Shown: positions 1 to 64,000 of the stretch, one piece after another
Layout of the letters: every line of letters starts with the position of its first letter
Numbering within the stretch: the stretch's first letter is position 1
NCBI GenBank assembly: GCA_011192155.1
Contig: DUEK01000012.1
Span: forward strand, 541-64,540
Length of the DNA stretch: 64,000 nucleotides
Direction: 5' to 3'
From: Thermoflexia bacterium
GTDB taxonomy: Bacteria > Chloroflexota > Anaerolineae > B4-G1
Made by a program: the position numbers and the translations under genes
Notes under the pieces: model-generated
Seen by the model: only the letters and a program-made list of their open reading frames with translations
Told to the model about the DNA's origin: nothing
The model's database searches: none

Positions 1-762
1 CTGCTCCTCTCTGGCCCCCACGATAGAGGCGACGCCATCCTGGCCATTCACGCTGGGGCCGGCGGCACCGACGCCCAGGATTTTTCCGAGATGCTGTTGC
101 GCATGTACCTGCGCTGGGCCGAGTCGCGCGGGTACTCTGCCAAAGTGGTGGACCGGCTGCCCGGCGAGGAAGCCGGCATCAAGCGAGCTATGGTCACTAT
201 CTCTGGCGCTTATGCCTACGGCTACGCCCGCGCCGAACGAGGAGTACACCGTTTGGTGCGGCTCTCCCCTTTCGACGCCAACCACCGCCGCCACACCTCC
301 TTTGCCTTGATCGAAGCCTGGCCCGATCTCAGCGACGACATCTCGGTGACAATTGATCCCAACGATCTGCAGGTTGATACCTTCCGCGCCTCGTCGGCCG
401 GCGGTCAGCACATGCAGAAAAACGAGACGGCGGTGCGCATAACCCACATCCCCACCGAAATCGTCGTCTCCTGCCAGAACGAGCGCTCGCAGACCCAGAA
501 TCGAGAACTGGCGATGCGCGTGTTGCGGGCACGGCTGATCCAACTGGGAGAGGAAAAACGGCGCGCAGAGATCGCTGAACTGAAGGGGGAGCACATGGAC
601 GCCGGCTGGGGCAATCAGATTCGCTCCTACGTGCTGCATCCCTACCAGATGGTCAAAGACCACCGCACCAACCACGAGACCGGCAACATACAGGCCGTGC
701 TCGATGGGCGACTGGACGATTTTATAGAAGCCTATTTACGTTTTACGATGAGAGCCGGATAA
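1..762 (+). CDS. prfB: Peptide chain release factor 2, 5'-truncated by the window edge
   Basis: Frame open from base 1 (LLLSGPHDRGDAILAIHAGAGGTDAQDF). RF2-specific SPF motif (VRLSPFDA), GGQ (SSAGGQHMQK) and WGNQIRSYV. Confidence 0.95.
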   Translation: MLLSGPHDRGDAILAIHAGAGGTDAQDFSEMLLRMYLRWAESRGYSAKVVDRLPGEEAGIKRAMVTISGAYAYGYARAERGVHRLVRLSPFDANHRRHTSFALIEAWPDLSDDISVTIDPNDLQVDTFRASSAGGQHMQKNETAVRITHIPTEIVVSCQNERSQTQNRELAMRVLRARLIQLGEEKRRAEIAELKGEHMDAGWGNQIRSYVLHPYQMVKDHRTNHETGNIQAVLDGRLDDFIEAYLRFTMRAG

Positions 763-793
763 TCCGGCGCATAGCCAACTAGGGAGGCAAAAC

Positions 794-2011
794 ATGAAAG
801 GCAAAAAATCCTCAAGAAAACCCTCAACGTCTGCGAGAAAGTCATCGACATCACAGCCAAGAAAATCATCTACCAGGTCACGGAAAAGCAACGTCAGGTC
901 GTCGGCGAAACCCCGCGCTGCCGCCAGCTCAAAAAGGAAAAGTGAAACCCAGACGGCCAGCAGGCCGGCAGCGTCCAGCTCATCCAGCGAGGAAACTCAG
1001 GCCAAACTGGATAGACTCCAGGACCGATTAGGCCGACAGCAAGAGTCATTGCTACTAACCAGCGTGCAGGATGATCTAGAAGACATCGAGACCGCGCTGG
1101 CGGTTCTGCCGGCCGAAATCGAAGAACTGCGCACTCGCGGCTATGTTTTTCGCAGCTTTATGGAAAATAAAATCAGCGTGTTGGCGAAAAAGTGGGGAGA
1201 GACACGCGACCGCGTATCCCGCGAGGTGGACAAGCGCGTGCGGGAATTGGAACGCGAGACCAATGAGGCCGAAAGAGCGATGAGCCAGGCCACGAGTGGC
1301 CGCGCCGCCCAGATCGCGCGCGCCGACTCTGCTATTGATACACTCGAGCGCAAGGTGAGCGCGGCCCACTCGGCGGCCCATGCGATGTACGATACACTCC
1401 AGAAAAACGTGCGTCAGACCCAGTCCCAGGTCAAAGAAATCCGCTGGCTGCTCGACCAGGTGGACGAGGCCAGCTTCCAACTTCACCCAGGCGAGGATCC
1501 CGTAGCGGTTTGCAAGGCCCAATATATGGAGAGAGAGGATGAAGGGCCAGAGGGCTTGCTCTATCTCACCGACGCCCGGCTGCTCTTTGAGCAAAAAGAG
1601 GAGATAGCCACCAAAAAGATACTCTTTATCACCACCGAAAAGGAAACCGTACAAGAATTCATCTTTGATGTTTCTATTGGCCAGGTAGACGAGGTCAAGG
1701 CCAGTGATGAGAAAAAATTCCTGAAGCGCAAAGAGATGTTGAAACTGCTCTTTGCGCCCGAGGCCGATCTAAGCGGGGCCACGTTGCGCCTGATTGACGC
1801 TCAAAACGAAGAATGGGCCAAGCTGATTGGGCGAGTCAAGTCCGGCGAGATTGCCAAGGAACGCACGCAGCCGAAGGACGAGGCGGTAGTAGAAGCCGCC
1901 CGCACCGCTCCCACCAAGTGCCCAACCTGCGGAGGGACACTCGACGCCGAGATCGTGCGCGGCATGCAAGAAATCACCTGCGAATACTGCGGATCGGTAA
2001 TCCGTTTGTAG
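794..2011 (+). CDS. Hypothetical protein: basic S/K/R-rich N-tail, coiled coil, PH/GRAM-like domain, C-terminal Zn ribbon
   Basis: 405-aa ORF with AGGGAGG RBS. GLLYLTDARLLF is PH/GRAM-like; CPTC...CEYC at the C-terminus. Confidence 0.75.
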   Translation: MKGKKSSRKPSTSARKSSTSQPRKSSTRSRKSNVRSSAKPRAAASSKRKSETQTASRPAASSSSSEETQAKLDRLQDRLGRQQESLLLTSVQDDLEDIETALAVLPAEIEELRTRGYVFRSFMENKISVLAKKWGETRDRVSREVDKRVRELERETNEAERAMSQATSGRAAQIARADSAIDTLERKVSAAHSAAHAMYDTLQKNVRQTQSQVKEIRWLLDQVDEASFQLHPGEDPVAVCKAQYMEREDEGPEGLLYLTDARLLFEQKEEIATKKILFITTEKETVQEFIFDVSIGQVDEVKASDEKKFLKRKEMLKLLFAPEADLSGATLRLIDAQNEEWAKLIGRVKSGEIAKERTQPKDEAVVEAARTAPTKCPTCGGTLDAEIVRGMQEITCEYCGSVIRL

Positions 2012-2032
2012 TGAAAGTGGACAAGTGAGCAA

Positions 2033-3517
2033 GTGACCGATATTCTGAAACGAGTCCGGCGCATAATTGAGGCCCACGGCCTGCTCGCGCCCGGCGACGG
2101 GATAATCGTCGGCGTCTCTGGCGGGCCAGATTCAGTTTGCCTGCTGCACGTGCTGTTGCGCTTGCGCGAGGAGTACGATCTGCGCTTACACGTAGCCCAC
2201 CTAAATCACGGCGCGCGCGGAGCCGAGGCCAACGCTGACGCCGACTTTGTGGCCGCGCTCGCCGCCGAGTGGGGGTTGCCGGTCACAATCGAGAAACAAG
2301 ACGTACCGGCGCTGGCAGCCAAACAGAAGATGGCCTTTGAGGAAGCAGCCCGGCGCGCGCGCTACACATTCCTGGCCCAAGCGGCAAAAAAGATCGGCGC
2401 ATCCAAAATCGCGGTAGGCCACAACGGCGACGACCAGGCCGAGACGGTACTGATGCACTTTTTGCGTGGCGCGGGCTTGGCCGGCTTGCGCGGTATGCTG
2501 CCCGCCACACCCATCACAGACTATCGCTTGCTCGAACCCTTTTCCCCAACCCCAAACTCCGAACTCGAAACTCTAACAATCATCCGCCCCCTCTTGGCAA
2601 TCCCCCGCGCCGCCATCGAAGCCTACTGCGCCCGTCAGAATCTCACGCCGCGCTTTGACCGCTCTAACCTGGACACTGCCTACTTTCGCAACCGCTTACG
2701 CCACGAACTGCTGCCGCTGCTGGAGGAGTATAACCCCAACATTCGCGCCCGGCTGCGCCACACCGCCAGCGTTGTCGCCGCCGATTACGAATTACTGTCC
2801 CAACTGCGAGAGCAGGCGTGGGCCGAGACGGTACGAGAGAAACGAGATGCAGCCATCATCTTTGATCGAGATGCCTGGCGCGCACTGCCAGTGGCCCTAC
2901 AACGCGCCGCGCTGCGCCGGGCAGCCTATCGTCTGCGCAGAACGCTGCGCGACGTGAACTTTGTCCATGTGGAGCACGCCCGACAGGTGGGATTGCGAGG
3001 AGAGACCGGCGCCCAGGCCGCGCTGCCGATGGGGTTGGCGCTCACCGTGAGCTACGATACACTGACCATGAGCGACGCCGGCGACGCCGGCCCTCCGCCG
3101 GATGAGCCGCTGCTGTGGAGCGAGGAACTTTTGCCAGTGCAATTGCCAGGCGCAACGCCGCTCCCGCAGTCTCAATGGACGCTGAGAGCTAATAATCTAG
3201 AGAAATGGGACGCAGCTCAAATCGCCGCCAACGCTGATCCGTGGACGGCCTACCTCGACGCGGGCGCGCTGACCGAGCCGCTGGCGCTGCGGCCCCGCCG
3301 CCGCGGAGATCGCTTCCGGCCTCTGGGAATGGGCGGGCACAGCGTCAAACTGAGCGCGTTCCTGACCAATCTCAAAATCCCACGCGCCTGGCGCGACCAC
3401 GTTCCTCTACTTGTGGCGGGTGATGAAATCGTGTGGGTGTGCGGCCGGCGCATCGGAAAAGATGTCGCCATCGGGCCAAGCACCCAGCGAGTGGCGCGGC
3501 TGCGATTCGGGCAGTAG
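2033..3517 (+). CDS. tilS: tRNA(Ile)-lysidine synthetase
   Basis: PP-loop SGGPDS, HLNHG, GHNGDDQAET, IIRPLL, DRSN..RNRLRH and C-terminal TilS_C domain. Confidence 0.95.
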   Translation: MTDILKRVRRIIEAHGLLAPGDGIIVGVSGGPDSVCLLHVLLRLREEYDLRLHVAHLNHGARGAEANADADFVAALAAEWGLPVTIEKQDVPALAAKQKMAFEEAARRARYTFLAQAAKKIGASKIAVGHNGDDQAETVLMHFLRGAGLAGLRGMLPATPITDYRLLEPFSPTPNSELETLTIIRPLLAIPRAAIEAYCARQNLTPRFDRSNLDTAYFRNRLRHELLPLLEEYNPNIRARLRHTASVVAADYELLSQLREQAWAETVREKRDAAIIFDRDAWRALPVALQRAALRRAAYRLRRTLRDVNFVHVEHARQVGLRGETGAQAALPMGLALTVSYDTLTMSDAGDAGPPPDEPLLWSEELLPVQLPGATPLPQSQWTLRANNLEKWDAAQIAANADPWTAYLDAGALTEPLALRPRRRGDRFRPLGMGGHSVKLSAFLTNLKIPRAWRDHVPLLVAGDEIVWVCGRRIGKDVAIGPSTQRVARLRFGQ

Positions 3518-3591
3518 AGCAAGGGCAAGTTGGCAACTTGCCCTATGCAAGAAAAATCCGTTGCTTTCTCGATTCGTTCCTTTCTCAATTC

Positions 3592-3839
3592 GTAACTGCT
3601 CAGCCAGATAGTCATTACACAGAGTTACACAGAGAAAGCGGATAAACAGCATCCGACAGAGAATTACAGAGAGATATGTGCTTACGTCCGCCCAGAGGCG
3701 GGCGTCCGCCCAGAGGCGGGTAAGCAATGTATTCTGTGCTAAAAATGGATACGACAGGCAAGCTTTTCTCTTTTTCCTTTGTGAAACTCTGTCTGTTCTC
3801 TGTGCATCTCGGTGTTCCTGGTTATGCCTGAGCAGTTAC
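3592..3839. mobile_element. MITE family A, copy 1 (IS66-like GTAA ends)
   Basis: TIRs GTAACTGCTCAG/CTGAGCAGTTAC. 8-bp target duplication CTCAATTC at 3584-3591 and 3840-3847. Homologous to 11437-11712 in the opposite orientation. Confidence 0.9.
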
Positions 3840-3883
3840 CTCAATTCGTTCCTTTCTCAATTCGTTCTAGTGTTGGAGGAAAT

Positions 3884-4924
3884 ATGTTAAATGACAGTGG
3901 CTTGAGCAATAGAGCGCGCGCGATCCTATTCTGGTTTACCATCGCTATGATCGTCATCGTTGCTATCGCGGCGATCGTCACCATCCTGCGGGCCTGTAAC
4001 AGTGTCTTGTCGCCGCCAGAGATTCCGCTGACCATCAGCCCCGGCGAGATCAGCCTGTGCCCTGGCGAGCAGCGCCAGTTCACCAGTGGGGATAACGTGG
4101 AGGTCACGTGGGGTGCCACGGGAGGCATGATGAGCGATAGCATCTTTACCGCTGGCGACACCCCCGGCGACTATACGGTCACAGCGACCGCTGTTGATAC
4201 AGAACAAAAAGCCGAGGCCATTGTACACGTCGTAGCCTGCACGCCGCCTCCCACGCTCGAACCATCTCCCGCGCCCGCCCCAACCGACACGCCGACACCG
4301 GAGGCCATTGCCCTGCCGCCCACCGATCCCCAGGGCGACGTGGGCGCTTACGAAAACGGTGCGCCGGTCGAAGGAGTTCCTGCCGGCTTGGATATCAGCT
4401 CTGCCAGCCTCAATCCCGACGCGCGTGTGGCGCTTCAACCTACCGAAGGGACGCCGGCAGAACTGACCGGCTGGGTCGCCGACGGGGAGATACTGCTGTG
4501 GATCGCGCTCCACACACCGATCCCTGATCCGCCGCCAGTGTATATGAACTGGCTCTTTTCGCTGGATGTGGACGGAAACACAGCCACGGGCCGCCCGGCC
4601 GGCAGCCGCCGCATCAACCCCGACCTGGGCGACGAGGCCGTGATAGGCGTCAGTTACGACCCCGCCACAGGCTCCTACGAGCCGTACTTTCTCATCTGGG
4701 ATGCAGGGCAAGGAAACTGGGTCTCTGGGCCTGAGGGTATACGTTACTACTTGAGCGATTCGCGCACGGTGGTCGCGCTGGCCCTGCCGCTGGAGACGCT
4801 CACCCAGTCGGCGGCGCAAACCTCCGGCGTGACGCTTGTGCTCGAAGCTGTAAAAGGCCGGGCAGCAGCGGATTCTTACGCGGGCGAGCAGCGGGTGATA
4901 GACTTTTATCCCGCTTTGCCGTAA
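3884..4924 (+). CDS. Membrane-anchored surface protein with Ig-like segment and Pro/Thr linker
   Basis: GGAGG RBS then ATG 3884, N-terminal TM helix and PTDTPTP linker. The ORF-track start at 3812 lies inside the MITE. Confidence 0.7.
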   Translation: MLNDSGLSNRARAILFWFTIAMIVIVAIAAIVTILRACNSVLSPPEIPLTISPGEISLCPGEQRQFTSGDNVEVTWGATGGMMSDSIFTAGDTPGDYTVTATAVDTEQKAEAIVHVVACTPPPTLEPSPAPAPTDTPTPEAIALPPTDPQGDVGAYENGAPVEGVPAGLDISSASLNPDARVALQPTEGTPAELTGWVADGEILLWIALHTPIPDPPPVYMNWLFSLDVDGNTATGRPAGSRRINPDLGDEAVIGVSYDPATGSYEPYFLIWDAGQGNWVSGPEGIRYYLSDSRTVVALALPLETLTQSAAQTSGVTLVLEAVKGRAAADSYAGEQRVIDFYPALP

Positions 4925-4928
4925 TTCA

Positions 4929-4962
4929 AGACCTCAAAGGTTTCTGAAAACCTTTGAGGTCT
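4929..4962. repeat. REP-like palindrome (15-bp perfect stem)
   Basis: AGACCTCAAAGGTTT-CTGA-AAACCTTTGAGGTCT; same family as 33598, 48480 and 58709. Confidence 0.8.
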
Positions 4963-4984
4963 CCCCAGTGCAAGGAGCAGATCA

Positions 4985-5254
4985 ATGGGACTGATGGACA
5001 AACTACGCCAGGGCGTCGTCGAGGTAGCCGAGGAGGCGGAGAAGGCGGCCCGCATCGGGCGGCTCAGCACCGAGATCATTGGCTTCAAAGAGCAAAAAGG
5101 ACGCATCTTTCGCGAGATCGGCCAGCGCGTCATAGCTGTCTACGCCGAGGGCGGGCGCACCGATCCGGACTTTGCCAGCGAGTGGGAAAATATCCAAGAA
5201 TTGGACGCCGAGATTGCTCAGCGAGAAGCAGATATCAAGGGGACGAAAGCGTGA
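4985..5254 (+). CDS. Small helical hypothetical protein
   Basis: AAGGAG RBS; 89-aa coiled-coil-like ORF MGLMDKLRQG... Confidence 0.7.
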   Translation: MGLMDKLRQGVVEVAEEAEKAARIGRLSTEIIGFKEQKGRIFREIGQRVIAVYAEGGRTDPDFASEWENIQELDAEIAQREADIKGTKA

Positions 5255-5257
5255 GCA

Positions 5258-5290
5258 AGGTGCGACGCACTTTGGAAGTGCGTCGCACCT
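5258..5290. terminator. Perfect 15-bp hairpin between convergent genes (REP-like or bidirectional terminator)
   Basis: AGGTGCGACGCACTT-TGG-AAGTGCGTCGCACCT. Confidence 0.6.
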
Positions 5291-5296
5291 CAAAGA

Positions 5297-6508
5297 CTAG
5301 GCCATCGTCAAGACCTCAGCCACTTGCTCCACCGCCCAGTCAATCTGCTCGCGGGTGATGACCAGCGGCGGGGCCAGGCGGATGATATGTTCGTGGGTTT
5401 CTTTGGCCAGCACGCCTCGCTCTTGTAGCGCCTCGCAGAAACGGCGCGCGCCGCCGGCCTCCCGTTTGAGTACGATGCCGACGAACAGCCCCTTGCCACG
5501 GACGAGTTTCACGTACTGGCTCTTGATCTCTCTCAGGCGAGCCATCAGGTAATCGCCCAGTTCGGCCGCGCGCTCGCAGAGGTTTTCGTCCTGGATGACG
5601 CGCAGCGATTCCCGCGCCACCGCGCAGGCCAGTGGGTTGCCGCCAAAGGTCGAGCCGTGGTCGCCGGGGTCAAAGACTCCCAACACTTCTTTCGATGAAA
5701 CCACCGCCGAGACCGGGTACATGCCGCCCGATAGCGCCTTGCCCAGCATCACCACGTCTGGCCGCACGCCCTCGTGCTCACAGGCCAGAAGCTTGCCGGT
5801 GCGTCCCAGGCCGCTCTGAATTTCGTCGGCCATCATCAATACGTTGTGCTCGCTGCATAGCTCGCGCACGCGCTTGAGGTAACCCTTTGGCGGGACGACG
5901 ACGCCGCCCTCTCCCTGTATCGGTTCGACGATAAAGGCCGCCGTGTTGGGCGTGATGGCCCGCTCCAGCGCTCCAGCGTCACCGTAGGGAATCAGTTTGA
6001 ATCCGGGGGTGAAAGGTCCAAAGCCATCGCGATACTGCTCCTCCGGCGAAAAGGTGACGATAGAGATGGTGCGCCCGTGAAAGTTGCCAGAGCAGGCGAT
6101 GATCTCGGCCCGCTCATCCGCCACGCCCTTGACCGTGTAGGCCCACTTGCGGGCTGCCTTGAGGGCGGTCTCTACCGCCTCCGCGCCCGAGTTCATCGGC
6201 AGCATCATCTCGTAGCCGGTCAACTCGCATAATTCCTCTGCCAGCAGGGGCAGTTGATCGTTGCGAAAGGCGCGCGAGGTGAGAGCCAGTTTTGGTGCTT
6301 GCTCCAACATCGCCTGCACGATGCGCGGGTGGCAGTGGCCCTGGTTGACGGCCGAGTATGCCGCGAGGCAATCCATATACTTGCGCCCCTCCACGTCCCA
6401 CACCCACACCCCCTCCCCGCGCGCCAGAACGACGTCGAGAGGTTTATAATTATGGGCGTTGTACTGATCTTCCAGCGTGATGTAATCCTGTGTGCCTAGT
6501 TTATTCAC
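5297..6508 (-). CDS. rocD: Ornithine--oxo-acid aminotransferase
   Basis: [48 protein letters not shown] (PLP Lys), [14 protein letters not shown]. Confidence 0.93.
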
Positions 6509-6641
6509 TTTGAGCTCCTTTGCGAATTTACGAATGAGTGAATGTTACCACAACTTGGTAAATTGGTAAACTGGATGTGAAACGCGGCCGTTACACATTA
6601 CGTTTTACGCATTACGTTCCCTATGGTATAATACATTCCCG

Positions 6642-9600
6642 ATGACAGAGTTTGTCCACCTCCACGCCCACAGCGAATACTCGCTCCTCGATGGCCTCAG
6701 CAGTTGCCAAGAACTGGCCGAGCGCGCCGCCGAACTGGGTATGCCGGCTCTGGCCCTCACCGACCACGGCGTGATGTACGGCGCGGTCCAGTTCTACAAG
6801 ATGTGCCGATCTGCCGGCGTCAAACCCATCATTGGGATGGAGGCTTACGTGGCCCCACGGGGCCGCCAGAACCGGGACGCCAAGCTCGACCGCAAGGCTC
6901 ATCACCTGGTGCTTCTGGCCCAGAACGACGCCGGCTACCACAACCTGATGCGCTTGGCGACTATCGCACAATTGGAAGGTTTCTACTACAAACCGCGCAT
7001 TGATAAAGAGAGCCTGGCCGAGCACGCCGATGGGCTTGTCGTCCTCTCCGGTTGCGGCTCATCAGAAGTCTCCCGCCTGCTCCGGGATGGGCGGCTCGAA
7101 GAAGCGCGCCGCGTCATCGCTTGGTACCGTGATCTCTTTCCGGGCCGCTACTATTTGGAGATTCAGGAGCACGATATCCCTGAACTGACGCAAGTCAACC
7201 GCCAGATAATCTCCCTGGCCCGCGAGCTTGACTTGCCGTTGGCCGCCACCAACGACTCGCACTATACGCGCCGCGAAGAAGCGCCCATCCACGATGTGCT
7301 CCTCTGCATCCAGACCGGCAAAACAGTCACTGAACCCAAGCGCATGCGGATGAATGGCGACAGCTACTACCTCAGGAGCGGCGAGGAGATGACCGCACTC
7401 TTTTCCGAGACGCCGGAGGCGCTGACGAACACGCTGCGCATCGCCGAGATGTGCGAGGTGGAGCTGGAATTTGGCAACTACCATCTGCCCATCTTTCAGA
7501 CGCCAGAGGGGTACGACGCCCAGTCCTACCTGCGACACCTGTGCGAGGAAGGGCTGCGCCGCAAATACACGACCATCGCCTCCAGAGAGCGGGAGCGGCT
7601 CGATTACGAGTTGGACATCATCCACAAGATGGGGTTCGACACCTACTTTCTCATTGTCTGGGACCTGTGCCGCTTCTCGCAGGAGCAAAACATCTGGTGG
7701 AACGTGCGTGGGTCAGGGGCCAGTTCCATCGTCGCCTACAGCCTGGGAATCACTAATCTGGAGCCGTTGCAGCACGGTCTGATTTTCGAACGCTTCCTCA
7801 ACCTGGGCCGCGTGAGCATGCCGGACATTGATCTGGATTACCCCGACGACCAGCGGGCCGACCTGATCCGCTACACGGTCGAAAAGTACGGACACGAGCA
7901 AGTGGCCCAGATCATCACCTTTGGCACGATGGGCGCCAAGGCATCCATCCGCGACGTGGGACGAGCGCTCGACTATCCACTGTCGGAAGTGGACCGCATC
8001 GCCCGGCTGGTACCGTCCGGGCCCAAGGTCAAGCTGAAGAGCGCACTGCGGGAAGTACCCGAACTGCGAGAGGCCTACGAGAAAGAAGAGCACATCCAGC
8101 GCCTGATAGATACAGCGCGGGGCGTGGAGGGGAACATCCGTCACGCCAGCACCCATGCCGCCGGCGTCATCGTCTCTGACGCGCCGTTGGTCGAGTACGC
8201 GCCCCTGAACCGGCCCACGCGCGGCGGCGATAGCGACGAGATTGGCGTCGTCACCCAGTACACGATGGAGGAGCTAGAGGAGCTGGGGCTGCTCAAGATC
8301 GACTTTCTGGGCCTCTCCACTCTCACCGTCATGCGGCGCGCCTGCGAGCTAATTCGTCAACGACACAGCGTGACCCTGAACTTGAACAACATCCCCACCG
8401 ACGATCCGAGCGCCTACAACCTGCTCTCACGGGGAGACGTGATGGGCGTCTTTCAGGTGGAAGGAGCCGGGATGCGGCGTATGTTGATGAAAATGCAGCC
8501 CGCCAAGTTCGACCACATCATCGCCGCTATCAGTCTTTACCGTCCCGGCCCGATGGAGTACATTGACGATTACATTGATCGCTTGCACGGCAAAAAGCCG
8601 GTCGAGTACCACCACCCCAGCCTAAAGCCAATTTTGCAAGAGACCTATGCCATCATCGTCTATCAGGAACAAGTGATTCGCCTTTTGACAGACATCGCTG
8701 GCTACACGCCAAGCGAAGCCGACCTGATGAGACGCGCTATCGGAAAAAAGAAAAAGGCGGCCCTGCTGAAACACAGAGTATCCTTCGTCGAAGGCGCGAT
8801 AAAACATAGCGGTTTGCAGCGAGAGACGGCCGAGGCGATCTTTGGCGACATCGAATACTTTGCGCGGTACGGATTCAACAAGAGTCACGCCGCCGACTAT
8901 GCCGTTCTCACCTGCCAGACCGCCTACCTCAAGGCCAAGTACCCGGTCGAATATATGACTGCGTTGCTGACCGTCGAGCGGCACAACACCGAAAAAGTCG
9001 GCCTGCTCATCGCCGAGTGCCGCCGTATGGGGATCGAGGTGCTGCCCCCAGACATCAATTGCTCCGGCCTGGATTTCACCATTGAGGAAGAACAACCCAA
9101 CGGCGCGACCGCGATCCGCTTTGGGATGGGCGCTGTCAAGAACGTGGGCGAAGGCCCGATCGAGACGATCCTGGACGCCCGCCAGACAGGCGGCCCCTTC
9201 CGCGATTTGGATGACTTTTGCCGCCGGGTAGACTTGCGACAAGTCAACCGGCGGGCATTGGAAAGCCTGATCAAGGTGGGCACACTACGGCCACTCGGCG
9301 CGCGCTCTCAACTCTTGCCCATCGCAGACCGCATCGTCGGCTTGAGCGGCAGCCTGCACCGCGCGCGAGACGTGGGACAGATGAGCCTGTTTGGCGAGGC
9401 GACCGGTGTGCGTTTGGCAGCCGAAGAGTCTCTACTGCCTCCCCTCTCCCAGACGCCGCAAGTGCCGCAAAAAGAGATACTGGCGTGGGAAAAGGACCTG
9501 GTCGGCGTGTACGTCTCTGAGCACCCGCTGACGCAAGTGCAAATCAAGCTCCAAGACACCGTGACCGCCTACGCCGGGGCATTGGATGAGGAAACGAACG

Positions 9601-10193
9601 GGCAACAAGTCGTCATCGCCGGGATGGTGCAGCGGGTACGCCGTCACACGACCAAGAAAGGGAACGAGATGGCCTTCGTCACCCTGGAGGATTTGCAGGG
9701 GACCTGCGACGTTGTTGTCTTTCCAAAGGTATGGGAGCAGACCAAGCACCTGTGGCAGCCGGAACGCATCCTCGTCATGGGCGGCAAGGTGGACGCCGGA
9801 CGGCGAGACGAGCCAAACCTGCTGTGCAACTGGGCCAAGCCCCCTGATGAGATAACTATCGTCGCCGAGTCAACCCGCGCGCCAGCGACCATGCCGTCAC
9901 CACCCAGGCCCGCGCCTACGCCGCCTCTAGTATCCCAGCCGCGCACCATCCGCGTGACGCTGGCTCGCAGCGGAGAGCAGCCTCAGGACGTGCAGAAACT
10001 ACGCCAAATTCACGGTCTGCTAGCGGAGAATCAGGGCCGTGATCGCTTTGTCATCCACCTGGTCGGCGGCGCGAACGGGGCGATCGAACTGGCGTTCCCC
10101 AACGAGACGACGCGCTACAGCACAGAACTGGAGCAAAAGCTGGCCGCCATTGTCGGGGCCAGGGCAGTGTGGGTAGAGAAGGACGTGGGATGA
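6642..10193 (+). CDS. dnaE: DNA polymerase III alpha subunit
   Basis: PHP domain HLHAHSEYSLLDG/TDHG/TNDSHY, catalytic SMPDIDLD, KIDFLGL, YGFNKSH and C-terminal OB fold. Confidence 0.97.
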   Translation: MTEFVHLHAHSEYSLLDGLSSCQELAERAAELGMPALALTDHGVMYGAVQFYKMCRSAGVKPIIGMEAYVAPRGRQNRDAKLDRKAHHLVLLAQNDAGYHNLMRLATIAQLEGFYYKPRIDKESLAEHADGLVVLSGCGSSEVSRLLRDGRLEEARRVIAWYRDLFPGRYYLEIQEHDIPELTQVNRQIISLARELDLPLAATNDSHYTRREEAPIHDVLLCIQTGKTVTEPKRMRMNGDSYYLRSGEEMTALFSETPEALTNTLRIAEMCEVELEFGNYHLPIFQTPEGYDAQSYLRHLCEEGLRRKYTTIASRERERLDYELDIIHKMGFDTYFLIVWDLCRFSQEQNIWWNVRGSGASSIVAYSLGITNLEPLQHGLIFERFLNLGRVSMPDIDLDYPDDQRADLIRYTVEKYGHEQVAQIITFGTMGAKASIRDVGRALDYPLSEVDRIARLVPSGPKVKLKSALREVPELREAYEKEEHIQRLIDTARGVEGNIRHASTHAAGVIVSDAPLVEYAPLNRPTRGGDSDEIGVVTQYTMEELEELGLLKIDFLGLSTLTVMRRACELIRQRHSVTLNLNNIPTDDPSAYNLLSRGDVMGVFQVEGAGMRRMLMKMQPAKFDHIIAAISLYRPGPMEYIDDYIDRLHGKKPVEYHHPSLKPILQETYAIIVYQEQVIRLLTDIAGYTPSEADLMRRAIGKKKKAALLKHRVSFVEGAIKHSGLQRETAEAIFGDIEYFARYGFNKSHAADYAVLTCQTAYLKAKYPVEYMTALLTVERHNTEKVGLLIAECRRMGIEVLPPDINCSGLDFTIEEEQPNGATAIRFGMGAVKNVGEGPIETILDARQTGGPFRDLDDFCRRVDLRQVNRRALESLIKVGTLRPLGARSQLLPIADRIVGLSGSLHRARDVGQMSLFGEATGVRLAAEESLLPPLSQTPQVPQKEILAWEKDLVGVYVSEHPLTQVQIKLQDTVTAYAGALDEETNGQQVVIAGMVQRVRRHTTKKGNEMAFVTLEDLQGTCDVVVFPKVWEQTKHLWQPERILVMGGKVDAGRRDEPNLLCNWAKPPDEITIVAESTRAPATMPSPPRPAPTPPLVSQPRTIRVTLARSGEQPQDVQKLRQIHGLLAENQGRDRFVIHLVGGANGAIELAFPNETTRYSTELEQKLAAIVGARAVWVEKDVG

Positions 10194-10657
10194 AAGGGAC
10201 AGAGCGCGTACAAGGCGCCCTCGAAGCAGCTGGCCTAGAGAGCGCCATCGTAAAACTGGAAAAGAGCGCCCGCACGGCGCAGTTGGCCGCCGACGCGCTC
10301 GGCGCCGCCTTGGGCAGCATCGTCAAATCGCTGATTTTCCTGGCCGATGGGAAGCCGGTGCTGGTGTTGGTGGCGGGCGACCGGCGAGCCGATCCGGCCA
10401 AACTGAAGAGCCTGCTGCAAGCGCGACGGGTGATGATGGCCAACGCCGAGCGCGTGCGCAGTGAGACCGGCTTTAGCATCGGCGGCGTGCCTCCCGTCGG
10501 CCACCGGCAACCACTGCCGGCCTGGATCGACGAATCGCTGGGCCGTTTCGAGACGGTTTATGCAGCGGCGGGCCATCCACGCGCCGTGTTTCCCATTTCC
10601 TTTGATGAACTAGTGCGCGTGACCAACGGACGTGTGGCCGACGTGACAGAGATCTAG
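10190..10657 (+). CDS. YbaK/EbsC family aminoacyl-tRNA deacylase
   Basis: ATGA overlap with the dnaE stop; IVKSLIF, TGFSIGGVPPVGH, YAAAGHP. Confidence 0.88.
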   Translation: MKGTERVQGALEAAGLESAIVKLEKSARTAQLAADALGAALGSIVKSLIFLADGKPVLVLVAGDRRADPAKLKSLLQARRVMMANAERVRSETGFSIGGVPPVGHRQPLPAWIDESLGRFETVYAAAGHPRAVFPISFDELVRVTNGRVADVTEI

Positions 10658-10691
10658 TTTAGCCTCTTGTGGGCGTGAGGAGCTACGAACA

Positions 10692-11405
10692 ATGGGTAAA
10701 TTTCTACGGATCGTCGCCATCATCTCGATGGGATTGACAGCGGTTCAAACATTGCTGGGAGCGATCGGCTCTGTGTGCATCTCGTGGTTCCCAGAAAAGT
10801 ACGAGAGCCTGGTCGTCGTTGCCCCCTACAAAAGCGTCTACCAGATCGCCACCGTGTTTACCTTTGTAGCCGCTTTTATCGGGATTGCGGCTACTGTTGC
10901 CCTGGTACGAGGCAAAAGCTGGGCTTATCGCACTGCCCTGGGCGCTTTGCTCCTAGGAATAGCGACAGCCGGGACAAAAATGTACTTTTCCAACATGCTC
11001 CGGGGCAGCACCGCGCCGACGAATATGCGCTTTTACTTGACGATATTTACACTGATCGTCTTCTTGCTGCTCAGGATACCGGGCGTTTGGGAAAAGGCGG
11101 GTCTAACTCGGTCAGGAAAAGACGGTTCCTCCTCCGCCGCCGCGGGGACAGCGATGCTCCTGGGCGGGCTGCTCTCTCTCACCATACCGATCTGGGCCGG
11201 GCCTAGCCACATTATGGACGGGTATAACCTGGTGCTGGTTCTAAAGATTCCCCTGTTGCTCGGCGGCGGCGCACTGGCGCTGATCGGGATCGGGCTGCTG
11301 ACGAGGGCCGTGTTAAAAAAAACGTCCGCTCCACGCGTATATCAGATGACTGGCTGGCGACGGCGCTCACACCGCAGCCGCCAAGTGGGTGAATTTTCCC
11401 GATAG
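10692..11405 (+). CDS. Multi-pass membrane hypothetical protein
   Basis: GAGGAG RBS and about six hydrophobic segments. Confidence 0.7.
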   Translation: MGKFLRIVAIISMGLTAVQTLLGAIGSVCISWFPEKYESLVVVAPYKSVYQIATVFTFVAAFIGIAATVALVRGKSWAYRTALGALLLGIATAGTKMYFSNMLRGSTAPTNMRFYLTIFTLIVFLLLRIPGVWEKAGLTRSGKDGSSSAAAGTAMLLGGLLSLTIPIWAGPSHIMDGYNLVLVLKIPLLLGGGALALIGIGLLTRAVLKKTSAPRVYQMTGWRRRSHRSRQVGEFSR

Positions 11406-11436
11406 CGCCAAAAACTCCCGGTGTTCTTCATACAGC

Positions 11437-11712
11437 GTAACTGCTCAGGCATAACCGGGAACACAGAGAGGCACAGAGGATGCACAGAGTTTCACGGAGG
11501 AGAAAGACGCAAGTTTGCTTGTCGTGCCAGTTTTCAGCACAGAATACAGCATTTGCTCGCCTTTGGGCGGACGCTCGCCTCTGGGCGGACGCTCGCCTCT
11601 GGGCGGACGTAAGCACAATATCTCCCTATCCTCTCTGTGATTCTTTGTCGGATGCTGTTTATCCGCTTTCTCTGTGTGACTCTGTGTGATGGCTACCTGG
11701 TTGAGCAGTTAC
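11437..11712. mobile_element. MITE family A, copy 2
   Basis: GTAACTGCTCA...TGAGCAGTTAC; 8-bp TSD CATACAGC at 11429-11436 and 11713-11720; three internal 18-bp tandem units. Confidence 0.9.
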
Positions 11713-11792
11713 CATACAGCAAGAAACAGGCATTGATAAGGTTTTGGACTTTTTCCAAAAGCTGTTTCTTAGCAGATAGACGAGGAAAGCAA

Positions 11793-12764
11793 ATGAAACG
11801 CATTGGTGTATTGACAAGCGGCGGAGATAACCCCGGCCTCAACCCCTGCATCCGCGCGGTGGTGCGTATGGGACTTCACCTGGGGCTGGAAGTGATGGGT
11901 ATCCATCGCGGATACGCCGGCCTGATAGACGGCGAAATAGACGAGATGGACGCTCGCTCAGTGGGCGGCATCATCGGACGCGGGGGAACAATTCTGGGCA
12001 CCGCCCGCTGTCCCGAGTTCTACGATCTTCAAGGCCGAAAAGAAGCATTGCGCACACTTAACCGGTTCGGGATAGAGGGCCTGGTAGCCATCGGCGGCAA
12101 CGGTTCCTTGAGCGGCGCGCTGGAGCTGCACCGTATGGGTTTTCCAACCATAGGCATCCCCAGCACCATTGATAACGACGTCAACGGTACCAACATCTCT
12201 ATCGGCGTGGACACGGCGCTGAACACCATTCTGGACGCTATTGACAAGATCAAAGACACGGCCAGTTCCCACAACCGCGCCTTTCTCATTGAGACGATGG
12301 GGCGCGACTCTGGCTACCTGGCGTTGGTGAGCGGCATCACCGGTGGGGCAGAACTAGTATTAATTCCAGAGGAAAAGACGGTGATTGATGATGTCTGCCA
12401 AACGATTGAGGATGCCTACATTCGAGGTAAAACGCACTGTATCATCATCGTCGCCGAGGGATGGGGACCGGGGACGCAAGAATTGGCGAACCAATTGCAG
12501 GAGCGGCAGAATGAGCTTGGTTTTTCGGTGCGCGTCACGCAACTGGGCCACGTCCAGCGGGGCGGTTCTCCCAGCGCTTTCGACCGCTTGCTGGCTACCC
12601 GGCTGGGAGCTGCCGCAGCGCGCGAACTGATCGCCGGGAATGAGGGGCATATGGTCGGATGGGTCCAGAACGACGTCAGGCTCACTCCGTTGGCAGAGGC
12701 GATTGCCTTTGACAAACAAATTGACCGAGATCTGTGCGAGTTGGCAAGGGTGATGGAGAAATAG
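11793..12764 (+). CDS. pfkA: ATP-dependent 6-phosphofructokinase
   Basis: MKRIGVLTSGGD, GGNGS, TIDND, ETMGR, LGHVQRGG; GAGG RBS before ATG 11793. Confidence 0.95.
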   Translation: MKRIGVLTSGGDNPGLNPCIRAVVRMGLHLGLEVMGIHRGYAGLIDGEIDEMDARSVGGIIGRGGTILGTARCPEFYDLQGRKEALRTLNRFGIEGLVAIGGNGSLSGALELHRMGFPTIGIPSTIDNDVNGTNISIGVDTALNTILDAIDKIKDTASSHNRAFLIETMGRDSGYLALVSGITGGAELVLIPEEKTVIDDVCQTIEDAYIRGKTHCIIIVAEGWGPGTQELANQLQERQNELGFSVRVTQLGHVQRGGSPSAFDRLLATRLGAAAARELIAGNEGHMVGWVQNDVRLTPLAEAIAFDKQIDRDLCELARVMEK

Positions 12765-12848
12765 GGAGTAGAGAGCAAGTCTCTCACTTGCTCTCTTTTT
12801 CACTGTAGCGGGTTCCGTCTTTTTGAACCCCGGCTTATTGAAACAATC

Positions 12849-14171
12849 TCACTGCACCAGCCCCAGCCATCCAGCAATCACCCCTCCTGCTCCCACCATA
12901 TTCAGCGCGATGGGCAGCAGCAGAACGCCCATACAGTTCATCCGGCGCGAACCCCAGAGGACGGGGACGAGGCCGATGCCGGTGGCGACCGCACAGATGA
13001 GTAGGCCGCCCCAGCCTGTCATCCCGACGACGATGACGAGCAGCACCGCCAGCGTGCCCAGGCTGATCCAGCGGTAGCTCACTTTGCCCACCAGTTTGAT
13101 CATCACGCGCGTCATCAGCAGGAGCAGGAAAAACGAGAGCACGCCGGTGAGCACCACCGCCGCCGTCGCCGTGTAGTAAGACTGCGGCGTGTAGGATGAC
13201 CACAGACTGCTCAACATCCACGCCATACCGCCCCGCGTCAGGTGCAGCCCCGGCACAAAGAAGAACAGGAATCCGCCCACGTAATAGACTACCTTGGAGG
13301 CCCCTTGCGAGATGATGAACAGCCGGTCGTCCCGCTGGGCGGTGGCGTGCCCGGCGATAAATCCGCCCAAGCCCCCGGTCACGACCGGGAAGAAGGCGGC
13401 GAATAATCCCCCCAGCGCGCCCGCGAACGTCCCGCGCAGGAACAATCCCAGCGTGCTATCCACCGTCTCGGCGATGTGCTGCTCTGGCAGCTCGACCCGC
13501 GAGAGAATGTTTTGCAGAATCCAGGGCACGGCAAAAAGCCCGACAAAGGCCGGGAGCAGGTTTTGATAAGCGACCGTCACCGGCACCAGGCTGCGGTAGA
13601 GCAGGATGAATCCCAAGAGGCCGGAGAGCGTGAAGGTGACCAAGCCCGCCGTGAGCGATTTCCAGCCGTCCCACCAGCGGGCCAGGCCCGCCGGAGCGCG
13701 GTCGGAGCCCTTGGGCCACTCGGAGATGAGCATAAAGGCGATCACGGTCCACAGGATCCAGTGCAGATGGGGTTGCAGGATGGCTCGCAGTGCCGGGAAG
13801 AGGATCGAGGCGACGGGCGTCAGCAACGCCAGCACCGCGATCCCGCCCAGTCCGCCGATGCCGGTCAGCGCCACCGCCTCGTACCCGCGCCGCTGGAGCA
13901 GATACTTTTGCCCGGGCAGGACGACAAATATGGTCGAATCATCGGGGGCGGAGAGAAAGATGCTGGGGATGGTGTTCAGGATGGAGTAGCTGGTGATCAG
14001 GCCCAGGAAGAACATTGCCAGCATTTCGGGCGGCATAAATTTGCCCAGCGTGGCCGAAGCCAGGATGATGAACCCGGCCACGTTATAGATGTGCAGCGCC
14101 GGCACCAGCGCCAGCACCGAGGCGACCAGCGCGCCGCAGACAGCGTAGAGCAAGGGTACGACTACAGTCAT
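12849..14171 (-). CDS. TctA-like (tripartite tricarboxylate transporter / DUF112) permease
   Basis: About 11 TM helices; LVPALH, IPSIFLSAPDD..VLPGQ, LLPAFVGLFAVP resemble TctA-family motifs; ATGA overlap with the upstream gene. Confidence 0.75.
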   Translation of the reverse strand: MTVVVPLLYAVCGALVASVLALVPALHIYNVAGFIILASATLGKFMPPEMLAMFFLGLITSYSILNTIPSIFLSAPDDSTIFVVLPGQKYLLQRRGYEAVALTGIGGLGGIAVLALLTPVASILFPALRAILQPHLHWILWTVIAFMLISEWPKGSDRAPAGLARWWDGWKSLTAGLVTFTLSGLLGFILLYRSLVPVTVAYQNLLPAFVGLFAVPWILQNILSRVELPEQHIAETVDSTLGLFLRGTFAGALGGLFAAFFPVVTGGLGGFIAGHATAQRDDRLFIISQGASKVVYYVGGFLFFFVPGLHLTRGGMAWMLSSLWSSYTPQSYYTATAAVVLTGVLSFFLLLLMTRVMIKLVGKVSYRWISLGTLAVLLVIVVGMTGWGGLLICAVATGIGLVPVLWGSRRMNCMGVLLLPIALNMVGAGGVIAGWLGLVQ

Positions 14172-15853
14172 ATAAGTGTGTGCTCCACTTTTTCTTGGGG
14201 GTGATGTTGTTCTCGCTGCCACACCACGTCACCACCCACAATAGTCATATCTACCTGGATGTCCTTGATCTCCTCGTCAGGCACGGAAAAGTAGTCGCGA
14301 TCCAGCACGATGATGTCAGCCAGCTTGCCTACCTCGATTGTGCCCTTGAGGTGCTCCTCGCGGGTGAGCCACGTGCCGGATACGGTGTATGCTCGCAGAG
14401 CTTCCTCGCGGCTGATCGCTTCTTGAGGCGCGATATGTTGGCCCAGCTTGTTCTTGCGTGTCACCAGGGCGTATAGGGCGATGAAGGGGTTGGCCGATAC
14501 CGTGCTGGTCACGTCGGAGCTGGCGGTCACCACGATGCCCCGATCCAGGTACGTGCGCGCGGGCTTGTAGTTCTGCGCTCGTCGTTCGCCAACGTCGCGG
14601 AAGAGCAGGTCGCCTTCCCAGTAGATAAAGGTGGGCTGGAGTACTGCGGCGATGTTGTACTCGGCCATCTGGTCGAGCGCGCTGGCGGTGGGAAAGTAGC
14701 CGTGGACGATGTTGTGGCGCGCATCGGGACTGGGCATCTCGCGGGCGACCTGAGCAAAGGCGCCCACTGCCATATCCTGGGCGTGGTCGCCGCAGCAGTG
14801 AATGCCCACGTCCCAGCCCAGTTCTTGAGCAGTGCGGAGGTGGCGGTACAGTGCGTCCAACTCGATGCGGTTGAAAGCGACCAACTTGGCATCGCCTTCG
14901 TAAGGCTCGTACATATAGGCCGTGTGCGAGGTGGTGCCGCCGTCAATCGCCATCTTGAGCCCGCCGATGCGCAGCCACTCGTCGCCGAGGCCGCTGTAGA
15001 TGCCCGGCTCCCTGGCGCGGTGGCCTAGCACGTCCTCGCTCTCGTCGTCGTGGAAGCCGTGCCAACTGGGCATCAGGTTGACCCGCAGCGATAGCTCGTT
15101 ATCCTGGTAAAGAGATTGAAAGGCACGCATCTCCAGTGGACGCAGACCCGGCTCGACGATGCTGGTGATGCCAAAACGGTGCATTTCGCGACACGCCAGC
15201 CGCAACGATTGCTTCATCTGCTCCAGCGTCGGTTTGGGGATGAGGCGGCGTACCAGGGTCTTGGCGCTGGCTCGCAGGAGGCCGTTCGGCTCGCCTTTGG
15301 CGTCGCGCTCAATCTTGCCGCCCTTGGGGTCTGGCGTGTGACGATCAATGCCGGCTGCGCGGAGCGCGCGGCTGTTGACCACGTCAATGTTGAAAAAGCG
15401 CATCAGAACCACCGGGTGGTCCGACGTGGCCGGATCGAGGTCGTGACGGGTCGGCAGCCGGCCGTTCCAGTTCCCCTCGTTCCATCCCTGGCCGACGATC
15501 CACTCGCCGGGCGGGGTGTCTCGAGCCTGCTGGCGCACCAGCTCCATCATCTCCTCTGGAGACCGGCACTCGTCCAGGCGGATCGTGGATAGTTTGGCCC
15601 CCACTTCCAGCAGGTGGTTGTGGCTATCGAATATGCCGGGGATGGCGGGCCGTCCGCCGAGGTCAATGTTTCTGGTATGGTCGCCGGCCAGGGTTTTGAT
15701 CTCGGCATTGCCGCCAACGGCCACGATGCGGCCGTCCTTGATCGCCACGGCCTGGGCGGTGGCCCCTGCGGCATCCAGGGTAAAGATTTGGCCGTTGAAC
15801 AGGATTGTGTCTGGAGATAGGTTTTGGATTTTCAACTTGCCCCCCGTCGGCAT
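14168..15853 (-). CDS. Amidohydrolase_3 (YtcJ-like) metal-dependent hydrolase; start uncertain (15853 or 15835)
   Basis: AVAIKDGRIVAVG, PGIFDSHNH, KMAIDG, HCCGD, SSD, GTIEVGKLADIIVLD. Confidence 0.88.
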   Translation of the reverse strand: MPTGGKLKIQNLSPDTILFNGQIFTLDAAGATAQAVAIKDGRIVAVGGNAEIKTLAGDHTRNIDLGGRPAIPGIFDSHNHLLEVGAKLSTIRLDECRSPEEMMELVRQQARDTPPGEWIVGQGWNEGNWNGRLPTRHDLDPATSDHPVVLMRFFNIDVVNSRALRAAGIDRHTPDPKGGKIERDAKGEPNGLLRASAKTLVRRLIPKPTLEQMKQSLRLACREMHRFGITSIVEPGLRPLEMRAFQSLYQDNELSLRVNLMPSWHGFHDDESEDVLGHRAREPGIYSGLGDEWLRIGGLKMAIDGGTTSHTAYMYEPYEGDAKLVAFNRIELDALYRHLRTAQELGWDVGIHCCGDHAQDMAVGAFAQVAREMPSPDARHNIVHGYFPTASALDQMAEYNIAAVLQPTFIYWEGDLLFRDVGERRAQNYKPARTYLDRGIVVTASSDVTSTVSANPFIALYALVTRKNKLGQHIAPQEAISREEALRAYTVSGTWLTREEHLKGTIEVGKLADIIVLDRDYFSVPDEEIKDIQVDMTIVGGDVVWQREQHHPQEKVEHTLI

Positions 15854-15905
15854 TACTGGCGTCAATTTGCCCACTTGCAAACTTGCGACTTGCAGGCTCT
15901 CTTGC

Positions 15906-16799
15906 CTACTCCAACACCACCACATCGTACGGCAGCGTCGGCACCACCTCCAGGTTGCCCTTGTACAGCTCTATCGTGCCGACGACGCGCACGCGACTGC
16001 CGGACGTGCCCAGCGCTGTGTTGTTGGGGATGCGGTCGAGAACGTTCTGGTAGATAAAGACCATCACCTCGCCGCTTCCATCACCGACGAACACCTTGGC
16101 CCAACTTCCTCTGCCCTCCACCCGGATGATCTCTCCCTCGATCATCACCCGTTGCCCCTCGTCGCCGCCGTAGAGCGAGCCGATCTCGCGCTGCGGGGCG
16201 GAAGCGGCCGCGCCCGTGATGGCCTTTACGTCGCCGCCGAAATCCGGCTCGATCTGCAATTCCCCCTCGTACTGGCCGATCTCGCCGCTGGCCCGCACCT
16301 TTGCGCCCAGATTTATCTCGGCTGCGTCCCAGCAATCGTCATAGACGTTGTGCCACATCAGGAGCGTGATTTGCCCCGTGCCGTCGTCCAACGTGAACTT
16401 GAAGCCGGCCTGGAAACTGGCTGTGCCGACCACCGCGCCTTCTACGGTCACTTCCTCCCCGGAGCGGTCGGCCGTGATGCTTCCAATGTCCGTCAGCGTT
16501 ACTTTGGGCGTCGAGGTCGCTGCCGGCGTGGGGGTGAGTGTGGGCGTGGGTGTGTCGACCGGCGTGGGCGTATCCGCCGTGGTTGGCGCCGGTTCAGATG
16601 TGGGTGTGTTGGTGGGCGCTAGTGTCTCGGTCGGTGCGGGCGTATTTGTCGGCGCGGGGGTTGCAGTATCGGCCAGCACCGGCAGTGGTTTGGTGGTAGC
16701 AGTCGCCGCCGGCTGTGACGCGCCTCCGCAACCGGTCACTGTTACTGCCAGTACAATCATAATGGTTACAGATATTTTTCTTTGCATAGCAATCTCCAT
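15906..16799 (-). CDS. Lipoprotein with Thr/Pro linker and two OB folds
   Basis: Lipobox VTGC, long PT repeat, two repeats of V.VEG...DG(T/S)G...Y.G.LE/Q. Confidence 0.8.
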   Translation of the reverse strand: MEIAMQRKISVTIMIVLAVTVTGCGGASQPAATATTKPLPVLADTATPAPTNTPAPTETLAPTNTPTSEPAPTTADTPTPVDTPTPTLTPTPAATSTPKVTLTDIGSITADRSGEEVTVEGAVVGTASFQAGFKFTLDDGTGQITLLMWHNVYDDCWDAAEINLGAKVRASGEIGQYEGELQIEPDFGGDVKAITGAAASAPQREIGSLYGGDEGQRVMIEGEIIRVEGRGSWAKVFVGDGSGEVMVFIYQNVLDRIPNNTALGTSGSRVRVVGTIELYKGNLEVVPTLPYDVVVLE

Positions 16800-16802
16800 T
16801 CT

Positions 16803-18221
16803 CTATCTCTGCTCTTCAATCTTTATCCCATCCGCTTCCGGGATGATCTCTAAATTGCCTTGATACTCTTCGATCTGCCCCACTACCTCGACCCGTGTTC
16901 CGGCGACGAGTTGCCCGGCGTCGGGGATGGCGTCGTAGACGTTCTGCCAAAGCAGCAGGATGATGGCGCCGCTGCTGTCATCGAGGGTGAATTTGACTCC
17001 GGCGGAAAAAGTCTCCATCTCACCCAGCGTGCCCGTCAATCGCAAGGTCTGTTCCACGTCGGCGAAAGTGACGTCGCCGATGGCGCGCGCCTCGATCTCG
17101 TTTTCTTGTGGCTGTGGGGTCTCGGTTGGCGGCGCGATGTTGGATGGAGGAGCGAGCACCCACACATCGTCGGGTAGATTAGGAATCACCTCTAACTCGC
17201 CCCGGTATTCAGAGACTTCTCCCTGCACCTGCACCTCCGCACCGACCCCTGGTCTGGCATCGGCGCTGATTCCATCATAGACATCTTGCCACAGGAGCAC
17301 AGTGATCTCGCCGGTGGTATCATCCAGGGTGAACTTGACGCCGGCGGAAAATGGGTCAACTTTGGTGACGGTACCGCGCACGACGACCAGTTGGCCCACG
17401 TCCTCATCGGTCAGTTCGCCGATCTGTCTCTCGGCGACGACGAGCACCGGCTGGGCGAGCGGCACGACGCCGGCGACGGAGGCGGGGACGAGTTGGGGCG
17501 TATCGCCGTAGAAAGAGACCGCCGCCACGACCTCGACGGGCTGCCCTTTGGGGAGGAGGGGCAGGGGGCTACCGCTGAGAGCGACCAGGTCCTCGCTCAC
17601 GGCGACGGGGATGGAACCGCTCTCGTCGCGGACGGTGATCAGGGTCAATCCATTGTAAGGCTCGTAGGAGCTCTCTACCTCACCCCGCACCCGTACGCGT
17701 AGGTATTGGTCGGTCAGCGTGATAGAGCCGATGGCGCGCTCCACCGGCTCGGCGCGGGTGATCGTTAATTGCTCGGGCACGTTTATGGTGAGCGAGAGAA
17801 AATCTTCCCGGATGCGTAAGGTTCCGGCCACCTCGACCCAGTCGCCCGGCGCTGGTACGCGGCCTTCCTCGACGATCTGTTGCGTCTCCGCGCGGTAGGC
17901 CGAAACGCGGATCTCGCCTGTCTCATCCTCGATCGAGAAACTGAGATACTCCCCTTCAGGATCATACGAGGGAGCGCGGGTGCAACGGCCCTCGATCCGC
18001 ACGTAGGCCATGTTCATCGTCGCGCTGGCTTGGCCGATTTGGACGAGAGGTACCTCGACGCGCGTGGCGGCGAACCAGAGCGCGGCGAGCCCCACGGTGG
18101 CGAGAATGACCGCGACAATCTTGACGGCGCGGATGGACGCACGTCTCGTCAGGCGAGCGCCGCAGTAAGGGCAGGCCTCGTGGGGGCCGGTGTAACGTCC
18201 GCAACTAGGGCATTGGCTCAT
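16803..18221 (-). CDS. Zn-ribbon + TM + four OB-fold membrane protein
   Basis: GGAG RBS, MSQCPSC..CPYC, one TM helix, four repeats containing D(E/D)(T/S)G-type strands. The ORF-track start at 18413 lies in MITE DNA. Confidence 0.8.
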   Translation of the reverse strand: MSQCPSCGRYTGPHEACPYCGARLTRRASIRAVKIVAVILATVGLAALWFAATRVEVPLVQIGQASATMNMAYVRIEGRCTRAPSYDPEGEYLSFSIEDETGEIRVSAYRAETQQIVEEGRVPAPGDWVEVAGTLRIREDFLSLTINVPEQLTITRAEPVERAIGSITLTDQYLRVRVRGEVESSYEPYNGLTLITVRDESGSIPVAVSEDLVALSGSPLPLLPKGQPVEVVAAVSFYGDTPQLVPASVAGVVPLAQPVLVVAERQIGELTDEDVGQLVVVRGTVTKVDPFSAGVKFTLDDTTGEITVLLWQDVYDGISADARPGVGAEVQVQGEVSEYRGELEVIPNLPDDVWVLAPPSNIAPPTETPQPQENEIEARAIGDVTFADVEQTLRLTGTLGEMETFSAGVKFTLDDSSGAIILLLWQNVYDAIPDAGQLVAGTRVEVVGQIEEYQGNLEIIPEADGIKIEEQR

Positions 18222-18251
18222 TCTTGTTCTCCAGCGGTTAGAAAAAGGACA

Positions 18252-18552
18252 GGCTCTGTAGATCCAAATTTCAGACCTCGGAGGTCTCGGAAGGTGATAT
18301 TGGCAGCAAAATTGCTTTTGGTGATTACCCACATATCCAAATATGACTGCATTGACTCTGTTTTCTTTCACCGCAGAGGCCGCAAAGCACGCAGCGAGGA
18401 TCTTTTTGACCATCTCTGCGACCTCTGCGCGCTCGGCGGTGAGATGTGGGTAATCACCAAAATTGCTTAGATTGCGCCCGTTTTTACCGGCAAAGGCGCT
18501 CTCGAGAGACCTCCGAGGTCTTGTTGTCGTAACATTTTGGATCTACTGAGAC
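18252..18552. mobile_element. Outer MITE-like element holding an AGACCTCGGAGGTCT repeat pair and a nested MITE
   Basis: Inverted ends GTAGATCCAAA / TTTGGATCTAC; no TSD resolved. Confidence 0.55.
18318..18460. mobile_element. MITE family B, copy 1
   Basis: 17-bp perfect TIR TTGGTGATTACCCACAT; 8-bp TSD AATTGCTT at 18310-18317 and 18461-18468; close copy at 42827. Confidence 0.88.
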
Positions 18553-18612
18553 TCAGTGAACCATTCCGGAATTGTTGTCATTCTAGTTAGCGCCCAAAAC
18601 CCCTAAAAGCTG

Positions 18613-20139
18613 TCACTTGGTAGGTGACTGCCAGACTTTGATTCTTGCAGCGGCCTGCCCGCGCGGGACGGTCTCCTGCTGCTTTAGTTGCAGGTTGCGG
18701 ATCGCCGCCTGCCCAGCGATCACCTCGTCTGGGCCGAGGATCACTACGTATGGGATGCCTTTCTTTAGCGCGTAGCGAATTTGCTTACCTAGGGGATCGT
18801 TCTCAAAGTACAACTCGACGTTCAGCCCCGCCTGACGCAACTCGCGCGCCATCTTGAGCGATTCGGTCACCAGGTCTGGGTTAAACTGCGTGACCAATAT
18901 CTGGGCCACCGTCTTGCCAACGGCTGGCGGGAACATTTCCAATTCTTTCATCACGTCAATGATGCGCTCGATGCCGATGGTGGTGCCGGTGGCCGGATAG
19001 CTGTGCTTGGCGAACATGCCGATCAACTCATCGTACCGCCCTCCACCCGTGATGCTGCCGATGTTGGGTTCCTCCACGATCGTCTCATAGATCGGCCCGG
19101 TATAGTACGCTAGCCCGCGCACCATCGAAGGCACGACTGGGTAATACTCCTCCGGGATGCCCAGTGCTTTCAGGTAGCGCGTCATCTCTTCCAACTCGGT
19201 GACGCCGGCGAGCGCTTCAGGATAGTTGGCCAGCCATTTGCGCAGTTGGGCCAGAATTTCGTCGTTGCTGCCGCCGATCTGTAGAAATTCGAGCAGGCGT
19301 TTGATCACCGCGTCGGGTATCGTCGCTATGCTTTCCAGTTCCAGGGCCGCTAACTGGCTCACGAGCATGGCGATTGCCTCATTCTCCAAGTCGGCCTGGC
19401 GCAGCCGGGTCTCAATAGCGGTCAGATCGGCTTCCCGGAGAGCTTGTATCAAATCGGTGATGACCTTCTTTGTCGCTTGGGCTTTTCTCAGGGCAGAGAT
19501 CGCGTCTTCCAGCCCCGTCTTGCGCAGTTCGGCCTTGACTCCTTCCAGCCCGATCTTGTCCAGCTTGTCAATGGAGCGATACAGCCCGCCCAGCAACTCG
19601 TCCGGCACGCCAGCCAACTGCCCGATGCCGGCGATGATCTTGCGATTGTTGATGTTGATCACAAACTTTTCGAATCCCAGCCGGGTCAGAATTTCGTAGA
19701 TGACGTTGACGATCTCGGCATCGGCCAACATGCTGTCCGAGCCTACGGTATCGGCATCGCATTGGTAGAACTCGCGGTAACGTCCCTTCTGCGGCCGCTC
19801 GGCCCGCCAGACCGGCGCGATCTGATACCGTTTGAGCGGCTTGGTCAGTTCTGGATACTGGGCCGCCACGCGGCACAAGGGCACCGAGAGATCGTAGCGC
19901 AACGCGAGATTCTCCTTGCCGCCGCTGTGGCCGACGTCATAGATCAATCGCTCAGCGTCACTCCCGTACTTGCCCTTGAGCGTCTCTTCCAGTTCGACGG
20001 CCGGGGTTTGCAGCGGCTCAAAGCCAAATTTCTCAAAAACATCTCGGATGACATCCACGACGTACTGGCGCAGGATCATCTGCTGTGGCAGAATATCGCG
20101 CATGCCTCTCGGCAATCTCGGATCCACTTTTTTCGTCAT
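18613..20139 (-). CDS. hisS: Histidine--tRNA ligase
   Basis: PRGMRD, LRYDLSVP, WRAERPQKGRYREFYQCD, VRGLAYYTG, GGGRYD, IGIERI; GAGG RBS before ATG 20139. Confidence 0.96.
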   Translation of the reverse strand: MTKKVDPRLPRGMRDILPQQMILRQYVVDVIRDVFEKFGFEPLQTPAVELEETLKGKYGSDAERLIYDVGHSGGKENLALRYDLSVPLCRVAAQYPELTKPLKRYQIAPVWRAERPQKGRYREFYQCDADTVGSDSMLADAEIVNVIYEILTRLGFEKFVININNRKIIAGIGQLAGVPDELLGGLYRSIDKLDKIGLEGVKAELRKTGLEDAISALRKAQATKKVITDLIQALREADLTAIETRLRQADLENEAIAMLVSQLAALELESIATIPDAVIKRLLEFLQIGGSNDEILAQLRKWLANYPEALAGVTELEEMTRYLKALGIPEEYYPVVPSMVRGLAYYTGPIYETIVEEPNIGSITGGGRYDELIGMFAKHSYPATGTTIGIERIIDVMKELEMFPPAVGKTVAQILVTQFNPDLVTESLKMARELRQAGLNVELYFENDPLGKQIRYALKKGIPYVVILGPDEVIAGQAAIRNLQLKQQETVPRGQAAARIKVWQSPTK

Positions 20140-20202
20140 ATCTTTATACCTCTCAGGAACACCTTTCGTTCCTTTCTCCGTTTGTTGTGGTATTTTTAAA
20201 GC

Positions 20203-20236
20203 AAAAAAGCGTGGACGAATCAATCGTCTCACGCTT
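20203..20236 (-). terminator. Intrinsic terminator (attenuator) upstream of hisS
   Basis: Minus strand AAGCGTG(A)GACGA-TTGAT-TCGTCCACGCTT followed by a U-run. Confidence 0.8.
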
Positions 20237-20268
20237 GAGGAAACTTGTCGTTACGAGAAAGCCCCGAT

Positions 20269-20361
20269 CTATCCAAGCCCCCTTCGAGCGTGGTTGGTAT
20301 GGTGATGATGGTGATGCGCATACAGGCCGCGCCGCGCATTGTCGCGGTGGGGGACGGTCAT
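20269..20361 (-). CDS. His-rich leader peptide MTVPHRDNARRGLYAHHHHHHTNHARRGLG (alternative in-frame ATG at 20394)
   Basis: Six consecutive His codons, located between tRNA-His and hisS and upstream of the terminator. Confidence 0.8.
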   Translation of the reverse strand: MTVPHRDNARRGLYAHHHHHHTNHARRGLG

Positions 20362-20425
20362 TGAAATGAATGAAGGAAAGCTCTTGTAGGACATTGTTTG
20401 ACTCGTGTTGTTACTGTATCACAAT

Positions 20426-20502
20426 TGGGGTGGATGACGGGACTTGAACCCGCAACCTCTGGTTCCACAGGCCAGCGCTCTAACCATTGAGCTACATCCA
20501 CC
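20426..20502 (-). tRNA. tRNA-His(GUG)
   Basis: G-1, acceptor GTGGATG/CATCCAC, discriminator C, encoded CCA, anticodon GTG, GGTTCAAGTCC T-arm. Confidence 0.95.
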
Positions 20503-20520
20503 ACGAGATAACTGGCGTAT

Positions 20521-20549
20521 AGTATGCCACACAATCGGTGAAATGTCAA
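20521..20549 (-). promoter_or_regulatory. Sigma70-type promoter for tRNA-His
   Basis: TTGACA-17 bp-CATACT with an extended TG. Confidence 0.7.
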
Positions 20550-20650
20550 ACTGCACAGGGCGCTGGGCGCGCCATGGCGCGCTCAGGAGTGAAAAGTTGG
20601 GGGAATGAGTTTCAATTGCCAGTGGTTGGCCGTTGTGCTATAATCTTGTC

Positions 20651-20856
20651 GTAACTGCTCAGGCATAACCGGGAACACAGAGATGCGCAAAGGATACACA
20701 GGGTTTCACGGAGAAGAGAGGAGAAAGTTTGCTTGTTGTACCAATTTTCAGCACAGAATACAGTGTTCGCCTGCCTCTGGGCGGACGCCCGCCTCTGGGC
20801 GGACGCCCGCCTCTGGGCAGACGTAAGCACATATCTTCCTATCTCTCTGTGATTCT
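20651..20856. mobile_element. MITE family A, copy 3, truncated
   Basis: Left end GTAACTGCTCAGGCATAACC and body match copy 2; right end absent. Confidence 0.8.
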
Positions 20857-21054
20857 CCTGATTCCGACGTTTTCTGTGGTTGAGCATCCTGAGTAACGCG
20901 AACAGCGTGAGCGCGTATCGAAGCCGAGTCCTGAGCCTGTCGAAGGGGGTGCGATTTTACAACGTTTTACGGTATTCTTCGCACCCTTCGATACGGCCTT
21001 CGGCCTACTCAGGATGCTCCGCAGACTTGAACCACAGAATCCGTCAGAACTAGG
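20857..21054. mobile_element. MITE-like element carrying a CTGAGCCTGTCGAAGG / CCTTCGATACGG REP-type core
   Basis: Imperfect ~27-bp inverted ends CCTGATTCCGACGTTTTCTGTGGTT / AACCACAGAATCCGTCAGAACTAGG; inner IR GAGCATCCTGAGTA/TACTCAGGATGCTC. Confidence 0.6.
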
Positions 21055-21189
21055 AATTTTCTACCCACCAATCGAGATTTGATCTCATTGCGCAGCGTTT
21101 CTCAACGCGCAACCATCCATCCTGTGCTGGTCGAATCTTCTTTCTCCGTTTTACCTGGGCAGGCTAATTTTATTGGTTTGTTGGGCTGG

Positions 21190-21594
21190 CTACGGTCGCA
21201 TCACCGCCGCCATAATCTCTGCTCGATCCGGCATCCCGACCTGCGTCAGCATCACCTTGCCCACGCCGTCCAGCAGTACGAAAGTGGGCACGCCGCGCAC
21301 GCCGTAGCGCATTGCCAACTCACCGCCCACGCTGTTCATCACGTTCAACCGCAACACCTGTGCCTGGTTCTCCAGTTCTCGTTCTAGCCCGTCCACGACG
21401 GGCTTGGCCAACAGGCACGAGCTTCAGGTGTTCGAGTAGAACTCGACCAATGTGGGCGCGCCGCCGCTTACTTGTGCATCAAAGTCCGCTGTTGAAGCCA
21501 GATCGTCGCCCGGCGTGCGCAGGAACAGATAGCCGCCCACCATCACGGCGATTATTAGAATCACTGACCAATTCTCTTGCCAGAAACGTTTCAT
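21190..21594 (-). CDS. Membrane-anchored thioredoxin-like selenoprotein (UxxC)
   Basis: Two track ORFs join in frame across TGA 21424-21426 to give LVEFYSNT-U-SSC; downstream YGVRGVPTF; hairpin 3' of the TGA. Confidence 0.85.
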
Positions 21595-21604
21595 TGAATT
21601 CTCC

Positions 21605-22219
21605 TCACCGAGAGACCTTGTCTTGTACTGTCGCCTCAATCACCCGTACAATACCCATCGCGTGCCGTTCCACCCGCCGCACCTCGAACCCAACCTGCGC
21701 CACCGTCTGAGCCGTCTCACGGTTCAGGTGACACTCCTTGCTCCAGGCTTTCCAGGCTGGATGCAGTGTGTCTGTCAGCCAGGCCCCCAGGCCGTTGTTG
21801 CCTCGCGTGTGTTCCAGCAGCACCAATTTTCCTTCAGGGCGCAAGACACGGCGCGCTTCCGCCAGCCCTTGCGCCGGGTCGGTGACTGAGCAGAACACAA
21901 ATGAAGCCGCCACCACATCGAAACTGCCGTCGGGGAAAGGGAGTCGCTGAACGTCGCTCTGAGCCAGCGCCGTACCGTTATGCGAGTGACTCTGTGGACG
22001 GCGGGCTGCCCACGTCAACATCTCTCTGCTGGCGTCGCTGCCTGTCACGCGCACCTCTGGCCTGTAGAGCGGCAGGTTGATCCCTGTGCCGACCCCTATC
22101 TCTAGCACGTCGCCTCTGAGCAGCGGGAACACCTGCTGGCGCAACCGCCGGAACAATAGCCACTCTAGCGGCAACATCCCCAGGTCATAGATAGAGGAAA
22201 GTCCATCGAATACGCTCAT
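21605..22219 (-). CDS. Class I SAM-dependent methyltransferase
   Basis: VLEIGVGTG, LPFPDGSFDVV, RVLRPEG. Confidence 0.88.
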   Translation of the reverse strand: MSVFDGLSSIYDLGMLPLEWLLFRRLRQQVFPLLRGDVLEIGVGTGINLPLYRPEVRVTGSDASREMLTWAARRPQSHSHNGTALAQSDVQRLPFPDGSFDVVAASFVFCSVTDPAQGLAEARRVLRPEGKLVLLEHTRGNNGLGAWLTDTLHPAWKAWSKECHLNRETAQTVAQVGFEVRRVERHAMGIVRVIEATVQDKVSR

Positions 22220-22225
22220 TTAACA

Positions 22226-23074
22226 CTAGCCGACCAATTCTCTCAACACCACCAGGTTTTCCCGATCCTCGTGCAGATCGTTGCTCTTGGGCGTCTCCAA
22301 CAACCCCGGCAATCCTTCCAAGCGGGGATCGTTCAATAGGTTGCGGAACCCCTCCAACCCGATGTACCCCTGGCCGATGTGCTCGTGCCGATCCTTGCGG
22401 CTGCCCAGGTCGCCTTTGCTATCGTTCAGGTGGAGCGCTTTGAGCCGCGCCAGACTGATGATGCGGTCGAACTTTTCCATCGTGGCCTCGTATCCCTCCG
22501 CCGCGCGTAGCTCGTAACCGGCGGCAAAGACGTGGCACGTATCCAGGCAGACCCCCAGTCGCTCTCCCTCCGGCGCATGCTCGATCAGCCAGGCCAGGTG
22601 CTCGAATTTGTAGCCCAGGTTGGTACCCTGTCCGGCGGTGGTTTCCAGGAGAATCCGAGCGCGAAAGCCCGGTGTGGCGGCTTGAACCTCTCCCAGTGCC
22701 TGCGCCACTCGCTTCAGTCCAGCTTCCTCCCCCGATCCCACGTGCGAGCCGGGGTGCAGCACCAGATATGGCACGTCCAGCGCCTCGCACCGCTCCAACT
22801 CGACGATGAGCGTATCGCGCGATTTCTGCCAAAGATCTTCTTTGGGCGAGGCCAAGTTGAGCAGGTAGGAGGCGTGGGCCACTACCGGCCGGATGTCAGT
22901 CTCTTGGGCCTTTGATTTGAAGTGGGCAATGTCCTCCTCGGTCAGCGGCTTTACAGCCCAAGATCGATTGGGTTTGACGAATATCTGCACCGCGTCACAG
23001 CCCACCGACCGGGCGCGGTCGAATGCCTTGTGCAGTCCGCCACTGATGGATTCGTGAGCGCCGAGTCGCATCAT
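22226..23074 (-). CDS. nfo: Endonuclease IV
   Basis: LGAHESI, HASYLLNL, HPGS, LETTAGQG, DTCH, HLNDSK, DRHEHIG, LETP. Confidence 0.95.
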   Translation of the reverse strand: MMRLGAHESISGGLHKAFDRARSVGCDAVQIFVKPNRSWAVKPLTEEDIAHFKSKAQETDIRPVVAHASYLLNLASPKEDLWQKSRDTLIVELERCEALDVPYLVLHPGSHVGSGEEAGLKRVAQALGEVQAATPGFRARILLETTAGQGTNLGYKFEHLAWLIEHAPEGERLGVCLDTCHVFAAGYELRAAEGYEATMEKFDRIISLARLKALHLNDSKGDLGSRKDRHEHIGQGYIGLEGFRNLLNDPRLEGLPGLLETPKSNDLHEDRENLVVLRELVG

Positions 23075-23604
23075 TCCCCCAAGGGGATCCATCCCTCCGG
23101 GTAGCGCCGCGCCAGATCCACGTATATCTTTTTGAACTCGGTCCACTGGGCCTTGTATTCCTCGCCCACGGCTTTCGCCAGCACTTTGGCCGGCACCCCC
23201 ACCGCGATGTGACCCGGCGGAACCTCTTGCCCTTGCCGGACGACGGCTCCTTCACCCACCACGGCCCACTCGCCTAGGATCGCCCAGTCGGAGACCACCG
23301 CGCCCATACCGACGATGGCGTAATCGTGGATCATCGTCACGTTGTGGATCACCGCACCGTGGCCGAATGTCACCCAGTCGCCGATAGTCGTCCGCTCGCC
23401 GGGCCGGGCGTGGATGACGCAGTTATCCTCCACACTGCAATAATCACCCAGGACGATGGCGCCATAATCCCCCCGGATGCGCGCGCCAGGGCCGATCCAA
23501 CACTCCGCGCCGATGGTCACGTCGCCAAAAACGTCGGCCGAGGGGTGAACGTACGCGCCCGCGCCGATGTGAGGGCTTTTGCCCTCGAATGATGCGATGG
23601 TCAT
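23071..23604 (-). CDS. Gamma carbonic anhydrase family protein
   Basis: Hexapeptide repeats, IRGD, EDNCVIH, GHGAVIH, GVPAK. Confidence 0.88.
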   Translation of the reverse strand: MTIASFEGKSPHIGAGAYVHPSADVFGDVTIGAECWIGPGARIRGDYGAIVLGDYCSVEDNCVIHARPGERTTIGDWVTFGHGAVIHNVTMIHDYAIVGMGAVVSDWAILGEWAVVGEGAVVRQGQEVPPGHIAVGVPAKVLAKAVGEEYKAQWTEFKKIYVDLARRYPEGWIPLGE

Positions 23605-23759
23605 TGTGTATCCTCCTGCCGCGCTTGTTCCAATTCCTCTTCCAAGTCGTCCAACTCGATGAGCATTGATGGAGGAACAGAGTGTTTGGGCAAGCGGGCC
23701 TTTAGGTCGTTGATACGTTTTTCCAGTTCTGCTACTCTTGCTGTTGTGTTCTCGCTCAT
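23601..23759 (-). CDS. 52-aa helical hairpin hypothetical protein
   Basis: MSENTTARVAELEKRINDLKARLPKHSVPPSMLIELDDLEEEL; ATGA-coupled to both neighbours. Confidence 0.7.
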   Translation of the reverse strand: MSENTTARVAELEKRINDLKARLPKHSVPPSMLIELDDLEEELEQARQEDTQ

Positions 23760-24163
23760 TCTTCCCAGTTTCGCTTGTTGATCATCGCGCAGGCATCGTG
23801 GATCACGGCGATACCGTGCTCCTCGCAAAATCGAACGGCTTCTTCCGACTCTGAGCCAGGCTGCATCCAGACGCGAGGCAGTCCCAGCTCGTGGACTTGG
23901 CGGACCACTTTTTCTGTCAACGCTGGCGGCACCACGATGTCTACGACGTCCGGCTTCTCCGGCAGGTCGGCCAGGCTGGCGTACACTTTCAATTCCTCGA
24001 TCTCGCCCTCTTTTGGATTGATGGGATAGACGATGTAGCCCGCGTTGTGCAAGTCGCGTGCGATCTTGTTGCCATATTTGGCAGGATCGTGTGACGCGCC
24101 CACGATGGCCCACACGCGCTTGCCTATGAACTCGGTGATGCGATTTTCAGTGCCGTTTTCCAT
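23756..24163 (-). CDS. CoA-binding protein (YccU-like)
   Basis: AIVGASHDPAKYG, YPINP, PDVVDIVVPP, VWMQPG. Confidence 0.9.
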   Translation of the reverse strand: MENGTENRITEFIGKRVWAIVGASHDPAKYGNKIARDLHNAGYIVYPINPKEGEIEELKVYASLADLPEKPDVVDIVVPPALTEKVVRQVHELGLPRVWMQPGSESEEAVRFCEEHGIAVIHDACAMINKRNWEE

Positions 24164-24181
24164 ATTCTCCCTCTTCCCGTA

Positions 24182-24520
24182 TCATTCTTCTGGGTGCGGA
24201 ATGACGCAGATAAAGCGCAGCGCCCCCGCCCCGGTGTTCCGATACCCGTGAGGCTCGTCGGGAGGAACGTAGAGCGCGACGCCAGGCCGCATCTCAACCT
24301 CTCCTTCTGTTCCCTCTGCCACTCCTTCACCCTCCAACACAAATATCTCGTGCTCGTAAGGGTGTTGGTGAGTTTCAAAGACCGCTCCCGGCTGAAACTC
24401 GATCACCCGCATAGCAAAGTTGGGCGCGCCTTCCGGCTTTCCGATCACCCAGCGGACAGATTTGTCCTCACCGACGGGTTCCTCGGCAACATCCAAATAC
24501 TTTCGGCTTAACATATTCAC
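24182..24520 (-). CDS. Cupin domain protein
   Basis: GAPNFAMR, HQHPYEHE, VPPDEPHGYRN. Confidence 0.88.
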   Translation of the reverse strand: MNMLSRKYLDVAEEPVGEDKSVRWVIGKPEGAPNFAMRVIEFQPGAVFETHQHPYEHEIFVLEGEGVAEGTEGEVEMRPGVALYVPPDEPHGYRNTGAGALRFICVIPHPEE

Positions 24521-24544
24521 CTCTCTGTTTTCAGAATCCTTATC

Positions 24545-24704
24545 GTAAGCGTTCAGGTATACGTATGATTTTCACCGCAGAGGCCTCTGCTATGCAGAGC
24601 ACGCAGAGAACGCCGAGTTTTCTCATTTTATCCCTGTGAGATGATATTTTCGCCCGGCTCTGCGATCTCTGCGGTAAGAAAAACGGCTATGCCTGAACGG
24701 TTAC
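24545..24704. mobile_element. MITE with IS66-like GTAA ends and a different internal core
   Basis: GTAAGCGTTCAGG / CCTGAACGGTTAC; 8-bp TSD TCCTTATC at 24537-24544 and 24705-24712. Confidence 0.88.
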
Positions 24705-24761
24705 TCCTTATCAACGTTCCTTTGTCTTGCGTTTTTTGTCATGCCCCATTATTATCGAACT

Positions 24762-24968
24762 TTACACGACGATGGCATCGTACGGGCAGGCCGGCAGGCA
24801 AGCCATACAGCCGTAGCAGAGGTTGCCGTCAATGAACGGCGGCTCTCCGGGGTCTATGGCGACGATGGCCTTGGTCCGGCACGCCTTACGCGCCACGCAC
24901 TTGCGACACGCCTGGCACAGATTGTCGTCTATGCGGGGAATTTTGGACGGCAGTGGGTGATCGGGCAT
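24762..24968 (-). CDS. Small 2x[4Fe-4S] ferredoxin-like protein
   Basis: CQACRKC.....C and CYGCMACLPACP. Confidence 0.85.
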   Translation of the reverse strand: MPDHPLPSKIPRIDDNLCQACRKCVARKACRTKAIVAIDPGEPPFIDGNLCYGCMACLPACPYDAIVV

Positions 24969-24983
24969 ATCTCGACCCTTTTT

Positions 24984-25976
24984 CTACGGTTGAGAATGTT
25001 GTTCCAAAAACCGCTCCGCCTCTATCGCCGCGACCGCGCCAGAACCGGCCGCTATCACCACCTGGCGATAGAGTGGGTCCTGCACATCCCCGGCCACAAA
25101 GACGCCCGGCATATTCGTTCGCTGGCGCTGATCCGAGACAATGTACCCCTGCTCATTCAGCTCCAACTGCCCGGCGAATAGCTCCGTTACTGGCTTCATA
25201 CCGACGTAGAGGAACACACCGTCGGTCTCAATGACCGAGGTTCCCCCGGTCTTTACGTTACGCACCCGCACGCTGTTCACCGTTTGCTCCCCCAGGATTT
25301 CCTCCACCACACTGTCCCACACAAAGCGTATCTTGGGGTTCGCCAGCGCATGTTCCCGGTTGATCTTGGTCGCTCGCAACTCGTCGCGCCGGTGGATGAC
25401 GATCACCTCGCTGGCAAAGCGGGTGAGAAAGATCGCCTCTGTGATGGCGCTATCGCCCCCGCCAACCACCACGACCCTTTTGTCCCGATAGAAGAATCCA
25501 TCGCAGGTGGCGCAGGCAGAGACGCCACGCCCAAAGAACTTTTCCTCGCCGGGCACGCCCAGCCGGCGCGGCTCTGCGCCGGCGGCGACGATCACTGTTT
25601 GCGCCTGGTACGCGGTCCCGTGCGTGAGGACGGTGAAAGGCCTGGTGGAGAAATTCACCTCCGTCACGTTATCCACCACGATCTGTGCGCCGAAACGCCC
25701 GGCCTGCTCCTGAAACTTTTGAGCCAACTCCGGCCCCTCGATCCCTGCGGGGAAGCCAGGATAGTTTTCGACGATGTCGGTGTTGGCCGTCTGTCCGCCT
25801 GGGAGCGAACCGGTCAGCAACAGCGTTTTGACCCGCGCCCGCCCGGCATAGATAGCGGCGGTCAGGCCGGCCGGCCCGCCGCCAATGATGATCAGATCGT
25901 AGACCTGGTTATCCGGCCCGCTATCCGCGTCCTGTTGCGCTTCCTGTTGGGGCTGCGCCAATTTGAAATCGAGCAT
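24984..25976 (-). CDS. trxB: Thioredoxin-disulfide reductase
   Basis: IIGGGPAGLTAA, GVSACATCDG, VGGGDSA, HRRDELRA, AGD; TGATG overlap with the upstream gene. Confidence 0.93.
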   Translation of the reverse strand: MLDFKLAQPQQEAQQDADSGPDNQVYDLIIIGGGPAGLTAAIYAGRARVKTLLLTGSLPGGQTANTDIVENYPGFPAGIEGPELAQKFQEQAGRFGAQIVVDNVTEVNFSTRPFTVLTHGTAYQAQTVIVAAGAEPRRLGVPGEEKFFGRGVSACATCDGFFYRDKRVVVVGGGDSAITEAIFLTRFASEVIVIHRRDELRATKINREHALANPKIRFVWDSVVEEILGEQTVNSVRVRNVKTGGTSVIETDGVFLYVGMKPVTELFAGQLELNEQGYIVSDQRQRTNMPGVFVAGDVQDPLYRQVVIAAGSGAVAAIEAERFLEQHSQP

Positions 25977-26617
25977 CAAGCCAGCGCCTCCTGCAACTTT
26001 TCCAGCACCATCGCTTCCGGCGCGGCCCCTTCGAGGTGCGCCGTCTCGTTGATGACCGTGCGCGGCACGCCCATCACCTGGTACTTTTGCGAAAGATGAG
26101 GGAACTCTTGCGCCTCTACCATATCCGCCCGCACCATCGGGCTGGCGACGGCCATCTGGTGAGCCAGTATCACGGACTGGGGGCAGTAGGGGCACGTTGG
26201 TGTGACAAAAACCTGGAAATGCACCGGTTCATCTAGCCCTGTCAATACCTCCAGCGTATCCTCGCTCAACTCTGGTTTGCCGGCCGCCACCATCTTGATC
26301 GCGTGCAGCAAGGAGGAAAACTCGTAGCCGGATGGAATGCCATAATAGCGCACACCATAGTCCTCCGCTCCAATGACGGCGATGGCCGGAATCTTGTCTA
26401 TACTCAATTCCTCGGCCTTTTCCTCATCGGCGACAAAATCGTAGACCTCGACAGTTATTTGGTCAGAAAGCTCCGCGACTTCCTCGGCCAGTTGCCGAGT
26501 CTCGGCGCAAAACTGACACTCGAACTCTTGAGTGAACATCGCCATCTTGACCGGCCCAGCCAAGTCGGCCAATTCTTGTTTAACCTGCTCTCTAATTTCT
26601 TCGTTCAACAAAGACAT
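25976..26617 (-). CDS. Protein disulfide oxidoreductase (two thioredoxin folds; PDO/AhpF-N type)
   Basis: CQFC and TPTCPYC motifs, [13 protein letters not shown]. Confidence 0.9.
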
Positions 26618-26645
26618 TCTTTATCTCCTCAATTTTAATTTAACT

Positions 26646-26779
26646 TTTGCTGCCGTGCACTTTTTTGCCAAGCAACCAAGCTTTTATCACGAATTGCACG
26701 AATGTTTTTTATCATTTGACGAAATTCGTGTCATTCGTCCATTTGTGACATTTGTGATGAAAAAGTGTACAGTAGTGAA
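26646..26779. mobile_element. MITE-like element with CACGAAT/ATTCGTG-type core
   Basis: Degenerate TIRs TTTGCTGCCGTGCACTTTTT / AAAAAGTGTACAGTAGTGAA; direct repeat ATTTAACT on both sides. Confidence 0.7.
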
Positions 26780-26820
26780 ATTTAACTCACAAACTTGCAC
26801 ACTTGCCACTTGCAGACTTC

Positions 26821-27084
26821 TCACGCCAATCGCGATAACGCCATTGCCAGAGCGTCGGCGACCTCCTCGGGCGAACTATCAGATAGCACACATTCAGCGG
26901 TATAGGCCCGCACCAGCGTTACTGTAGCCTGGTGGGCGGCGGAGCGCACGGCGGCTAATTGTTGCAAAATATCGTTGCAATCCCGGTCTTGCTCGACCAT
27001 TTTAGCTACCCCGCGCGCCTGCCCTTCCAACCGCCGGATGCGGTTCAATAGGTCAGCCTTGACGGATTGATCGCACAATTTCAC
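26821..27084 (-). CDS. CsoR/RcnR family repressor
   Basis: RIRRLEGQARGV..M...RDC.DILQQLAAVRSA. Confidence 0.9.
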   Translation of the reverse strand: MKLCDQSVKADLLNRIRRLEGQARGVAKMVEQDRDCNDILQQLAAVRSAAHQATVTLVRAYTAECVLSDSSPEEVADALAMALSRLA

Positions 27085-27117
27085 CTTATTTGCTCCTCAG
27101 AGGCTCACGGCCTCTCA

Positions 27118-27327
27118 CTATGTTCCTCAAGTAAAGCCCGGGCTGCAGGATGCCGCACTCGCTCTGCTGCTCCCACTCGCCCCGCCCATCCCAAACAGCG
27201 AGATTGCCCTATGCACTTTGGCGCTGTCGCACTTGGGGCAGGTAGGAGCTTGACGCTGCTTGGATGAGCGCACGAACAACTCGAACTTTTCGTTACATTC
27301 GTCACATTGGTACTCGTAGATCGGCAT
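27118..27327 (-). CDS. FmdB-family Zn-ribbon protein, possible C-terminal Sec (...CSPGFT-U-GT)
   Basis: AGGAGG RBS, MPIYEYQC..C...CPKC; TGA at 27127-27129 followed by GGA ACA TAG and a hairpin. Confidence 0.8.
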
Positions 27328-27342
27328 ATTATCACCTCCTGG

Positions 27343-27387
27343 ATACAATACTAGGGTATAGTATACCACAAGAACTCTGATTGTCAA
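27343..27387 (-). promoter_or_regulatory. Promoter with a CsoR-type operator
   Basis: TTGACA-16 bp-TATACT followed by ATACCCTAGTATTGTAT (ATAC-N9-GTAT). Confidence 0.6.
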
Positions 27388-27479
27388 GTCACCGTGAACC
27401 CCGTCGTTGCCGATCACCGTGTTTGTGGTATAATATAACGAAACGCTATATAATGAAATAGTACATAACGGAGTATGCT

Positions 27480-28058
27480 ATGGCTAGTGCCGTGAGTATT
27501 CGTTGCTTTATCCTGGGCCTGCTGGCCCGACAGCCAATGTCCGGCTACGACATCAAGCGTTTTCTCAAGAGCCTGAGTTGGCTGATTGATAGTCCGAGTT
27601 TCGGCAGTCTCTATCCCGCTTTGCACGCTTTGCTGGAAGGTGGCTTGGTGACCGTAGAGGTGATTCCGCGCCACGATAAACCACCGCGAAAGATCTACAG
27701 TATCACGGAGACAGGCGGGCAAGTGTTGCGGGAGTGGATGGAACAACCGGTATCATCAGGTATCTCCTTGAAGGCTTTCTTGATGCGCTTGATCTTGGCC
27801 AGTAACTTTTCACACGTCGGGTTGCTCGCTCACCTACGGCAACGGCGTGTCGAGGTCGCTGCTCACCAACTTGCTCTGCAGCAAGCCACCGAGGTGATGG
27901 ATGAGGGGACGGATTTGGGAGAACGCCTGGCGTTTGATTATGTGCTGGCCGTGGCTACTGTAGAGTTGTCCTGGCTGGATCGCACACTAGACCGGTTGTC
28001 TCAGCCGCCGTCGCCCGTGGAAGCTACCCAGGGCAACTCGGCTACCGTGACAGTTTGA
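27480..28058 (+). CDS. PadR family transcriptional regulator
   Basis: ILGLL..PMSGYDI, GSLYPAL, RKIYSITETG and C-terminal helical domain. Confidence 0.92.
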   Translation: MASAVSIRCFILGLLARQPMSGYDIKRFLKSLSWLIDSPSFGSLYPALHALLEGGLVTVEVIPRHDKPPRKIYSITETGGQVLREWMEQPVSSGISLKAFLMRLILASNFSHVGLLAHLRQRRVEVAAHQLALQQATEVMDEGTDLGERLAFDYVLAVATVELSWLDRTLDRLSQPPSPVEATQGNSATVTV

Positions 28059-28101
28059 GATACGTGCCTGGGGGAATCATTAAATCGAGGAGGGAATTGA
28101 T

Positions 28102-28614
28102 ATGTTTGAAGCAGGTGATGCGATCGTTCATCCTGTCCGTGGGGCTGGCGTGGTGGTGTGTATTGAGAAGCGGCGATGGCGTGGAAGTAGCGAGCGGTAC
28201 TATAGGATCAAGCTGCTAGGACAGCCGAACACCAGTTTCTTGATGATCCCAGTCAAAGTTGCAGAGACGGTGGGGATGCGGCGTGCCATTCCACCATCCG
28301 AGTTGAAGCGAGTGTGGCGCGTCTTGCGCGCCGATCCCAACAAGCTGCCGAAAGATCACAACGAACGTTACAAGGTAGTCGAGGAAAGGCTTCACATAGG
28401 AGACATTTTCCAAGTTGCAGAGGCAGTGAGGGATATGGCTTGGCGGAAGCAGCGGGAGGGCAGGATGACCACACGAGGGAAACAAATGTACGATGAAGGT
28501 GTGGACCTCCTGGCAGGGGAGGTCGCCGCCACACAAGACATTGCCCTGGTAGATGCTGAAGCTCAAATTAGGGAAAGATTGTGGAAAATTGTGTCGCCAA
28601 CCACCGCGATGTAA
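28102..28614 (+). CDS. CarD-family transcription factor
   Basis: FEAGDAIVHPVRGAGVV, MIPV...VGMR, GDIFQVAEAVRD, LLAGEVA. Confidence 0.85.
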   Translation: MFEAGDAIVHPVRGAGVVVCIEKRRWRGSSERYYRIKLLGQPNTSFLMIPVKVAETVGMRRAIPPSELKRVWRVLRADPNKLPKDHNERYKVVEERLHIGDIFQVAEAVRDMAWRKQREGRMTTRGKQMYDEGVDLLAGEVAATQDIALVDAEAQIRERLWKIVSPTTAM

Positions 28615-28656
28615 TTTTTGGCATCCTCCTTGGCCAAAATGACATAGAGGTGGGAG

Positions 28657-30309
28657 ATGAAGACGGTCGTCGCCAGTTCGTTGGGTGAGTGTGTCCACGT
28701 AGCTGGCGTGTTGAACTTTTTGCGGTTGGCCGAGTTGGCCGGCTGGCGGACCGTCTTTCTCGGCCCAGCAACGTCAGTCAACGCGGTGCTGGAGGCAGCG
28801 CGGCGCGAGAAGGCCGATCTAGTGGGCGTCTCCTACCGGCTGACGCCGGAGACGGGCGAGCGGTTGCTGGCCCGGTTCGCGGAGGAGGCGGACGACTTGC
28901 GCGCCTCTGGGGTGCGCTTTGCCTTCGGCGGGACGCCACCCGTAGCTGAGCGGGCGCGAGCCATCGGCTTTTTCGAGCGCGTCTTTGACGGCAGCGAGCC
29001 GGCTGAGGTGGTGCTGGCCTACCTGAAGGGCCAGCGCCACAGCGATCTTGCCGAGACTGACTTTCCCCAGGCCACGGTGGAGCGTATTGACTGGAAGGCT
29101 CCCTTCCCCATCATCCGCCACCACTTTGGCTTGCCGACGGTAAAGGCCACCCGGGCTGGGATAGCCCGCATCGCTGAGGCTCGGGCGCTGGATGTCATCT
29201 CGTTGGGAATTGACCAGGACGCCCAGGCCAACTTTTTCCACCCGGAGCGGCAGGACCCCCGCCGCCGTGGAGCGGGCGGCGTGCCGGTGCGCAGCCCCGC
29301 CGATTACCGCGCCCTCTACTCCGCCAGCCGGTGCGGGAACTTTCCTCTCCTGCGCACCTATTCCGGCAGCGACGACTTTATCCGCCTGGCCGAGATGTAC
29401 GTGGAGACCATCCACATTGCCTTTTGTGCCATTCCCATCTTCTGGTTCAACCGGATGGACGGGCGCGGTCCCTGGGACCTGGAGGGCTCCATCCGCGAGC
29501 ATCAGAGAGTGATGGCCTGGTACGGCGAGCGGGACATCCCGGTCGAATTGAATGAGCCACACCAGTGGGGGTTGCGCGACGCTCCCGACGTGATTTTCGT
29601 CGTCTCGGCCTACCTTTCGGCCTACAACGCCCGCGCCTTTGGTGTGCGTGACTATATCGCCCAGATGATGTTCAACAGCCCGCCGGGCCTCTCCGATGCG
29701 ATGGACCTGGCCAAGATGCTGGCCTGCCTGGAGATGATCGCGCCACTGGAAGGCCCCGACTTTTGCGTCCGGCGGCAGACGCGCACGGGGTTGCTCAGCT
29801 ACCCGCTGGACCCGGACGCGGCCCGCGCTCACCTGGCCTCCAGCGTCTACCTGCAGATGGCGCTGCGCCCTCACATCCTCCACGTCGTCGGCCATACCGA
29901 GGCCCACCACGCCGCGGACGCCCGCGACGTGATCGAGGCCTGTAAACTGGCCCGCCGGGCTATCGAGAACGCGCTGCGTGGACAGCCGGATATGACGGCC
30001 GACCCCACCGTCCAGCAGCGTAAGGAGGAGTTGGTGCGGCAGGCCCGGGTGACCCTGGAAACTATCCTCGCTCTGGCTGGGCCGGATGCGCCTGACCCGC
30101 TGACTGACCCAGTCACCCTAGCGCGGGCAGTGACGACGGGGGTGCTGGATGCCCCTCACTTGCGCAACAATCCGTTCGCCCGTGGGCAGATCGTCAGCCG
30201 CATAGACCAGCGCGGGGCCTGCGTGGCGGTTGATCCGGCCACGGGACGGGCGCTCTTGGAGGAGGAACGGATCGCCGGTTTGGATGTTGGGGGCGATGGG
30301 AGGTTTTAG
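28657..30309 (+). CDS. Cobalamin-binding domain protein with a large uncharacterised C-terminal domain
   Basis: N-terminal GECVHVAG...VGVS...FGG matches the DxHxxG...SxL...GG B12 fingerprint. Confidence 0.75.
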   Translation: MKTVVASSLGECVHVAGVLNFLRLAELAGWRTVFLGPATSVNAVLEAARREKADLVGVSYRLTPETGERLLARFAEEADDLRASGVRFAFGGTPPVAERARAIGFFERVFDGSEPAEVVLAYLKGQRHSDLAETDFPQATVERIDWKAPFPIIRHHFGLPTVKATRAGIARIAEARALDVISLGIDQDAQANFFHPERQDPRRRGAGGVPVRSPADYRALYSASRCGNFPLLRTYSGSDDFIRLAEMYVETIHIAFCAIPIFWFNRMDGRGPWDLEGSIREHQRVMAWYGERDIPVELNEPHQWGLRDAPDVIFVVSAYLSAYNARAFGVRDYIAQMMFNSPPGLSDAMDLAKMLACLEMIAPLEGPDFCVRRQTRTGLLSYPLDPDAARAHLASSVYLQMALRPHILHVVGHTEAHHAADARDVIEACKLARRAIENALRGQPDMTADPTVQQRKEELVRQARVTLETILALAGPDAPDPLTDPVTLARAVTTGVLDAPHLRNNPFARGQIVSRIDQRGACVAVDPATGRALLEEERIAGLDVGGDGRF

Positions 30310-30326
30310 ATGGAAGGAGAGAATGT

Positions 30327-31460
30327 ATGACACGTTACACAGTTATCGGCGCCGGTCACGGCGGCAAGGCGATGGCGGCCGATTTGGCTGTCAGAGGCTT
30401 TACGGTAAAGCTCTACAACCGCACCATCGAGCACATCAGTGAGATCGCCTTGCGCGGCGAGATTGATCTGGGATACGAGAATGGCGCCTCTCGCCTCGGC
30501 CGCCTGGCGGGGGTCACCTCTGACATTGCCGAGGCGCTCGACGACGCCGACGTCATCATGGTCGTCGTGCCTGCTTCGGGTCACCGGGACGTTGCCCGCA
30601 GTTGCGCCCCCCATCTGCGCGACGGCCAGGTCGTGGTGCTCAACCCAGGCCGCACGGGCGGGGCGCTGGAATTTCGCCAAATCCTCAATCGTGAGGGCTG
30701 CGCCGCCGGCGTCGTCGTGGCCGAGGCTGGCACTTTTGTCTTTGCCAGCCGTAGCACCGGTCCGGCTCAGGCCCGTATCTTTCGGCACAAGAACGCCGTG
30801 CCCCTGGCCGCCCTGCCGGCCACACGCACCGGTCACGTGCTGGAAGCGGTATGTGAAGCGTATCCTCAGTTCATCCCTGCCCCTAACGTGCTCCACACCA
30901 GTCTGGATAATATGGGGGCGATCTTTCACCCGGCGCTGACGCTGCTCAACGCCGGGTGGATCGAGCACACCAAGGGGAATTTTCAGTTCTACATAGACGG
31001 TGTGACCCGCTCCACCGCTCACGTGTTAGAGGTATTGGACCGGGAGCGGGTGACCATCGCGGCCGCATTGGGGGTGCGCGCCCGGCCGGCCCTGAGGTGG
31101 TTAAAGGATGCTTACTCGGCGAAGGGCGACACCCTGTACGAAGCGATCCAGGCCAACCCGGGTTATCAGGGGATCAAAGCGCCGCGCAACCTGCGCCACC
31201 GTTACATCTTTGAGGAGGTGCCCTTCAGCCTGGTGCCCCTGGCCTCGTTAGGCAAACAATTCGGCGTGAAAACCTGGGCAATTGACGCGATGATTCGGCT
31301 GGCGTGCGTGATTCACGGCACCAACTATTATGAGCGCGGGCGCACGGTAGCGGACATGAGGTTGAAAGGATTGCGCGTCGGTGAAGTGATGCGCTACGTG
31401 GAGGAGGGCCAGATTGCCCCTGTACGAGCCTCGGCCGAGACGCAGAATGGCGGCTCGTGA
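30327..31460 (+). CDS. NAD(P)-dependent octopine/nopaline (opine) dehydrogenase family protein
   Basis: IGAGHGG, PGRTGG, IFHP, FYIDG, LDRER, HRYIFEEVP. Confidence 0.88.
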   Translation: MTRYTVIGAGHGGKAMAADLAVRGFTVKLYNRTIEHISEIALRGEIDLGYENGASRLGRLAGVTSDIAEALDDADVIMVVVPASGHRDVARSCAPHLRDGQVVVLNPGRTGGALEFRQILNREGCAAGVVVAEAGTFVFASRSTGPAQARIFRHKNAVPLAALPATRTGHVLEAVCEAYPQFIPAPNVLHTSLDNMGAIFHPALTLLNAGWIEHTKGNFQFYIDGVTRSTAHVLEVLDRERVTIAAALGVRARPALRWLKDAYSAKGDTLYEAIQANPGYQGIKAPRNLRHRYIFEEVPFSLVPLASLGKQFGVKTWAIDAMIRLACVIHGTNYYERGRTVADMRLKGLRVGEVMRYVEEGQIAPVRASAETQNGGS

Positions 31461-31478
31461 CCGGGCGCAGCGAGGTTC

Positions 31479-31543
31479 TTGACATCATACAGAATTTGTG
31501 GTATCATATTGCCTGGTTAGCACTCGCAGTGTGAGAGTGCTAA
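31479..31543 (+). promoter_or_regulatory. groESL promoter and CIRCE (HrcA operator)
   Basis: TTGACA-17-TATCAT; perfect TTAGCACTC-N9-GAGTGCTAA at 31517-31543. Confidence 0.95.
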
Positions 31544-31587
31544 TACGACAGGTAAATTTCAACATATTTCAAATAGGAGGTAATGAG

Positions 31588-31890
31588 ATGGCATTGAACA
31601 TCAAGCCGTTAGGCGACCGTGTAGTAGTAGAACCGCTGGAGAAGGACGTGGAAACCTTCGCCGGGGGTGAGTTGGTGTTGCCTGATACGGCGAAAGAAAA
31701 ACCCCAGCAGGGCAAGATTCTGGCCGTTGGGGCAGGCCGCTTGGACGAGGACGGCGACCGCATTCCGATGGAGGTCAAGGTCGGGGATACGGTCGTGTAT
31801 GCCAAGTACGCCGGCACGTCGTTCAAGGGGGAGGGCGGCAAGGAGATTCTCTTTCTGAAAGAGAGCGACATCCTGGCCGTCTTGGGATAG
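31588..31890 (+). CDS. groES: Co-chaperonin GroES
   Basis: [32 protein letters not shown]; AGGAGG RBS. Confidence 0.96.
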
Positions 31891-31897
31891 TTAATAA

Positions 31898-33559
<1,662 letters not shown>

Positions 33560-33597
33560 GCCGACGCAGCCGGTTTGGTAAGTGAATGTACGTAACG

Positions 33598-33636
33598 AAA
33601 ACCCTTAGGGTCTCGGAAGACCCTAAGGGTTTTTTT
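33598..33636 (+). terminator. REP-like palindrome acting as groEL terminator
   Basis: AAAACCCTTAGGGTCT-CGGA-AGACCCTAAGGGTTTT followed by a T-run. Confidence 0.75.
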
Positions 33637-33685
33637 GTACCTTTTTCAATATTCCGGGGTAATTTGCCAAACCCTAAAATCTGGC

Positions 33686-33828
33686 TAGTCTCCCTCTTGA
33701 GTGTTGTTGACAAAGGCAGTGATCGTTCTGCACCGCAGAGTACGCTGAGAGCGCTGAGAAATAGAAAAAGCTCTGCGAACTCTGCGTTCTCGGCGGTAAA
33801 ACGCCAACAACACTTTACGAGAAGACTG
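33686..33828. mobile_element. MITE-like element with CACCGCAGAG core
   Basis: Imperfect inverted ends (AGTCT...AGTGTTGTTG / CAACAACACT...AGACT); core shared with 18318, 24545 and 42827; no TSD seen. Confidence 0.55.
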
Positions 33829-33860
33829 CCGAAACCTGCGTTGCCCCGGTTTTCTTCAAG

Positions 33861-34400
33861 TTATTGAAAAAGACACTTTTCCCGTTCCAGCATCCCCAGG
33901 AGCGTGACGGGCAACCCGCCTCGGTTCTGGTTCGTCACGGTGAGGACGGTCATCGCGCTCTTGGGGAGTTTGAGTTGCGCCTGCGCCACTAGTTCGGGAC
34001 GGACGACGACGAGGGCTAGCGCGAACTTGGCTTTGTGCAGCACAGAAAAGGCCCGCTGCCAGCCCCAGCCTTGTTCTATCTCCAGCGGCCCCAGTTCATC
34101 CACCACGAGCAGATCGCAAGGCGCGGCGCGGGCAAGCACGTTGTTTCCCCAGGCCAGGGTTCCAGGGCTGAAGCGGAATCGCCCCTGGATCACGGCCGGG
34201 CTGTCACCGGGATCGAGCGTCAGCCGGCGTGTGGAACCGTCGCGCGCGTCGAGTACGTCCAGATCGTCTCCGGGGCAACGGAGGGTGATGAGGCCGCCGC
34301 ATACGTATCCTTGTGCCTGCGCCAGGGAGACGGTCTTGCGGCAGACGGTGCTCTTGCCCGCGCCGCGCTCGCCGGATAGGATGATGATACAGGCGGTCAC
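33861..34400 (-). CDS. P-loop NTPase (THEP1/DUF2478-like)
   Basis: SGERGAGKST, LLVVDELGPLE. Confidence 0.8.
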   Translation of the reverse strand: MTACIIILSGERGAGKSTVCRKTVSLAQAQGYVCGGLITLRCPGDDLDVLDARDGSTRRLTLDPGDSPAVIQGRFRFSPGTLAWGNNVLARAAPCDLLVVDELGPLEIEQGWGWQRAFSVLHKAKFALALVVVRPELVAQAQLKLPKSAMTVLTVTNQNRGGLPVTLLGMLEREKCLFQ

Positions 34401-36416
34401 TTAATCCTCATACCCTGGAATCGGCCCGAAGGCATCCTCGATCTCGTCCTGCTCAAAGACCTCTAGCATACAGTCCCACCAGGTCAGGCCGTCGGTCTTG
34501 CGGAATCTCCACCAGCGGATGTCGGGCCAAAAGTAGCGCCAGCGCCACAGAGAGGGTGTTCTCTCCCAGCCATAGTCGGCGGCTAGGGTGGTAAAGTCCA
34601 CGTAATAGCCCGATGGGATGCGCTTTTTGAGTTCGCCTCCCTCTACCATAGCGCGCCCGTCTTCCTGGCGGGCGGTCAGGTCCCAGGTCGCTTCACGCAG
34701 AGGCTCTCCCATACTTCCATCTTGTTTGGCGGCGCGGATAAAGACGCGCCAGTAGGTGGTGTTGCCCACGTCCTCTCGCACCAGTTCGATCTGCGATGGA
34801 GTATCTTTATATGGCTCCTGATCCAGGCCGATGGCCCGGCCGCAGACGTGCCAGCTCATGCGCGAGTGGCCCGAGTAGGGGGTATAGTCCATCGGCAACT
34901 GGACGATGCCGAGCCGGGCCAAATAGTCCCATCCCACCTCATCAATCATGCGTTGGCGCAGACCATTAAAGCTCTCATTCACTCGGTCGGAGAGGCGGGC
35001 TTGGCTTTCATTTTCGCCCTCTTCATCTTGGCTGACTTGAACGCCGGGAAGCGGAGCCAGTTTGTAGGGCGGGCCGGCGGCGGGGGTCGGTTGCACCAGT
35101 TCTACGTAGAGTGAGATATCCCTAGTTGGTACGTCGGCCTGAGCGCGGGCCACGACGCGGGACGAAAGCGCCTGGCTGGTCCACATCAGGTCGTCCAGGG
35201 GGCCGTCGGTGCTATAGACCTCGTGGAAGAGCGCCCAGCCCGTCATACTGGCAGCGATGAGATGGCTGCGCCCGCTCCGCTCGTAGGCGTAGACGAGGCT
35301 CTGGCCGTCCGGCGCCCAGGCCGGGGATGCGCCAGCGCCGAAAAGCTCGGTCTCCGCCTGGTCAGCCTCCAGCGTGTCCCAATCAAAGCTGCTGACCTGA
35401 ACGTAGGGATTGCCGCGCGGCCCGCTGACGTAGGCCAGTTGCGTTCCGTCGGGCGACCAGGCCGGTTCGCCTTCATCCAGGTCGGGTGTGTTGGTGACGT
35501 TGACGGTTTTCTCTTCCTCGACCAGGTAGAGGTAGATGTCCTTGTTCCCCTCGCGGAAGGATGTGAAGGCGATGGCGCGGCTGTCGGGCGACCAAACCGG
35601 CTCGTAGTCGGGCGCGCGGTTGGTGGTGATGCGCCGTACTTCTCCCGCGGTGGTGCTCATGACGTAGATATCCAGGCTGCCGGTAACCGAATGTTGCCTG
35701 CGGTATGATTCAAAGGCGATGTACTCGCCGTCGGGCGACCAACTGGGGTTGGCGTCAAATCCGGGATCGTGTGTCAGACGGATCAGCGCGCCGCCGACCA
35801 GGTCCAAGAGGTAAATGTCCCAGTTATCGGCGCGGTTCGAGGTGAAGGCGATATAGTTGCCGTCGGGCGACCAGGCCGGGTCGCGCTCCTCGGCCGGGTC
35901 GTAGGTCAGCCGCACCAGCTGCCGGTCGGTCTGGTTGAGTGCGTAGATGTCGGCGTTGCCGTTGCGCCGCAAGGTGAAGGCGATGGCCCCGCCGCTGCCA
36001 AAGGGAGTCGGCGTGGGGCCGGGGATAGGGGAGAGGCTGGGGTTCGTGATGGCGCCCGGTTGGAGCAACTCGATGCTGACCGGCAGCGAGGCCGCCTGGT
36101 ACAGCGCGACGACCAGCAGCGCGAGGACAATCAGGTTGCCCAAAATCAGCAGGACGAGCAGTCGCACGCCGCGCGGTCGCAGCGTGAGAGGTTTCCCAAC
36201 CTCATCTGGCCGGCGCAGCCAGGAGAGGGCGCGCGCGAAGGGGTTCCAGATTCTGGCTACCAGCTCACTGAGTTTTCGGAGCAGTTTTTGTAGACGCTTT
36301 CGTAGACGCTTTCGTTGACGTGCCCAACGCTCCCGTCGCGTACTCTCCGGCGTTTCTGTTTCTTCCGAGGGTTCTGGTTCCGCCCAGATTTTCTCTGGTT
36401 GTGGTTCGTCGGCCAT
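34401..36416 (-). CDS. Membrane-anchored TolB-like (PD40) beta-propeller protein
   Basis: TM helix, five PxWSPD-type repeats and an extra C-terminal domain. Confidence 0.85.
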   Translation of the reverse strand: MADEPQPEKIWAEPEPSEETETPESTRRERWARQRKRLRKRLQKLLRKLSELVARIWNPFARALSWLRRPDEVGKPLTLRPRGVRLLVLLILGNLIVLALLVVALYQAASLPVSIELLQPGAITNPSLSPIPGPTPTPFGSGGAIAFTLRRNGNADIYALNQTDRQLVRLTYDPAEERDPAWSPDGNYIAFTSNRADNWDIYLLDLVGGALIRLTHDPGFDANPSWSPDGEYIAFESYRRQHSVTGSLDIYVMSTTAGEVRRITTNRAPDYEPVWSPDSRAIAFTSFREGNKDIYLYLVEEEKTVNVTNTPDLDEGEPAWSPDGTQLAYVSGPRGNPYVQVSSFDWDTLEADQAETELFGAGASPAWAPDGQSLVYAYERSGRSHLIAASMTGWALFHEVYSTDGPLDDLMWTSQALSSRVVARAQADVPTRDISLYVELVQPTPAAGPPYKLAPLPGVQVSQDEEGENESQARLSDRVNESFNGLRQRMIDEVGWDYLARLGIVQLPMDYTPYSGHSRMSWHVCGRAIGLDQEPYKDTPSQIELVREDVGNTTYWRVFIRAAKQDGSMGEPLREATWDLTARQEDGRAMVEGGELKKRIPSGYYVDFTTLAADYGWERTPSLWRWRYFWPDIRWWRFRKTDGLTWWDCMLEVFEQDEIEDAFGPIPGYED

Positions 36417-36449
36417 AGCGAATCAAGTATACGCTGACTGGAGGGCTTG

Positions 36450-39290
36450 TCAAGCCTGCTTTTGGGAGAGCGGGCCTTGAGATAGCCACTCGGCGGCAGC
36501 CTCCGGCAGCAGCGCCACTGGTCCCTGGCGCACGGTGGGGTCGGGCAGTGAATCGAGGAATAGCTGGCCGTAGCTCTTGGTCAGCAGCCGCTTGTCAAAC
36601 ACGGCCACGACGCCTCGGTCGGTGCGGGTGCGAATCAAGCGCCCGAACCCTTGCAGAAAGCGCAGGATGGTCTCTGGCACGGCGTACTCGAAGAAGGGCT
36701 GCTCAAAGGTCTCGGAGCGGGCGGCAAAGACGGGGTCGCTGGGGACGCTGAAAGGCAGCTTGGCAATGGCCAAGCAACTGAGCGGGTCGCCGGGCACGTC
36801 CACCCCCTCCCAAAAGCTGCGCGTGCCCAGAAGCACCCGCCGCTTGCCCGTTCGCAGGTTCTCCAGCAGTTGCGCCCGCGAGACGCCCTCGCCCTGGGCC
36901 TGGGTGGTGATGCCGGCTTGGGCCAACGGCGCTTTGATGGCCCGCAGAGTGGCTCGCAGTTGGTTGTAGGAGGTAAAGAGCGCCAGCGCCCGCCCCCCGG
37001 TCGCCTTGAAAAGCGCGGCCATTCCCCGCTCCACCGCCTTCTGGTAGCCCTGCTGTTGGGGTTCGGGAATATCGTCCACCAGATAGAGCAGTGTCGAGTT
37101 GCGATAGTCGAAAGGGGAACCGACCGCTAACTCGTCGGCCTCCCAGGCATTCAGCCGCTCGCGCACAAAGTCGAAGGTGAAATTGGTACGCAGCGTGGCC
37201 GAGGTCAGTATCACCGCTTCCTTTTCGTGGAAGAGATGCTCCTCCACCAACGGCCCGACGTGCAGGGGGGCGGTGTGCAGGCTCAAGCGGTCGTGGTTGG
37301 AATCCGACTCTAGCCAGTAGATGAGGGACAGCTCAGGCTGTGTGATCATCCGGCTCGCTTGCCTCACGGTATCCCCCAGCCGTCGCCCTGCACCTAGTAT
37401 CTGCGCCTGCAAGTCCTCGACGTCGGGGATGTCGAACTCGGACAGATTGTCCAGCCCCCCGACCAGCCGTTCCAGGCCAGCGGAGACGGCAACCAGCGGC
37501 GCGTTGGCATTGTCCCATGCGATCTCGACCCCGTCCCAGGATGGTTGCACGCGCGTTCCCGAGGTGATACGCAGGCGGAACGTATATTGGCTGCGCCGTC
37601 CCGCCTTTTGCTCCTCGACGAACTCTTCCAGGCGGTCGAAGAAAGCGTTCAGTTGGCGCATGGCCTGGTTGGACGCCAGCCCGACCTTGCCGACGGATAG
37701 TTCTATCTGCTCCATGACCTCGCTGGGCAGATTGGCTTTCTGGCAGTGGGCGATTACTTCAGATAGCAGCCCGCTCACGCGGCCCGAGCGTTTCACCCGT
37801 CCGACCTCGTTCAACATCCGGCGCAGGCGGGCGCGGTCGGCGGCAAAGCCAAGCCCGCTGGTGGTGGCTGCCTCCAAGTGATGGGCCTCGTCCACGATGA
37901 GATAATTGTACTCGGGCAGGGCGCGATTTTGCACGGCGACGTCGGCCAGGAGCAGGGCGTGGTTGACGATGATAAGGTGGGCGGATTCGGCGGCGTGGCG
38001 GGCGTTGTAAAAGTGGCATTGGCCCTGGTGAAAGCTGCGGCAACGTTCGGGGTTACAGCCCTCGTGCTCGGCCGAGAGTTGTCGCCATGTGGTCTGCTCG
38101 ACCGGATTGGGCAGGAAGAGCGCGTCCCCGTCACCGTCGGTCGTTTCCGGCAGCCAGACGAGAATTTTCGCCAGCACGCGGGCCTGGTCGGGCGAGTTAG
38201 CGCCCCGGCGGCGCAGGGCCTGCAGGCGAGCCGGGCAGAGGTAGTGGGAGCGACCCTTGAGCACGCTGGCGCGAAATTCGAGCGGCAGGGCGCGGGACAG
38301 GTCGGGCAAGTCTTTGCGATATAGTTGTTCCTGCAAGTTGATGGTGTTGGTAGAGATGACGACTCGCTCGCCGCTCTGCACCGCCCAGTGGGCGGCCGGG
38401 ATGAGGTAGGCCAGTGACTTGCCGACGCCGGTGGGGGCCTCGGCTAGCAGGTGCTGGCCCTGGTTGAGCGCGCGCGCCACGCCGCGCAGCATCGCTACTT
38501 GCTGGGGGCGGTGCTCGTAGCCGGGAAAGTGGGCCTCAAAGGGGCCGCCTTTTTCCAGGAGCGCGGCCAGTTGGTCCAGGTCTAGGGGTGTTCTCTCGTC
38601 GGCGGGTTGCAATGGGCGGGCTTTTGCCTCCACAGCGAATAGCGGACCGGCTGGGATTTCTTCTGCTCTGAGCATGGCGCGCCGTTCGCCTGGACGGCGC
38701 GCCGCTTCTTCCAGCGCGTGGTGGAAAAAGCTGACAGCGGGCCAAGCGGCTCGCTCGCCGTGCCCTATGATCTCTTTCAGCACGCGGGGGGGCAGTTCGG
38801 CCGCGCGAACGAGAAGGGCGCGGAAGAGGCGATAGGAAGCCTGGGCGTCGTCCAGCGCGCGGTGTGCGTGTTCCAGTTCGATTCCCAGCAGTCGCGTCAG
38901 CGCCGTCAGGCTGTACCGTTCGGCGCGCGGGACGAGCACGCTGGCCAACTCGAACGTGTCGAGCGATTCGTTCTCAAGCAGCAAGGAGTGGCGGCGCAGA
39001 AAGCTCAGGTCAAACCCCACACTGTGGCCGACGATGGGCCACTGACCGGCGAAGCGGCTCAGGCGGGGCAGTACGTCGTGCAGGCCGGGCGCGCCCTCTA
39101 CGTCGGAGTCGCGGATACCGGTCAGATCGGTGATTTGGCGCGGGATGCGCCGGCCGGGGTTGACAAAGGTGGAGAATGTTCCCAGCGCCTCATCGTCGCA
39201 GAATTTGACTGCGCCGATTTCGATGATGGCGTCACGGTCAGCGTCGAGTCCGGTGGTTTCCAGATCGAGCGCTACGTAGGTTTGGGGCAT
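36450..39290 (-). CDS. dinG: DnaQ exonuclease-DinG helicase fusion
   Basis: DLETTG, HRALDDA, APTGVGKS, four Fe-S Cys, DEAHH, SATL, FWEGVD, QGFGRLIR. Confidence 0.92.
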   Translation of the reverse strand: MPQTYVALDLETTGLDADRDAIIEIGAVKFCDDEALGTFSTFVNPGRRIPRQITDLTGIRDSDVEGAPGLHDVLPRLSRFAGQWPIVGHSVGFDLSFLRRHSLLLENESLDTFELASVLVPRAERYSLTALTRLLGIELEHAHRALDDAQASYRLFRALLVRAAELPPRVLKEIIGHGERAAWPAVSFFHHALEEAARRPGERRAMLRAEEIPAGPLFAVEAKARPLQPADERTPLDLDQLAALLEKGGPFEAHFPGYEHRPQQVAMLRGVARALNQGQHLLAEAPTGVGKSLAYLIPAAHWAVQSGERVVISTNTINLQEQLYRKDLPDLSRALPLEFRASVLKGRSHYLCPARLQALRRRGANSPDQARVLAKILVWLPETTDGDGDALFLPNPVEQTTWRQLSAEHEGCNPERCRSFHQGQCHFYNARHAAESAHLIIVNHALLLADVAVQNRALPEYNYLIVDEAHHLEAATTSGLGFAADRARLRRMLNEVGRVKRSGRVSGLLSEVIAHCQKANLPSEVMEQIELSVGKVGLASNQAMRQLNAFFDRLEEFVEEQKAGRRSQYTFRLRITSGTRVQPSWDGVEIAWDNANAPLVAVSAGLERLVGGLDNLSEFDIPDVEDLQAQILGAGRRLGDTVRQASRMITQPELSLIYWLESDSNHDRLSLHTAPLHVGPLVEEHLFHEKEAVILTSATLRTNFTFDFVRERLNAWEADELAVGSPFDYRNSTLLYLVDDIPEPQQQGYQKAVERGMAALFKATGGRALALFTSYNQLRATLRAIKAPLAQAGITTQAQGEGVSRAQLLENLRTGKRRVLLGTRSFWEGVDVPGDPLSCLAIAKLPFSVPSDPVFAARSETFEQPFFEYAVPETILRFLQGFGRLIRTRTDRGVVAVFDKRLLTKSYGQLFLDSLPDPTVRQGPVALLPEAAAEWLSQGPLSQKQA

Positions 39291-39464
39291 ATGACCTCAT
39301 TTCTAATCTAGGCCGCGCGCGCAGCGGTGAGGGGATTATACCTCAGGGGGGAGGGAGGGGCAAGAGACGTGTTCTCACGTCCCATAGCGCGCCATCAGAA
39401 TGGCCGTTTCAAAAAGTCAATAGCGCACTGCGAGTTCCCGCGCTCGTTGTACACCCTTTTCCGT

Positions 39465-40200
39465 CGCTGGTGTGCCCGATAATAGGCATCAAAATGGCCT
39501 TCCACTGCCCATTTGCATACACCAATTCAGTAAAATCGGTGTAAACCACCTGGAAAAGGTCAATTTCTTCCATCTGAGCCACCAAATTGGCCAGCCCCCC
39601 GCCTCGGTGATGGCCCGTTGGATACCGCTCGGCCTGGGACGGTGGGTGCTGCGCAAGATGGACAAGTCCCACGTACCCAGCAGTCGTTCCACGACTTTGT
39701 GATTGACGGTGGTTTTGTACTCGTCGCGCAGCAGTTCGGGCATGATCCGAGGCACACCGTATTCTGGATGGTATCGGGTAATTTCCTCCAAGGTAGGGCG
39801 CAGGTGAGTGAACTTCTCCTCGTAGTCCACTTTGTGCTTCTTGCGATAGTACCAGGTCGACTTGGGCAGTTCCACGACGTCCAATACGAAATTCAGGCCA
39901 TACGTATCTTTAACTGATTCCACCAGAGCCACTTTGTGCTCCGTCGTCATGTGGCCCGCCCCAAGAAGTTTTTTAAAAGCGCGATTTCCACCTCTTTCTT
40001 GCCGATCAATCGTTCCAGATCAGCGATACGTCGCTCGTATTCGGCCACTCGGGGCCTTTCTCGAAGAACGCTTCCTTCCAAGCACCGACCGTATTGGAAT
40101 GGATGCCATACACTTTCACTACTTGCCCCGTACTCTTGTCGCCCGTCAGTAATTCGGTGACCACCTGGGACTCTAGTTCTGTCGAGTATCTCTTTGCCAT
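39465..40200 (-). pseudogene. Degenerate IS3-family transposase (orfA/orfB), frameshifted and truncated
   Basis: HTH-like orfA MAKRYSTEL... broken by a frameshift; orfB STWYY, HPEYG..RI, VNHKVVERL, then YTDFTEL in another frame; rest of the DDE domain missing. Confidence 0.8.
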
Positions 40201-40226
40201 ATTGGCCTCCTCTTCTATCCTTTATC

Positions 40227-40377
40227 CTGGAGTCTGGCGTTTTTGTTCGTAGTGACGGCTTCAGCCGTCCAAAAGGCTCAAAAGCGGCTAAAGCCGCTAC
40301 TACGAACCCCCATATCTAGCGCCTTTATTGTTGCCTACCCCAAGATATGGGCATTCTGAAAATTTGCCAGACTCGAG
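40227..40377. mobile_element. MITE containing a GTAG-type REP pair
   Basis: TIR CT(G/C)GAGTCTGGC; 7-bp TSD CTTTATC at 40220-40226 and 40378-40384; internal GTAGTGACGGCTTCAGCCGTC / GCGGCTAAAGCCGCTACTAC. Confidence 0.8.
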
Positions 40378-40411
40378 CTTTATCATCTCACACTTGCCAG
40401 AGGAGGTCAAC

Positions 40412-40555
40412 ATATAACCACTACCGCGCCAGGAAACTGTCTGGCTACCGGGCATCTTTTACGACCGCGATCACTGCCTCGCCTACGAGCGCTGTGGGGA
40501 CATGCTCGTCCTGCGCAACGTGGGCCGCCACGACGAGACGCTCAAACACCCCTAA
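40412..40555 (+). pseudogene. Possible decayed RelE-like toxin
   Basis: AGGAGG with no ATG behind it; fragments RKLSGY and YERCGDMLVLRNVGRHDETLKHP* resemble RelE-family C-termini. Confidence 0.4.
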
Positions 40556-40559
40556 TTCT

Positions 40560-42686
40560 CTACCGTTTTGAAACTTTCCCCTCTTCCCGGCGCTGTTTAA
40601 TGACCCGTTCAGCAATGGAATCCGGCACAAAATCGTAGCGGCGGAACTCGAGCGTGAATGTGCCCCGGCCCTGAGTAAGGCTGCGCAGATCAGTGGCATA
40701 GCCCCGGGCCTCGGCCAGTGGAACCTCGCCATTCACGTTGCGTAATTGACCGCGCACGTTCATCGCACTCACGCTGCCGCGCCGCCGGCCGATGTCGGCC
40801 ACGACCACCCCCAGGTGATCCTCACCGACGTTGATGTCGGCGTGCATCACCGGTTCGAGCAAGGCGGGATTGGCCTGTCGCACCACCTGCCGCACTGCCA
40901 TTGAGCCGGCGATCTGAAAGTCCATCGAGGCCGAGTCCACCTCGTGGAACTTGCCGCCCAGCAGCGTCACGCGCACATCAGTGACCGGGTAGCCAGCGAT
41001 GACGCCCTTCTCCAGCGCATTGCGCACGCCCAATTCGGTTGGGCGCACAAACTCTTCGGGAAATTCAGAACGAGGGGCCTCGTCCTCGAAAACTACGCCC
41101 TCTCCACGCTCCAGCGGTTCGATGCGCAGATCAACCTCGGCAAAGTGCCCGTGCCCGCCGCTCTGTTTCTTGTACGCCTTTGTTATCTCGAGCGCGCGGC
41201 GCACCGTCTCACGGTAAGAGACCTGGGGGGGGCTGACGTGCAGCGACAGGCCATACTCCCGTCGCAACCGTTCCACGGCGACTTCCAAGTGCAGTTCACC
41301 CATCCCGGAGAGCACCTCCTCTTCCGTCTCTGGGTCAAAGTGCTCGATCAACGTGGGGTCTTCATCGCACAATCGCCTCACGGCCTGACGCAGTTTCTCC
41401 TGTTCTTTGCTGGAAGCCGCCTTCAACGCCACAGCAATGACCGGATCGGGGAACTTGAACGTCTCCAGGGCAATGGGGTGGTCTGGGTCGCAGAGCGTGT
41501 CGCCGGTGATGGCCGACTTGACGCCCACCAGAGCCACCACGTCGCTGGCCGCCATGTGATCCACCTGCTCGCGCCGATTGGCGTGCATACGGTAGATACG
41601 ACCCACCCGCTCCTCCACGTCGGCGCGCGGGTTGTAGACTGTCTGTCCCACCTTCAGTTGGCCGGAAAAGACACGCACCCAGGTCAAGTGCCCCACGTGG
41701 GGATCGGTGACGATCTTGAAGGCCGCGGCGCACAAGGGGGCATCGGCGTCATCGGCCCGCTCAGTGATTTCCTCCGCGCTGCCCGGCACGACGCCCAGGA
41801 TAGGAGCCATATCCACCGGCGCCGGCAGATAAGACACGATACTATCAAGTAAGGGTTGCACGCCAATGCGGTTGCGTGAAGCGCCGCACAGAACCGGCGT
41901 CAGTTCACCGGCGATGGTGGCCCGCCGCAGCGCGGACTGGAGGGCTGCCATATCCGGTTCATCCCCCGCCAGTCGTTGCTTCAGCAATACATCGTCCGTC
42001 TCGCAGATGGCGTCCAGCAACGCCGCCCGCGCCACGGCGGCTCGCTCTTGCATCGCGGGCGGGATCGGTTTCACCACCGGATCGTCTACCAGATTGCCAG
42101 TGGGCGATCCGACGCCGTCCCGCCAGACCAACGCCTGCTGACTGAGCAGATCCACGACACCGGTGAACTCGCCTTCGCGGCCAATCGGGAGCTGTAACGG
42201 AATCGCGTTTGGCGTGAGCCGTTCGCGCGCCTCTCCAGCTACGCGCTCGAAATCGGCCCCCAGCCGGTCGAGCTTGTTGATATAGATGATGCGCGCCAGG
42301 TTCTCGCGGTTGGCGTGCATCCAGACCGACTCGGTCTGCGGTTCGACGCCGCCCACAGCGCACAACACGATCACGGCCCCATCAATGACGCGAATGGAGC
42401 GCACGACTTCGGCGGTGAAGTCAATGTGACCGGGCGTATCAATCAGGTTAATGCGATGACCCTGCCAGTGGCAAGCGGTCGCGGCAGACATAATCGTGAT
42501 GCCGCGCTCTCGCTCCTGATCCATCCAGTCCAGTTGCGTGTCGCCGTCATCAATGTTCCCGGTGCGATGGATGCGCCCCGTGTAATATAAAATCGCCTCC
42601 GACGTGGTCGTCTTGCCGGCATCCACGTGGGCAAAGATACCGATGATGCGTACTTTTTTGATTGGTGACTCTTTCTTCTTGGCCAT
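40560..42686 (-). CDS. fusA: Elongation factor G (stand-alone, probably a paralog)
   Basis: AHVDAGKTT, ERERGIT, DTPGH, NKLD, GMGELHL, KQSGG, FHEVDS, LRSLTQGRG. Confidence 0.92.
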   Translation of the reverse strand: MAKKKESPIKKVRIIGIFAHVDAGKTTTSEAILYYTGRIHRTGNIDDGDTQLDWMDQERERGITIMSAATACHWQGHRINLIDTPGHIDFTAEVVRSIRVIDGAVIVLCAVGGVEPQTESVWMHANRENLARIIYINKLDRLGADFERVAGEARERLTPNAIPLQLPIGREGEFTGVVDLLSQQALVWRDGVGSPTGNLVDDPVVKPIPPAMQERAAVARAALLDAICETDDVLLKQRLAGDEPDMAALQSALRRATIAGELTPVLCGASRNRIGVQPLLDSIVSYLPAPVDMAPILGVVPGSAEEITERADDADAPLCAAAFKIVTDPHVGHLTWVRVFSGQLKVGQTVYNPRADVEERVGRIYRMHANRREQVDHMAASDVVALVGVKSAITGDTLCDPDHPIALETFKFPDPVIAVALKAASSKEQEKLRQAVRRLCDEDPTLIEHFDPETEEEVLSGMGELHLEVAVERLRREYGLSLHVSPPQVSYRETVRRALEITKAYKKQSGGHGHFAEVDLRIEPLERGEGVVFEDEAPRSEFPEEFVRPTELGVRNALEKGVIAGYPVTDVRVTLLGGKFHEVDSASMDFQIAGSMAVRQVVRQANPALLEPVMHADINVGEDHLGVVVADIGRRRGSVSAMNVRGQLRNVNGEVPLAEARGYATDLRSLTQGRGTFTLEFRRYDFVPDSIAERVIKQRREEGKVSKR

Positions 42687-42826
42687 ACTTCTTACCTCAC
42701 ATTTTCTTTAGCAAAACCGTACAAAAAAACGCCCAGCCGCCAACGTGCATGATGGCTGAACGCCCATTTCACACAAGCAAGTGCAACATTATACCAGAAA
42801 ATCAGCAATTGACCAGGTATGCGGAA

Positions 42827-42969
42827 TTGGTGATTACCCACATGTTCAAATGTGACTGCATTGATCCTGTTTTCTTTCACCGCAGAGGCCGCAAAGCACG
42901 CAGAGAAGGCCTTTTTGACTATCTCTGCGACCTCTGCGCGCTCAGCGGTGAGATGTGGGTAATCACCAG
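42827..42969. mobile_element. MITE family B, copy 2
   Basis: Close match to 18318-18460; TGGTGATTACCCACAT TIRs; no matching TSD. Confidence 0.85.
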
Positions 42970-42980
42970 ACATTTTTCAC

Positions 42981-43009
42981 TGGACAAATCTTTCAAAATC
43001 GTGTATCAT
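42981..43009 (+). promoter_or_regulatory. Putative promoter of atpA
   Basis: TGGACA-17 bp-TATCAT, 55 nt before the atpA ATG. Confidence 0.5.
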
Positions 43010-43064
43010 TCTAAAGTTGTGCTAATGTAAATAGACTTTTGCTATATAAATGGAGAGGTAGGCG

Positions 43065-44627
43065 ATGGCTGAGATTCAAACCCGTGATATCCTGCAAGAC
43101 CTGGCAACCACGTTGCATGAACAGATCGAAGAGTTCCAGCCGACTGTCGAGGCGGTGGATGTTGGTACCGTCATTGAGGTTGGCGACGGGATCGCCCGGG
43201 CTTCGGGGCTTGCCAACGTGTTGATGAGCGAGTTGGTCGAGTTCGAGGGCGGCGTTCCTGGTATTGCCTTCAACCTAGAGGTGGATAACGTTGGTATCAT
43301 CATCACCGGTGACTATACGGAAATTGAGGAGGGCCAGACCGTGAGGGGCACGGGGCGCATCGTCTCCGTTCCTGTGGGAGATGGGCTTCTGGGCCGCGTG
43401 GTAGACGCGCTGGGCCAGCCGGTGGATGGGAAAGGGCCTATCGCTGCCGACCGTCGCCGTCCCATTGAGCGCGCCGCGCCGGGCGTGATCGAGCGCCAGA
43501 ACGTGGATACCCCTGTGCAGACTGGCATCAAGGCGATAGACGCAATGACGCCCATCGGACGGGGTCAGCGAGAGCTCATTATCGGCGACCGCCAGATTGG
43601 CAAGACGGCCATCGCGCTGGACGCCATCATCAACCAGCGCGACAAAGATCTGATCTGCATCTATGTGGCGATTGGGCAGAAAAGGTCCCAGGTTGCCCAG
43701 GTGGTGGCGACATTGGAGCAGTATGGGGCGCTGGATCACACCGTCGTCGTCGTTGCTTCCGCCTCGGAACCGGCGGCGCTCCAGTACATCGCCCCTTACG
43801 CCGGGTGCGCGATGGGCGAGGAGTTTATGGCGCAGGGCAAAGACGCCCTCATTATTTACGACGACTTGACCAAGCACGCCTGGGCCTATCGGCAAGTCAG
43901 CCTCCTCCTCCGCCGCCCTCCTGGGCGCGAGGCCTACCCCGGCGACATCTTTTACCTGCACTCGCGACTGTTGGAGCGAGCGGCCCGCATGCACGATGAC
44001 CTGGGCGGCGGCAGCTTGACCGCGCTACCCATCGTCGAGACCCAGTTGGGCGACATTGCTACCTACATTCCCACCAACGTTATCTCTATCACCGATGGCC
44101 AGATTTTCCTGGAAGCCGATATGTTCAACGCCGGCATCCGCCCGGCAATGAATGTGGGCGTCTCCGTCTCCCGCGTGGGAGGCGACGCGCAGACCAAGGC
44201 GATCTCGCAAGTGGCGGGACGGCTGCGGATGGACATGGCCCAGTTCCGCGAACTGGCCGCATTTGCCCAGTTTGGCTCCGACCTAGACGAGTCCACGCTG
44301 CGCCGCTTGGAGCGTGGTCGCCGCCTGACGGAAATTCTCAAGCAGCCCCAGTACGAACCGGCGCCGTTGGAAGAAGAGGTCATCATCATATATGCGGGCA
44401 CGCACGGCTATTGCGACGCTGTGCCCCTGGAGCGGATGCGCCAGTACGAAGTGGCCCTGCTAACCTTTATGCGCGCGCAACACCCCGACGTCGGCGCCGA
44501 CATCGTCGCACAGACCAAGATCACAGAAGAGAACGAGGTCAAGCTACAAGCCGCGCTGGAAGAGTTCAATCAGACGTGGGTTACGCCAGACAGCGCAGTG
44601 GAGACGAGCAGTGGCGACAGCGCGTGA
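43065..44627 (+). CDS. atpA: F1 ATPase alpha subunit
   Basis: [42 protein letters not shown]. Confidence 0.97.
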
Positions 44628-45513
44628 AATCAAGCGACGCATCCAGAGTATCCGCAACCTGGGCCAGGTGACGCGGGCGTTGCAGGCTGTAGCCGCGTCC
44701 AACGTGCGCAAAGCGCAGGCTGCCGCGCTGGCGACGCGCGCTTACTCCAATGCTGCCTGGGAAGTCATTGCTCGCCTGGGCGCGGCCAGCGACGAGGCGC
44801 TGCATCCCCTGCTAACCCGCCGCGCGCCGGTAGAGAACGTTCTCATCGTACTCGTGTCCGGCGACCGGGGGTTGTGTGGCGCATACAATCAAAACATTGT
44901 GCGGGTCGCGCAGAATTTTGTCAAGAGGCGGGATCTGCCAATTCGCTACATCACTGTCGGACGACGGGGCCGAGATATGATCTGGCGCGCAGGCGCCGAG
45001 ATCGTAGCCGAGTTTCATGGCCTGCCGGCAGTGCCCAGCCTGGTTGATGTCTCTGCCATCGCCCGCGCCGCCATTGACGAGTTCCTGGAGGGCCGGGCCG
45101 ACGAGGTCTACCTGGCGCGCACAGACTTTATCAACCTATTGAGGCAAAACCCCGTCATTCAACGCCTGCTTCCGCTGCACACTGCTGAACTCGGCGGACT
45201 GGAAGAAACGCAGGCTATGGCGGAGTATATCGTGGATGTACGGCCCACGCAGGTAGCAGAGTATATCTATGAACCCGATGCCGCCACCGTGTTGAACGAA
45301 ATCCTGCCACGCTTCACCGAGCTACAGGTTTACCAGGCCATGCTTGAAGCGCACGCCAGCGAGTATGCAGCGCGTATGGTCGCCATGCGTAACGCGACGG
45401 ATAATGCAGCCGTGCTGGTTGATGATCTGACGTTGGATTATAACAAAGCCCGTCAGAGCATCATCACCAGCGAGTTGTTGGACATTGTGGGCGGGGCGGT
45501 GGTCCCGGCGTGA
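44611..45513 (+). CDS. atpG: F1 ATPase gamma subunit
   Basis: [42 protein letters not shown]. Confidence 0.95.
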
Positions 45514-46980
<1,467 letters not shown>

Positions 46981-46988
46981 GAGGACAC

Positions 46989-47435
46989 GTGACTGGCTTA
47001 AAATTGACCATCGTCTCTCCAGAGCAAGAGCTGTACAGCGGCAAAGTGGACATCGTCCTTGCGCCGGGCATTGATGGGCAGTTGGGCATCCTGCCCAATC
47101 ACGCGTCGCTGATCACAAAGTTGGCAGAGGGAGAACTGTGCGCCAGGATAGGGGCGGAGGAGTACTACTTTGCTATTCACGGTGGCTTTATGCACGTCTT
47201 GCCCGATGAAGTGATCGTTCTGGCCGATGTGGCCGAACGGGCCGGCGAGATTGACGCTGCGCGAGCGGAAAAAGCCCGCCAGCGCGCGTTGGGATTGTTG
47301 ACCAAGTCTCCGCCCGAAGAACGACGCTTGACCGAGGTGGCTCTGCGACGCTCACAAGTGCGACTCAAGGTGGCGCGCCGCCGGCGACGCCGGCACACCA
47401 CACTGTCATACCCTGGGGTGGACGACGGTGTGTAG
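46989..47435 (+). CDS. atpC: F1 ATPase epsilon subunit
   Basis: IVSPE, GQLGILPNHA, GGF, AER...ID..RAE.A; Arg-rich C-tail. Confidence 0.93.
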   Translation: MTGLKLTIVSPEQELYSGKVDIVLAPGIDGQLGILPNHASLITKLAEGELCARIGAEEYYFAIHGGFMHVLPDEVIVLADVAERAGEIDAARAEKARQRALGLLTKSPPEERRLTEVALRRSQVRLKVARRRRRRHTTLSYPGVDDGV

Positions 47436-47451
47436 AGCGAGAGGAGACTGA

Positions 47452-48456
47452 ATGTTTGGCAAGAAACTCGGGATTGACTTGGGCACAGTCAACGTATTGG
47501 TACACGTGCAAGGGCGGGGGATCGTTTTGCAGGAACCTTCGGTTGTCGCTATCTCGGTAGATGAATACGCGATCAGAGCTGTGGGTGAGGAGGCTAAAGC
47601 TATGCTCGGCCGCACGCCGGACGTAATTGAGGTGGTGCGACCGTTGCGCGACGGCGTTATTGCGGACTATCAGGTGACCAGGCGAATGTTAGAGTACTTT
47701 ATTCGCAAGGCTGTTGGTGGTTTGGGCTTGTTCAAACCGCGTGTGATGATCAGTGTGCCGTATGGGGTGACGAGTGTAGAAAAGCGAGCGGTGCGCAAGG
47801 CGGCGATGGAAGCGGGCGCCAGCCGGGCGCATCTGATACCGGAACCTTTGGCCGGCGCGCTGGGAGCTGACTTACCGATCGGCACGCCGGCGGGCACCAT
47901 GGTCGTAGACCTGGGGGGCGGCGCGACCGAGGCGGCCGTCTTTGCGATGAACGGGATCGTGGTGGCAAATTCGGTCCGCGTTGGCGGCCTACGTATGGAT
48001 GAGGCGATTGCGGCCTACGTCCGTCGCAAGTTCAACCTGATGATCGGCCAGCCGACGGCGGAGGCGATCAAGATCGGCATCGGCTCGGCGCTGTCATTGG
48101 ATGAGGAGTTGGAGATGGAGGTGCAGGGCCGCGATCAGGTAGCCGGATTGCCCCGCGTCATCACGATCAACTCGGAAGAAGTAACCGAGGCGCTCTCTGA
48201 ACCTCTAGCGGCGGTGCTCTCTGTGATTCGGTCTGTGTTGGAGAGAACGCCGCCGGAGCTATCGGCAGACATTATGAATCGAGGCATGGTACTGCTCGGC
48301 GGCGGGGCGCTGTTGCGCCGGTTGGATGAATTGATCGCGCGCGAGACGGGTGTACCCACTTATGCGGCCAACGCCCCCATCGCCTGCGTGGCGCTGGGGG
48401 CAGGACAGGCACTGGAGCAGTATGATATTCTCCGGCGCAGTGTGCCTGGATTGTAG
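47452..48456 (+). CDS. mreB: MreB/Mbl family actin-like protein
   Basis: [36 protein letters not shown]. Confidence 0.92.
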
Positions 48457-48479
48457 CGCATCACCGCCGCCAACGATGG

Positions 48480-48515
48480 AACCCTAAAGGTTTTCCGAAA
48501 CCTTTAGGGTTTTTT
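48480..48515 (+). terminator. REP-like palindrome/terminator after mreB
   Basis: AACCCTAAAGGTTT-TCCG-AAACCTTTAGGGTT plus T-run. Confidence 0.75.
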
Positions 48516-48694
48516 CCAGCTATCGGGTCTACTCAGACTTGTGGAGTAAGCACTCGTGTCTAGTCATCCATTTTCAACTGTCCCCCGCATTTGTTGCAGG
48601 CAATCTTCTGGTTGCGGTTCACCTGAATTGGCGCGAGACATTTCCTTTCTCCATTGTGTTGTGAGACCGACTTCCTGATGGTATAATCCCCCTC

Positions 48695-49678
48695 ATGAAA
48701 CGACAATGGAAACTATGGCTTGGATTGATCATCAGCGCGGCGGCGCTGGTTTTGGCGCTACGGGGCATCAATGACCCGCGCCAGGTGGCGGCGGCGTTGG
48801 CCCAGGCGGAATACGTTTACCTTGTCCCGGCCACTGTGGGGATTTTTTGTTTTTTGTTTACCCGCTCCGTCCGCTGGCGATTGTTGCTGGGGCCGCAGGT
48901 GAGCGTTTCTCGCTCCTTCTGGGTCACCAACATCGGCTACCTGGTGAGCAACGTACTCCCCTTCCGCTTGGGCGACCCGGCCCGGGCGGTGGTGATTGCG
49001 CGAGGCGGCGAAATATCAACCGCCGCCGCCTTCTCCACCGTCGTCGTGGAGCGGGTGCTGGATATGCTGATGGTGGTCGCTCTCTTGGCGGGCGTGGCCC
49101 CTTTTGTGAGCGGGACCGGCAGCGCGGTGAGCGCCGGCTTGATCGCGGGGGGCGCGGTGCTGGCTGCTTTGGCAGTGTTGCTGCTTCTGGCGTTCCGACC
49201 GGATTGGGGGCGGCGGGCGACGCGATGCGCGCTGGGCTGGATTCCCCGCCTGGACGGAGAGCGCTGGGCGCAGGCGTTCGATGGCCTGTTCGATGGCCTC
49301 GCTCCCCTGCGCTCCGGTCGGCGCGCGCTGGCGTTGTTGGCCTGGTCGGTGGTGACTTGGGCCTGTGTGGTTGCCTATTACGGGGCATTTCTACGGGCAT
49401 TTTTGCCTCAACCCCCGGCCCTGGCCGCCCCTTTCCTCGTCTGCACCGTGGGGTTGGGGATGGCGATACCCTCCTCGCCCGGCGCGATGGGCGTCTTTCA
49501 CGCTGTCGCCCGCTACGGGCTGACTATTCCCTTTGGCGTGCCGGTGGATCAGGCGGTCACTATCGCTTTTGCTATGCACACCTTCCAGTACGTGTTGGGC
49601 TGTCTGTTGGGATTGGTTGGGTTGTGGCAGGAGAGTCTCTCGCTAAGCTGGGTGCGGGATCAGGCGACTAACGCATAA
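48695..49678 (+). CDS. Lysylphosphatidylglycerol synthase TM-domain / flippase-like protein
   Basis: RWRLLL, NVLPFRLGD..R, ERVLD, IPSSPGAMG; multi-TM. Confidence 0.85.
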   Translation: MKRQWKLWLGLIISAAALVLALRGINDPRQVAAALAQAEYVYLVPATVGIFCFLFTRSVRWRLLLGPQVSVSRSFWVTNIGYLVSNVLPFRLGDPARAVVIARGGEISTAAAFSTVVVERVLDMLMVVALLAGVAPFVSGTGSAVSAGLIAGGAVLAALAVLLLLAFRPDWGRRATRCALGWIPRLDGERWAQAFDGLFDGLAPLRSGRRALALLAWSVVTWACVVAYYGAFLRAFLPQPPALAAPFLVCTVGLGMAIPSSPGAMGVFHAVARYGLTIPFGVPVDQAVTIAFAMHTFQYVLGCLLGLVGLWQESLSLSWVRDQATNA

Positions 49679-49774
49679 AGACCCTGCCGACGGTTTTGTT
49701 TGTGCGACTGTTGGCGTTGGGCTATAATAGACTGGTCGCTTGGTGCGCAGAATCTGTATACAAAAGGAGACTGA

Positions 49775-50800
49775 ATGACGAAACAATATCTGGTCACCGG
49801 TGGAGCAGGCTTTATCGGTTCCAATTACGTTCATCGCCTGCTGGGCCGGGGCGAGAGAGTGACGGTGTACGATAACCTATCTCGCCGGGGGACGGATGCC
49901 AACGTGGACTGGCTGCGCCAGCAGCACCCTGAATCCTTCCAACTGGTTATGGCCGACCTGCGCGATTACGATACCCTGGCCCAGGCGGCGCGGGACGTCG
50001 ATGTCGTCGTCCACCTGGCCGGGCAGACGGCCGTCACCACCTCCGTGACCGACCCCCGCTCCGACTTTGAGGATAACGCCCTCGGCACCTTCAACGCGCT
50101 GGAGGCCGCCCGGCGCGCCCCCAGCAACCCCATCTTTCTCTACTCCTCCACCAACAAAGTCTACGGCGGGATGGAGGATGTGGCCGTGGTCGAGCAAGAG
50201 ACCCGCTACGCCTACCGCGACTTTCCGCTCGGCATCCCAGAAACTCAGCCGCTCGACTTCCACTCGCCCTACGGCTGTTCCAAGGGCGCTGGCGACCAGT
50301 ATGTGCGCGACTATGCCCGCATCTATGGCCTGCCGACGGTGGTCTTTCGTCAGTCGTGCATCTACGGCCCGCGCCAGATGGGCGTCGAGGATCAGGGCTG
50401 GGTGGCATGGTTCATCATCGCCGCTCTCACCGGCCAGCCCATCACCATCTATGGCGACGGCAAGCAGGTGCGTGACGTGCTCTTTGTGGACGATTTGTTG
50501 AACGCCTACGACGCTGCCATCGCCCGCATTGATGTCACCGCCGGGCAGGTCTATAACGTCGGCGGGGGGCCATCACACACCATGTCTGTCTGGGCCGAGT
50601 TCGGCCCCATTCTGGAGCGCATCATTGGCCATCCCATCTCCACCTCCGACAGCGACTGGCGACCGGGCGACCAACCCATCTACATCTCTGACGTCCGCAA
50701 GGCCGGGCGCGATCTGGGCTGGCGGCCCATCGTCGGCGTAGAAGCAGGCATCCGCCGCCTGTACGATTGGGTCGTCGCCCGTCAACATCTTTTCGTGTAA
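49775..50800 (+). CDS. NAD-dependent sugar epimerase (CDP-paratose 2-epimerase-like SDR)
   Basis: TGGAGFIG, AGQTAVTTS, STNKVYG, SPYGCSK, EDQGWVAW, RPGDQ. Confidence 0.88.
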   Translation: MTKQYLVTGGAGFIGSNYVHRLLGRGERVTVYDNLSRRGTDANVDWLRQQHPESFQLVMADLRDYDTLAQAARDVDVVVHLAGQTAVTTSVTDPRSDFEDNALGTFNALEAARRAPSNPIFLYSSTNKVYGGMEDVAVVEQETRYAYRDFPLGIPETQPLDFHSPYGCSKGAGDQYVRDYARIYGLPTVVFRQSCIYGPRQMGVEDQGWVAWFIIAALTGQPITIYGDGKQVRDVLFVDDLLNAYDAAIARIDVTAGQVYNVGGGPSHTMSVWAEFGPILERIIGHPISTSDSDWRPGDQPIYISDVRKAGRDLGWRPIVGVEAGIRRLYDWVVARQHLFV

Positions 50801-50826
50801 CTTGCAACTTGCCCGCTTGCACGCTT

Positions 50827-52002
50827 ATGAAAATACTCATCATGCTCACCTACTACCGCCCTCACACCAGCGGCCTTACTATCTACGCCGAGCGGTTGGC
50901 GCGGGGGCTGGCGGCGCGCGGCCACACCGTCACCGTGCTGACCTCCCACACCCACGTCCCCCGCTCCCATCCCCAAGAGACGATGGAGGATGGTGTGCGG
51001 GTCGTGCGCGCGCCGGTGCTGTTTCGCATCAGCAAGGGCGTCATCATGCCCACCATCGGTCTTTTGGCTACCAGGGAGGTGCTGCGGCACGACGTCGTCT
51101 GCCTCCACTTGCCGCAATTCGACGCGGCCGGCGTGGCGCTGCGCGGTCGCCTGCTCGGCAAACCCACCACGCTGACCTACCACTGCGACCTGAAACTCCC
51201 GCCGGGCCTGTTCAACGTCGCCGTCAACCAGGTCGTTCACGTGATGAACCGGCTGGCCGGTATCTTTTCTGACCGGGTGATCGCCTACACGCAGGATTTT
51301 GCCGGCCATTCTCCCTTCTTGCACGCTTTTCGCCGCAAAGTGGACATCATCCCCCCGCCGGTGGAACTGCCGCAGGTGGGGCCGGACGCGGCGGCCGCTT
51401 TTGCCAAAATGCACGATCTGGACGGGAGCGGCCCCGTGATCGGCATGGCGACGCGGCTGGCGTCTGAAAAGGGAGTCGAGATTTTGCTGAACGCGCTGCC
51501 GCGCGTGTTGGAAGTCTACCCCAAAGCACGCGTGCTCTTTGCCGGCCAGCACCAGGACGTGATGGGCGAGGAGGCTTACGCCCGGCGGCTGGCCCCGCTC
51601 TTCCGCCGCTACGAGGACGAGGGCCGCTGGAAGTTCCTGGGCGTTCTCAATCCGGCGCAAATGGCGGCCTTTTACCCCAACTTGGACGTGATCCTCATCC
51701 CCAGCCTCAACTCGACCGAGTCGTTCGGCCTGGTGCAGGCAGAGGCTATGTTGTGCGGCACGCCTTCCATTGCCAGCGACCTGCCGGGCGTGCGTCAGCC
51801 CGTGCTCCAATCGGGAATGGGCGAGGTCGCGCCGGTGGGCGATAGCGCTGGGTTAGCTAAAGCCATCATCAAAGTGATCGGCAACAAATCGAACTATGTG
51901 CGGCCCAGGCAAGAGATCGCCGGCCGCTGGTCCACCGAACGCACGGCGGCGGGGTACGAAGCCCTCTTTGAGCGATTGTTGAAGGAGAAGCGGAGTGAGT
52001 GA
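50827..52002 (+). CDS. GT4 family glycosyltransferase
   Basis: EKG, PSLNSTESFGLVQAEAMLCGTP. Confidence 0.9.
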   Translation: MKILIMLTYYRPHTSGLTIYAERLARGLAARGHTVTVLTSHTHVPRSHPQETMEDGVRVVRAPVLFRISKGVIMPTIGLLATREVLRHDVVCLHLPQFDAAGVALRGRLLGKPTTLTYHCDLKLPPGLFNVAVNQVVHVMNRLAGIFSDRVIAYTQDFAGHSPFLHAFRRKVDIIPPPVELPQVGPDAAAAFAKMHDLDGSGPVIGMATRLASEKGVEILLNALPRVLEVYPKARVLFAGQHQDVMGEEAYARRLAPLFRRYEDEGRWKFLGVLNPAQMAAFYPNLDVILIPSLNSTESFGLVQAEAMLCGTPSIASDLPGVRQPVLQSGMGEVAPVGDSAGLAKAIIKVIGNKSNYVRPRQEIAGRWSTERTAAGYEALFERLLKEKRSE

Positions 52003-52303
52003 GGATCGGCTGCCCGAGTTCACCCATCGCTACTTTTGGGACATTGACCCGGCGGAGCTGGACGTCGGCGAGTACCCGCGTTACGTCATTGAGCGATTGT
52101 TAGAGTACGGCGACCTGCCCTCAGTGCGCTGGATGGAACGCCGCTTTTCCCGCGAGGAGATCGTGGAGGTGTTAAAGAGCAGCCGCGCGCTCTCTCGCAA
52201 AAGCGCCAATTTCTGGCTGGGCGTACTGAATGTGCCGCGTGAGGAAGTGAGATGTATGTCGAGAGTATTTCAGCAAAAGTACAGGCAAATCTGGAACTGG
52301 TAG
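51995..52303 (+). CDS. DUF6922-like protein, putative antitoxin
   Basis: YFWDID...VIERLLEYGD...SANFW; overlaps the following nucleotidyltransferase. Confidence 0.7.
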   Translation: MSEDRLPEFTHRYFWDIDPAELDVGEYPRYVIERLLEYGDLPSVRWMERRFSREEIVEVLKSSRALSRKSANFWLGVLNVPREEVRCMSRVFQQKYRQIWNW

Positions 52304-52878
52304 GTCAGACCCCGCTGGTGGATTGCTTCTATCTGGCCGGCGGCACGGCGATTGCTTTGCACCTGGGACATCGCCATTCTCACGACTTGGATTTCTTTTC
52401 GCCCGCGCTGTTTGACAAGGGTGATCCTCGGCGATTTTTGGGTTCGCTGGGCCAGCTAACTGTGGAGCAGGAGGACGAGGGTACTTTTCTTGGCGCCCTC
52501 AACGATGTCCGCATCAGCTTTTTTATCTATCCCTATCCTCTTTTGGTTTCACCGGTGCTATTTGGTGCAGTGCGTATAGCGGCGCCCGAGGATCTGATAG
52601 TGATGAAATTGGATGCAATTGCCGCCAGGGGCAAAAAGCGAGACTTTATTGACCTGTACTTTATGTGTCGAGAATCCCTTCCTTTGTACGAGATGCTTCC
52701 GCTCGTAGAGCAAAAGTACGAGGGGGTAAAGTATAATTTCACTCACCTCCTAAAGAGCCTGACTTACTTTGAGGACGCCGAAGCCGACCCTATGCCCCAA
52801 ATGCTCAAGCCGGTATCCTGGCACGACGTGCGCTGCTTTTTTGAACAAGAGGCCCAGTCGCTGCTCCGCCAACTGTGA
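52252..52878 (+). CDS. AbiEii/AbiGii-family nucleotidyltransferase
   Basis: YLAGGTAIAL..GHRHSHDLDFF, MKL.AI..RG.KRDFIDLY. Confidence 0.85.
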   Translation: MYVESISAKVQANLELVGQTPLVDCFYLAGGTAIALHLGHRHSHDLDFFSPALFDKGDPRRFLGSLGQLTVEQEDEGTFLGALNDVRISFFIYPYPLLVSPVLFGAVRIAAPEDLIVMKLDAIAARGKKRDFIDLYFMCRESLPLYEMLPLVEQKYEGVKYNFTHLLKSLTYFEDAEADPMPQMLKPVSWHDVRCFFEQEAQSLLRQL

Positions 52879-54998
52879 GCGCCGGAGGACGGTGGATGGA
52901 CATTGAGATCTCGGCGACTCACTCCAGGCGCTACGCGCTGCTCGTCGTAGGATGGCTGCTCCTGGCAGGGGGCATGGCGATCCTGGCGCTGGATAACGTC
53001 CCCTCTCCCCTGGAACCGTTCGACATCTGGCTGCAACTCCGCCTGGCTGCCCTCCACGTAGATGCACCAATGGGGCCGGGCGTGTGGCTGCCCGGACTCC
53101 TCTCACTGCTGATCGGGATGATCCTCATCGCTTGGGCGGGGAGAGGGTCGCTCAGGCTGCCGGGCGCGCCTGTCTTCTCCATTCAGCCGCCGCCCGCTAT
53201 GGCCCGCGCGCTCCTTTCATACCGCCGGGTTGGGTTGTTGCTGTTGAGCGTCCTGTTCTGGGAATTGGTAATGTTCGCCGTGATAACGGATTCGACCCAC
53301 CGGGCCGTTCTTCCGCTGTGGCTGGCGGCGATCACGGCCCAGGCGGTTTGCTGGCGGCTGGCGGACCGCGATCGGGAAGTGTCGTTCCCCTCCGCTCGCT
53401 GGAGCCGTTCTATATGGCCGCTGCTGCTGGCATTGTCGCTCGCCTTTGGCGTGACGCTCTATCGCCTGGGCGACGTGCCGAACAACATGTGGCGGGACGA
53501 ACGGGCCTTTTGGACCTGGGCGCGCGATTTGGCGTATGGCCTGCCCGCCAACCCATTCGACCTGGGCGTGTACGGCGCGTTTCCCGTGACCAGTTCGCTC
53601 TTTCAGAGTTTGTGGATCAGGCTGTTCGGCCCCACCGTGTGGAGTTGGCGCCTGGGATCGGTGGTGGCTGGGACGCTCACCATCGTGCCGCTCTTCTTTC
53701 TGACGCGCAGATTATTGGGCCGCCGCGTGGCTTGGTCGGCGGTAGTGTTGATGGTCAGTATGCCGTTTTTCCTGGCCTATGCCCGCATTGGCTACAACAG
53801 CATTCAACCTCTGCTGCCCCTCACCGCCGGACTGTGGTTGTTGGTCGAATCGCTGCGCAAACAGAGCCGCCTGCTGGCCTATCTCTCTGGCGTGGCCTGC
53901 GGAATGGCATCTCTTACTTATATGAATGGGCATATTGGGCTGATACTGGCAGTATTGACCGTGCTGTTCTTCTTTTTTACCCGCCCGCCGCTGCGCCGCT
54001 CGCTGCTTCCGTTGACCGCCTGTCTCTTGATGGGCTGGCTGTTGACGGCCGGCCCGCTCGTGCTCGGCTCTGTGCTGGGCGGCAAACCGGTGGCAATGAA
54101 AGTGTGGGAGAGCTTTTTTGGCAGCGCCTTTTACGGCGAGCGCGTCTTTTCGGCGGACGCACTGACGCGGCTATATCCCCTGTGGCGGATCGGCCCGCAC
54201 CAGATTTTCTTTGAACCTCGCTTGTATGGGCTGCTGCTCGGACGCGGCCTGCTGCGCACCGCGTTGAGCCTGGTCGCCGATGGATTTTTCACCAAGCACT
54301 ACCTCGTCGGGCCGTTCGCGGGACCGGGAGCGATCTTTTGCCTGGCGGGGCTGGCCTGGACCTTGAGCCGCTGTCGCCGCTGGCCGGCCGCGCTGTGGGC
54401 GACGTGGACGTTATCCTGCCTGCTCCTATTCAGCGCGCTCAACACCTTTCCCCCGCGCGGCGCCCATCTGACGCCCATCATCCCAGTTCTGGCCGTGCTA
54501 TCAGCGATTGGCGTTTGGTTGTTGAGCGGTTCGCTACGCTGGGTCACGTCCGCGCGCAGGGCCGATTGGGTCGGCGTCGCGCTGACCGTCATCCTGGCGC
54601 TGCTGGGATTGCGCTCCTATTTCGTCGTCATGCCCCGCCGGTACCCGCCAAACCTGGAGGACGTGATCTTTTGGCGGGCGCAGGAGATGGAGACTGGCTC
54701 CAACTTGGTGTTTGTGGAGGGGGACTCCTCGCCGGGATTTAGCGTGTGGGGCATAGAGCACTTTGACCTGGGCGTGACCTACCACAGCGTGCCGGCTGAG
54801 AGAGTGCAGAGCGCCGATTTCCGCGCCCTGTGCGGCTCAGACTGCCACGTGTTTTGCCTGCCGGAGGATGCGCAAGTTGTGCTGGAGCGATTGCGCGCCC
54901 AGTTGGGCGCCGGCGCGGTGCGGGCGCATTTTGGCCCTGGCGGGCGAGTTGTCGGAGTAGAGTTCGCGCCGCAGCCGGCGGGAGGAAACCCGCCGTGA
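52875..54998 (+). CDS. GT-C (PMT/ArnT-like) glycosyltransferase
   Basis: Multi-TM; loop WRDE acidic pair; LFG...WSWR; YARIG. Confidence 0.8.
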   Translation: MSAGGRWMDIEISATHSRRYALLVVGWLLLAGGMAILALDNVPSPLEPFDIWLQLRLAALHVDAPMGPGVWLPGLLSLLIGMILIAWAGRGSLRLPGAPVFSIQPPPAMARALLSYRRVGLLLLSVLFWELVMFAVITDSTHRAVLPLWLAAITAQAVCWRLADRDREVSFPSARWSRSIWPLLLALSLAFGVTLYRLGDVPNNMWRDERAFWTWARDLAYGLPANPFDLGVYGAFPVTSSLFQSLWIRLFGPTVWSWRLGSVVAGTLTIVPLFFLTRRLLGRRVAWSAVVLMVSMPFFLAYARIGYNSIQPLLPLTAGLWLLVESLRKQSRLLAYLSGVACGMASLTYMNGHIGLILAVLTVLFFFFTRPPLRRSLLPLTACLLMGWLLTAGPLVLGSVLGGKPVAMKVWESFFGSAFYGERVFSADALTRLYPLWRIGPHQIFFEPRLYGLLLGRGLLRTALSLVADGFFTKHYLVGPFAGPGAIFCLAGLAWTLSRCRRWPAALWATWTLSCLLLFSALNTFPPRGAHLTPIIPVLAVLSAIGVWLLSGSLRWVTSARRADWVGVALTVILALLGLRSYFVVMPRRYPPNLEDVIFWRAQEMETGSNLVFVEGDSSPGFSVWGIEHFDLGVTYHSVPAERVQSADFRALCGSDCHVFCLPEDAQVVLERLRAQLGAGAVRAHFGPGGRVVGVEFAPQPAGGNPP

Positions 54999-56929
54999 AA
55001 CGCGACCGCGTGACCTCTGGCCTGCTGCTGCTCGCTGGCGTGGGATTCGCGCTCCTGGGCCAGTTCTACTTTACCTACCGACGAGAGTACGCACAGGACG
55101 GCGTTTTCTTCTGGTGCGCCGCTATCCTCTCGTTCGGGCTGCTCCTGTGGCGGACGAGGTGGCAGAGGAGCAGCCGCTCCGCCCGACGATTCCTGATTCT
55201 GGTACGCGAGCACCCCTGGCGCGCGCTGCTTGGACTGGCCTGCGCGTCGTTCGCATTACTGGCCGGGTATCTGGCCCGCCAGCGGCTCGAAACAGCGGGC
55301 TTTGCCGATCTTCTCTGGCTGTGGCTGGCCGGCGTAACCGGATTTCTGCTGGCTCTCGCGCTGCCTTTCTCATTTGGCAAGGCGAGGGGGCGCTTTTTTC
55401 GTTGGCTCCGTGGAAATCGAGTTGAGCTGGCGTGGCTGGCCGCGTTGCTGCTGGTCTCGTTGCTCGCGCGCGCCTTTGATCTGGAGCACATCCCCGCCAA
55501 CCTGGGCGGCGACGAGGGCACTCAGGGGATGGCGGCGCTGGAACTCTTGGGGCCGCCGTTGGGCAACCCCTTCTCGACCGGTTGGTTTGCCGTGCCCACC
55601 ATGTCCTTCCTGTGGTATGGGCTGGGAATGAAACTGTTCGGCGTGACCGTAGCCGGGCTGCGGGCCGCTTCTGCGCTGACCGGTACGCTCACTGTGCTGA
55701 CCACCTTCCTGCTGGCGCGAGAGCTGTGGGGCCGGCGAGTGGCGTGGTTGGCGGCGCTATTGCTTGCCTGCTCGCACTTTCATATCCACTTTAGCCGCCT
55801 CGGCTCCAACCAGATCGGCGACGGGCTGTTCGTCACGCTCGCTCTGTGGCTGCTCGCGCGCGGCTTGCGCTCCAAGAACCCGCTTTACTTTGCTCTATCT
55901 GGCGCGGTGACGGGGTTGGGCTGGTACGGCTACTTTGGGGCGCGCCTGGTCGGCATCATCCTGGCGCTCTATCTCGTCTGGCGGCTGATGGTGGAGCACC
56001 GCTTCCTGACCCGTTATGGAGGATTGCTGTTCCTTTTGCTCGTTGCTGCCGTGATCGTCGCTGCGCCGCTCCTGCTCCACTTTTTCCAACATCCCGATAG
56101 AATGACGTCTCGGCTCCAGCAGGTCAGTATCTTTACCTCCGGCTGGTTGGAGCGGGAGCAAGAGATCACCGGGCGCAGCGCCGCCAGCCTGCTCCTGGAA
56201 CAGTTCTGGAAATCGCTCTCCGCTTTTAACTACACACTCGACCCTACTTTTTGGTACCGTCCCTCCATTCCCCTGCTCGATTTTGTCAGCGGCGTGTTGT
56301 TCGTGCTGGGGCTGGTGTGGGTGACGGTCAAATATCGTTGGCCCGCCAATGGTCTGCTGCTCGTCTGGTTCTGGCTGGCCCTGATTCTGGGCTGGGTGCT
56401 GACCGAGAATCCGCCCAGCAGTATGCGCATGACGGGCATTGCCCCGGCCCTCTCGATTTTCGTCGCCCTGGGCCTAGACTGGCTGGCGCGCCTCACGCCT
56501 CACGCCTCACGCCTCACGCCTTACGCATTATGTCTCATCGCCACCCTCAACCTCCACTACTACTTTGCCATCTATACCCCCACCCGCATCTATGGCAACC
56601 CGACCGCCGAGATCGGCACTGAACTAGGCCGCTACCTGGCGCTGCAGGATGACGATTATGTGGTATACTTTCACGCGCCGCCGCGCATGTACTGGGGCTT
56701 TGGCGCGTTGCGCTTCATAGCGCGGGGTGTCAAAGGAATGGATGTGGCGGAGGGCGCTCTCCCGCAGCCCGATTCGGCGCGTGGCGCGCGCTTTATCTTT
56801 CTTCCCAGCCGGCTGGACGAACTATCCGTCATCCGCGCTCGTTACCCCGGTGGCATGGAGCGGCCCATTTACTCTGACGCCGACGGCCGCTTGTTGTATG
56901 TACTCTATGAGGTGAGAGAAACAGAATGA
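54995..56929 (+). CDS. GT-C (PMT/ArnT-like) glycosyltransferase
   Basis: GTGA overlap with the previous gene; GGDE, LFG...GLR, HIHFSRLG; multi-TM. Confidence 0.8.
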   Translation: MKRDRVTSGLLLLAGVGFALLGQFYFTYRREYAQDGVFFWCAAILSFGLLLWRTRWQRSSRSARRFLILVREHPWRALLGLACASFALLAGYLARQRLETAGFADLLWLWLAGVTGFLLALALPFSFGKARGRFFRWLRGNRVELAWLAALLLVSLLARAFDLEHIPANLGGDEGTQGMAALELLGPPLGNPFSTGWFAVPTMSFLWYGLGMKLFGVTVAGLRAASALTGTLTVLTTFLLARELWGRRVAWLAALLLACSHFHIHFSRLGSNQIGDGLFVTLALWLLARGLRSKNPLYFALSGAVTGLGWYGYFGARLVGIILALYLVWRLMVEHRFLTRYGGLLFLLLVAAVIVAAPLLLHFFQHPDRMTSRLQQVSIFTSGWLEREQEITGRSAASLLLEQFWKSLSAFNYTLDPTFWYRPSIPLLDFVSGVLFVLGLVWVTVKYRWPANGLLLVWFWLALILGWVLTENPPSSMRMTGIAPALSIFVALGLDWLARLTPHASRLTPYALCLIATLNLHYYFAIYTPTRIYGNPTAEIGTELGRYLALQDDDYVVYFHAPPRMYWGFGALRFIARGVKGMDVAEGALPQPDSARGARFIFLPSRLDELSVIRARYPGGMERPIYSDADGRLLYVLYEVRETE

Positions 56930-59900
56930 CCTCACGCAACACGAATCACGTTTCACTGCTTATCCTGACCGCTATTCTTCTCGTGGGAGGCTATCTCCGC
57001 TTCACCAACCTGCACTGGGACGAGGGGTTGTGGATCCATCCAGACGAGGCGCACATGCAGAACACCCTGGGGGCCATCCACACGCCAGATAGCGCGTCGC
57101 TCTACTTTGACACGCATAACTCGCCCCTCAACGTGCGCAACAACCAGGATCGGCGCTACAGTTACGGCACCTTGCCGCTCTTTCTGACGCGCATAACGGC
57201 CGAGTGGCTCGACCTGGCCTGCGCCGAATCTCCCTCTAGCTTGAGCGCGGCCGCGGCGATGCTGTTCGTGGGGCCGCCTGACCCAGACTCGAACACCATC
57301 TGCAACCCCGGTACGTTCACGGGCGCGCGCAGCAAGCAGGTAGGGCGGACGCTTTCGGCGCTGGCCGACCTGGGTACTTTAGTGCTCGTCTACTTGATCG
57401 GACGGCGGCTGTACAGAGAGGGCGTCGGGCTGCTGGCAGCGGGCTTGGGCGCGCTGATGGCGTTCCCCATTCAGCAATCTCACTTTTTCACCGTGGATAG
57501 CATGGCCTGTTTCTTCACCCTGCTGACCGCCTACTTTTCCGTCCGCGCGGGCCAAACAGGGCGTTGGGCCAATTTTGCTCTGGCGGGTCTGGCGACCGGT
57601 CTGTCCGCTGCCTGCAAAGTCAGTGCGGCTCCAGCCGCCCTCCTCGTCGTTCTGGCCGCCGTATGGCGATGGACGCAGTCGTTCCCTCGCTCCTCTGCTC
57701 CTCCGCTCCTTCGCTCCTTCACTCCTTTGCTCCTTCGCCTTCTCCTCACCGGCCTCCTTGCCTTCCTCGCCTTCCGCATTGCCCAACCCTACGCTTTCGA
57801 GGGGCCGGGCTTTTTCGGTCTGCGCCCCAGCCCGGAGTGGTTTGAGCGGTTGGGCCAAATCGCCCACGAGCAGAGCGGCGAGGTTGACTTTCCCTCCGGC
57901 CGGCAGTGGGCCGATCGCGCTCCCATCCTTTTTCCTCTGAAGGACATACTGTTCTGGGGCATGGGGTTGCCTTTGGGGCTGGCCGCTTGCGCCGGCTGGG
58001 CACTGGCGGGGTTCGAGTTGTGGCGCGGCGAGCGCGCTCACCTGATCCTGTGGGGCTGGGGGACGCTCACTTTCCTCTATCACGCTACCCGTTGGGTCAA
58101 GACCATGCGCACATTCCTCCCGCTGTATCCCATACTCGCCATCCTGGCCGCTTATCTGTTGATTCGCCTGATTCGTCTCCCTCGCCTGTCATTGGGCATT
58201 GGGCATTGGACATTGAACATTGGACGTTGGATATTGGCTATTTGCCTCGCCGGTACGCTTCTTTGGGCGCTCGCTTTCTTCTCTATCTACCTGCGGCCCC
58301 ACACACGCCTGGCATCCTCGCGCTGGATCATTGCCAACATCCCGCCTGGCTCCACGCTGGCTAACGAACACTGGGACTGGGGGCCGCCGCTGCGGGTGGA
58401 CGGCCTCGACCCCATGGGCGGCATGTTCAGCGGTTTTGAAATGCAGCACTATAACGAGGACGACCTGAACAAGCGCGCACAACTGTTCGACTGGCTCGAC
58501 CGGGCCGATTACGTTATCATCGGCAGCAACCGGGTTTACGCCTCCATCGCCCGCCTCCCGGCCCGCTACCCGCTGACGACCGCGTACTATCGCGCCCTCT
58601 TTGCCGGGGAACTGGGCTTTGAACTGCTGGCCGATTTCAGCTCCTACCCGGCGTTGGGGCCGTTCCGGTTCCCCGATCAGGAGGAGCCCTATCCCCTGAA
58701 AACATCGAAAACCCCTGAGGTTTTCCGAAACCCCTGGGGTTTGAATCCCATCGAAATTCACCTCCCCCCGCCCGACGAAGCCTTTAGTGTTTACGACCAT
58801 CCCCGCGTGCTCATCTTTCAAAAAACAGACGCCTACTCTGCCCAACTCGTGCAAGATGTGCTGGGCGGCATTGACGTGGAGCGCGCGCTGCACGGACTCA
58901 CGCCCCTCGAAGTCAGCGCCGCCCCCGACATGCTAGAGTTCGACCCCCAGACCTGGGCCGAGCAACAGGCCGGCGGTACCTGGTCGGAGATGTTCGATAG
59001 AGATAGCCTCCTCAACCGCTACCCGGCGCTGGCGGCCGTCGCTTGGTGGCTCGTCGTCGCCATACTGGGCTGGCTGGCCTTTCCGCTTCTATTCGCTGCG
59101 CTCCCCCGCCTGCGCGACCGGGGCTACGGGCTGGCGCGGGTGCTGGGCCTGCTGCTGATAGCTTATCTCACTTGGCTAGTGGCCAGCCTGCGCATCCTGC
59201 CGAACACACGCGGCACGATTCTGCGGATGGCGCTGCTCCTGGCGCTGGTCGGCGGCGGGGTGGGGTGGTTCAAGCGACAGCGATTGCGCCGCTTCCTGCT
59301 CGTTCGCTGGCGGCTGCTTTTGCTGGTCGAGGCGCTATTCGCGCTGCTCTACGCGGCCTGGATCGGCGTGCGGCTCCTCCAACCCGACCTGTGGCACCCC
59401 ATCGTCGGCGGCGAGAAGCCAATGGACTTTGCCTATCTCAACGCGGTGATGAAATCCACCTGGTTCCCGCCCTACAACCCCTGGTTCTCTGGCAGTTGGA
59501 TCAATTACTATTATTTCGGCTTTGTCATCATCGGCTCGCTGATCAAGCTGATTGGCACGGTTCCCGCCATCGCTTACAACCTGGCGGTGCCCTTGCTATT
59601 TGCGCTGACCGGTGTGGGCGCTTTCTCCGTTGCCTACAACCTCTTTGGCGGACGCAAACGAGGACGCCTCCTGGCGGGGCTGATGGCGCTCGCCTTCACC
59701 GTCCTGCTGGGCAACCTGGGCGTGGTGCACCTCATCCGCGCCAAGTTGATCGAGTTGGGCGGCGAACTGTTCCCTAGCACCATCCCCGCCCTGCCAGAAA
59801 CGGTCGCCATGTTTCGTGGGTTGTGGGAGGTGATCGCCCACGGCGTAAAGCTGCCGCTGCGCACCGAATCCTGGTATTGGCATCCCACCCGCATCATCCC

Positions 59901-61437
59901 TCCCGGGCCGGGCGAGGTGGGGCCTATCACTGAGTTCCCGGCTTTTACTTTCCTCTACGGTGATCTGCACGCCCACATGATCGCCTTCCCGCTCACGCTC
60001 CTGGCGCTGGCCCTGGCTGTCTACTGGGCGCGCGCCTCGCGCCCGCGCTGGCTTAGTTTGGTTCTGGGTGGCTTGGTCATCGGTGCGCTCTATCCGACCA
60101 ACACCTGGGATTACCCCACCTATCTGCTGTTGGGACTGGCCGCGCTGGCGGTGGGCGCAGTACGTAACAAGTTTCAAGTTGCAAGTTTCAAGTCGTTGAT
60201 CTGGCGCTTGACCTTGCTCATTGGCCTGACTTTGTTCTTCTACTTGCCCTACATTCAACACTATGCAACCGGTTACACTTCGTTCCAGAAATGGAATGGC
60301 TCCCACACGCCGCTAGATATCTATTTTTGGATTCATGCCATCTTGCTCTTTCCGTTGCTCACGCGCACGTTGATCGAGGGGTATCGGAGTATAGTGAGCA
60401 ATCAGGTTTCTTGGAGAAATCTGGTTGCTGGCGGACTATCGGCTGTGGGCCTGTTGCTCCTCGTGCTGGCGTTCGCGGCTCTGGACTATGCGGTGGCGCT
60501 GGCGGCGGTACCGGTGGGTGTGCTCGCTGCGCTGCTGGCCTTTACGCCAGAGATACCGTCGCCTCAAAGGCTGCTCTGGCTGATGGTCGGCGGGGCGATG
60601 GCGCTCTCTCTCGCCGTCGAGATAATCGTGCTCGATGGCGACATTGGGCGTATGAACACCGTCTTCAAGTTCTACCTGCAAGTGTGGACGCTGCTCTCGG
60701 TCGCGGCGGCCGTCAGCCTGGCCTGGGTGCGCGAGCGCGCCCAAGTCTGGCAGCCGGAACCGCGCCAACTCTGGTGGGCCGTGATGGCAGCCCTCATCTT
60801 GGGCGGCGCGCTGTTCCTCCCCTACGGCATCCGCGCCCGCGCGACTGACCGCATGTCGTCACAGGTCGGCCCGACCCTGGATGGGATGGCCTTTATGGAA
60901 CACGCCGCTATATTTGACGGCGCTCCCGAACGAGGCAGTCAGGAAATTTCGCTAGCTGGCGACTATGCCGCCATTCGCTGGATACAGGATACCGTTCAAG
61001 GCTCGCCCGTGATCCTGGAGGGCCGGGGCTACCGCGAGTATCTGTGGGGCAGCCGGGTCTCTATCTACACCGGCCTGCCGGCGGTGCTGGGCTGGCGTTG
61101 GCACCAGGTACAGCAATATGCGGCCTTGCCAGAGACGGTGGTGAGCTGGCGGCAGGATGACGTGAGCGATTGTTACAACACGACCGACGCCTCTCGTGCT
61201 CTGAGCATCCTGGCCCGCTACGACGTGCGCTACGTCTACGTAGGCGCGTACGAGCGGGCCTATTACGACCCGGCCGGCCTGGCCAAGTTCGACGACCTGG
61301 CCGACCAGGGATTGCTGCGAGTGGTCTATAACGCGCAGGGGGTCATGATATACGAGGTGGTTGCTGATCTCTCGGCTTATGCGCGCCATCCATCTCACAA
61401 TTCCTCCGCTGACCGTGTATATGGATTAGAAGAGTAA
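56926..61437 (+). CDS. GT-C domain fused to a DUF2298 (YYY) membrane domain
   Basis: N-half HPDE, YGTLP, SHFFTVD; C-half DRGYG, GGEKPMD, INYYYFG, EFP.F.F..GDLHAH, NTWD, LGW..H. Confidence 0.85.
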   Translation: MTSRNTNHVSLLILTAILLVGGYLRFTNLHWDEGLWIHPDEAHMQNTLGAIHTPDSASLYFDTHNSPLNVRNNQDRRYSYGTLPLFLTRITAEWLDLACAESPSSLSAAAAMLFVGPPDPDSNTICNPGTFTGARSKQVGRTLSALADLGTLVLVYLIGRRLYREGVGLLAAGLGALMAFPIQQSHFFTVDSMACFFTLLTAYFSVRAGQTGRWANFALAGLATGLSAACKVSAAPAALLVVLAAVWRWTQSFPRSSAPPLLRSFTPLLLRLLLTGLLAFLAFRIAQPYAFEGPGFFGLRPSPEWFERLGQIAHEQSGEVDFPSGRQWADRAPILFPLKDILFWGMGLPLGLAACAGWALAGFELWRGERAHLILWGWGTLTFLYHATRWVKTMRTFLPLYPILAILAAYLLIRLIRLPRLSLGIGHWTLNIGRWILAICLAGTLLWALAFFSIYLRPHTRLASSRWIIANIPPGSTLANEHWDWGPPLRVDGLDPMGGMFSGFEMQHYNEDDLNKRAQLFDWLDRADYVIIGSNRVYASIARLPARYPLTTAYYRALFAGELGFELLADFSSYPALGPFRFPDQEEPYPLKTSKTPEVFRNPWGLNPIEIHLPPPDEAFSVYDHPRVLIFQKTDAYSAQLVQDVLGGIDVERALHGLTPLEVSAAPDMLEFDPQTWAEQQAGGTWSEMFDRDSLLNRYPALAAVAWWLVVAILGWLAFPLLFAALPRLRDRGYGLARVLGLLLIAYLTWLVASLRILPNTRGTILRMALLLALVGGGVGWFKRQRLRRFLLVRWRLLLLVEALFALLYAAWIGVRLLQPDLWHPIVGGEKPMDFAYLNAVMKSTWFPPYNPWFSGSWINYYYFGFVIIGSLIKLIGTVPAIAYNLAVPLLFALTGVGAFSVAYNLFGGRKRGRLLAGLMALAFTVLLGNLGVVHLIRAKLIELGGELFPSTIPALPETVAMFRGLWEVIAHGVKLPLRTESWYWHPTRIIPPGPGEVGPITEFPAFTFLYGDLHAHMIAFPLTLLALALAVYWARASRPRWLSLVLGGLVIGALYPTNTWDYPTYLLLGLAALAVGAVRNKFQVASFKSLIWRLTLLIGLTLFFYLPYIQHYATGYTSFQKWNGSHTPLDIYFWIHAILLFPLLTRTLIEGYRSIVSNQVSWRNLVAGGLSAVGLLLLVLAFAALDYAVALAAVPVGVLAALLAFTPEIPSPQRLLWLMVGGAMALSLAVEIIVLDGDIGRMNTVFKFYLQVWTLLSVAAAVSLAWVRERAQVWQPEPRQLWWAVMAALILGGALFLPYGIRARATDRMSSQVGPTLDGMAFMEHAAIFDGAPERGSQEISLAGDYAAIRWIQDTVQGSPVILEGRGYREYLWGSRVSIYTGLPAVLGWRWHQVQQYAALPETVVSWRQDDVSDCYNTTDASRALSILARYDVRYVYVGAYERAYYDPAGLAKFDDLADQGLLRVVYNAQGVMIYEVVADLSAYARHPSHNSSADRVYGLEE

Positions 61438-61441
61438 ACCG

Positions 61442-62053
61442 ATGACCGATACCGAGACTATCACGCGCGCCATAGATGGCGACCAAGCGGCCCAGCGCAC
61501 GCTCTACGAAACCCACCACGCCGCCGCTTTCCGCCTGGCCTGTCTCCTCCTGCGAGACATCTGCGACGCCGAGGAGGTAGTGCAGGATGGATTCGTCTAC
61601 CTGTTCCGCAACCTGCGCCGCTACGATCCTGAGCGTGGCTCCTTTTGGGCCTGGCTGCGCGTGATCTTGGTGAGCCGCTGTCGCAACAAGCGCCGCCGTA
61701 AGCGGCTGGCCTGCATCTCCCTGGAAACACTCGCCGCTGCCGGCCAGCCGGTGGCCGATCCAGAACCGGGCGGCAATCCGGCGATCATGCTGGATAAACT
61801 GGGGACACGCCGCGTGGTGTGGGAAGCGTTACAGCAGGTGAGCGCAGGCGCTCAAGATGCACTGATCTTGCGCTACTATGAAAGCCTGCCCTATGCAGAG
61901 ATCGCCGACATCTTGGGCTGCTCGAACGACGCCGCTCGCGCGCGGGTGGCCCACGGCAAGACTCAACTCAGGCGCTTGCTCGCAGCGCCGGAGGATGAAG
62001 CGACCCGCAAACTTGTTCCTTTCTCGATCCGTTGTGAAGGTGGTGTGAGATGA
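61442..62053 (+). CDS. ECF RNA polymerase sigma factor
   Basis: DAEEVVQDGF, YDPERGSF.AWL, LRYYE.L.Y.EIA.ILG. Confidence 0.9.
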   Translation: MTDTETITRAIDGDQAAQRTLYETHHAAAFRLACLLLRDICDAEEVVQDGFVYLFRNLRRYDPERGSFWAWLRVILVSRCRNKRRRKRLACISLETLAAAGQPVADPEPGGNPAIMLDKLGTRRVVWEALQQVSAGAQDALILRYYESLPYAEIADILGCSNDAARARVAHGKTQLRRLLAAPEDEATRKLVPFSIRCEGGVR

Positions 62054-62547
62054 GCGTTCACCTTTCGGAAACAGACTTGGCTTCCTTGAGTGATGGCGGC
62101 CCCGATGAGGGCGCTGCCGAGCACCTGCGCTGGTGTACGCGCTGTCGTAGCGCGGCCGCCGACTACCGCTGGCTGCAAGGGGAGATCGAGGGCGCGTTGG
62201 CAGGGGCGGCGGACGCGCTCCCTGTGCCCAGGTCAAAGTGGCGGGCGGTGCAAGCTGGCGTGCGCGCTGGCCGGCGAAGGCAAGTCGTGGGGGGGCGCAT
62301 CTCTGTCTTTGCCAGCGCTTGTGCGGCGGTTTGCCTCGTGCTTTTCGTCCCCGGTTTCTCAGGTTTGGCTGTCGCGGTACAGGCGAATCAGCCAGAGTTG
62401 GCGGCTGTCCCCGCTCCGATCACGGTTCCCGTCGAACACGCGCTGCCTGTGACCACTCCTACCCCGGCTATGTCTTGTGAAGAGGCGACGGCGTCGCCAA
62501 CGCCCGCCTTTGTGCTGCCCCCCACAGCGCCGAAAGTTGAGCTATGA
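62050..62547 (+). CDS. Putative ZAS anti-sigma factor with TM and Pro/Thr tail
   Basis: H...HLRWCTRC zinc motif, one TM helix, ATGA overlap with the sigma gene. Confidence 0.75.
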   Translation: MSVHLSETDLASLSDGGPDEGAAEHLRWCTRCRSAAADYRWLQGEIEGALAGAADALPVPRSKWRAVQAGVRAGRRRQVVGGRISVFASACAAVCLVLFVPGFSGLAVAVQANQPELAAVPAPITVPVEHALPVTTPTPAMSCEEATASPTPAFVLPPTAPKVEL

Positions 62548-64000
62548 ATCAAGCCCTTTTAGCGTTTCGTTGGTACATTGTCGCCCAACTCTTTGGTCTG
62601 GCGGCGCTGCCGCTCTGCTTGCGCCTCTTCCGCCATCTGCCGGATCGTGGATACGGCGTATCCAAGCCGCTGGGTCTCTTGTTGACCGGCTGGTTTTTTT
62701 GGCTATTGACCACCTTCGGCTGGCTGCACAACACGCCGGGCAGCATCGTCGTCGCCCTGGTGCTCATCGCTGCCGTTGGCATCGCCCTTTATCTGATCAA
62801 CCAACCAACCAATCAACTTCCCTGGCGCACCGTTCTGATTACTGAAGCAGTGTTTACTCTCACCTTTACTGCCTGGTGCCTGGTCCGCGCCCACATGCCG
62901 CGCATCCAGACGGCCGGCGGCGAAAAGTGGATGGAAATCGCCTTCCTGCGCGCCATTTTGCGTTCCGACACCTTCCCGCCGCACGATCCCTGGCTCTCTG
63001 GTTTTGCTATTTCCTACTACTACTTTGGCTATGTCATCGTCGCCATGCTCACCCGCTTGGCCGCTGTCCCGCCTTCCATCGCCTTCAACTTGGGGCTAGC
63101 CACCCTTTTCGCCCTCACTTGCACGGGCGCTTTTAGCCTGGTCTACAACCTCATCAGAAACCAGATTTCTGCCGCAAAACCTGGTTTCTCCACCATCTTG
63201 AGCGCCCTGCTCGGCCCACTGCTGCTAGCCGTGATGGGTAACCTGGAAGGGTTGTTGGAGGCGCTCCACGCGCGCGGCATCGGTCCGGCCCTCTTTTGGC
63301 AATGGCTCGACATTCGCGCGCTTGACGCTGCGCCTCCCGCTTTCGCTGAGGGCAGTTGGGCGCCCACGCGCTTTTTTTGGTGGTGGCAGGCCTCCCGCGT
63401 GTTGCAGGACTATACCCCCACAGGAGCGGAGCAGCACGTCATTGACGAGTTCCCTGCCTTTAGCTTTATCCTGGGCGACATGCACCCTCATGTACTGGCG
63501 CTTCCTTTTGTCCTCCTCGCCCTCGCCCTGGCCCTGAACCTTTACTTGCGAATGCCAACCGCTGCGGTCGGGCCGAATGGCGAACACCCAATCCCCTATC
63601 CCCAATCCCCATTCACCATCTGGGAATTCCTTGTCTACGCCCTTTGCCTGGGCGGCCTGGGTTTCCTCAACACCTGGGACTTTCCCATCTATCTCTTTAT
63701 CGTCGCTGCCGCCTACACCCTCGCCCACTCACGCCTCACGCCTCATGCCTCACGTCTCACGTTTTACGCTTTACGTTTCACGCTTCTCTTTATTCCCCTC
63801 CTCGTCGTAGGTATCATTCTCTACCTCCCCTTCTGGCTAGGTTTTCAATCCCAGGCCGGCGGCATATTGATCAACCTATTCAACGCTACCCGCCTGCCCC
63901 AGTTTCTGATCATGTTTGGCCCGCTCCTTTTTATCGCCACTGCTTTTGTCGCCGACCGCGCGCGGCGGAATGGCGTGCGCGTCCTCCAAGTAGTTAAAGG
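62544..64000 (+). CDS. Second DUF2298 (YYY) membrane protein, runs off the window
   Basis: Missing from the ORF track because it has no stop. ATG 62544 gives MNQALLAFRW..LPDRGYG..GGEKWME..PPHDPW..ISYYYFG..EFPAFSFILGDMHPH..NTWD. Confidence 0.85.
   Translation, partial: MNQALLAFRWYIVAQLFGLAALPLCLRLFRHLPDRGYGVSKPLGLLLTGWFFWLLTTFGWLHNTPGSIVVALVLIAAVGIALYLINQPTNQLPWRTVLITEAVFTLTFTAWCLVRAHMPRIQTAGGEKWMEIAFLRAILRSDTFPPHDPWLSGFAISYYYFGYVIVAMLTRLAAVPPSIAFNLGLATLFALTCTGAFSLVYNLIRNQISAAKPGFSTILSALLGPLLLAVMGNLEGLLEALHARGIGPALFWQWLDIRALDAAPPAFAEGSWAPTRFFWWWQASRVLQDYTPTGAEQHVIDEFPAFSFILGDMHPHVLALPFVLLALALALNLYLRMPTAAVGPNGEHPIPYPQSPFTIWEFLVYALCLGGLGFLNTWDFPIYLFIVAAAYTLAHSRLTPHASRLTFYALRFTLLFIPLLVVGIILYLPFWLGFQSQAGGILINLFNATRLPQFLIMFGPLLFIATAFVADRARRNGVRVLQVVK

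Follow-up and report, generated by a model that had tools for sequence, protein, structure and literature searches.

The minus strand of the window (the whole 64,000-nucleotide stretch that was analysed) carries a tRNA gene, a short open reading frame (ORF) and a synthetase gene in close succession. A promoter-like -35/-10 pair at 20549-20521 (10/12 matches, 17-nt spacer, extended -10 TG) precedes a tRNA-His(GUG) gene with encoded CCA (20501-20426; called by ARAGORN, 69.8 bits with the Rfam tRNA model), and 31 nt beyond the tRNA 3' end begins a leader ORF of 41 codons plus stop (20394-20269), in which 8/41 residues are His. The promoter sequence is also kept upstream of tRNA-His at three related loci (L010, L011 and L013), and we presume that it marks the start of a transcript running through tRNA-His, leader and hisS. 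The tRNA-His gene directly upstream of the leader was absent from the first-pass annotation of this DNA.

Leader codons 27-32 form a run of six His codons (20316-20299; the proposed stall site), and a seventh His codon, two codons past the run (20292-20290), opens region 2 (20293-20278; delimited by duplex and fold predictions, columns 7-19 of alignment A2), the predicted 5' strand of an antiterminator, which falls within the last 8 sense codons of the leader and has its 3' end 7 nt before the stop codon. A spacer hairpin (20283-20238, from the folds) leads to region 3 (20243-20230; folds, RNAalifold consensus and alignment), the predicted antiterminator 3' strand, which takes in the outer 7 nt (20236-20230) of the 5' arm of an intrinsic terminator. 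The latter (supported by a terminator scan, folds and pair counts) consists of a hairpin at 20236-20207 (12 pairs, one bulge, -17.0 kcal/mol; the simple scan catches its inner part) and a six-T run (20208-20203) that overlaps the stem end and stops 63 nt before the hisS ATG (20139), an interval in which scanning found no promoter-like site. The first-pass annotation had pointed to a minus-strand ORF with six consecutive His codons and to a strong hairpin with a U-run about 65 nt before hisS, and both are indeed present.

The downstream gene (20139-18613) encodes a histidine--tRNA ligase (HisRS) of 508 aa, a long variant that contains an insertion. Its product scores 383.7 bits with TIGR00442 (cut-off 286.75) and matches the Pfam families tRNA-synt_His and HGTP_anticodon, by which the putatively regulated gene is a true HisRS with an anticodon-binding domain. 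In the assembly (3,406,238 bases in 178 contigs, 83% complete) a family search of the genome recovered no second hisS copy, and only one of the 42 tRNAs is tRNA-His; thus, the sole copies found of the substrate and enzyme genes are neighbours. The leader was present in DNA contigs from four sequencing runs over 20100-20600 (0-1 differences where covered); these contigs break near 20196-20202, a feature of the DNA assembly that carries no information on transcription. No Pfam family matched the leader ORF or either of the two plus-strand ORFs that overlap it (111 and 94 aa). The terminator stem was also considered as a genome-wide repeat and rejected as such (a clean hairpin occurs at this locus only, and seven other regular-expression matches look like chance).

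Across both strands of the whole assembly the leader contains the only run of at least six CAY triplets, where 0.005 would be expected from base composition, while shorter runs number 605 (three triplets), 42 (four) and 3 (five); the leader His6 run is not a product of chance. One of the five-codon runs (contig C97) was tried as a further leader and discarded, as it lies antisense inside a 560-codon oxidoreductase-like ORF. We scored upstream regions by the most His residues within any 14 residues of the best short ORF, by which the window leader reaches 7. Scores of at least 5 were attained by 0.55% of 3985 random 426-nt windows of the same genome and by 9/22 of the hisS upstream regions found through protein searches. 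No ORF with at least 5 His in 14 residues was present in the 21 ordinary hisS upstream regions of relatives, nor in 75 more distant hisS loci (a control set of 96 upstream regions, from which five further loci with too little upstream sequence had been omitted).

The RNA downstream of the His run can adopt two conformations that have the spacer hairpin in common. In the terminator conformation the spacer hairpin stands beside the terminator, and in the read-through conformation the pairing of regions 2 and 3 extends the base of the spacer hairpin and uses up the outer seven bases of the terminator 5' arm. The first-pass annotation had proposed that a 12-mer just after the His run pairs with an 11-mer overlapping the terminator 5' arm, and had suggested folding the alternatives. 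The pairing is recovered in the minimum-free-energy structure predicted for the entire leader, in that of a transcript ending before the terminator 3' arm (where the antiterminator is the minimum-free-energy structure), and as the RNAalifold consensus. Forced folds of 20296-20200 gave -33.3 kcal/mol for the terminator and -34.0 kcal/mol for the antiterminator; the two are mutually exclusive and near-isoenergetic. Set against shuffled sequences, the folding energy of the whole leader is unremarkable (z of -0.80 and -1.28) and the region 2/3 duplex of the window is borderline (p 0.05).

An anti-antiterminator, i.e. a helix between regions 1 and 2, was not found consistently across the loci: it is strong in L011 only (z -5.2), reaches z -2.2 in the window and ranges from -2.3 to +1.4 elsewhere. 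Hence, the untranslated (naked) RNA should default to read-through, which may set a high basal level and which differs from the trp and his paradigms, where a 1:2 anti-antiterminator is formed.

A search with the protein only, in which the leader played no part, yielded 20 orthologous hisS loci. This HisRS is of an unusual type, present in 6 of the 145 genomes sampled from the order (4 genera of one family) and in 15 of 401 genomes in a class-wide sample (E up to 1e-100); elsewhere in the first sample the HisRS is of the ordinary kind, about 430 aa long and 30-38% identical, and one genome has both types. The nearest named relatives of the protein lie in Anaerolineae, with others in Poribacteria. 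The first-pass annotation had also suggested looking for His runs upstream of hisS in relatives, and 11 of the 20 orthologous loci (the window, L010, L011, L012, L190, L192, L193, L199, L200, L203 and L204; L193 weakly, with 3 His) carry a short ORF rich in His, then a hairpin with a T-run, and show the same alternative pairing. The leader architecture is found upstream of orthologous hisS in several Anaerolineae families, and among named genomes L042 has a leader ORF and terminator like those of the window.

The nine loci without a leader ORF (L013, L194, L195, L196, L197, L198, L201, L202 and L205) are of several kinds. At L013 a tRNA-His gene is followed by a different terminator and then hisS, at L195 and L196 a promoter leads directly to the conserved hairpin, L194 has a tRNA-Glu gene upstream, and in the remaining five hisS sits right behind another gene. 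In addition, L039 (from a named genome) has two tRNA-His genes followed by a homologous hairpin and no ORF. The hairpin can therefore exist alone, since L039, L195 and L196 keep it without a leader ORF.

The RNA element was also sought independently of hisS, by scanning metagenome DNA with a pattern composed of the start of region 2, the core of region 3 and the end of the terminator (one His codon, no hisS information). It matched 71 loci, at 13 of which an orthologous hisS (55-85% identical) begins at most 400 nt downstream. Within the 14 codons before the motif, 12 of these 13 have at least 3 further His codons, as opposed to 0/58 of the other matches, 40 of which belong to a repeated, unrelated coding sequence (spacing constant at 103-108 nt) and the rest are scattered singletons. 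The protein-found loci and the metagenome matches together link the element to hisS. Four of the 13 are identical or near-identical to loci already in hand (the leaders of L138, L154 and L157 are identical to those of the genome loci L012, L011 and L010, and L148/L169 is one residue from L190), and six new distinct leaders came from the pattern (L132, L139/L165, L135/L172, L147, L162 and L173). A tRNA-His gene lies directly upstream in 8 of the 13 hisS-linked matches, which amount to five distinct leaders.

Comparisons were thus made over 18 distinct leaders, 12 from protein searches (four of which also defined the pattern) and six from the pattern alone. The 17 other leaders have clusters of 3-7 His in 14 residues, within ORFs of similar size whose frame is related to the hairpins in the same way; all 18 loci conserve the frame and the position of the stop, and both His codons are used. 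In 15 of the 18, 4-15 nt separate the end of region 2 from the stop codon, which suits masking by a terminating ribosome, and in L042, L193 and L200 it lies at least 21 nt before the stop, so that no masking by a terminating ribosome is expected there. An ORF kept open in 18 loci, with a conserved His cluster near its C-terminus, could also encode a small His-rich peptide with an independent function (e.g. metal binding) that neighbours hisS by chance. We regard this as highly improbable: the leaders share little outside the His cluster and the region 2 part, even where HisRS identity is 56-85%, the His residues differ in number (3 to 8) and in spacing, no Pfam family is matched, and the ORF is always tied to a terminator and hisS (13/13 His-rich pattern matches).

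The same set of loci bears on a plainer reading, in which the hairpin and T-run are the ordinary terminator of tRNA-His, the ORF is accidental or goes untranslated, and expression of hisS comes from its own promoter or from constitutive leak-through. It draws on L039, where two tRNA-His genes precede the homologous hairpin, and on L013, where a tRNA-His gene precedes a different terminator and hisS, neither locus having a leader ORF, and on the leader ATG of the window, upstream of which no recognisable Shine-Dalgarno sequence is found (hisS has one). It would, however, leave to chance the position of the genome's only His6 codon run, and His-rich ORFs recur in 18 loci. Furthermore, seven of the leader-bearing loci (L012, L135, L147, L192, L193, L203 and L204) have no upstream tRNA gene and show their own promoter-like site directly before the ORF, no promoter-like site is available between the T-run and hisS in the window, and covariation in the antiterminator extends to bases beyond the terminator stem. 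We judge this reading unlikely.

The pairing was assessed on truncated transcripts and on the alignment. In 17 of the 18 leaders, when the transcript is cut before the terminator is complete, the terminator 5' arm finds its partner near the 3' end of the ORF, and in 16 of the 18 this duplex beats 95% of dinucleotide shuffles; only L200 fails the fold test, and there a complement of eight bases without mismatch lies upstream of the folded stretch. Pairs were counted on the MAFFT alignment A2 (18 sequences), with a slide control in which the partner was moved by 1-3 columns. For the antiterminator helix 86.2% of cells are paired (33-52% when slid), 6/13 pairs show changes on both sides and 0/500 shuffles reach the covariation score, and for the terminator helix the values are 95.5% (29-63%), 4/10 and 0/500; because the structure was derived from the aligned sequences the paired percentages are inflated, and because, in addition, the pattern imposed the core pairs on six of the 18 leaders and the sequences are related, the control figures are not probabilities. 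Compensatory changes occur in both helices across the 18 leaders. Most telling is a stretch of four to six bases immediately before the terminator stem: it contributes nothing to the terminator and still varies in concert with the 3' portion of region 2, in a number of different combinations.

The core of the terminator stem is invariant in all 18 leaders, which exceeds what a plain terminator needs, and it is kept in the ORF-less L039, L195 and L196. Such conservation could be expected if the hairpin or leader RNA were an operator for a factor controlling termination (HisRS, in the manner of thrS, which autoregulates by operator mimicry, or uncharged tRNA-His), the ORF being secondary; the inner part of the stem also resembles, in a by-eye comparison without statistics, the opening base pairs of the acceptor stem of tRNA-His in 16/18 leaders. 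That likeness is nevertheless broken by a bulge in the window, no known RNA family matches the region, the frozen core is already explained by the three-way pairing constraint on regions 2, 3 and 4, and neither the enrichment in His codons nor the placement of the stop codon would be accounted for. An operator in place of attenuation by translation thus seems improbable to us. The invariant core and the three loci that keep the hairpin without a leader ORF leave room for an additional role, e.g. protein binding, though the specific proposal that HisRS also binds the stem, by its likeness (at most loci) to the start of the tRNA-His acceptor stem, as a second feedback is one to which we give little credence.

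We hold it probable, judging from the sequences of the locus and its relatives, that it constitutes a ribosome-mediated (leader-peptide) transcription attenuator that sets the amount of hisS mRNA, and most likely it adjusts HisRS production to the charging of tRNA-His. The first-pass annotation had seen in it the logic of the hisL and pheM-pheST attenuators, a view strengthened by the mutually exclusive, near-isoenergetic folds, the conserved His-rich ORFs and the compensatory changes. On the other side weigh the lack of a recognisable Shine-Dalgarno sequence before the leader ATG, the inconsistent 1:2 helix, the unremarkable folding energies and the orthologous loci without a leader. We infer translation of the leader ORF, stalling at its His codons, termination at the T-run and a response to charging, and propose that they would be connected as follows. 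Transcription would start at the promoter upstream of tRNA-His and proceed through the tRNA into the 41-codon leader ORF, with which, together with hisS, the tRNA is probably co-transcribed. When His-tRNA(His) is plentiful, the ribosome would pass the six His codons and reach the stop codon, where, going by usual ribosome footprint sizes, it should mask the greater part of region 2 along with the 5' flank of the spacer hairpin; region 3 would then be available to the terminator 3' arm, and RNA polymerase would stop at the T-run. When charged tRNA-His is scarce (by histidine shortage or too little HisRS), the ribosome would stall while any of His codons 27-30, the first four of the run, occupies its A site. 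Region 2, which lies 13 nt or more past the A-site codon, should then remain accessible; it would pair with region 3, the terminator would be blocked and transcription would enter hisS. The loop would correct itself, since the tRNA being sensed is the substrate of HisRS.

A further step, which we take tentatively and with slightly less than even confidence, is to regard the arrangement as a homeostat on a single transcript, in which the sole tRNA-His, a sensor of its charging and the sole HisRS gene (of the assembly) share one promoter, and 3' processing of the tRNA makes the 5' end of the leader mRNA. If so, each burst of tRNA-His would be followed by a test of charging, with HisRS made only if the pool is uncharged, and the module would fit the enzyme to its substrate tRNA instead of just reporting the supply of histidine.

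The origin of the leader was approached with a quick maximum-likelihood tree of 45 HisRS sequences (including rows derived from the pattern), with SH-aLRT support only. The leader-bearing genes are all contained in a single clade of 31 rows (support 86; enclosing branch 96), whose leaderless members are Poribacteria, the group in which hisS follows another gene, L013, L039, L194, L195 and L196. The simplest reading, on a tree whose root and direction are not established, is a single origin of the leader with several later losses. The leader was also considered as a replacement for a T-box, an idea that was given up (0/20 ordinary-hisS loci of relatives have a T-box at the gathering score, and no switch within the order is shown).

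Among known systems in Rfam, a cmscan of 19800-20900 (E up to 10) returned tRNA only and neither the His leader RF00514, a T-box nor any other family. In E. coli, the leader peptide pheM (of Phe-rich type) attenuates pheST, the synthetase genes for the cognate amino acid. The window leader resembles it in that a leader rich in the cognate amino acid would control a synthetase gene by attenuation, the sensed quantity being the product of the regulated enzyme, and differs in the amino acid, in its unrelated sequence, in its tRNA gene (the pheM unit has none) and in its host, pheM-pheST being proteobacterial. Like hisL (RF00514), it has tandem His codons in a short ORF, downstream of which antiterminator and terminator hairpins form alternatives, but it counts 41 codons where the hisL leader has 16, and the two are not homologous. 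Moreover, hisL controls the enterobacterial biosynthetic his operon whereas the candidate target here is the synthetase gene, and the window leader lacks a consistent 1:2 helix, has an upstream tRNA-His apparently on the same transcript and belongs to Chloroflexota. In hisL, ribosome stalling at the His codons favours read-through (PMC9413887).

A comparison within one genome is offered by the T-boxes, for which the model RF00230 found 6 places elsewhere in the same assembly; they precede thrS, pheS, trpS, valS and ilvE, and 6/6 end in a hairpin with a U-run. No T-box match was obtained at the hisS locus, in agreement with the view of the first-pass annotation that a T-box is not what controls it. 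T-boxes (including those of hisS in Firmicutes) similarly provide more synthetase when the tRNA is uncharged, through a choice between terminator and antiterminator, but the T-box RNA binds the uncharged tRNA directly and has no ORF, whereas the window leader would rely on its ORF. With T-boxes on four other synthetase genes of this genome, two kinds of charging sensor would thus coexist and be assigned gene by gene.

Vitreschak and colleagues (2004) and Seliverstov and colleagues (2005) reportedly worked on attenuators. We know of no description of a single transcript that joins a synthetase gene to a leader and to the gene of its cognate tRNA. In the sections of the sources that bear on the matter, leader-peptide attenuation is known mainly from Proteobacteria and Actinobacteria, with predictions in Firmicutes coming later (PMC2965389, PMC9413887); the authors of the 2010 study knew leader peptides only from these two phyla (PMC2965389), and His-leader attenuators of his operons are predicted in three Firmicutes lineages (PMC9413887). 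The closest parallel in those sections is from bacilli, where His leader peptides were predicted upstream of a hisS paralogue and of hisZ (Naville and Gautheret 2010, PMC2965389). There, too, a hisS-family gene is predicted to be preceded by a small ORF containing a series of His codons and by a premature terminator, in a lineage that otherwise uses T-boxes, but the leader precedes the paralogue and hisZ while the main hisS has a T-box, whereas the window leader precedes the only hisS found; the bacilli belong to another phylum, and the likeness meant here is one of layout. A survey of leader genes mentions Chloroflexi, in the part concerned, only as having too few genomes to judge (PMC4833913). 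The first-pass annotation knew of no characterised case in this lineage, and our search of full texts (supplementary files excluded) likewise found no His leader or hisS attenuator described for Chloroflexi or Anaerolineae.

What the comparative data support well is, then, a canonical mechanism of apparently independent origin in a new lineage, whose predicted target is the only hisS in the assembly. It would add to the known cases a conserved, covarying leader-peptide attenuator in Chloroflexota (Anaerolineae), acting on an essential aminoacyl-tRNA synthetase. The succession of tRNA, leader and synthetase gene would offer a compact model for how a tRNA is balanced with its synthetase, and the element would be a recognisable one by which an otherwise unannotated intergenic region could be annotated in many uncultured Anaerolineae.

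In four loci without a tRNA gene upstream of the leader (L135, L147, L192 and L193), the ATG of the His-rich leader ORF lies only 7-9 nt 3' of a -10-like hexamer (distances judged by eye); translation of the leader there may therefore start on an mRNA that is leaderless or nearly so. In the window, where the leader ORF (20394-20269, minus strand) is preceded by a tRNA-His gene (20501-20426, minus strand), a tandem repeat (20768-20823; 18-nt unit, 3.1 copies, 94% matches) was found approximately 220 nt upstream of the promoter-like site of this tRNA gene (20549-20521, minus strand).

The putative intrinsic terminator consists of the conserved hairpin and T-run (20236-20203 on the minus strand of the window). 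Upstream of hisS in L195 and L196 no leader ORF was found; there these two elements come no more than about 15 nt after a promoter-like site. In L190 the spacer between the T-run and hisS reaches about 180 nt (as opposed to about 65 nt), because it carries approximately 120 additional bases; these constitute a long inverted repeat and look like a small palindromic insertion.

Contigs assembled from public runs of three studies (X2, X3 and X4) stop or diverge at positions 20196-20202 of the window, just past the T-run, and two of the runs share an identical loose-end sequence at this place. This reflects either variation between strains or a break in the assembly at that point, and is no evidence on transcription.

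The window's own genome yielded six T-box matches (L207-L212), two of which exceed the Rfam cut-off. Each of the six is terminated by a hairpin plus U-run, and the genes found downstream are thrS, pheS, trpS, valS, ilvE and one 100-codon ORF.

Directly downstream of hisS, the window encodes a 536-residue protein (16803-18413, minus strand) for which the family search recovered no family at its cut-off; below the cut-offs, two parts of the protein matched OB-fold nucleic-acid-binding families weakly, and a short match of the zinc-ribbon kind lies close to the N-terminus. At two other loci (L135 and L172), the leader-controlled hisS is directly followed on its 3' side by a second hisS-like frame, about 27% identical to the window's HisRS, which may represent hisZ or an ordinary HisRS.

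The hisS gene of the window (18613-20139, minus strand) encodes a long-form HisRS: at roughly residues 215-300 it has an inserted segment of ~60-100 residues, which the clade's short-form members (L013, L040 and L043) lack. This HisRS type is present in only 6 of the 145 genomes of the order; the fact that one of these six (G003) harbors it together with the ordinary type suggests that HisRS was replaced through a transferred gene.

Follow-up and report, generated by a model that had tools for sequence, protein, structure and literature searches.

On its minus strand, the window (the whole 64,000-nucleotide stretch of Thermoflexia bacterium DNA analysed here) carries at 21594..21190 one gene that we read as encoding a selenoprotein of 134 residues, with an in-frame UGA decoded as selenocysteine (Sec) by means of a SECIS hairpin; on comparative sequence evidence, the probability of this reading is about 0.88. 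That UGA encodes Sec in the lineage as a whole is likewise very probable. The gene is conserved across a bacterial class and is systematically mis-annotated. It is an unannotated, membrane-anchored thioredoxin selenoprotein within known kinds and not a new kind, since the combination of a PF00085/PF13098 domain with a UxxC motif places the protein among catalogued selenoproteins.

The coding sequence comprises 134 codons and a TAG stop (ATG, 21594-21592; TAG, 21192-21190) and contains a single in-frame TGA, at codon 57 (21426-21424). A GGAG ribosome-binding site, read from the sequence (21601..21604, minus strand), lies 6 bases before the ATG and immediately follows the TGA stop (21607-21605) that ends a co-oriented upstream gene encoding a SAM-dependent methyltransferase (21605..22219, minus strand; Pfam Methyltransf_11, 81 bits). 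The gap between the two genes is 10 bases, and they are probably co-transcribed. Read through, the frame gives a product of 134 amino acids in which residues 52-60 are FYSNT-U-SSC and residues 101-105 are GVPTF. Its features, all encoded on the minus strand, are an N-terminal membrane helix at residues 2-25, with a core from W9 to L25 (21520..21591; AlphaFold helix, hydropathy, and K/R bias); a thioredoxin domain at residues 34-130 (21205..21495; PF00085, E 8e-12, the structural model, and PDB matches); the UxxC redox motif at residues 57-60 (21415-21426), whose first position is the putative Sec codon (21424..21426), in a column shared with Cys or TGA of homologs; and the conserved cis-proline position, P103 of GVPTF (21286..21288).

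Open reading frame calling with table 11 cuts this gene in two (21424..21639 and 21190..21411), and the public protein record reflects the cut. In a search of a 5.8-billion protein set, for which the figures rest on the 120 matches listed, 20 of the 120 are C-terminal pieces of 73-80 amino acids with 74-100% identity, one of these stumps being an NCBI entry named "thioredoxin family protein"; the full-length proteins among the matches listed are all at most 60% identical to the read-through product. The initial annotation had recognized an in-frame TGA where a thioredoxin motif has its first Cys, followed the fold on to GVPTF, and held that gene callers split the gene. Each point is borne out: the TGA aligns with the CxxC Cys column of full-length homologs, PF00085 is matched with P103 invariant in 51 aligned sequences, and the two table 11 frames have their counterpart in the C-terminal stumps of the public protein sets. 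At the TGA, the contigs of four public DNA runs agree with the window in every letter, although this DNA may itself derive from some of those runs. At window position 21280, one low-depth contig (run X4, depth 3.2) has A instead of G, probably a strain variant or an error.

The read-through protein was searched against all 145 genomes of the order, with stops counted and a match set at E ≤ 1e-10. There were matches in 102 genomes, and the best match contains exactly one TGA in 50 of them, 28 from the window's own family (f1, the window's genome included) and 22 from f2, which with f3 makes up the other two families of the order. No stop interrupts 49 full-length best matches, which come from every matching f3 genome (47) and from a single genome each of f1 (G036) and f2 (G073); the remaining three genomes have fragments or a distant thioredoxin only. 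In a class-wide sample of 301 genomes (match at E ≤ 1e-15), 80 matched, with a TGA in 72 and none in 8. An alignment of homologs for Cys or TGA at this position had been proposed at the outset as a check, and among 70 excised loci TGA (46 loci) and a Cys codon, TGC or TGT (24 loci), indeed share one column, the first of x-x-C. The sister family f3, which is without SelA, has Cys at this column in 47 of 47 matching genomes. The dipeptide between U and C varies (SS, SA, AP, TP, and GP). Those Cys-form relatives whose records are named belong to Anaerolineae or Anaerolineales metagenome-assembled genomes, and a contig scan with a Cys-containing pattern, which by design returns Cys forms only, found 32 loci.

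Locus L066 (G073:C167) is a Cys form (TGC) inside the otherwise Sec-type family f2, in a genome that has SelA; it is the only one of the 24 Cys forms with 5 of the 6 core pairs of the hairpin described below, which suggests a recent Sec-to-Cys replacement. A second, paralogous clade of TGA-containing membrane thioredoxins (loci L067-L071, from G013, G032:C13, G008, G028:C353, and G047:C254) has the motif ..SNT-U-xPC-LLAKPIVDG.. and the same hairpin, but with A-U at pair 28-36. This clade co-occurs with the main form in several genomes and was not found in the window's genome.

The surrounding gene order is also conserved, running from a hexapeptide-repeat protein through endonuclease IV and, in some loci, a methyltransferase to the thioredoxin (window 21605-23604; loci L018-L047). 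Of 30 related loci, Cys forms among them, 27 have the endonuclease IV gene upstream of the thioredoxin, and in 11 of the 30 the methyltransferase stands between the two. The shared endonuclease IV neighbor marks the Sec and Cys forms as positional orthologs, rather than pointing to a function. On the other side, a non-coding spacer of about 690 bases separates the thioredoxin stop from a tRNA-His (20426-20501); it contains an 18-base tandem repeat (20768-20823; 3.1 copies, 94% matches), and no Rfam family was matched within it.

Selection was compared on the two sides of the TGA in 26 f1 TGA-form loci (325 pairs, medians). In the frame of the TGA, dN/dS is 0.22 over the 50 codons upstream and 0.24 over the 65 codons downstream; in the two shifted frames of the upstream part it is 1.6 and 1.5. 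Both halves of the gene are under purifying selection in one frame, which excludes a pseudogene and equally a gene that starts only after the TGA.

A hairpin follows the TGA within the coding sequence (AGCCCGU-CGUGG-ACGGGCU, 21404-21386), with 19 bases separating the TGA from its first base. Written with its 8-bp stem it is AGCCCGUC-GUG-GACGGGCU (21386..21404, minus strand), with a conserved 6-bp core at 21388-21402 and a GUG apical loop at 21394-21396. Folded alone it has an energy of -13.2 kcal/mol (z = -4.0; 1 of 200 shuffles folds as well), and the 63 nt from the TGA onward have -26.1 kcal/mol (z = -3.2). [quoted passage not shown]

In a gap-free alignment of 45 TGA-form segments (8 pairs, 360 pair cells), 94.4% of the cells are paired, and shifting the partners by 1-3 columns lowers this share to 24-46%. 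At pair 27-37, CG occurs in 23 sequences, UA in 19, UG in 2, and GC in 1; at pair 28-36, 40 sequences have GC and 4 have AU. The covariation at pair 27-37 joins a synonymous change of a Pro codon (CCC/CCU/CCG) to a Gly/Arg replacement (GGG/AGG/CGG). Because a synonymous CCC to CCU change is coupled to GGG to AGG (Gly to Arg), the coupling acts at the level of RNA and is hard to explain at the level of protein. Part of the hairpin's conservation could nonetheless be at the protein level, since the element sits in the conserved peptide KPVVDG. The loop bases G31 and U32 are invariant among TGA forms, RNAalifold independently predicts the 6-bp core, and no conserved lower stem or bulge was detected in the hairpin alignment. 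Of the 46 TGA forms, 43 have an intact core and all have at least 5 of its pairs; among Cys forms, the corresponding counts are 0 of 24 and 1 of 24. A search of the region against Rfam returned the tRNA-His and only two sub-threshold chance matches, one of them CRISPR-DR28 (22 bits), on the hairpin. The initial annotation had pointed to a hairpin starting 20 nt downstream of the TGA as fitting the position of a SECIS element; the hairpin proves to be conserved, covarying, and of published bacterial SECIS dimensions.

The genome that contains the window is an assembly of 178 contigs, with 83% completeness and 5% contamination. It encodes a tRNA-Sec (66.9 bits; tRNA-SeC according to ARAGORN, with anticodon tca, UCA), SelB (340 bits, over the cut-off), and SelD (371 bits), the last with an in-frame TGA of its own at the known UxxK site (..SAAGUAAKRG..), so that there are at least two selenoprotein genes in this genome. 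The selD gene lies on another contig of the same assembly (C155:4170-5102; locus L001:1441-2600). SelA was not found in the 83%-complete genome with PF03841, TIGR00474, or a tblastn search with a same-genus protein. It is present in both same-genus genomes (about 558 bits), and across the order it exceeds the cut-off in 43 of 47 f1, 25 of 26 f2, and 0 of 71 f3 genomes; grouped by form of the thioredoxin gene, it occurs in 46 of 50 TGA-form genomes versus 2 of 49 full-length Cys-form genomes. Synteny with the same-genus genome G002 stops just before the selA gene of that genome (C1:42373-44612 of the window's assembly versus L092, G002:C53), and past this point other genes follow, inside the 54.8-kb contig C1. 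Candidate causes of the broken synteny are rearrangement, loss, or a binning gap. Because the two genomes of the same genus do not share a selA context, little can be concluded from the loss of synteny. An assembly gap is the likely explanation of the absent selA, and this remains the main caveat. The Sec machinery proposed earlier as a check has been recovered in the form of selB, selD, and tRNA-Sec, and selA is the component not found in this 83%-complete assembly. A crude scan of the window for other in-frame TGAs with a redox-like context gave 47 rows, none of them convincing besides the thioredoxin gene.

The missing selA gives some room to other accounts of the TGA. Its loss could have broken Sec decoding in this genome, so that UGA terminates translation and a true selenoprotein gene has lately become a disabled relic; the failure of both HMMs and tblastn to detect selA agrees with such a history, as does the end of G002 synteny just before selA, inside a 54.8-kb contig. 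However, the assembly is only 83% complete, the context of selA differs even between two genomes of the same genus, and selA is present in each of these two and in 43 of 47 members of the family. The tRNA-Sec, SelB, and Sec-type SelD of the window's genome are intact, and the gene retains a perfect 8-bp hairpin and is free of any other lesion. We regard a relic as improbable. The absence of selA would also fit a UGA read as Cys, Trp, or Gly, by near-cognate decoding or a reassigned code. Against this, TGA ends 15 of the 46 long open frames in the window and also, 180 bases upstream, the methyltransferase gene, where it is therefore an ordinary stop; TGA is not reassigned. The TGA form moreover tracks SelA across families and the SECIS-type hairpin is limited to TGA forms, which makes insertion of another residue very unlikely.

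The split of the frame by table 11, and the presence of only a C-terminal piece in public protein sets, is what would be expected if an ordinary gene for a Cys-thioredoxin had acquired a nonsense mutation, or had been wrongly assembled or sequenced. This explanation is scarcely credible: 50 genomes of the order and 72 of the class sample have their TGA in this very column, both halves of the gene are under purifying selection, the hairpin is conserved and covaries, and contigs of four DNA runs (some possibly of the source DNA) have the same base. The initial annotation had associated a nonsense pseudogene with a genome that lacks Sec machinery and homologs that lack the TGA; here tRNA-Sec, SelB, and SelD are present and the TGA is conserved. 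A selenoprotein gene, with UGA read as Sec, is accordingly the reading that we prefer.

The encoded protein belongs to the thioredoxin family as defined by PF00085 (45.5 bits versus a cut-off of 23.5; residues 49-145 of P0001), and PF13098 is also over its cut-off (30.4 versus 27 bits). An AlphaFold model built with 51 sequences, with U entered as C, has a pLDDT of 90.6; it consists of a long N-terminal helix followed by helix-strand-helix-strand-helix-strand-strand-helix, and the active-site helix (58-73) starts right after residue 57. C60, like P103, is invariant in the 51 sequences. The best 50 structure matches in the PDB are thioredoxins (several of them fusion constructs), with TM scores on the target mostly of 0.72-0.84, and the nearest structures are classical thioredoxins (TM 0.75-0.84, rmsd about 2 Å, 23-30% identity); a PDB sequence search likewise returned thioredoxins (E 1e-11). 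The predicted fold is that of a classical thioredoxin behind an N-terminal membrane helix. By its sequence scores the protein is a thioredoxin-fold relative and not a canonical TrxA, because it misses the TrxA equivalog cut-offs (TIGR01068, 50.5 bits versus 96.8; NF006898, 40.2 versus 138). Redoxin (PF08534) and AhpC-TSA (PF00578) gave no match at E ≤ 0.01, nor did the NCBIfam models SaoT (NF040730), HUIPC-motif (NF047660), and VPGUxxT (NF041383); DsbE (TIGR00385) scored 18.4 bits versus a cut-off of 123, and TsoB (NF045694) scored 18.4 bits versus 805.

The N-terminal helix has a mean Kyte-Doolittle hydropathy of 2.36 in its best 17-residue window, and a short, acidic linker joins it to the thioredoxin domain. 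The 12 residues that precede the helix contain on average 2.26 K/R in TGA forms, and the 15 that follow it 1.20; in Cys forms the averages are 3.12 and 1.12. The bias is toward the N-flank in 29 of 46 TGA forms, equal in 11, and reversed in 6; among the 24 Cys forms, the counts are 22, 2, and 0. Since the K/R bias toward the N-flank and the acidic C-flank of the helix favor an N-in, C-out arrangement, the thioredoxin domain rather probably faces outward. The early description of the protein as an extracytoplasmic enzyme with a membrane helix holds for the helix, and for the location the evidence is this charge bias. In four of the five loci of the paralogous clade (L068-L071), the bias is reversed, with 0 K/R before the helix and 2-3 after, which hints at an opposite topology for L068-L071; a second Sec paralog may be oriented toward the other face of the membrane.

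A thioredoxin that faces outward usually has CcdA/DsbD, VKOR, or DsbB as its partner. CcdA/DsbD (PF02683, PF13386) was not found in the window's 83%-complete genome, nor were VKOR (PF07884) and DsbB (PF02600). DsbD_TM/CcdA (PF02683) is present in 19 of 47 f1, 24 of 26 f2, and 49 of 71 f3 genomes, an order-wide distribution that does not track the thioredoxin gene; many f1 genomes keep the membrane selenothioredoxin and have no DsbD_TM/CcdA. As the usual partners are not evident, topology and function are uncertain. A true selenoprotein whose domain is cytoplasmic, tethered to the membrane and reduced by thioredoxin reductase, would account for the missing CcdA/DsbD, VKOR, and DsbB and for a DsbD_TM that does not follow the gene within f1 (19/47); it also sits well with a fold and nearest structures of the cytosolic thioredoxin type and with the opposite charge bias of the paralogous clade. 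The K/R bias toward the N-flank and the acidic C-flank speak against this arrangement, which we consider doubtful though by no means negligible, and the outward orientation is retained as the preferred one.

What the analysis shows is the frame, the fold, the column shared by Sec and Cys, a hairpin that is conserved and covaries, purifying selection on either side of the TGA, and three of the four genes for the Sec machinery; Sec insertion itself, the topology, the substrate, and the electron partner are matters of inference, for which we propose the following scheme. UGA at codon 57 would be decoded during translation as selenocysteine, so that the motif U-S-S-C replaces C-x-x-C. The hairpin 19 nt after the UGA, within the coding sequence, would act as a bacterial SECIS element; SelB carrying Sec-tRNA(Sec) would bind its apical G-U loop and bring Sec to the ribosome. 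The product is most likely a membrane-tethered thiol-disulfide oxidoreductase whose catalytic domain probably faces outward, and the selenol would be the attacking nucleophile. A bolder and unlikely extension is that Sec is the usual condition of a membrane-anchored thioredoxin found across the class Anaerolineae, which has its selenol on the outer face and works without CcdA/DsbD, DsbB, or VKOR. If true, the protein would belong to an undescribed redox pathway of the envelope, dependent on selenium, in these sediment bacteria.

Selenoprotein biology is unchanged in kind by this gene, and its significance lies in annotation and comparison. The public gene calls for a widespread Anaerolineae protein are wrong, the closest entries being stumps of 73-80 amino acids that lack the active site, and no NCBIfam selenoprotein model covers the family. 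Correction adds a conserved selenoprotein to a major lineage of sediments and wastewater. The gene also provides a natural example of a SECIS element constraining the encoded peptide, with the choice of a Pro codon tied to a Gly/Arg change, and the orthologous series of Sec and Cys forms could be used to study why selenium is kept or lost. Among the papers listed in searches of the literature on Anaerolineae and Chloroflexota selenoproteins, none describes this protein by title or abstract. The bacterial selenoprotein database BSepDB, described as holding 57,630 selenoproteins in 111 families from 16,621 species (PMC13326102), may have this clade among its entries already.

The textbook example of a bacterial SECIS is the fdhF element of E. 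coli. Compared with the consensus that underlies the bSECISearch model, as presented in PMC13188914, the hairpin described here is alike in being a stem-loop within the coding sequence just after the UGA, in a G-U that opens a small apical loop, and in a spacing and energy that are within limits; it differs in that its triloop is at the lower size limit and in that no conserved lower stem or bulge was detected.

The Cys-form orthologs of f3 and other Anaerolineae, annotated as "thioredoxin family protein" or "TlpA family protein disulfide reductase," share with the Sec form its length, membrane helix, and LRTPGD linker, 45-60% identity, and, in loci L041 and L046, the endonuclease IV neighbor. 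They differ in having Cys for Sec, no hairpin (core intact in 0 of 24), and SKPKVDQ downstream of the motif where Sec forms have AKPVVDG/R; those of f3 are from genomes without SelA. Proteins of the TlpA/ResA/CcmG type are membrane-anchored extracytoplasmic thioredoxin-like reductases with an extra insert. They are similar to the present protein in having one N-terminal anchor followed by a thioredoxin-fold domain of the CxxC type, but the family models for this type are unmatched, the fold model here contains core thioredoxin elements only, and in f1 a CcdA/DsbD partner is not co-distributed with the gene.

Among selenoproteins already catalogued, the nearest in kind is a thioredoxin that we take to be the Treponema denticola protein. 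Two further UxxC groups, a thiol:disulfide interchange protein (PF13098) and one that is thiol-disulfide isomerase-like (cd02966), are listed as "predicted with high confidence" (2026 review PMC13188914, Table 1). The present protein resembles these in its over-cut-off match to PF13098, its UxxC motif, and a probable location in the envelope; it differs from what the table gives for them in that its best match is PF00085, with no Redoxin or AhpC-TSA match and with DsbE below cut-off. The same table lists thioredoxin (Trx; PF00085, UxxC) as an experimentally verified selenoprotein family, citing Kim et al. 2015, and with UxxC thioredoxin selenoproteins a listed family the novelty first assigned to this gene was overrated. 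Compared by description, the listed thioredoxin and the protein encoded in the window have in common PF00085, a UxxC motif whose Sec stands at the N-terminal end of the active-site helix, and the fold of a classical thioredoxin; the membrane helix, the variable dipeptide between U and C, and a clade that extends across the Anaerolineae set the present protein apart.
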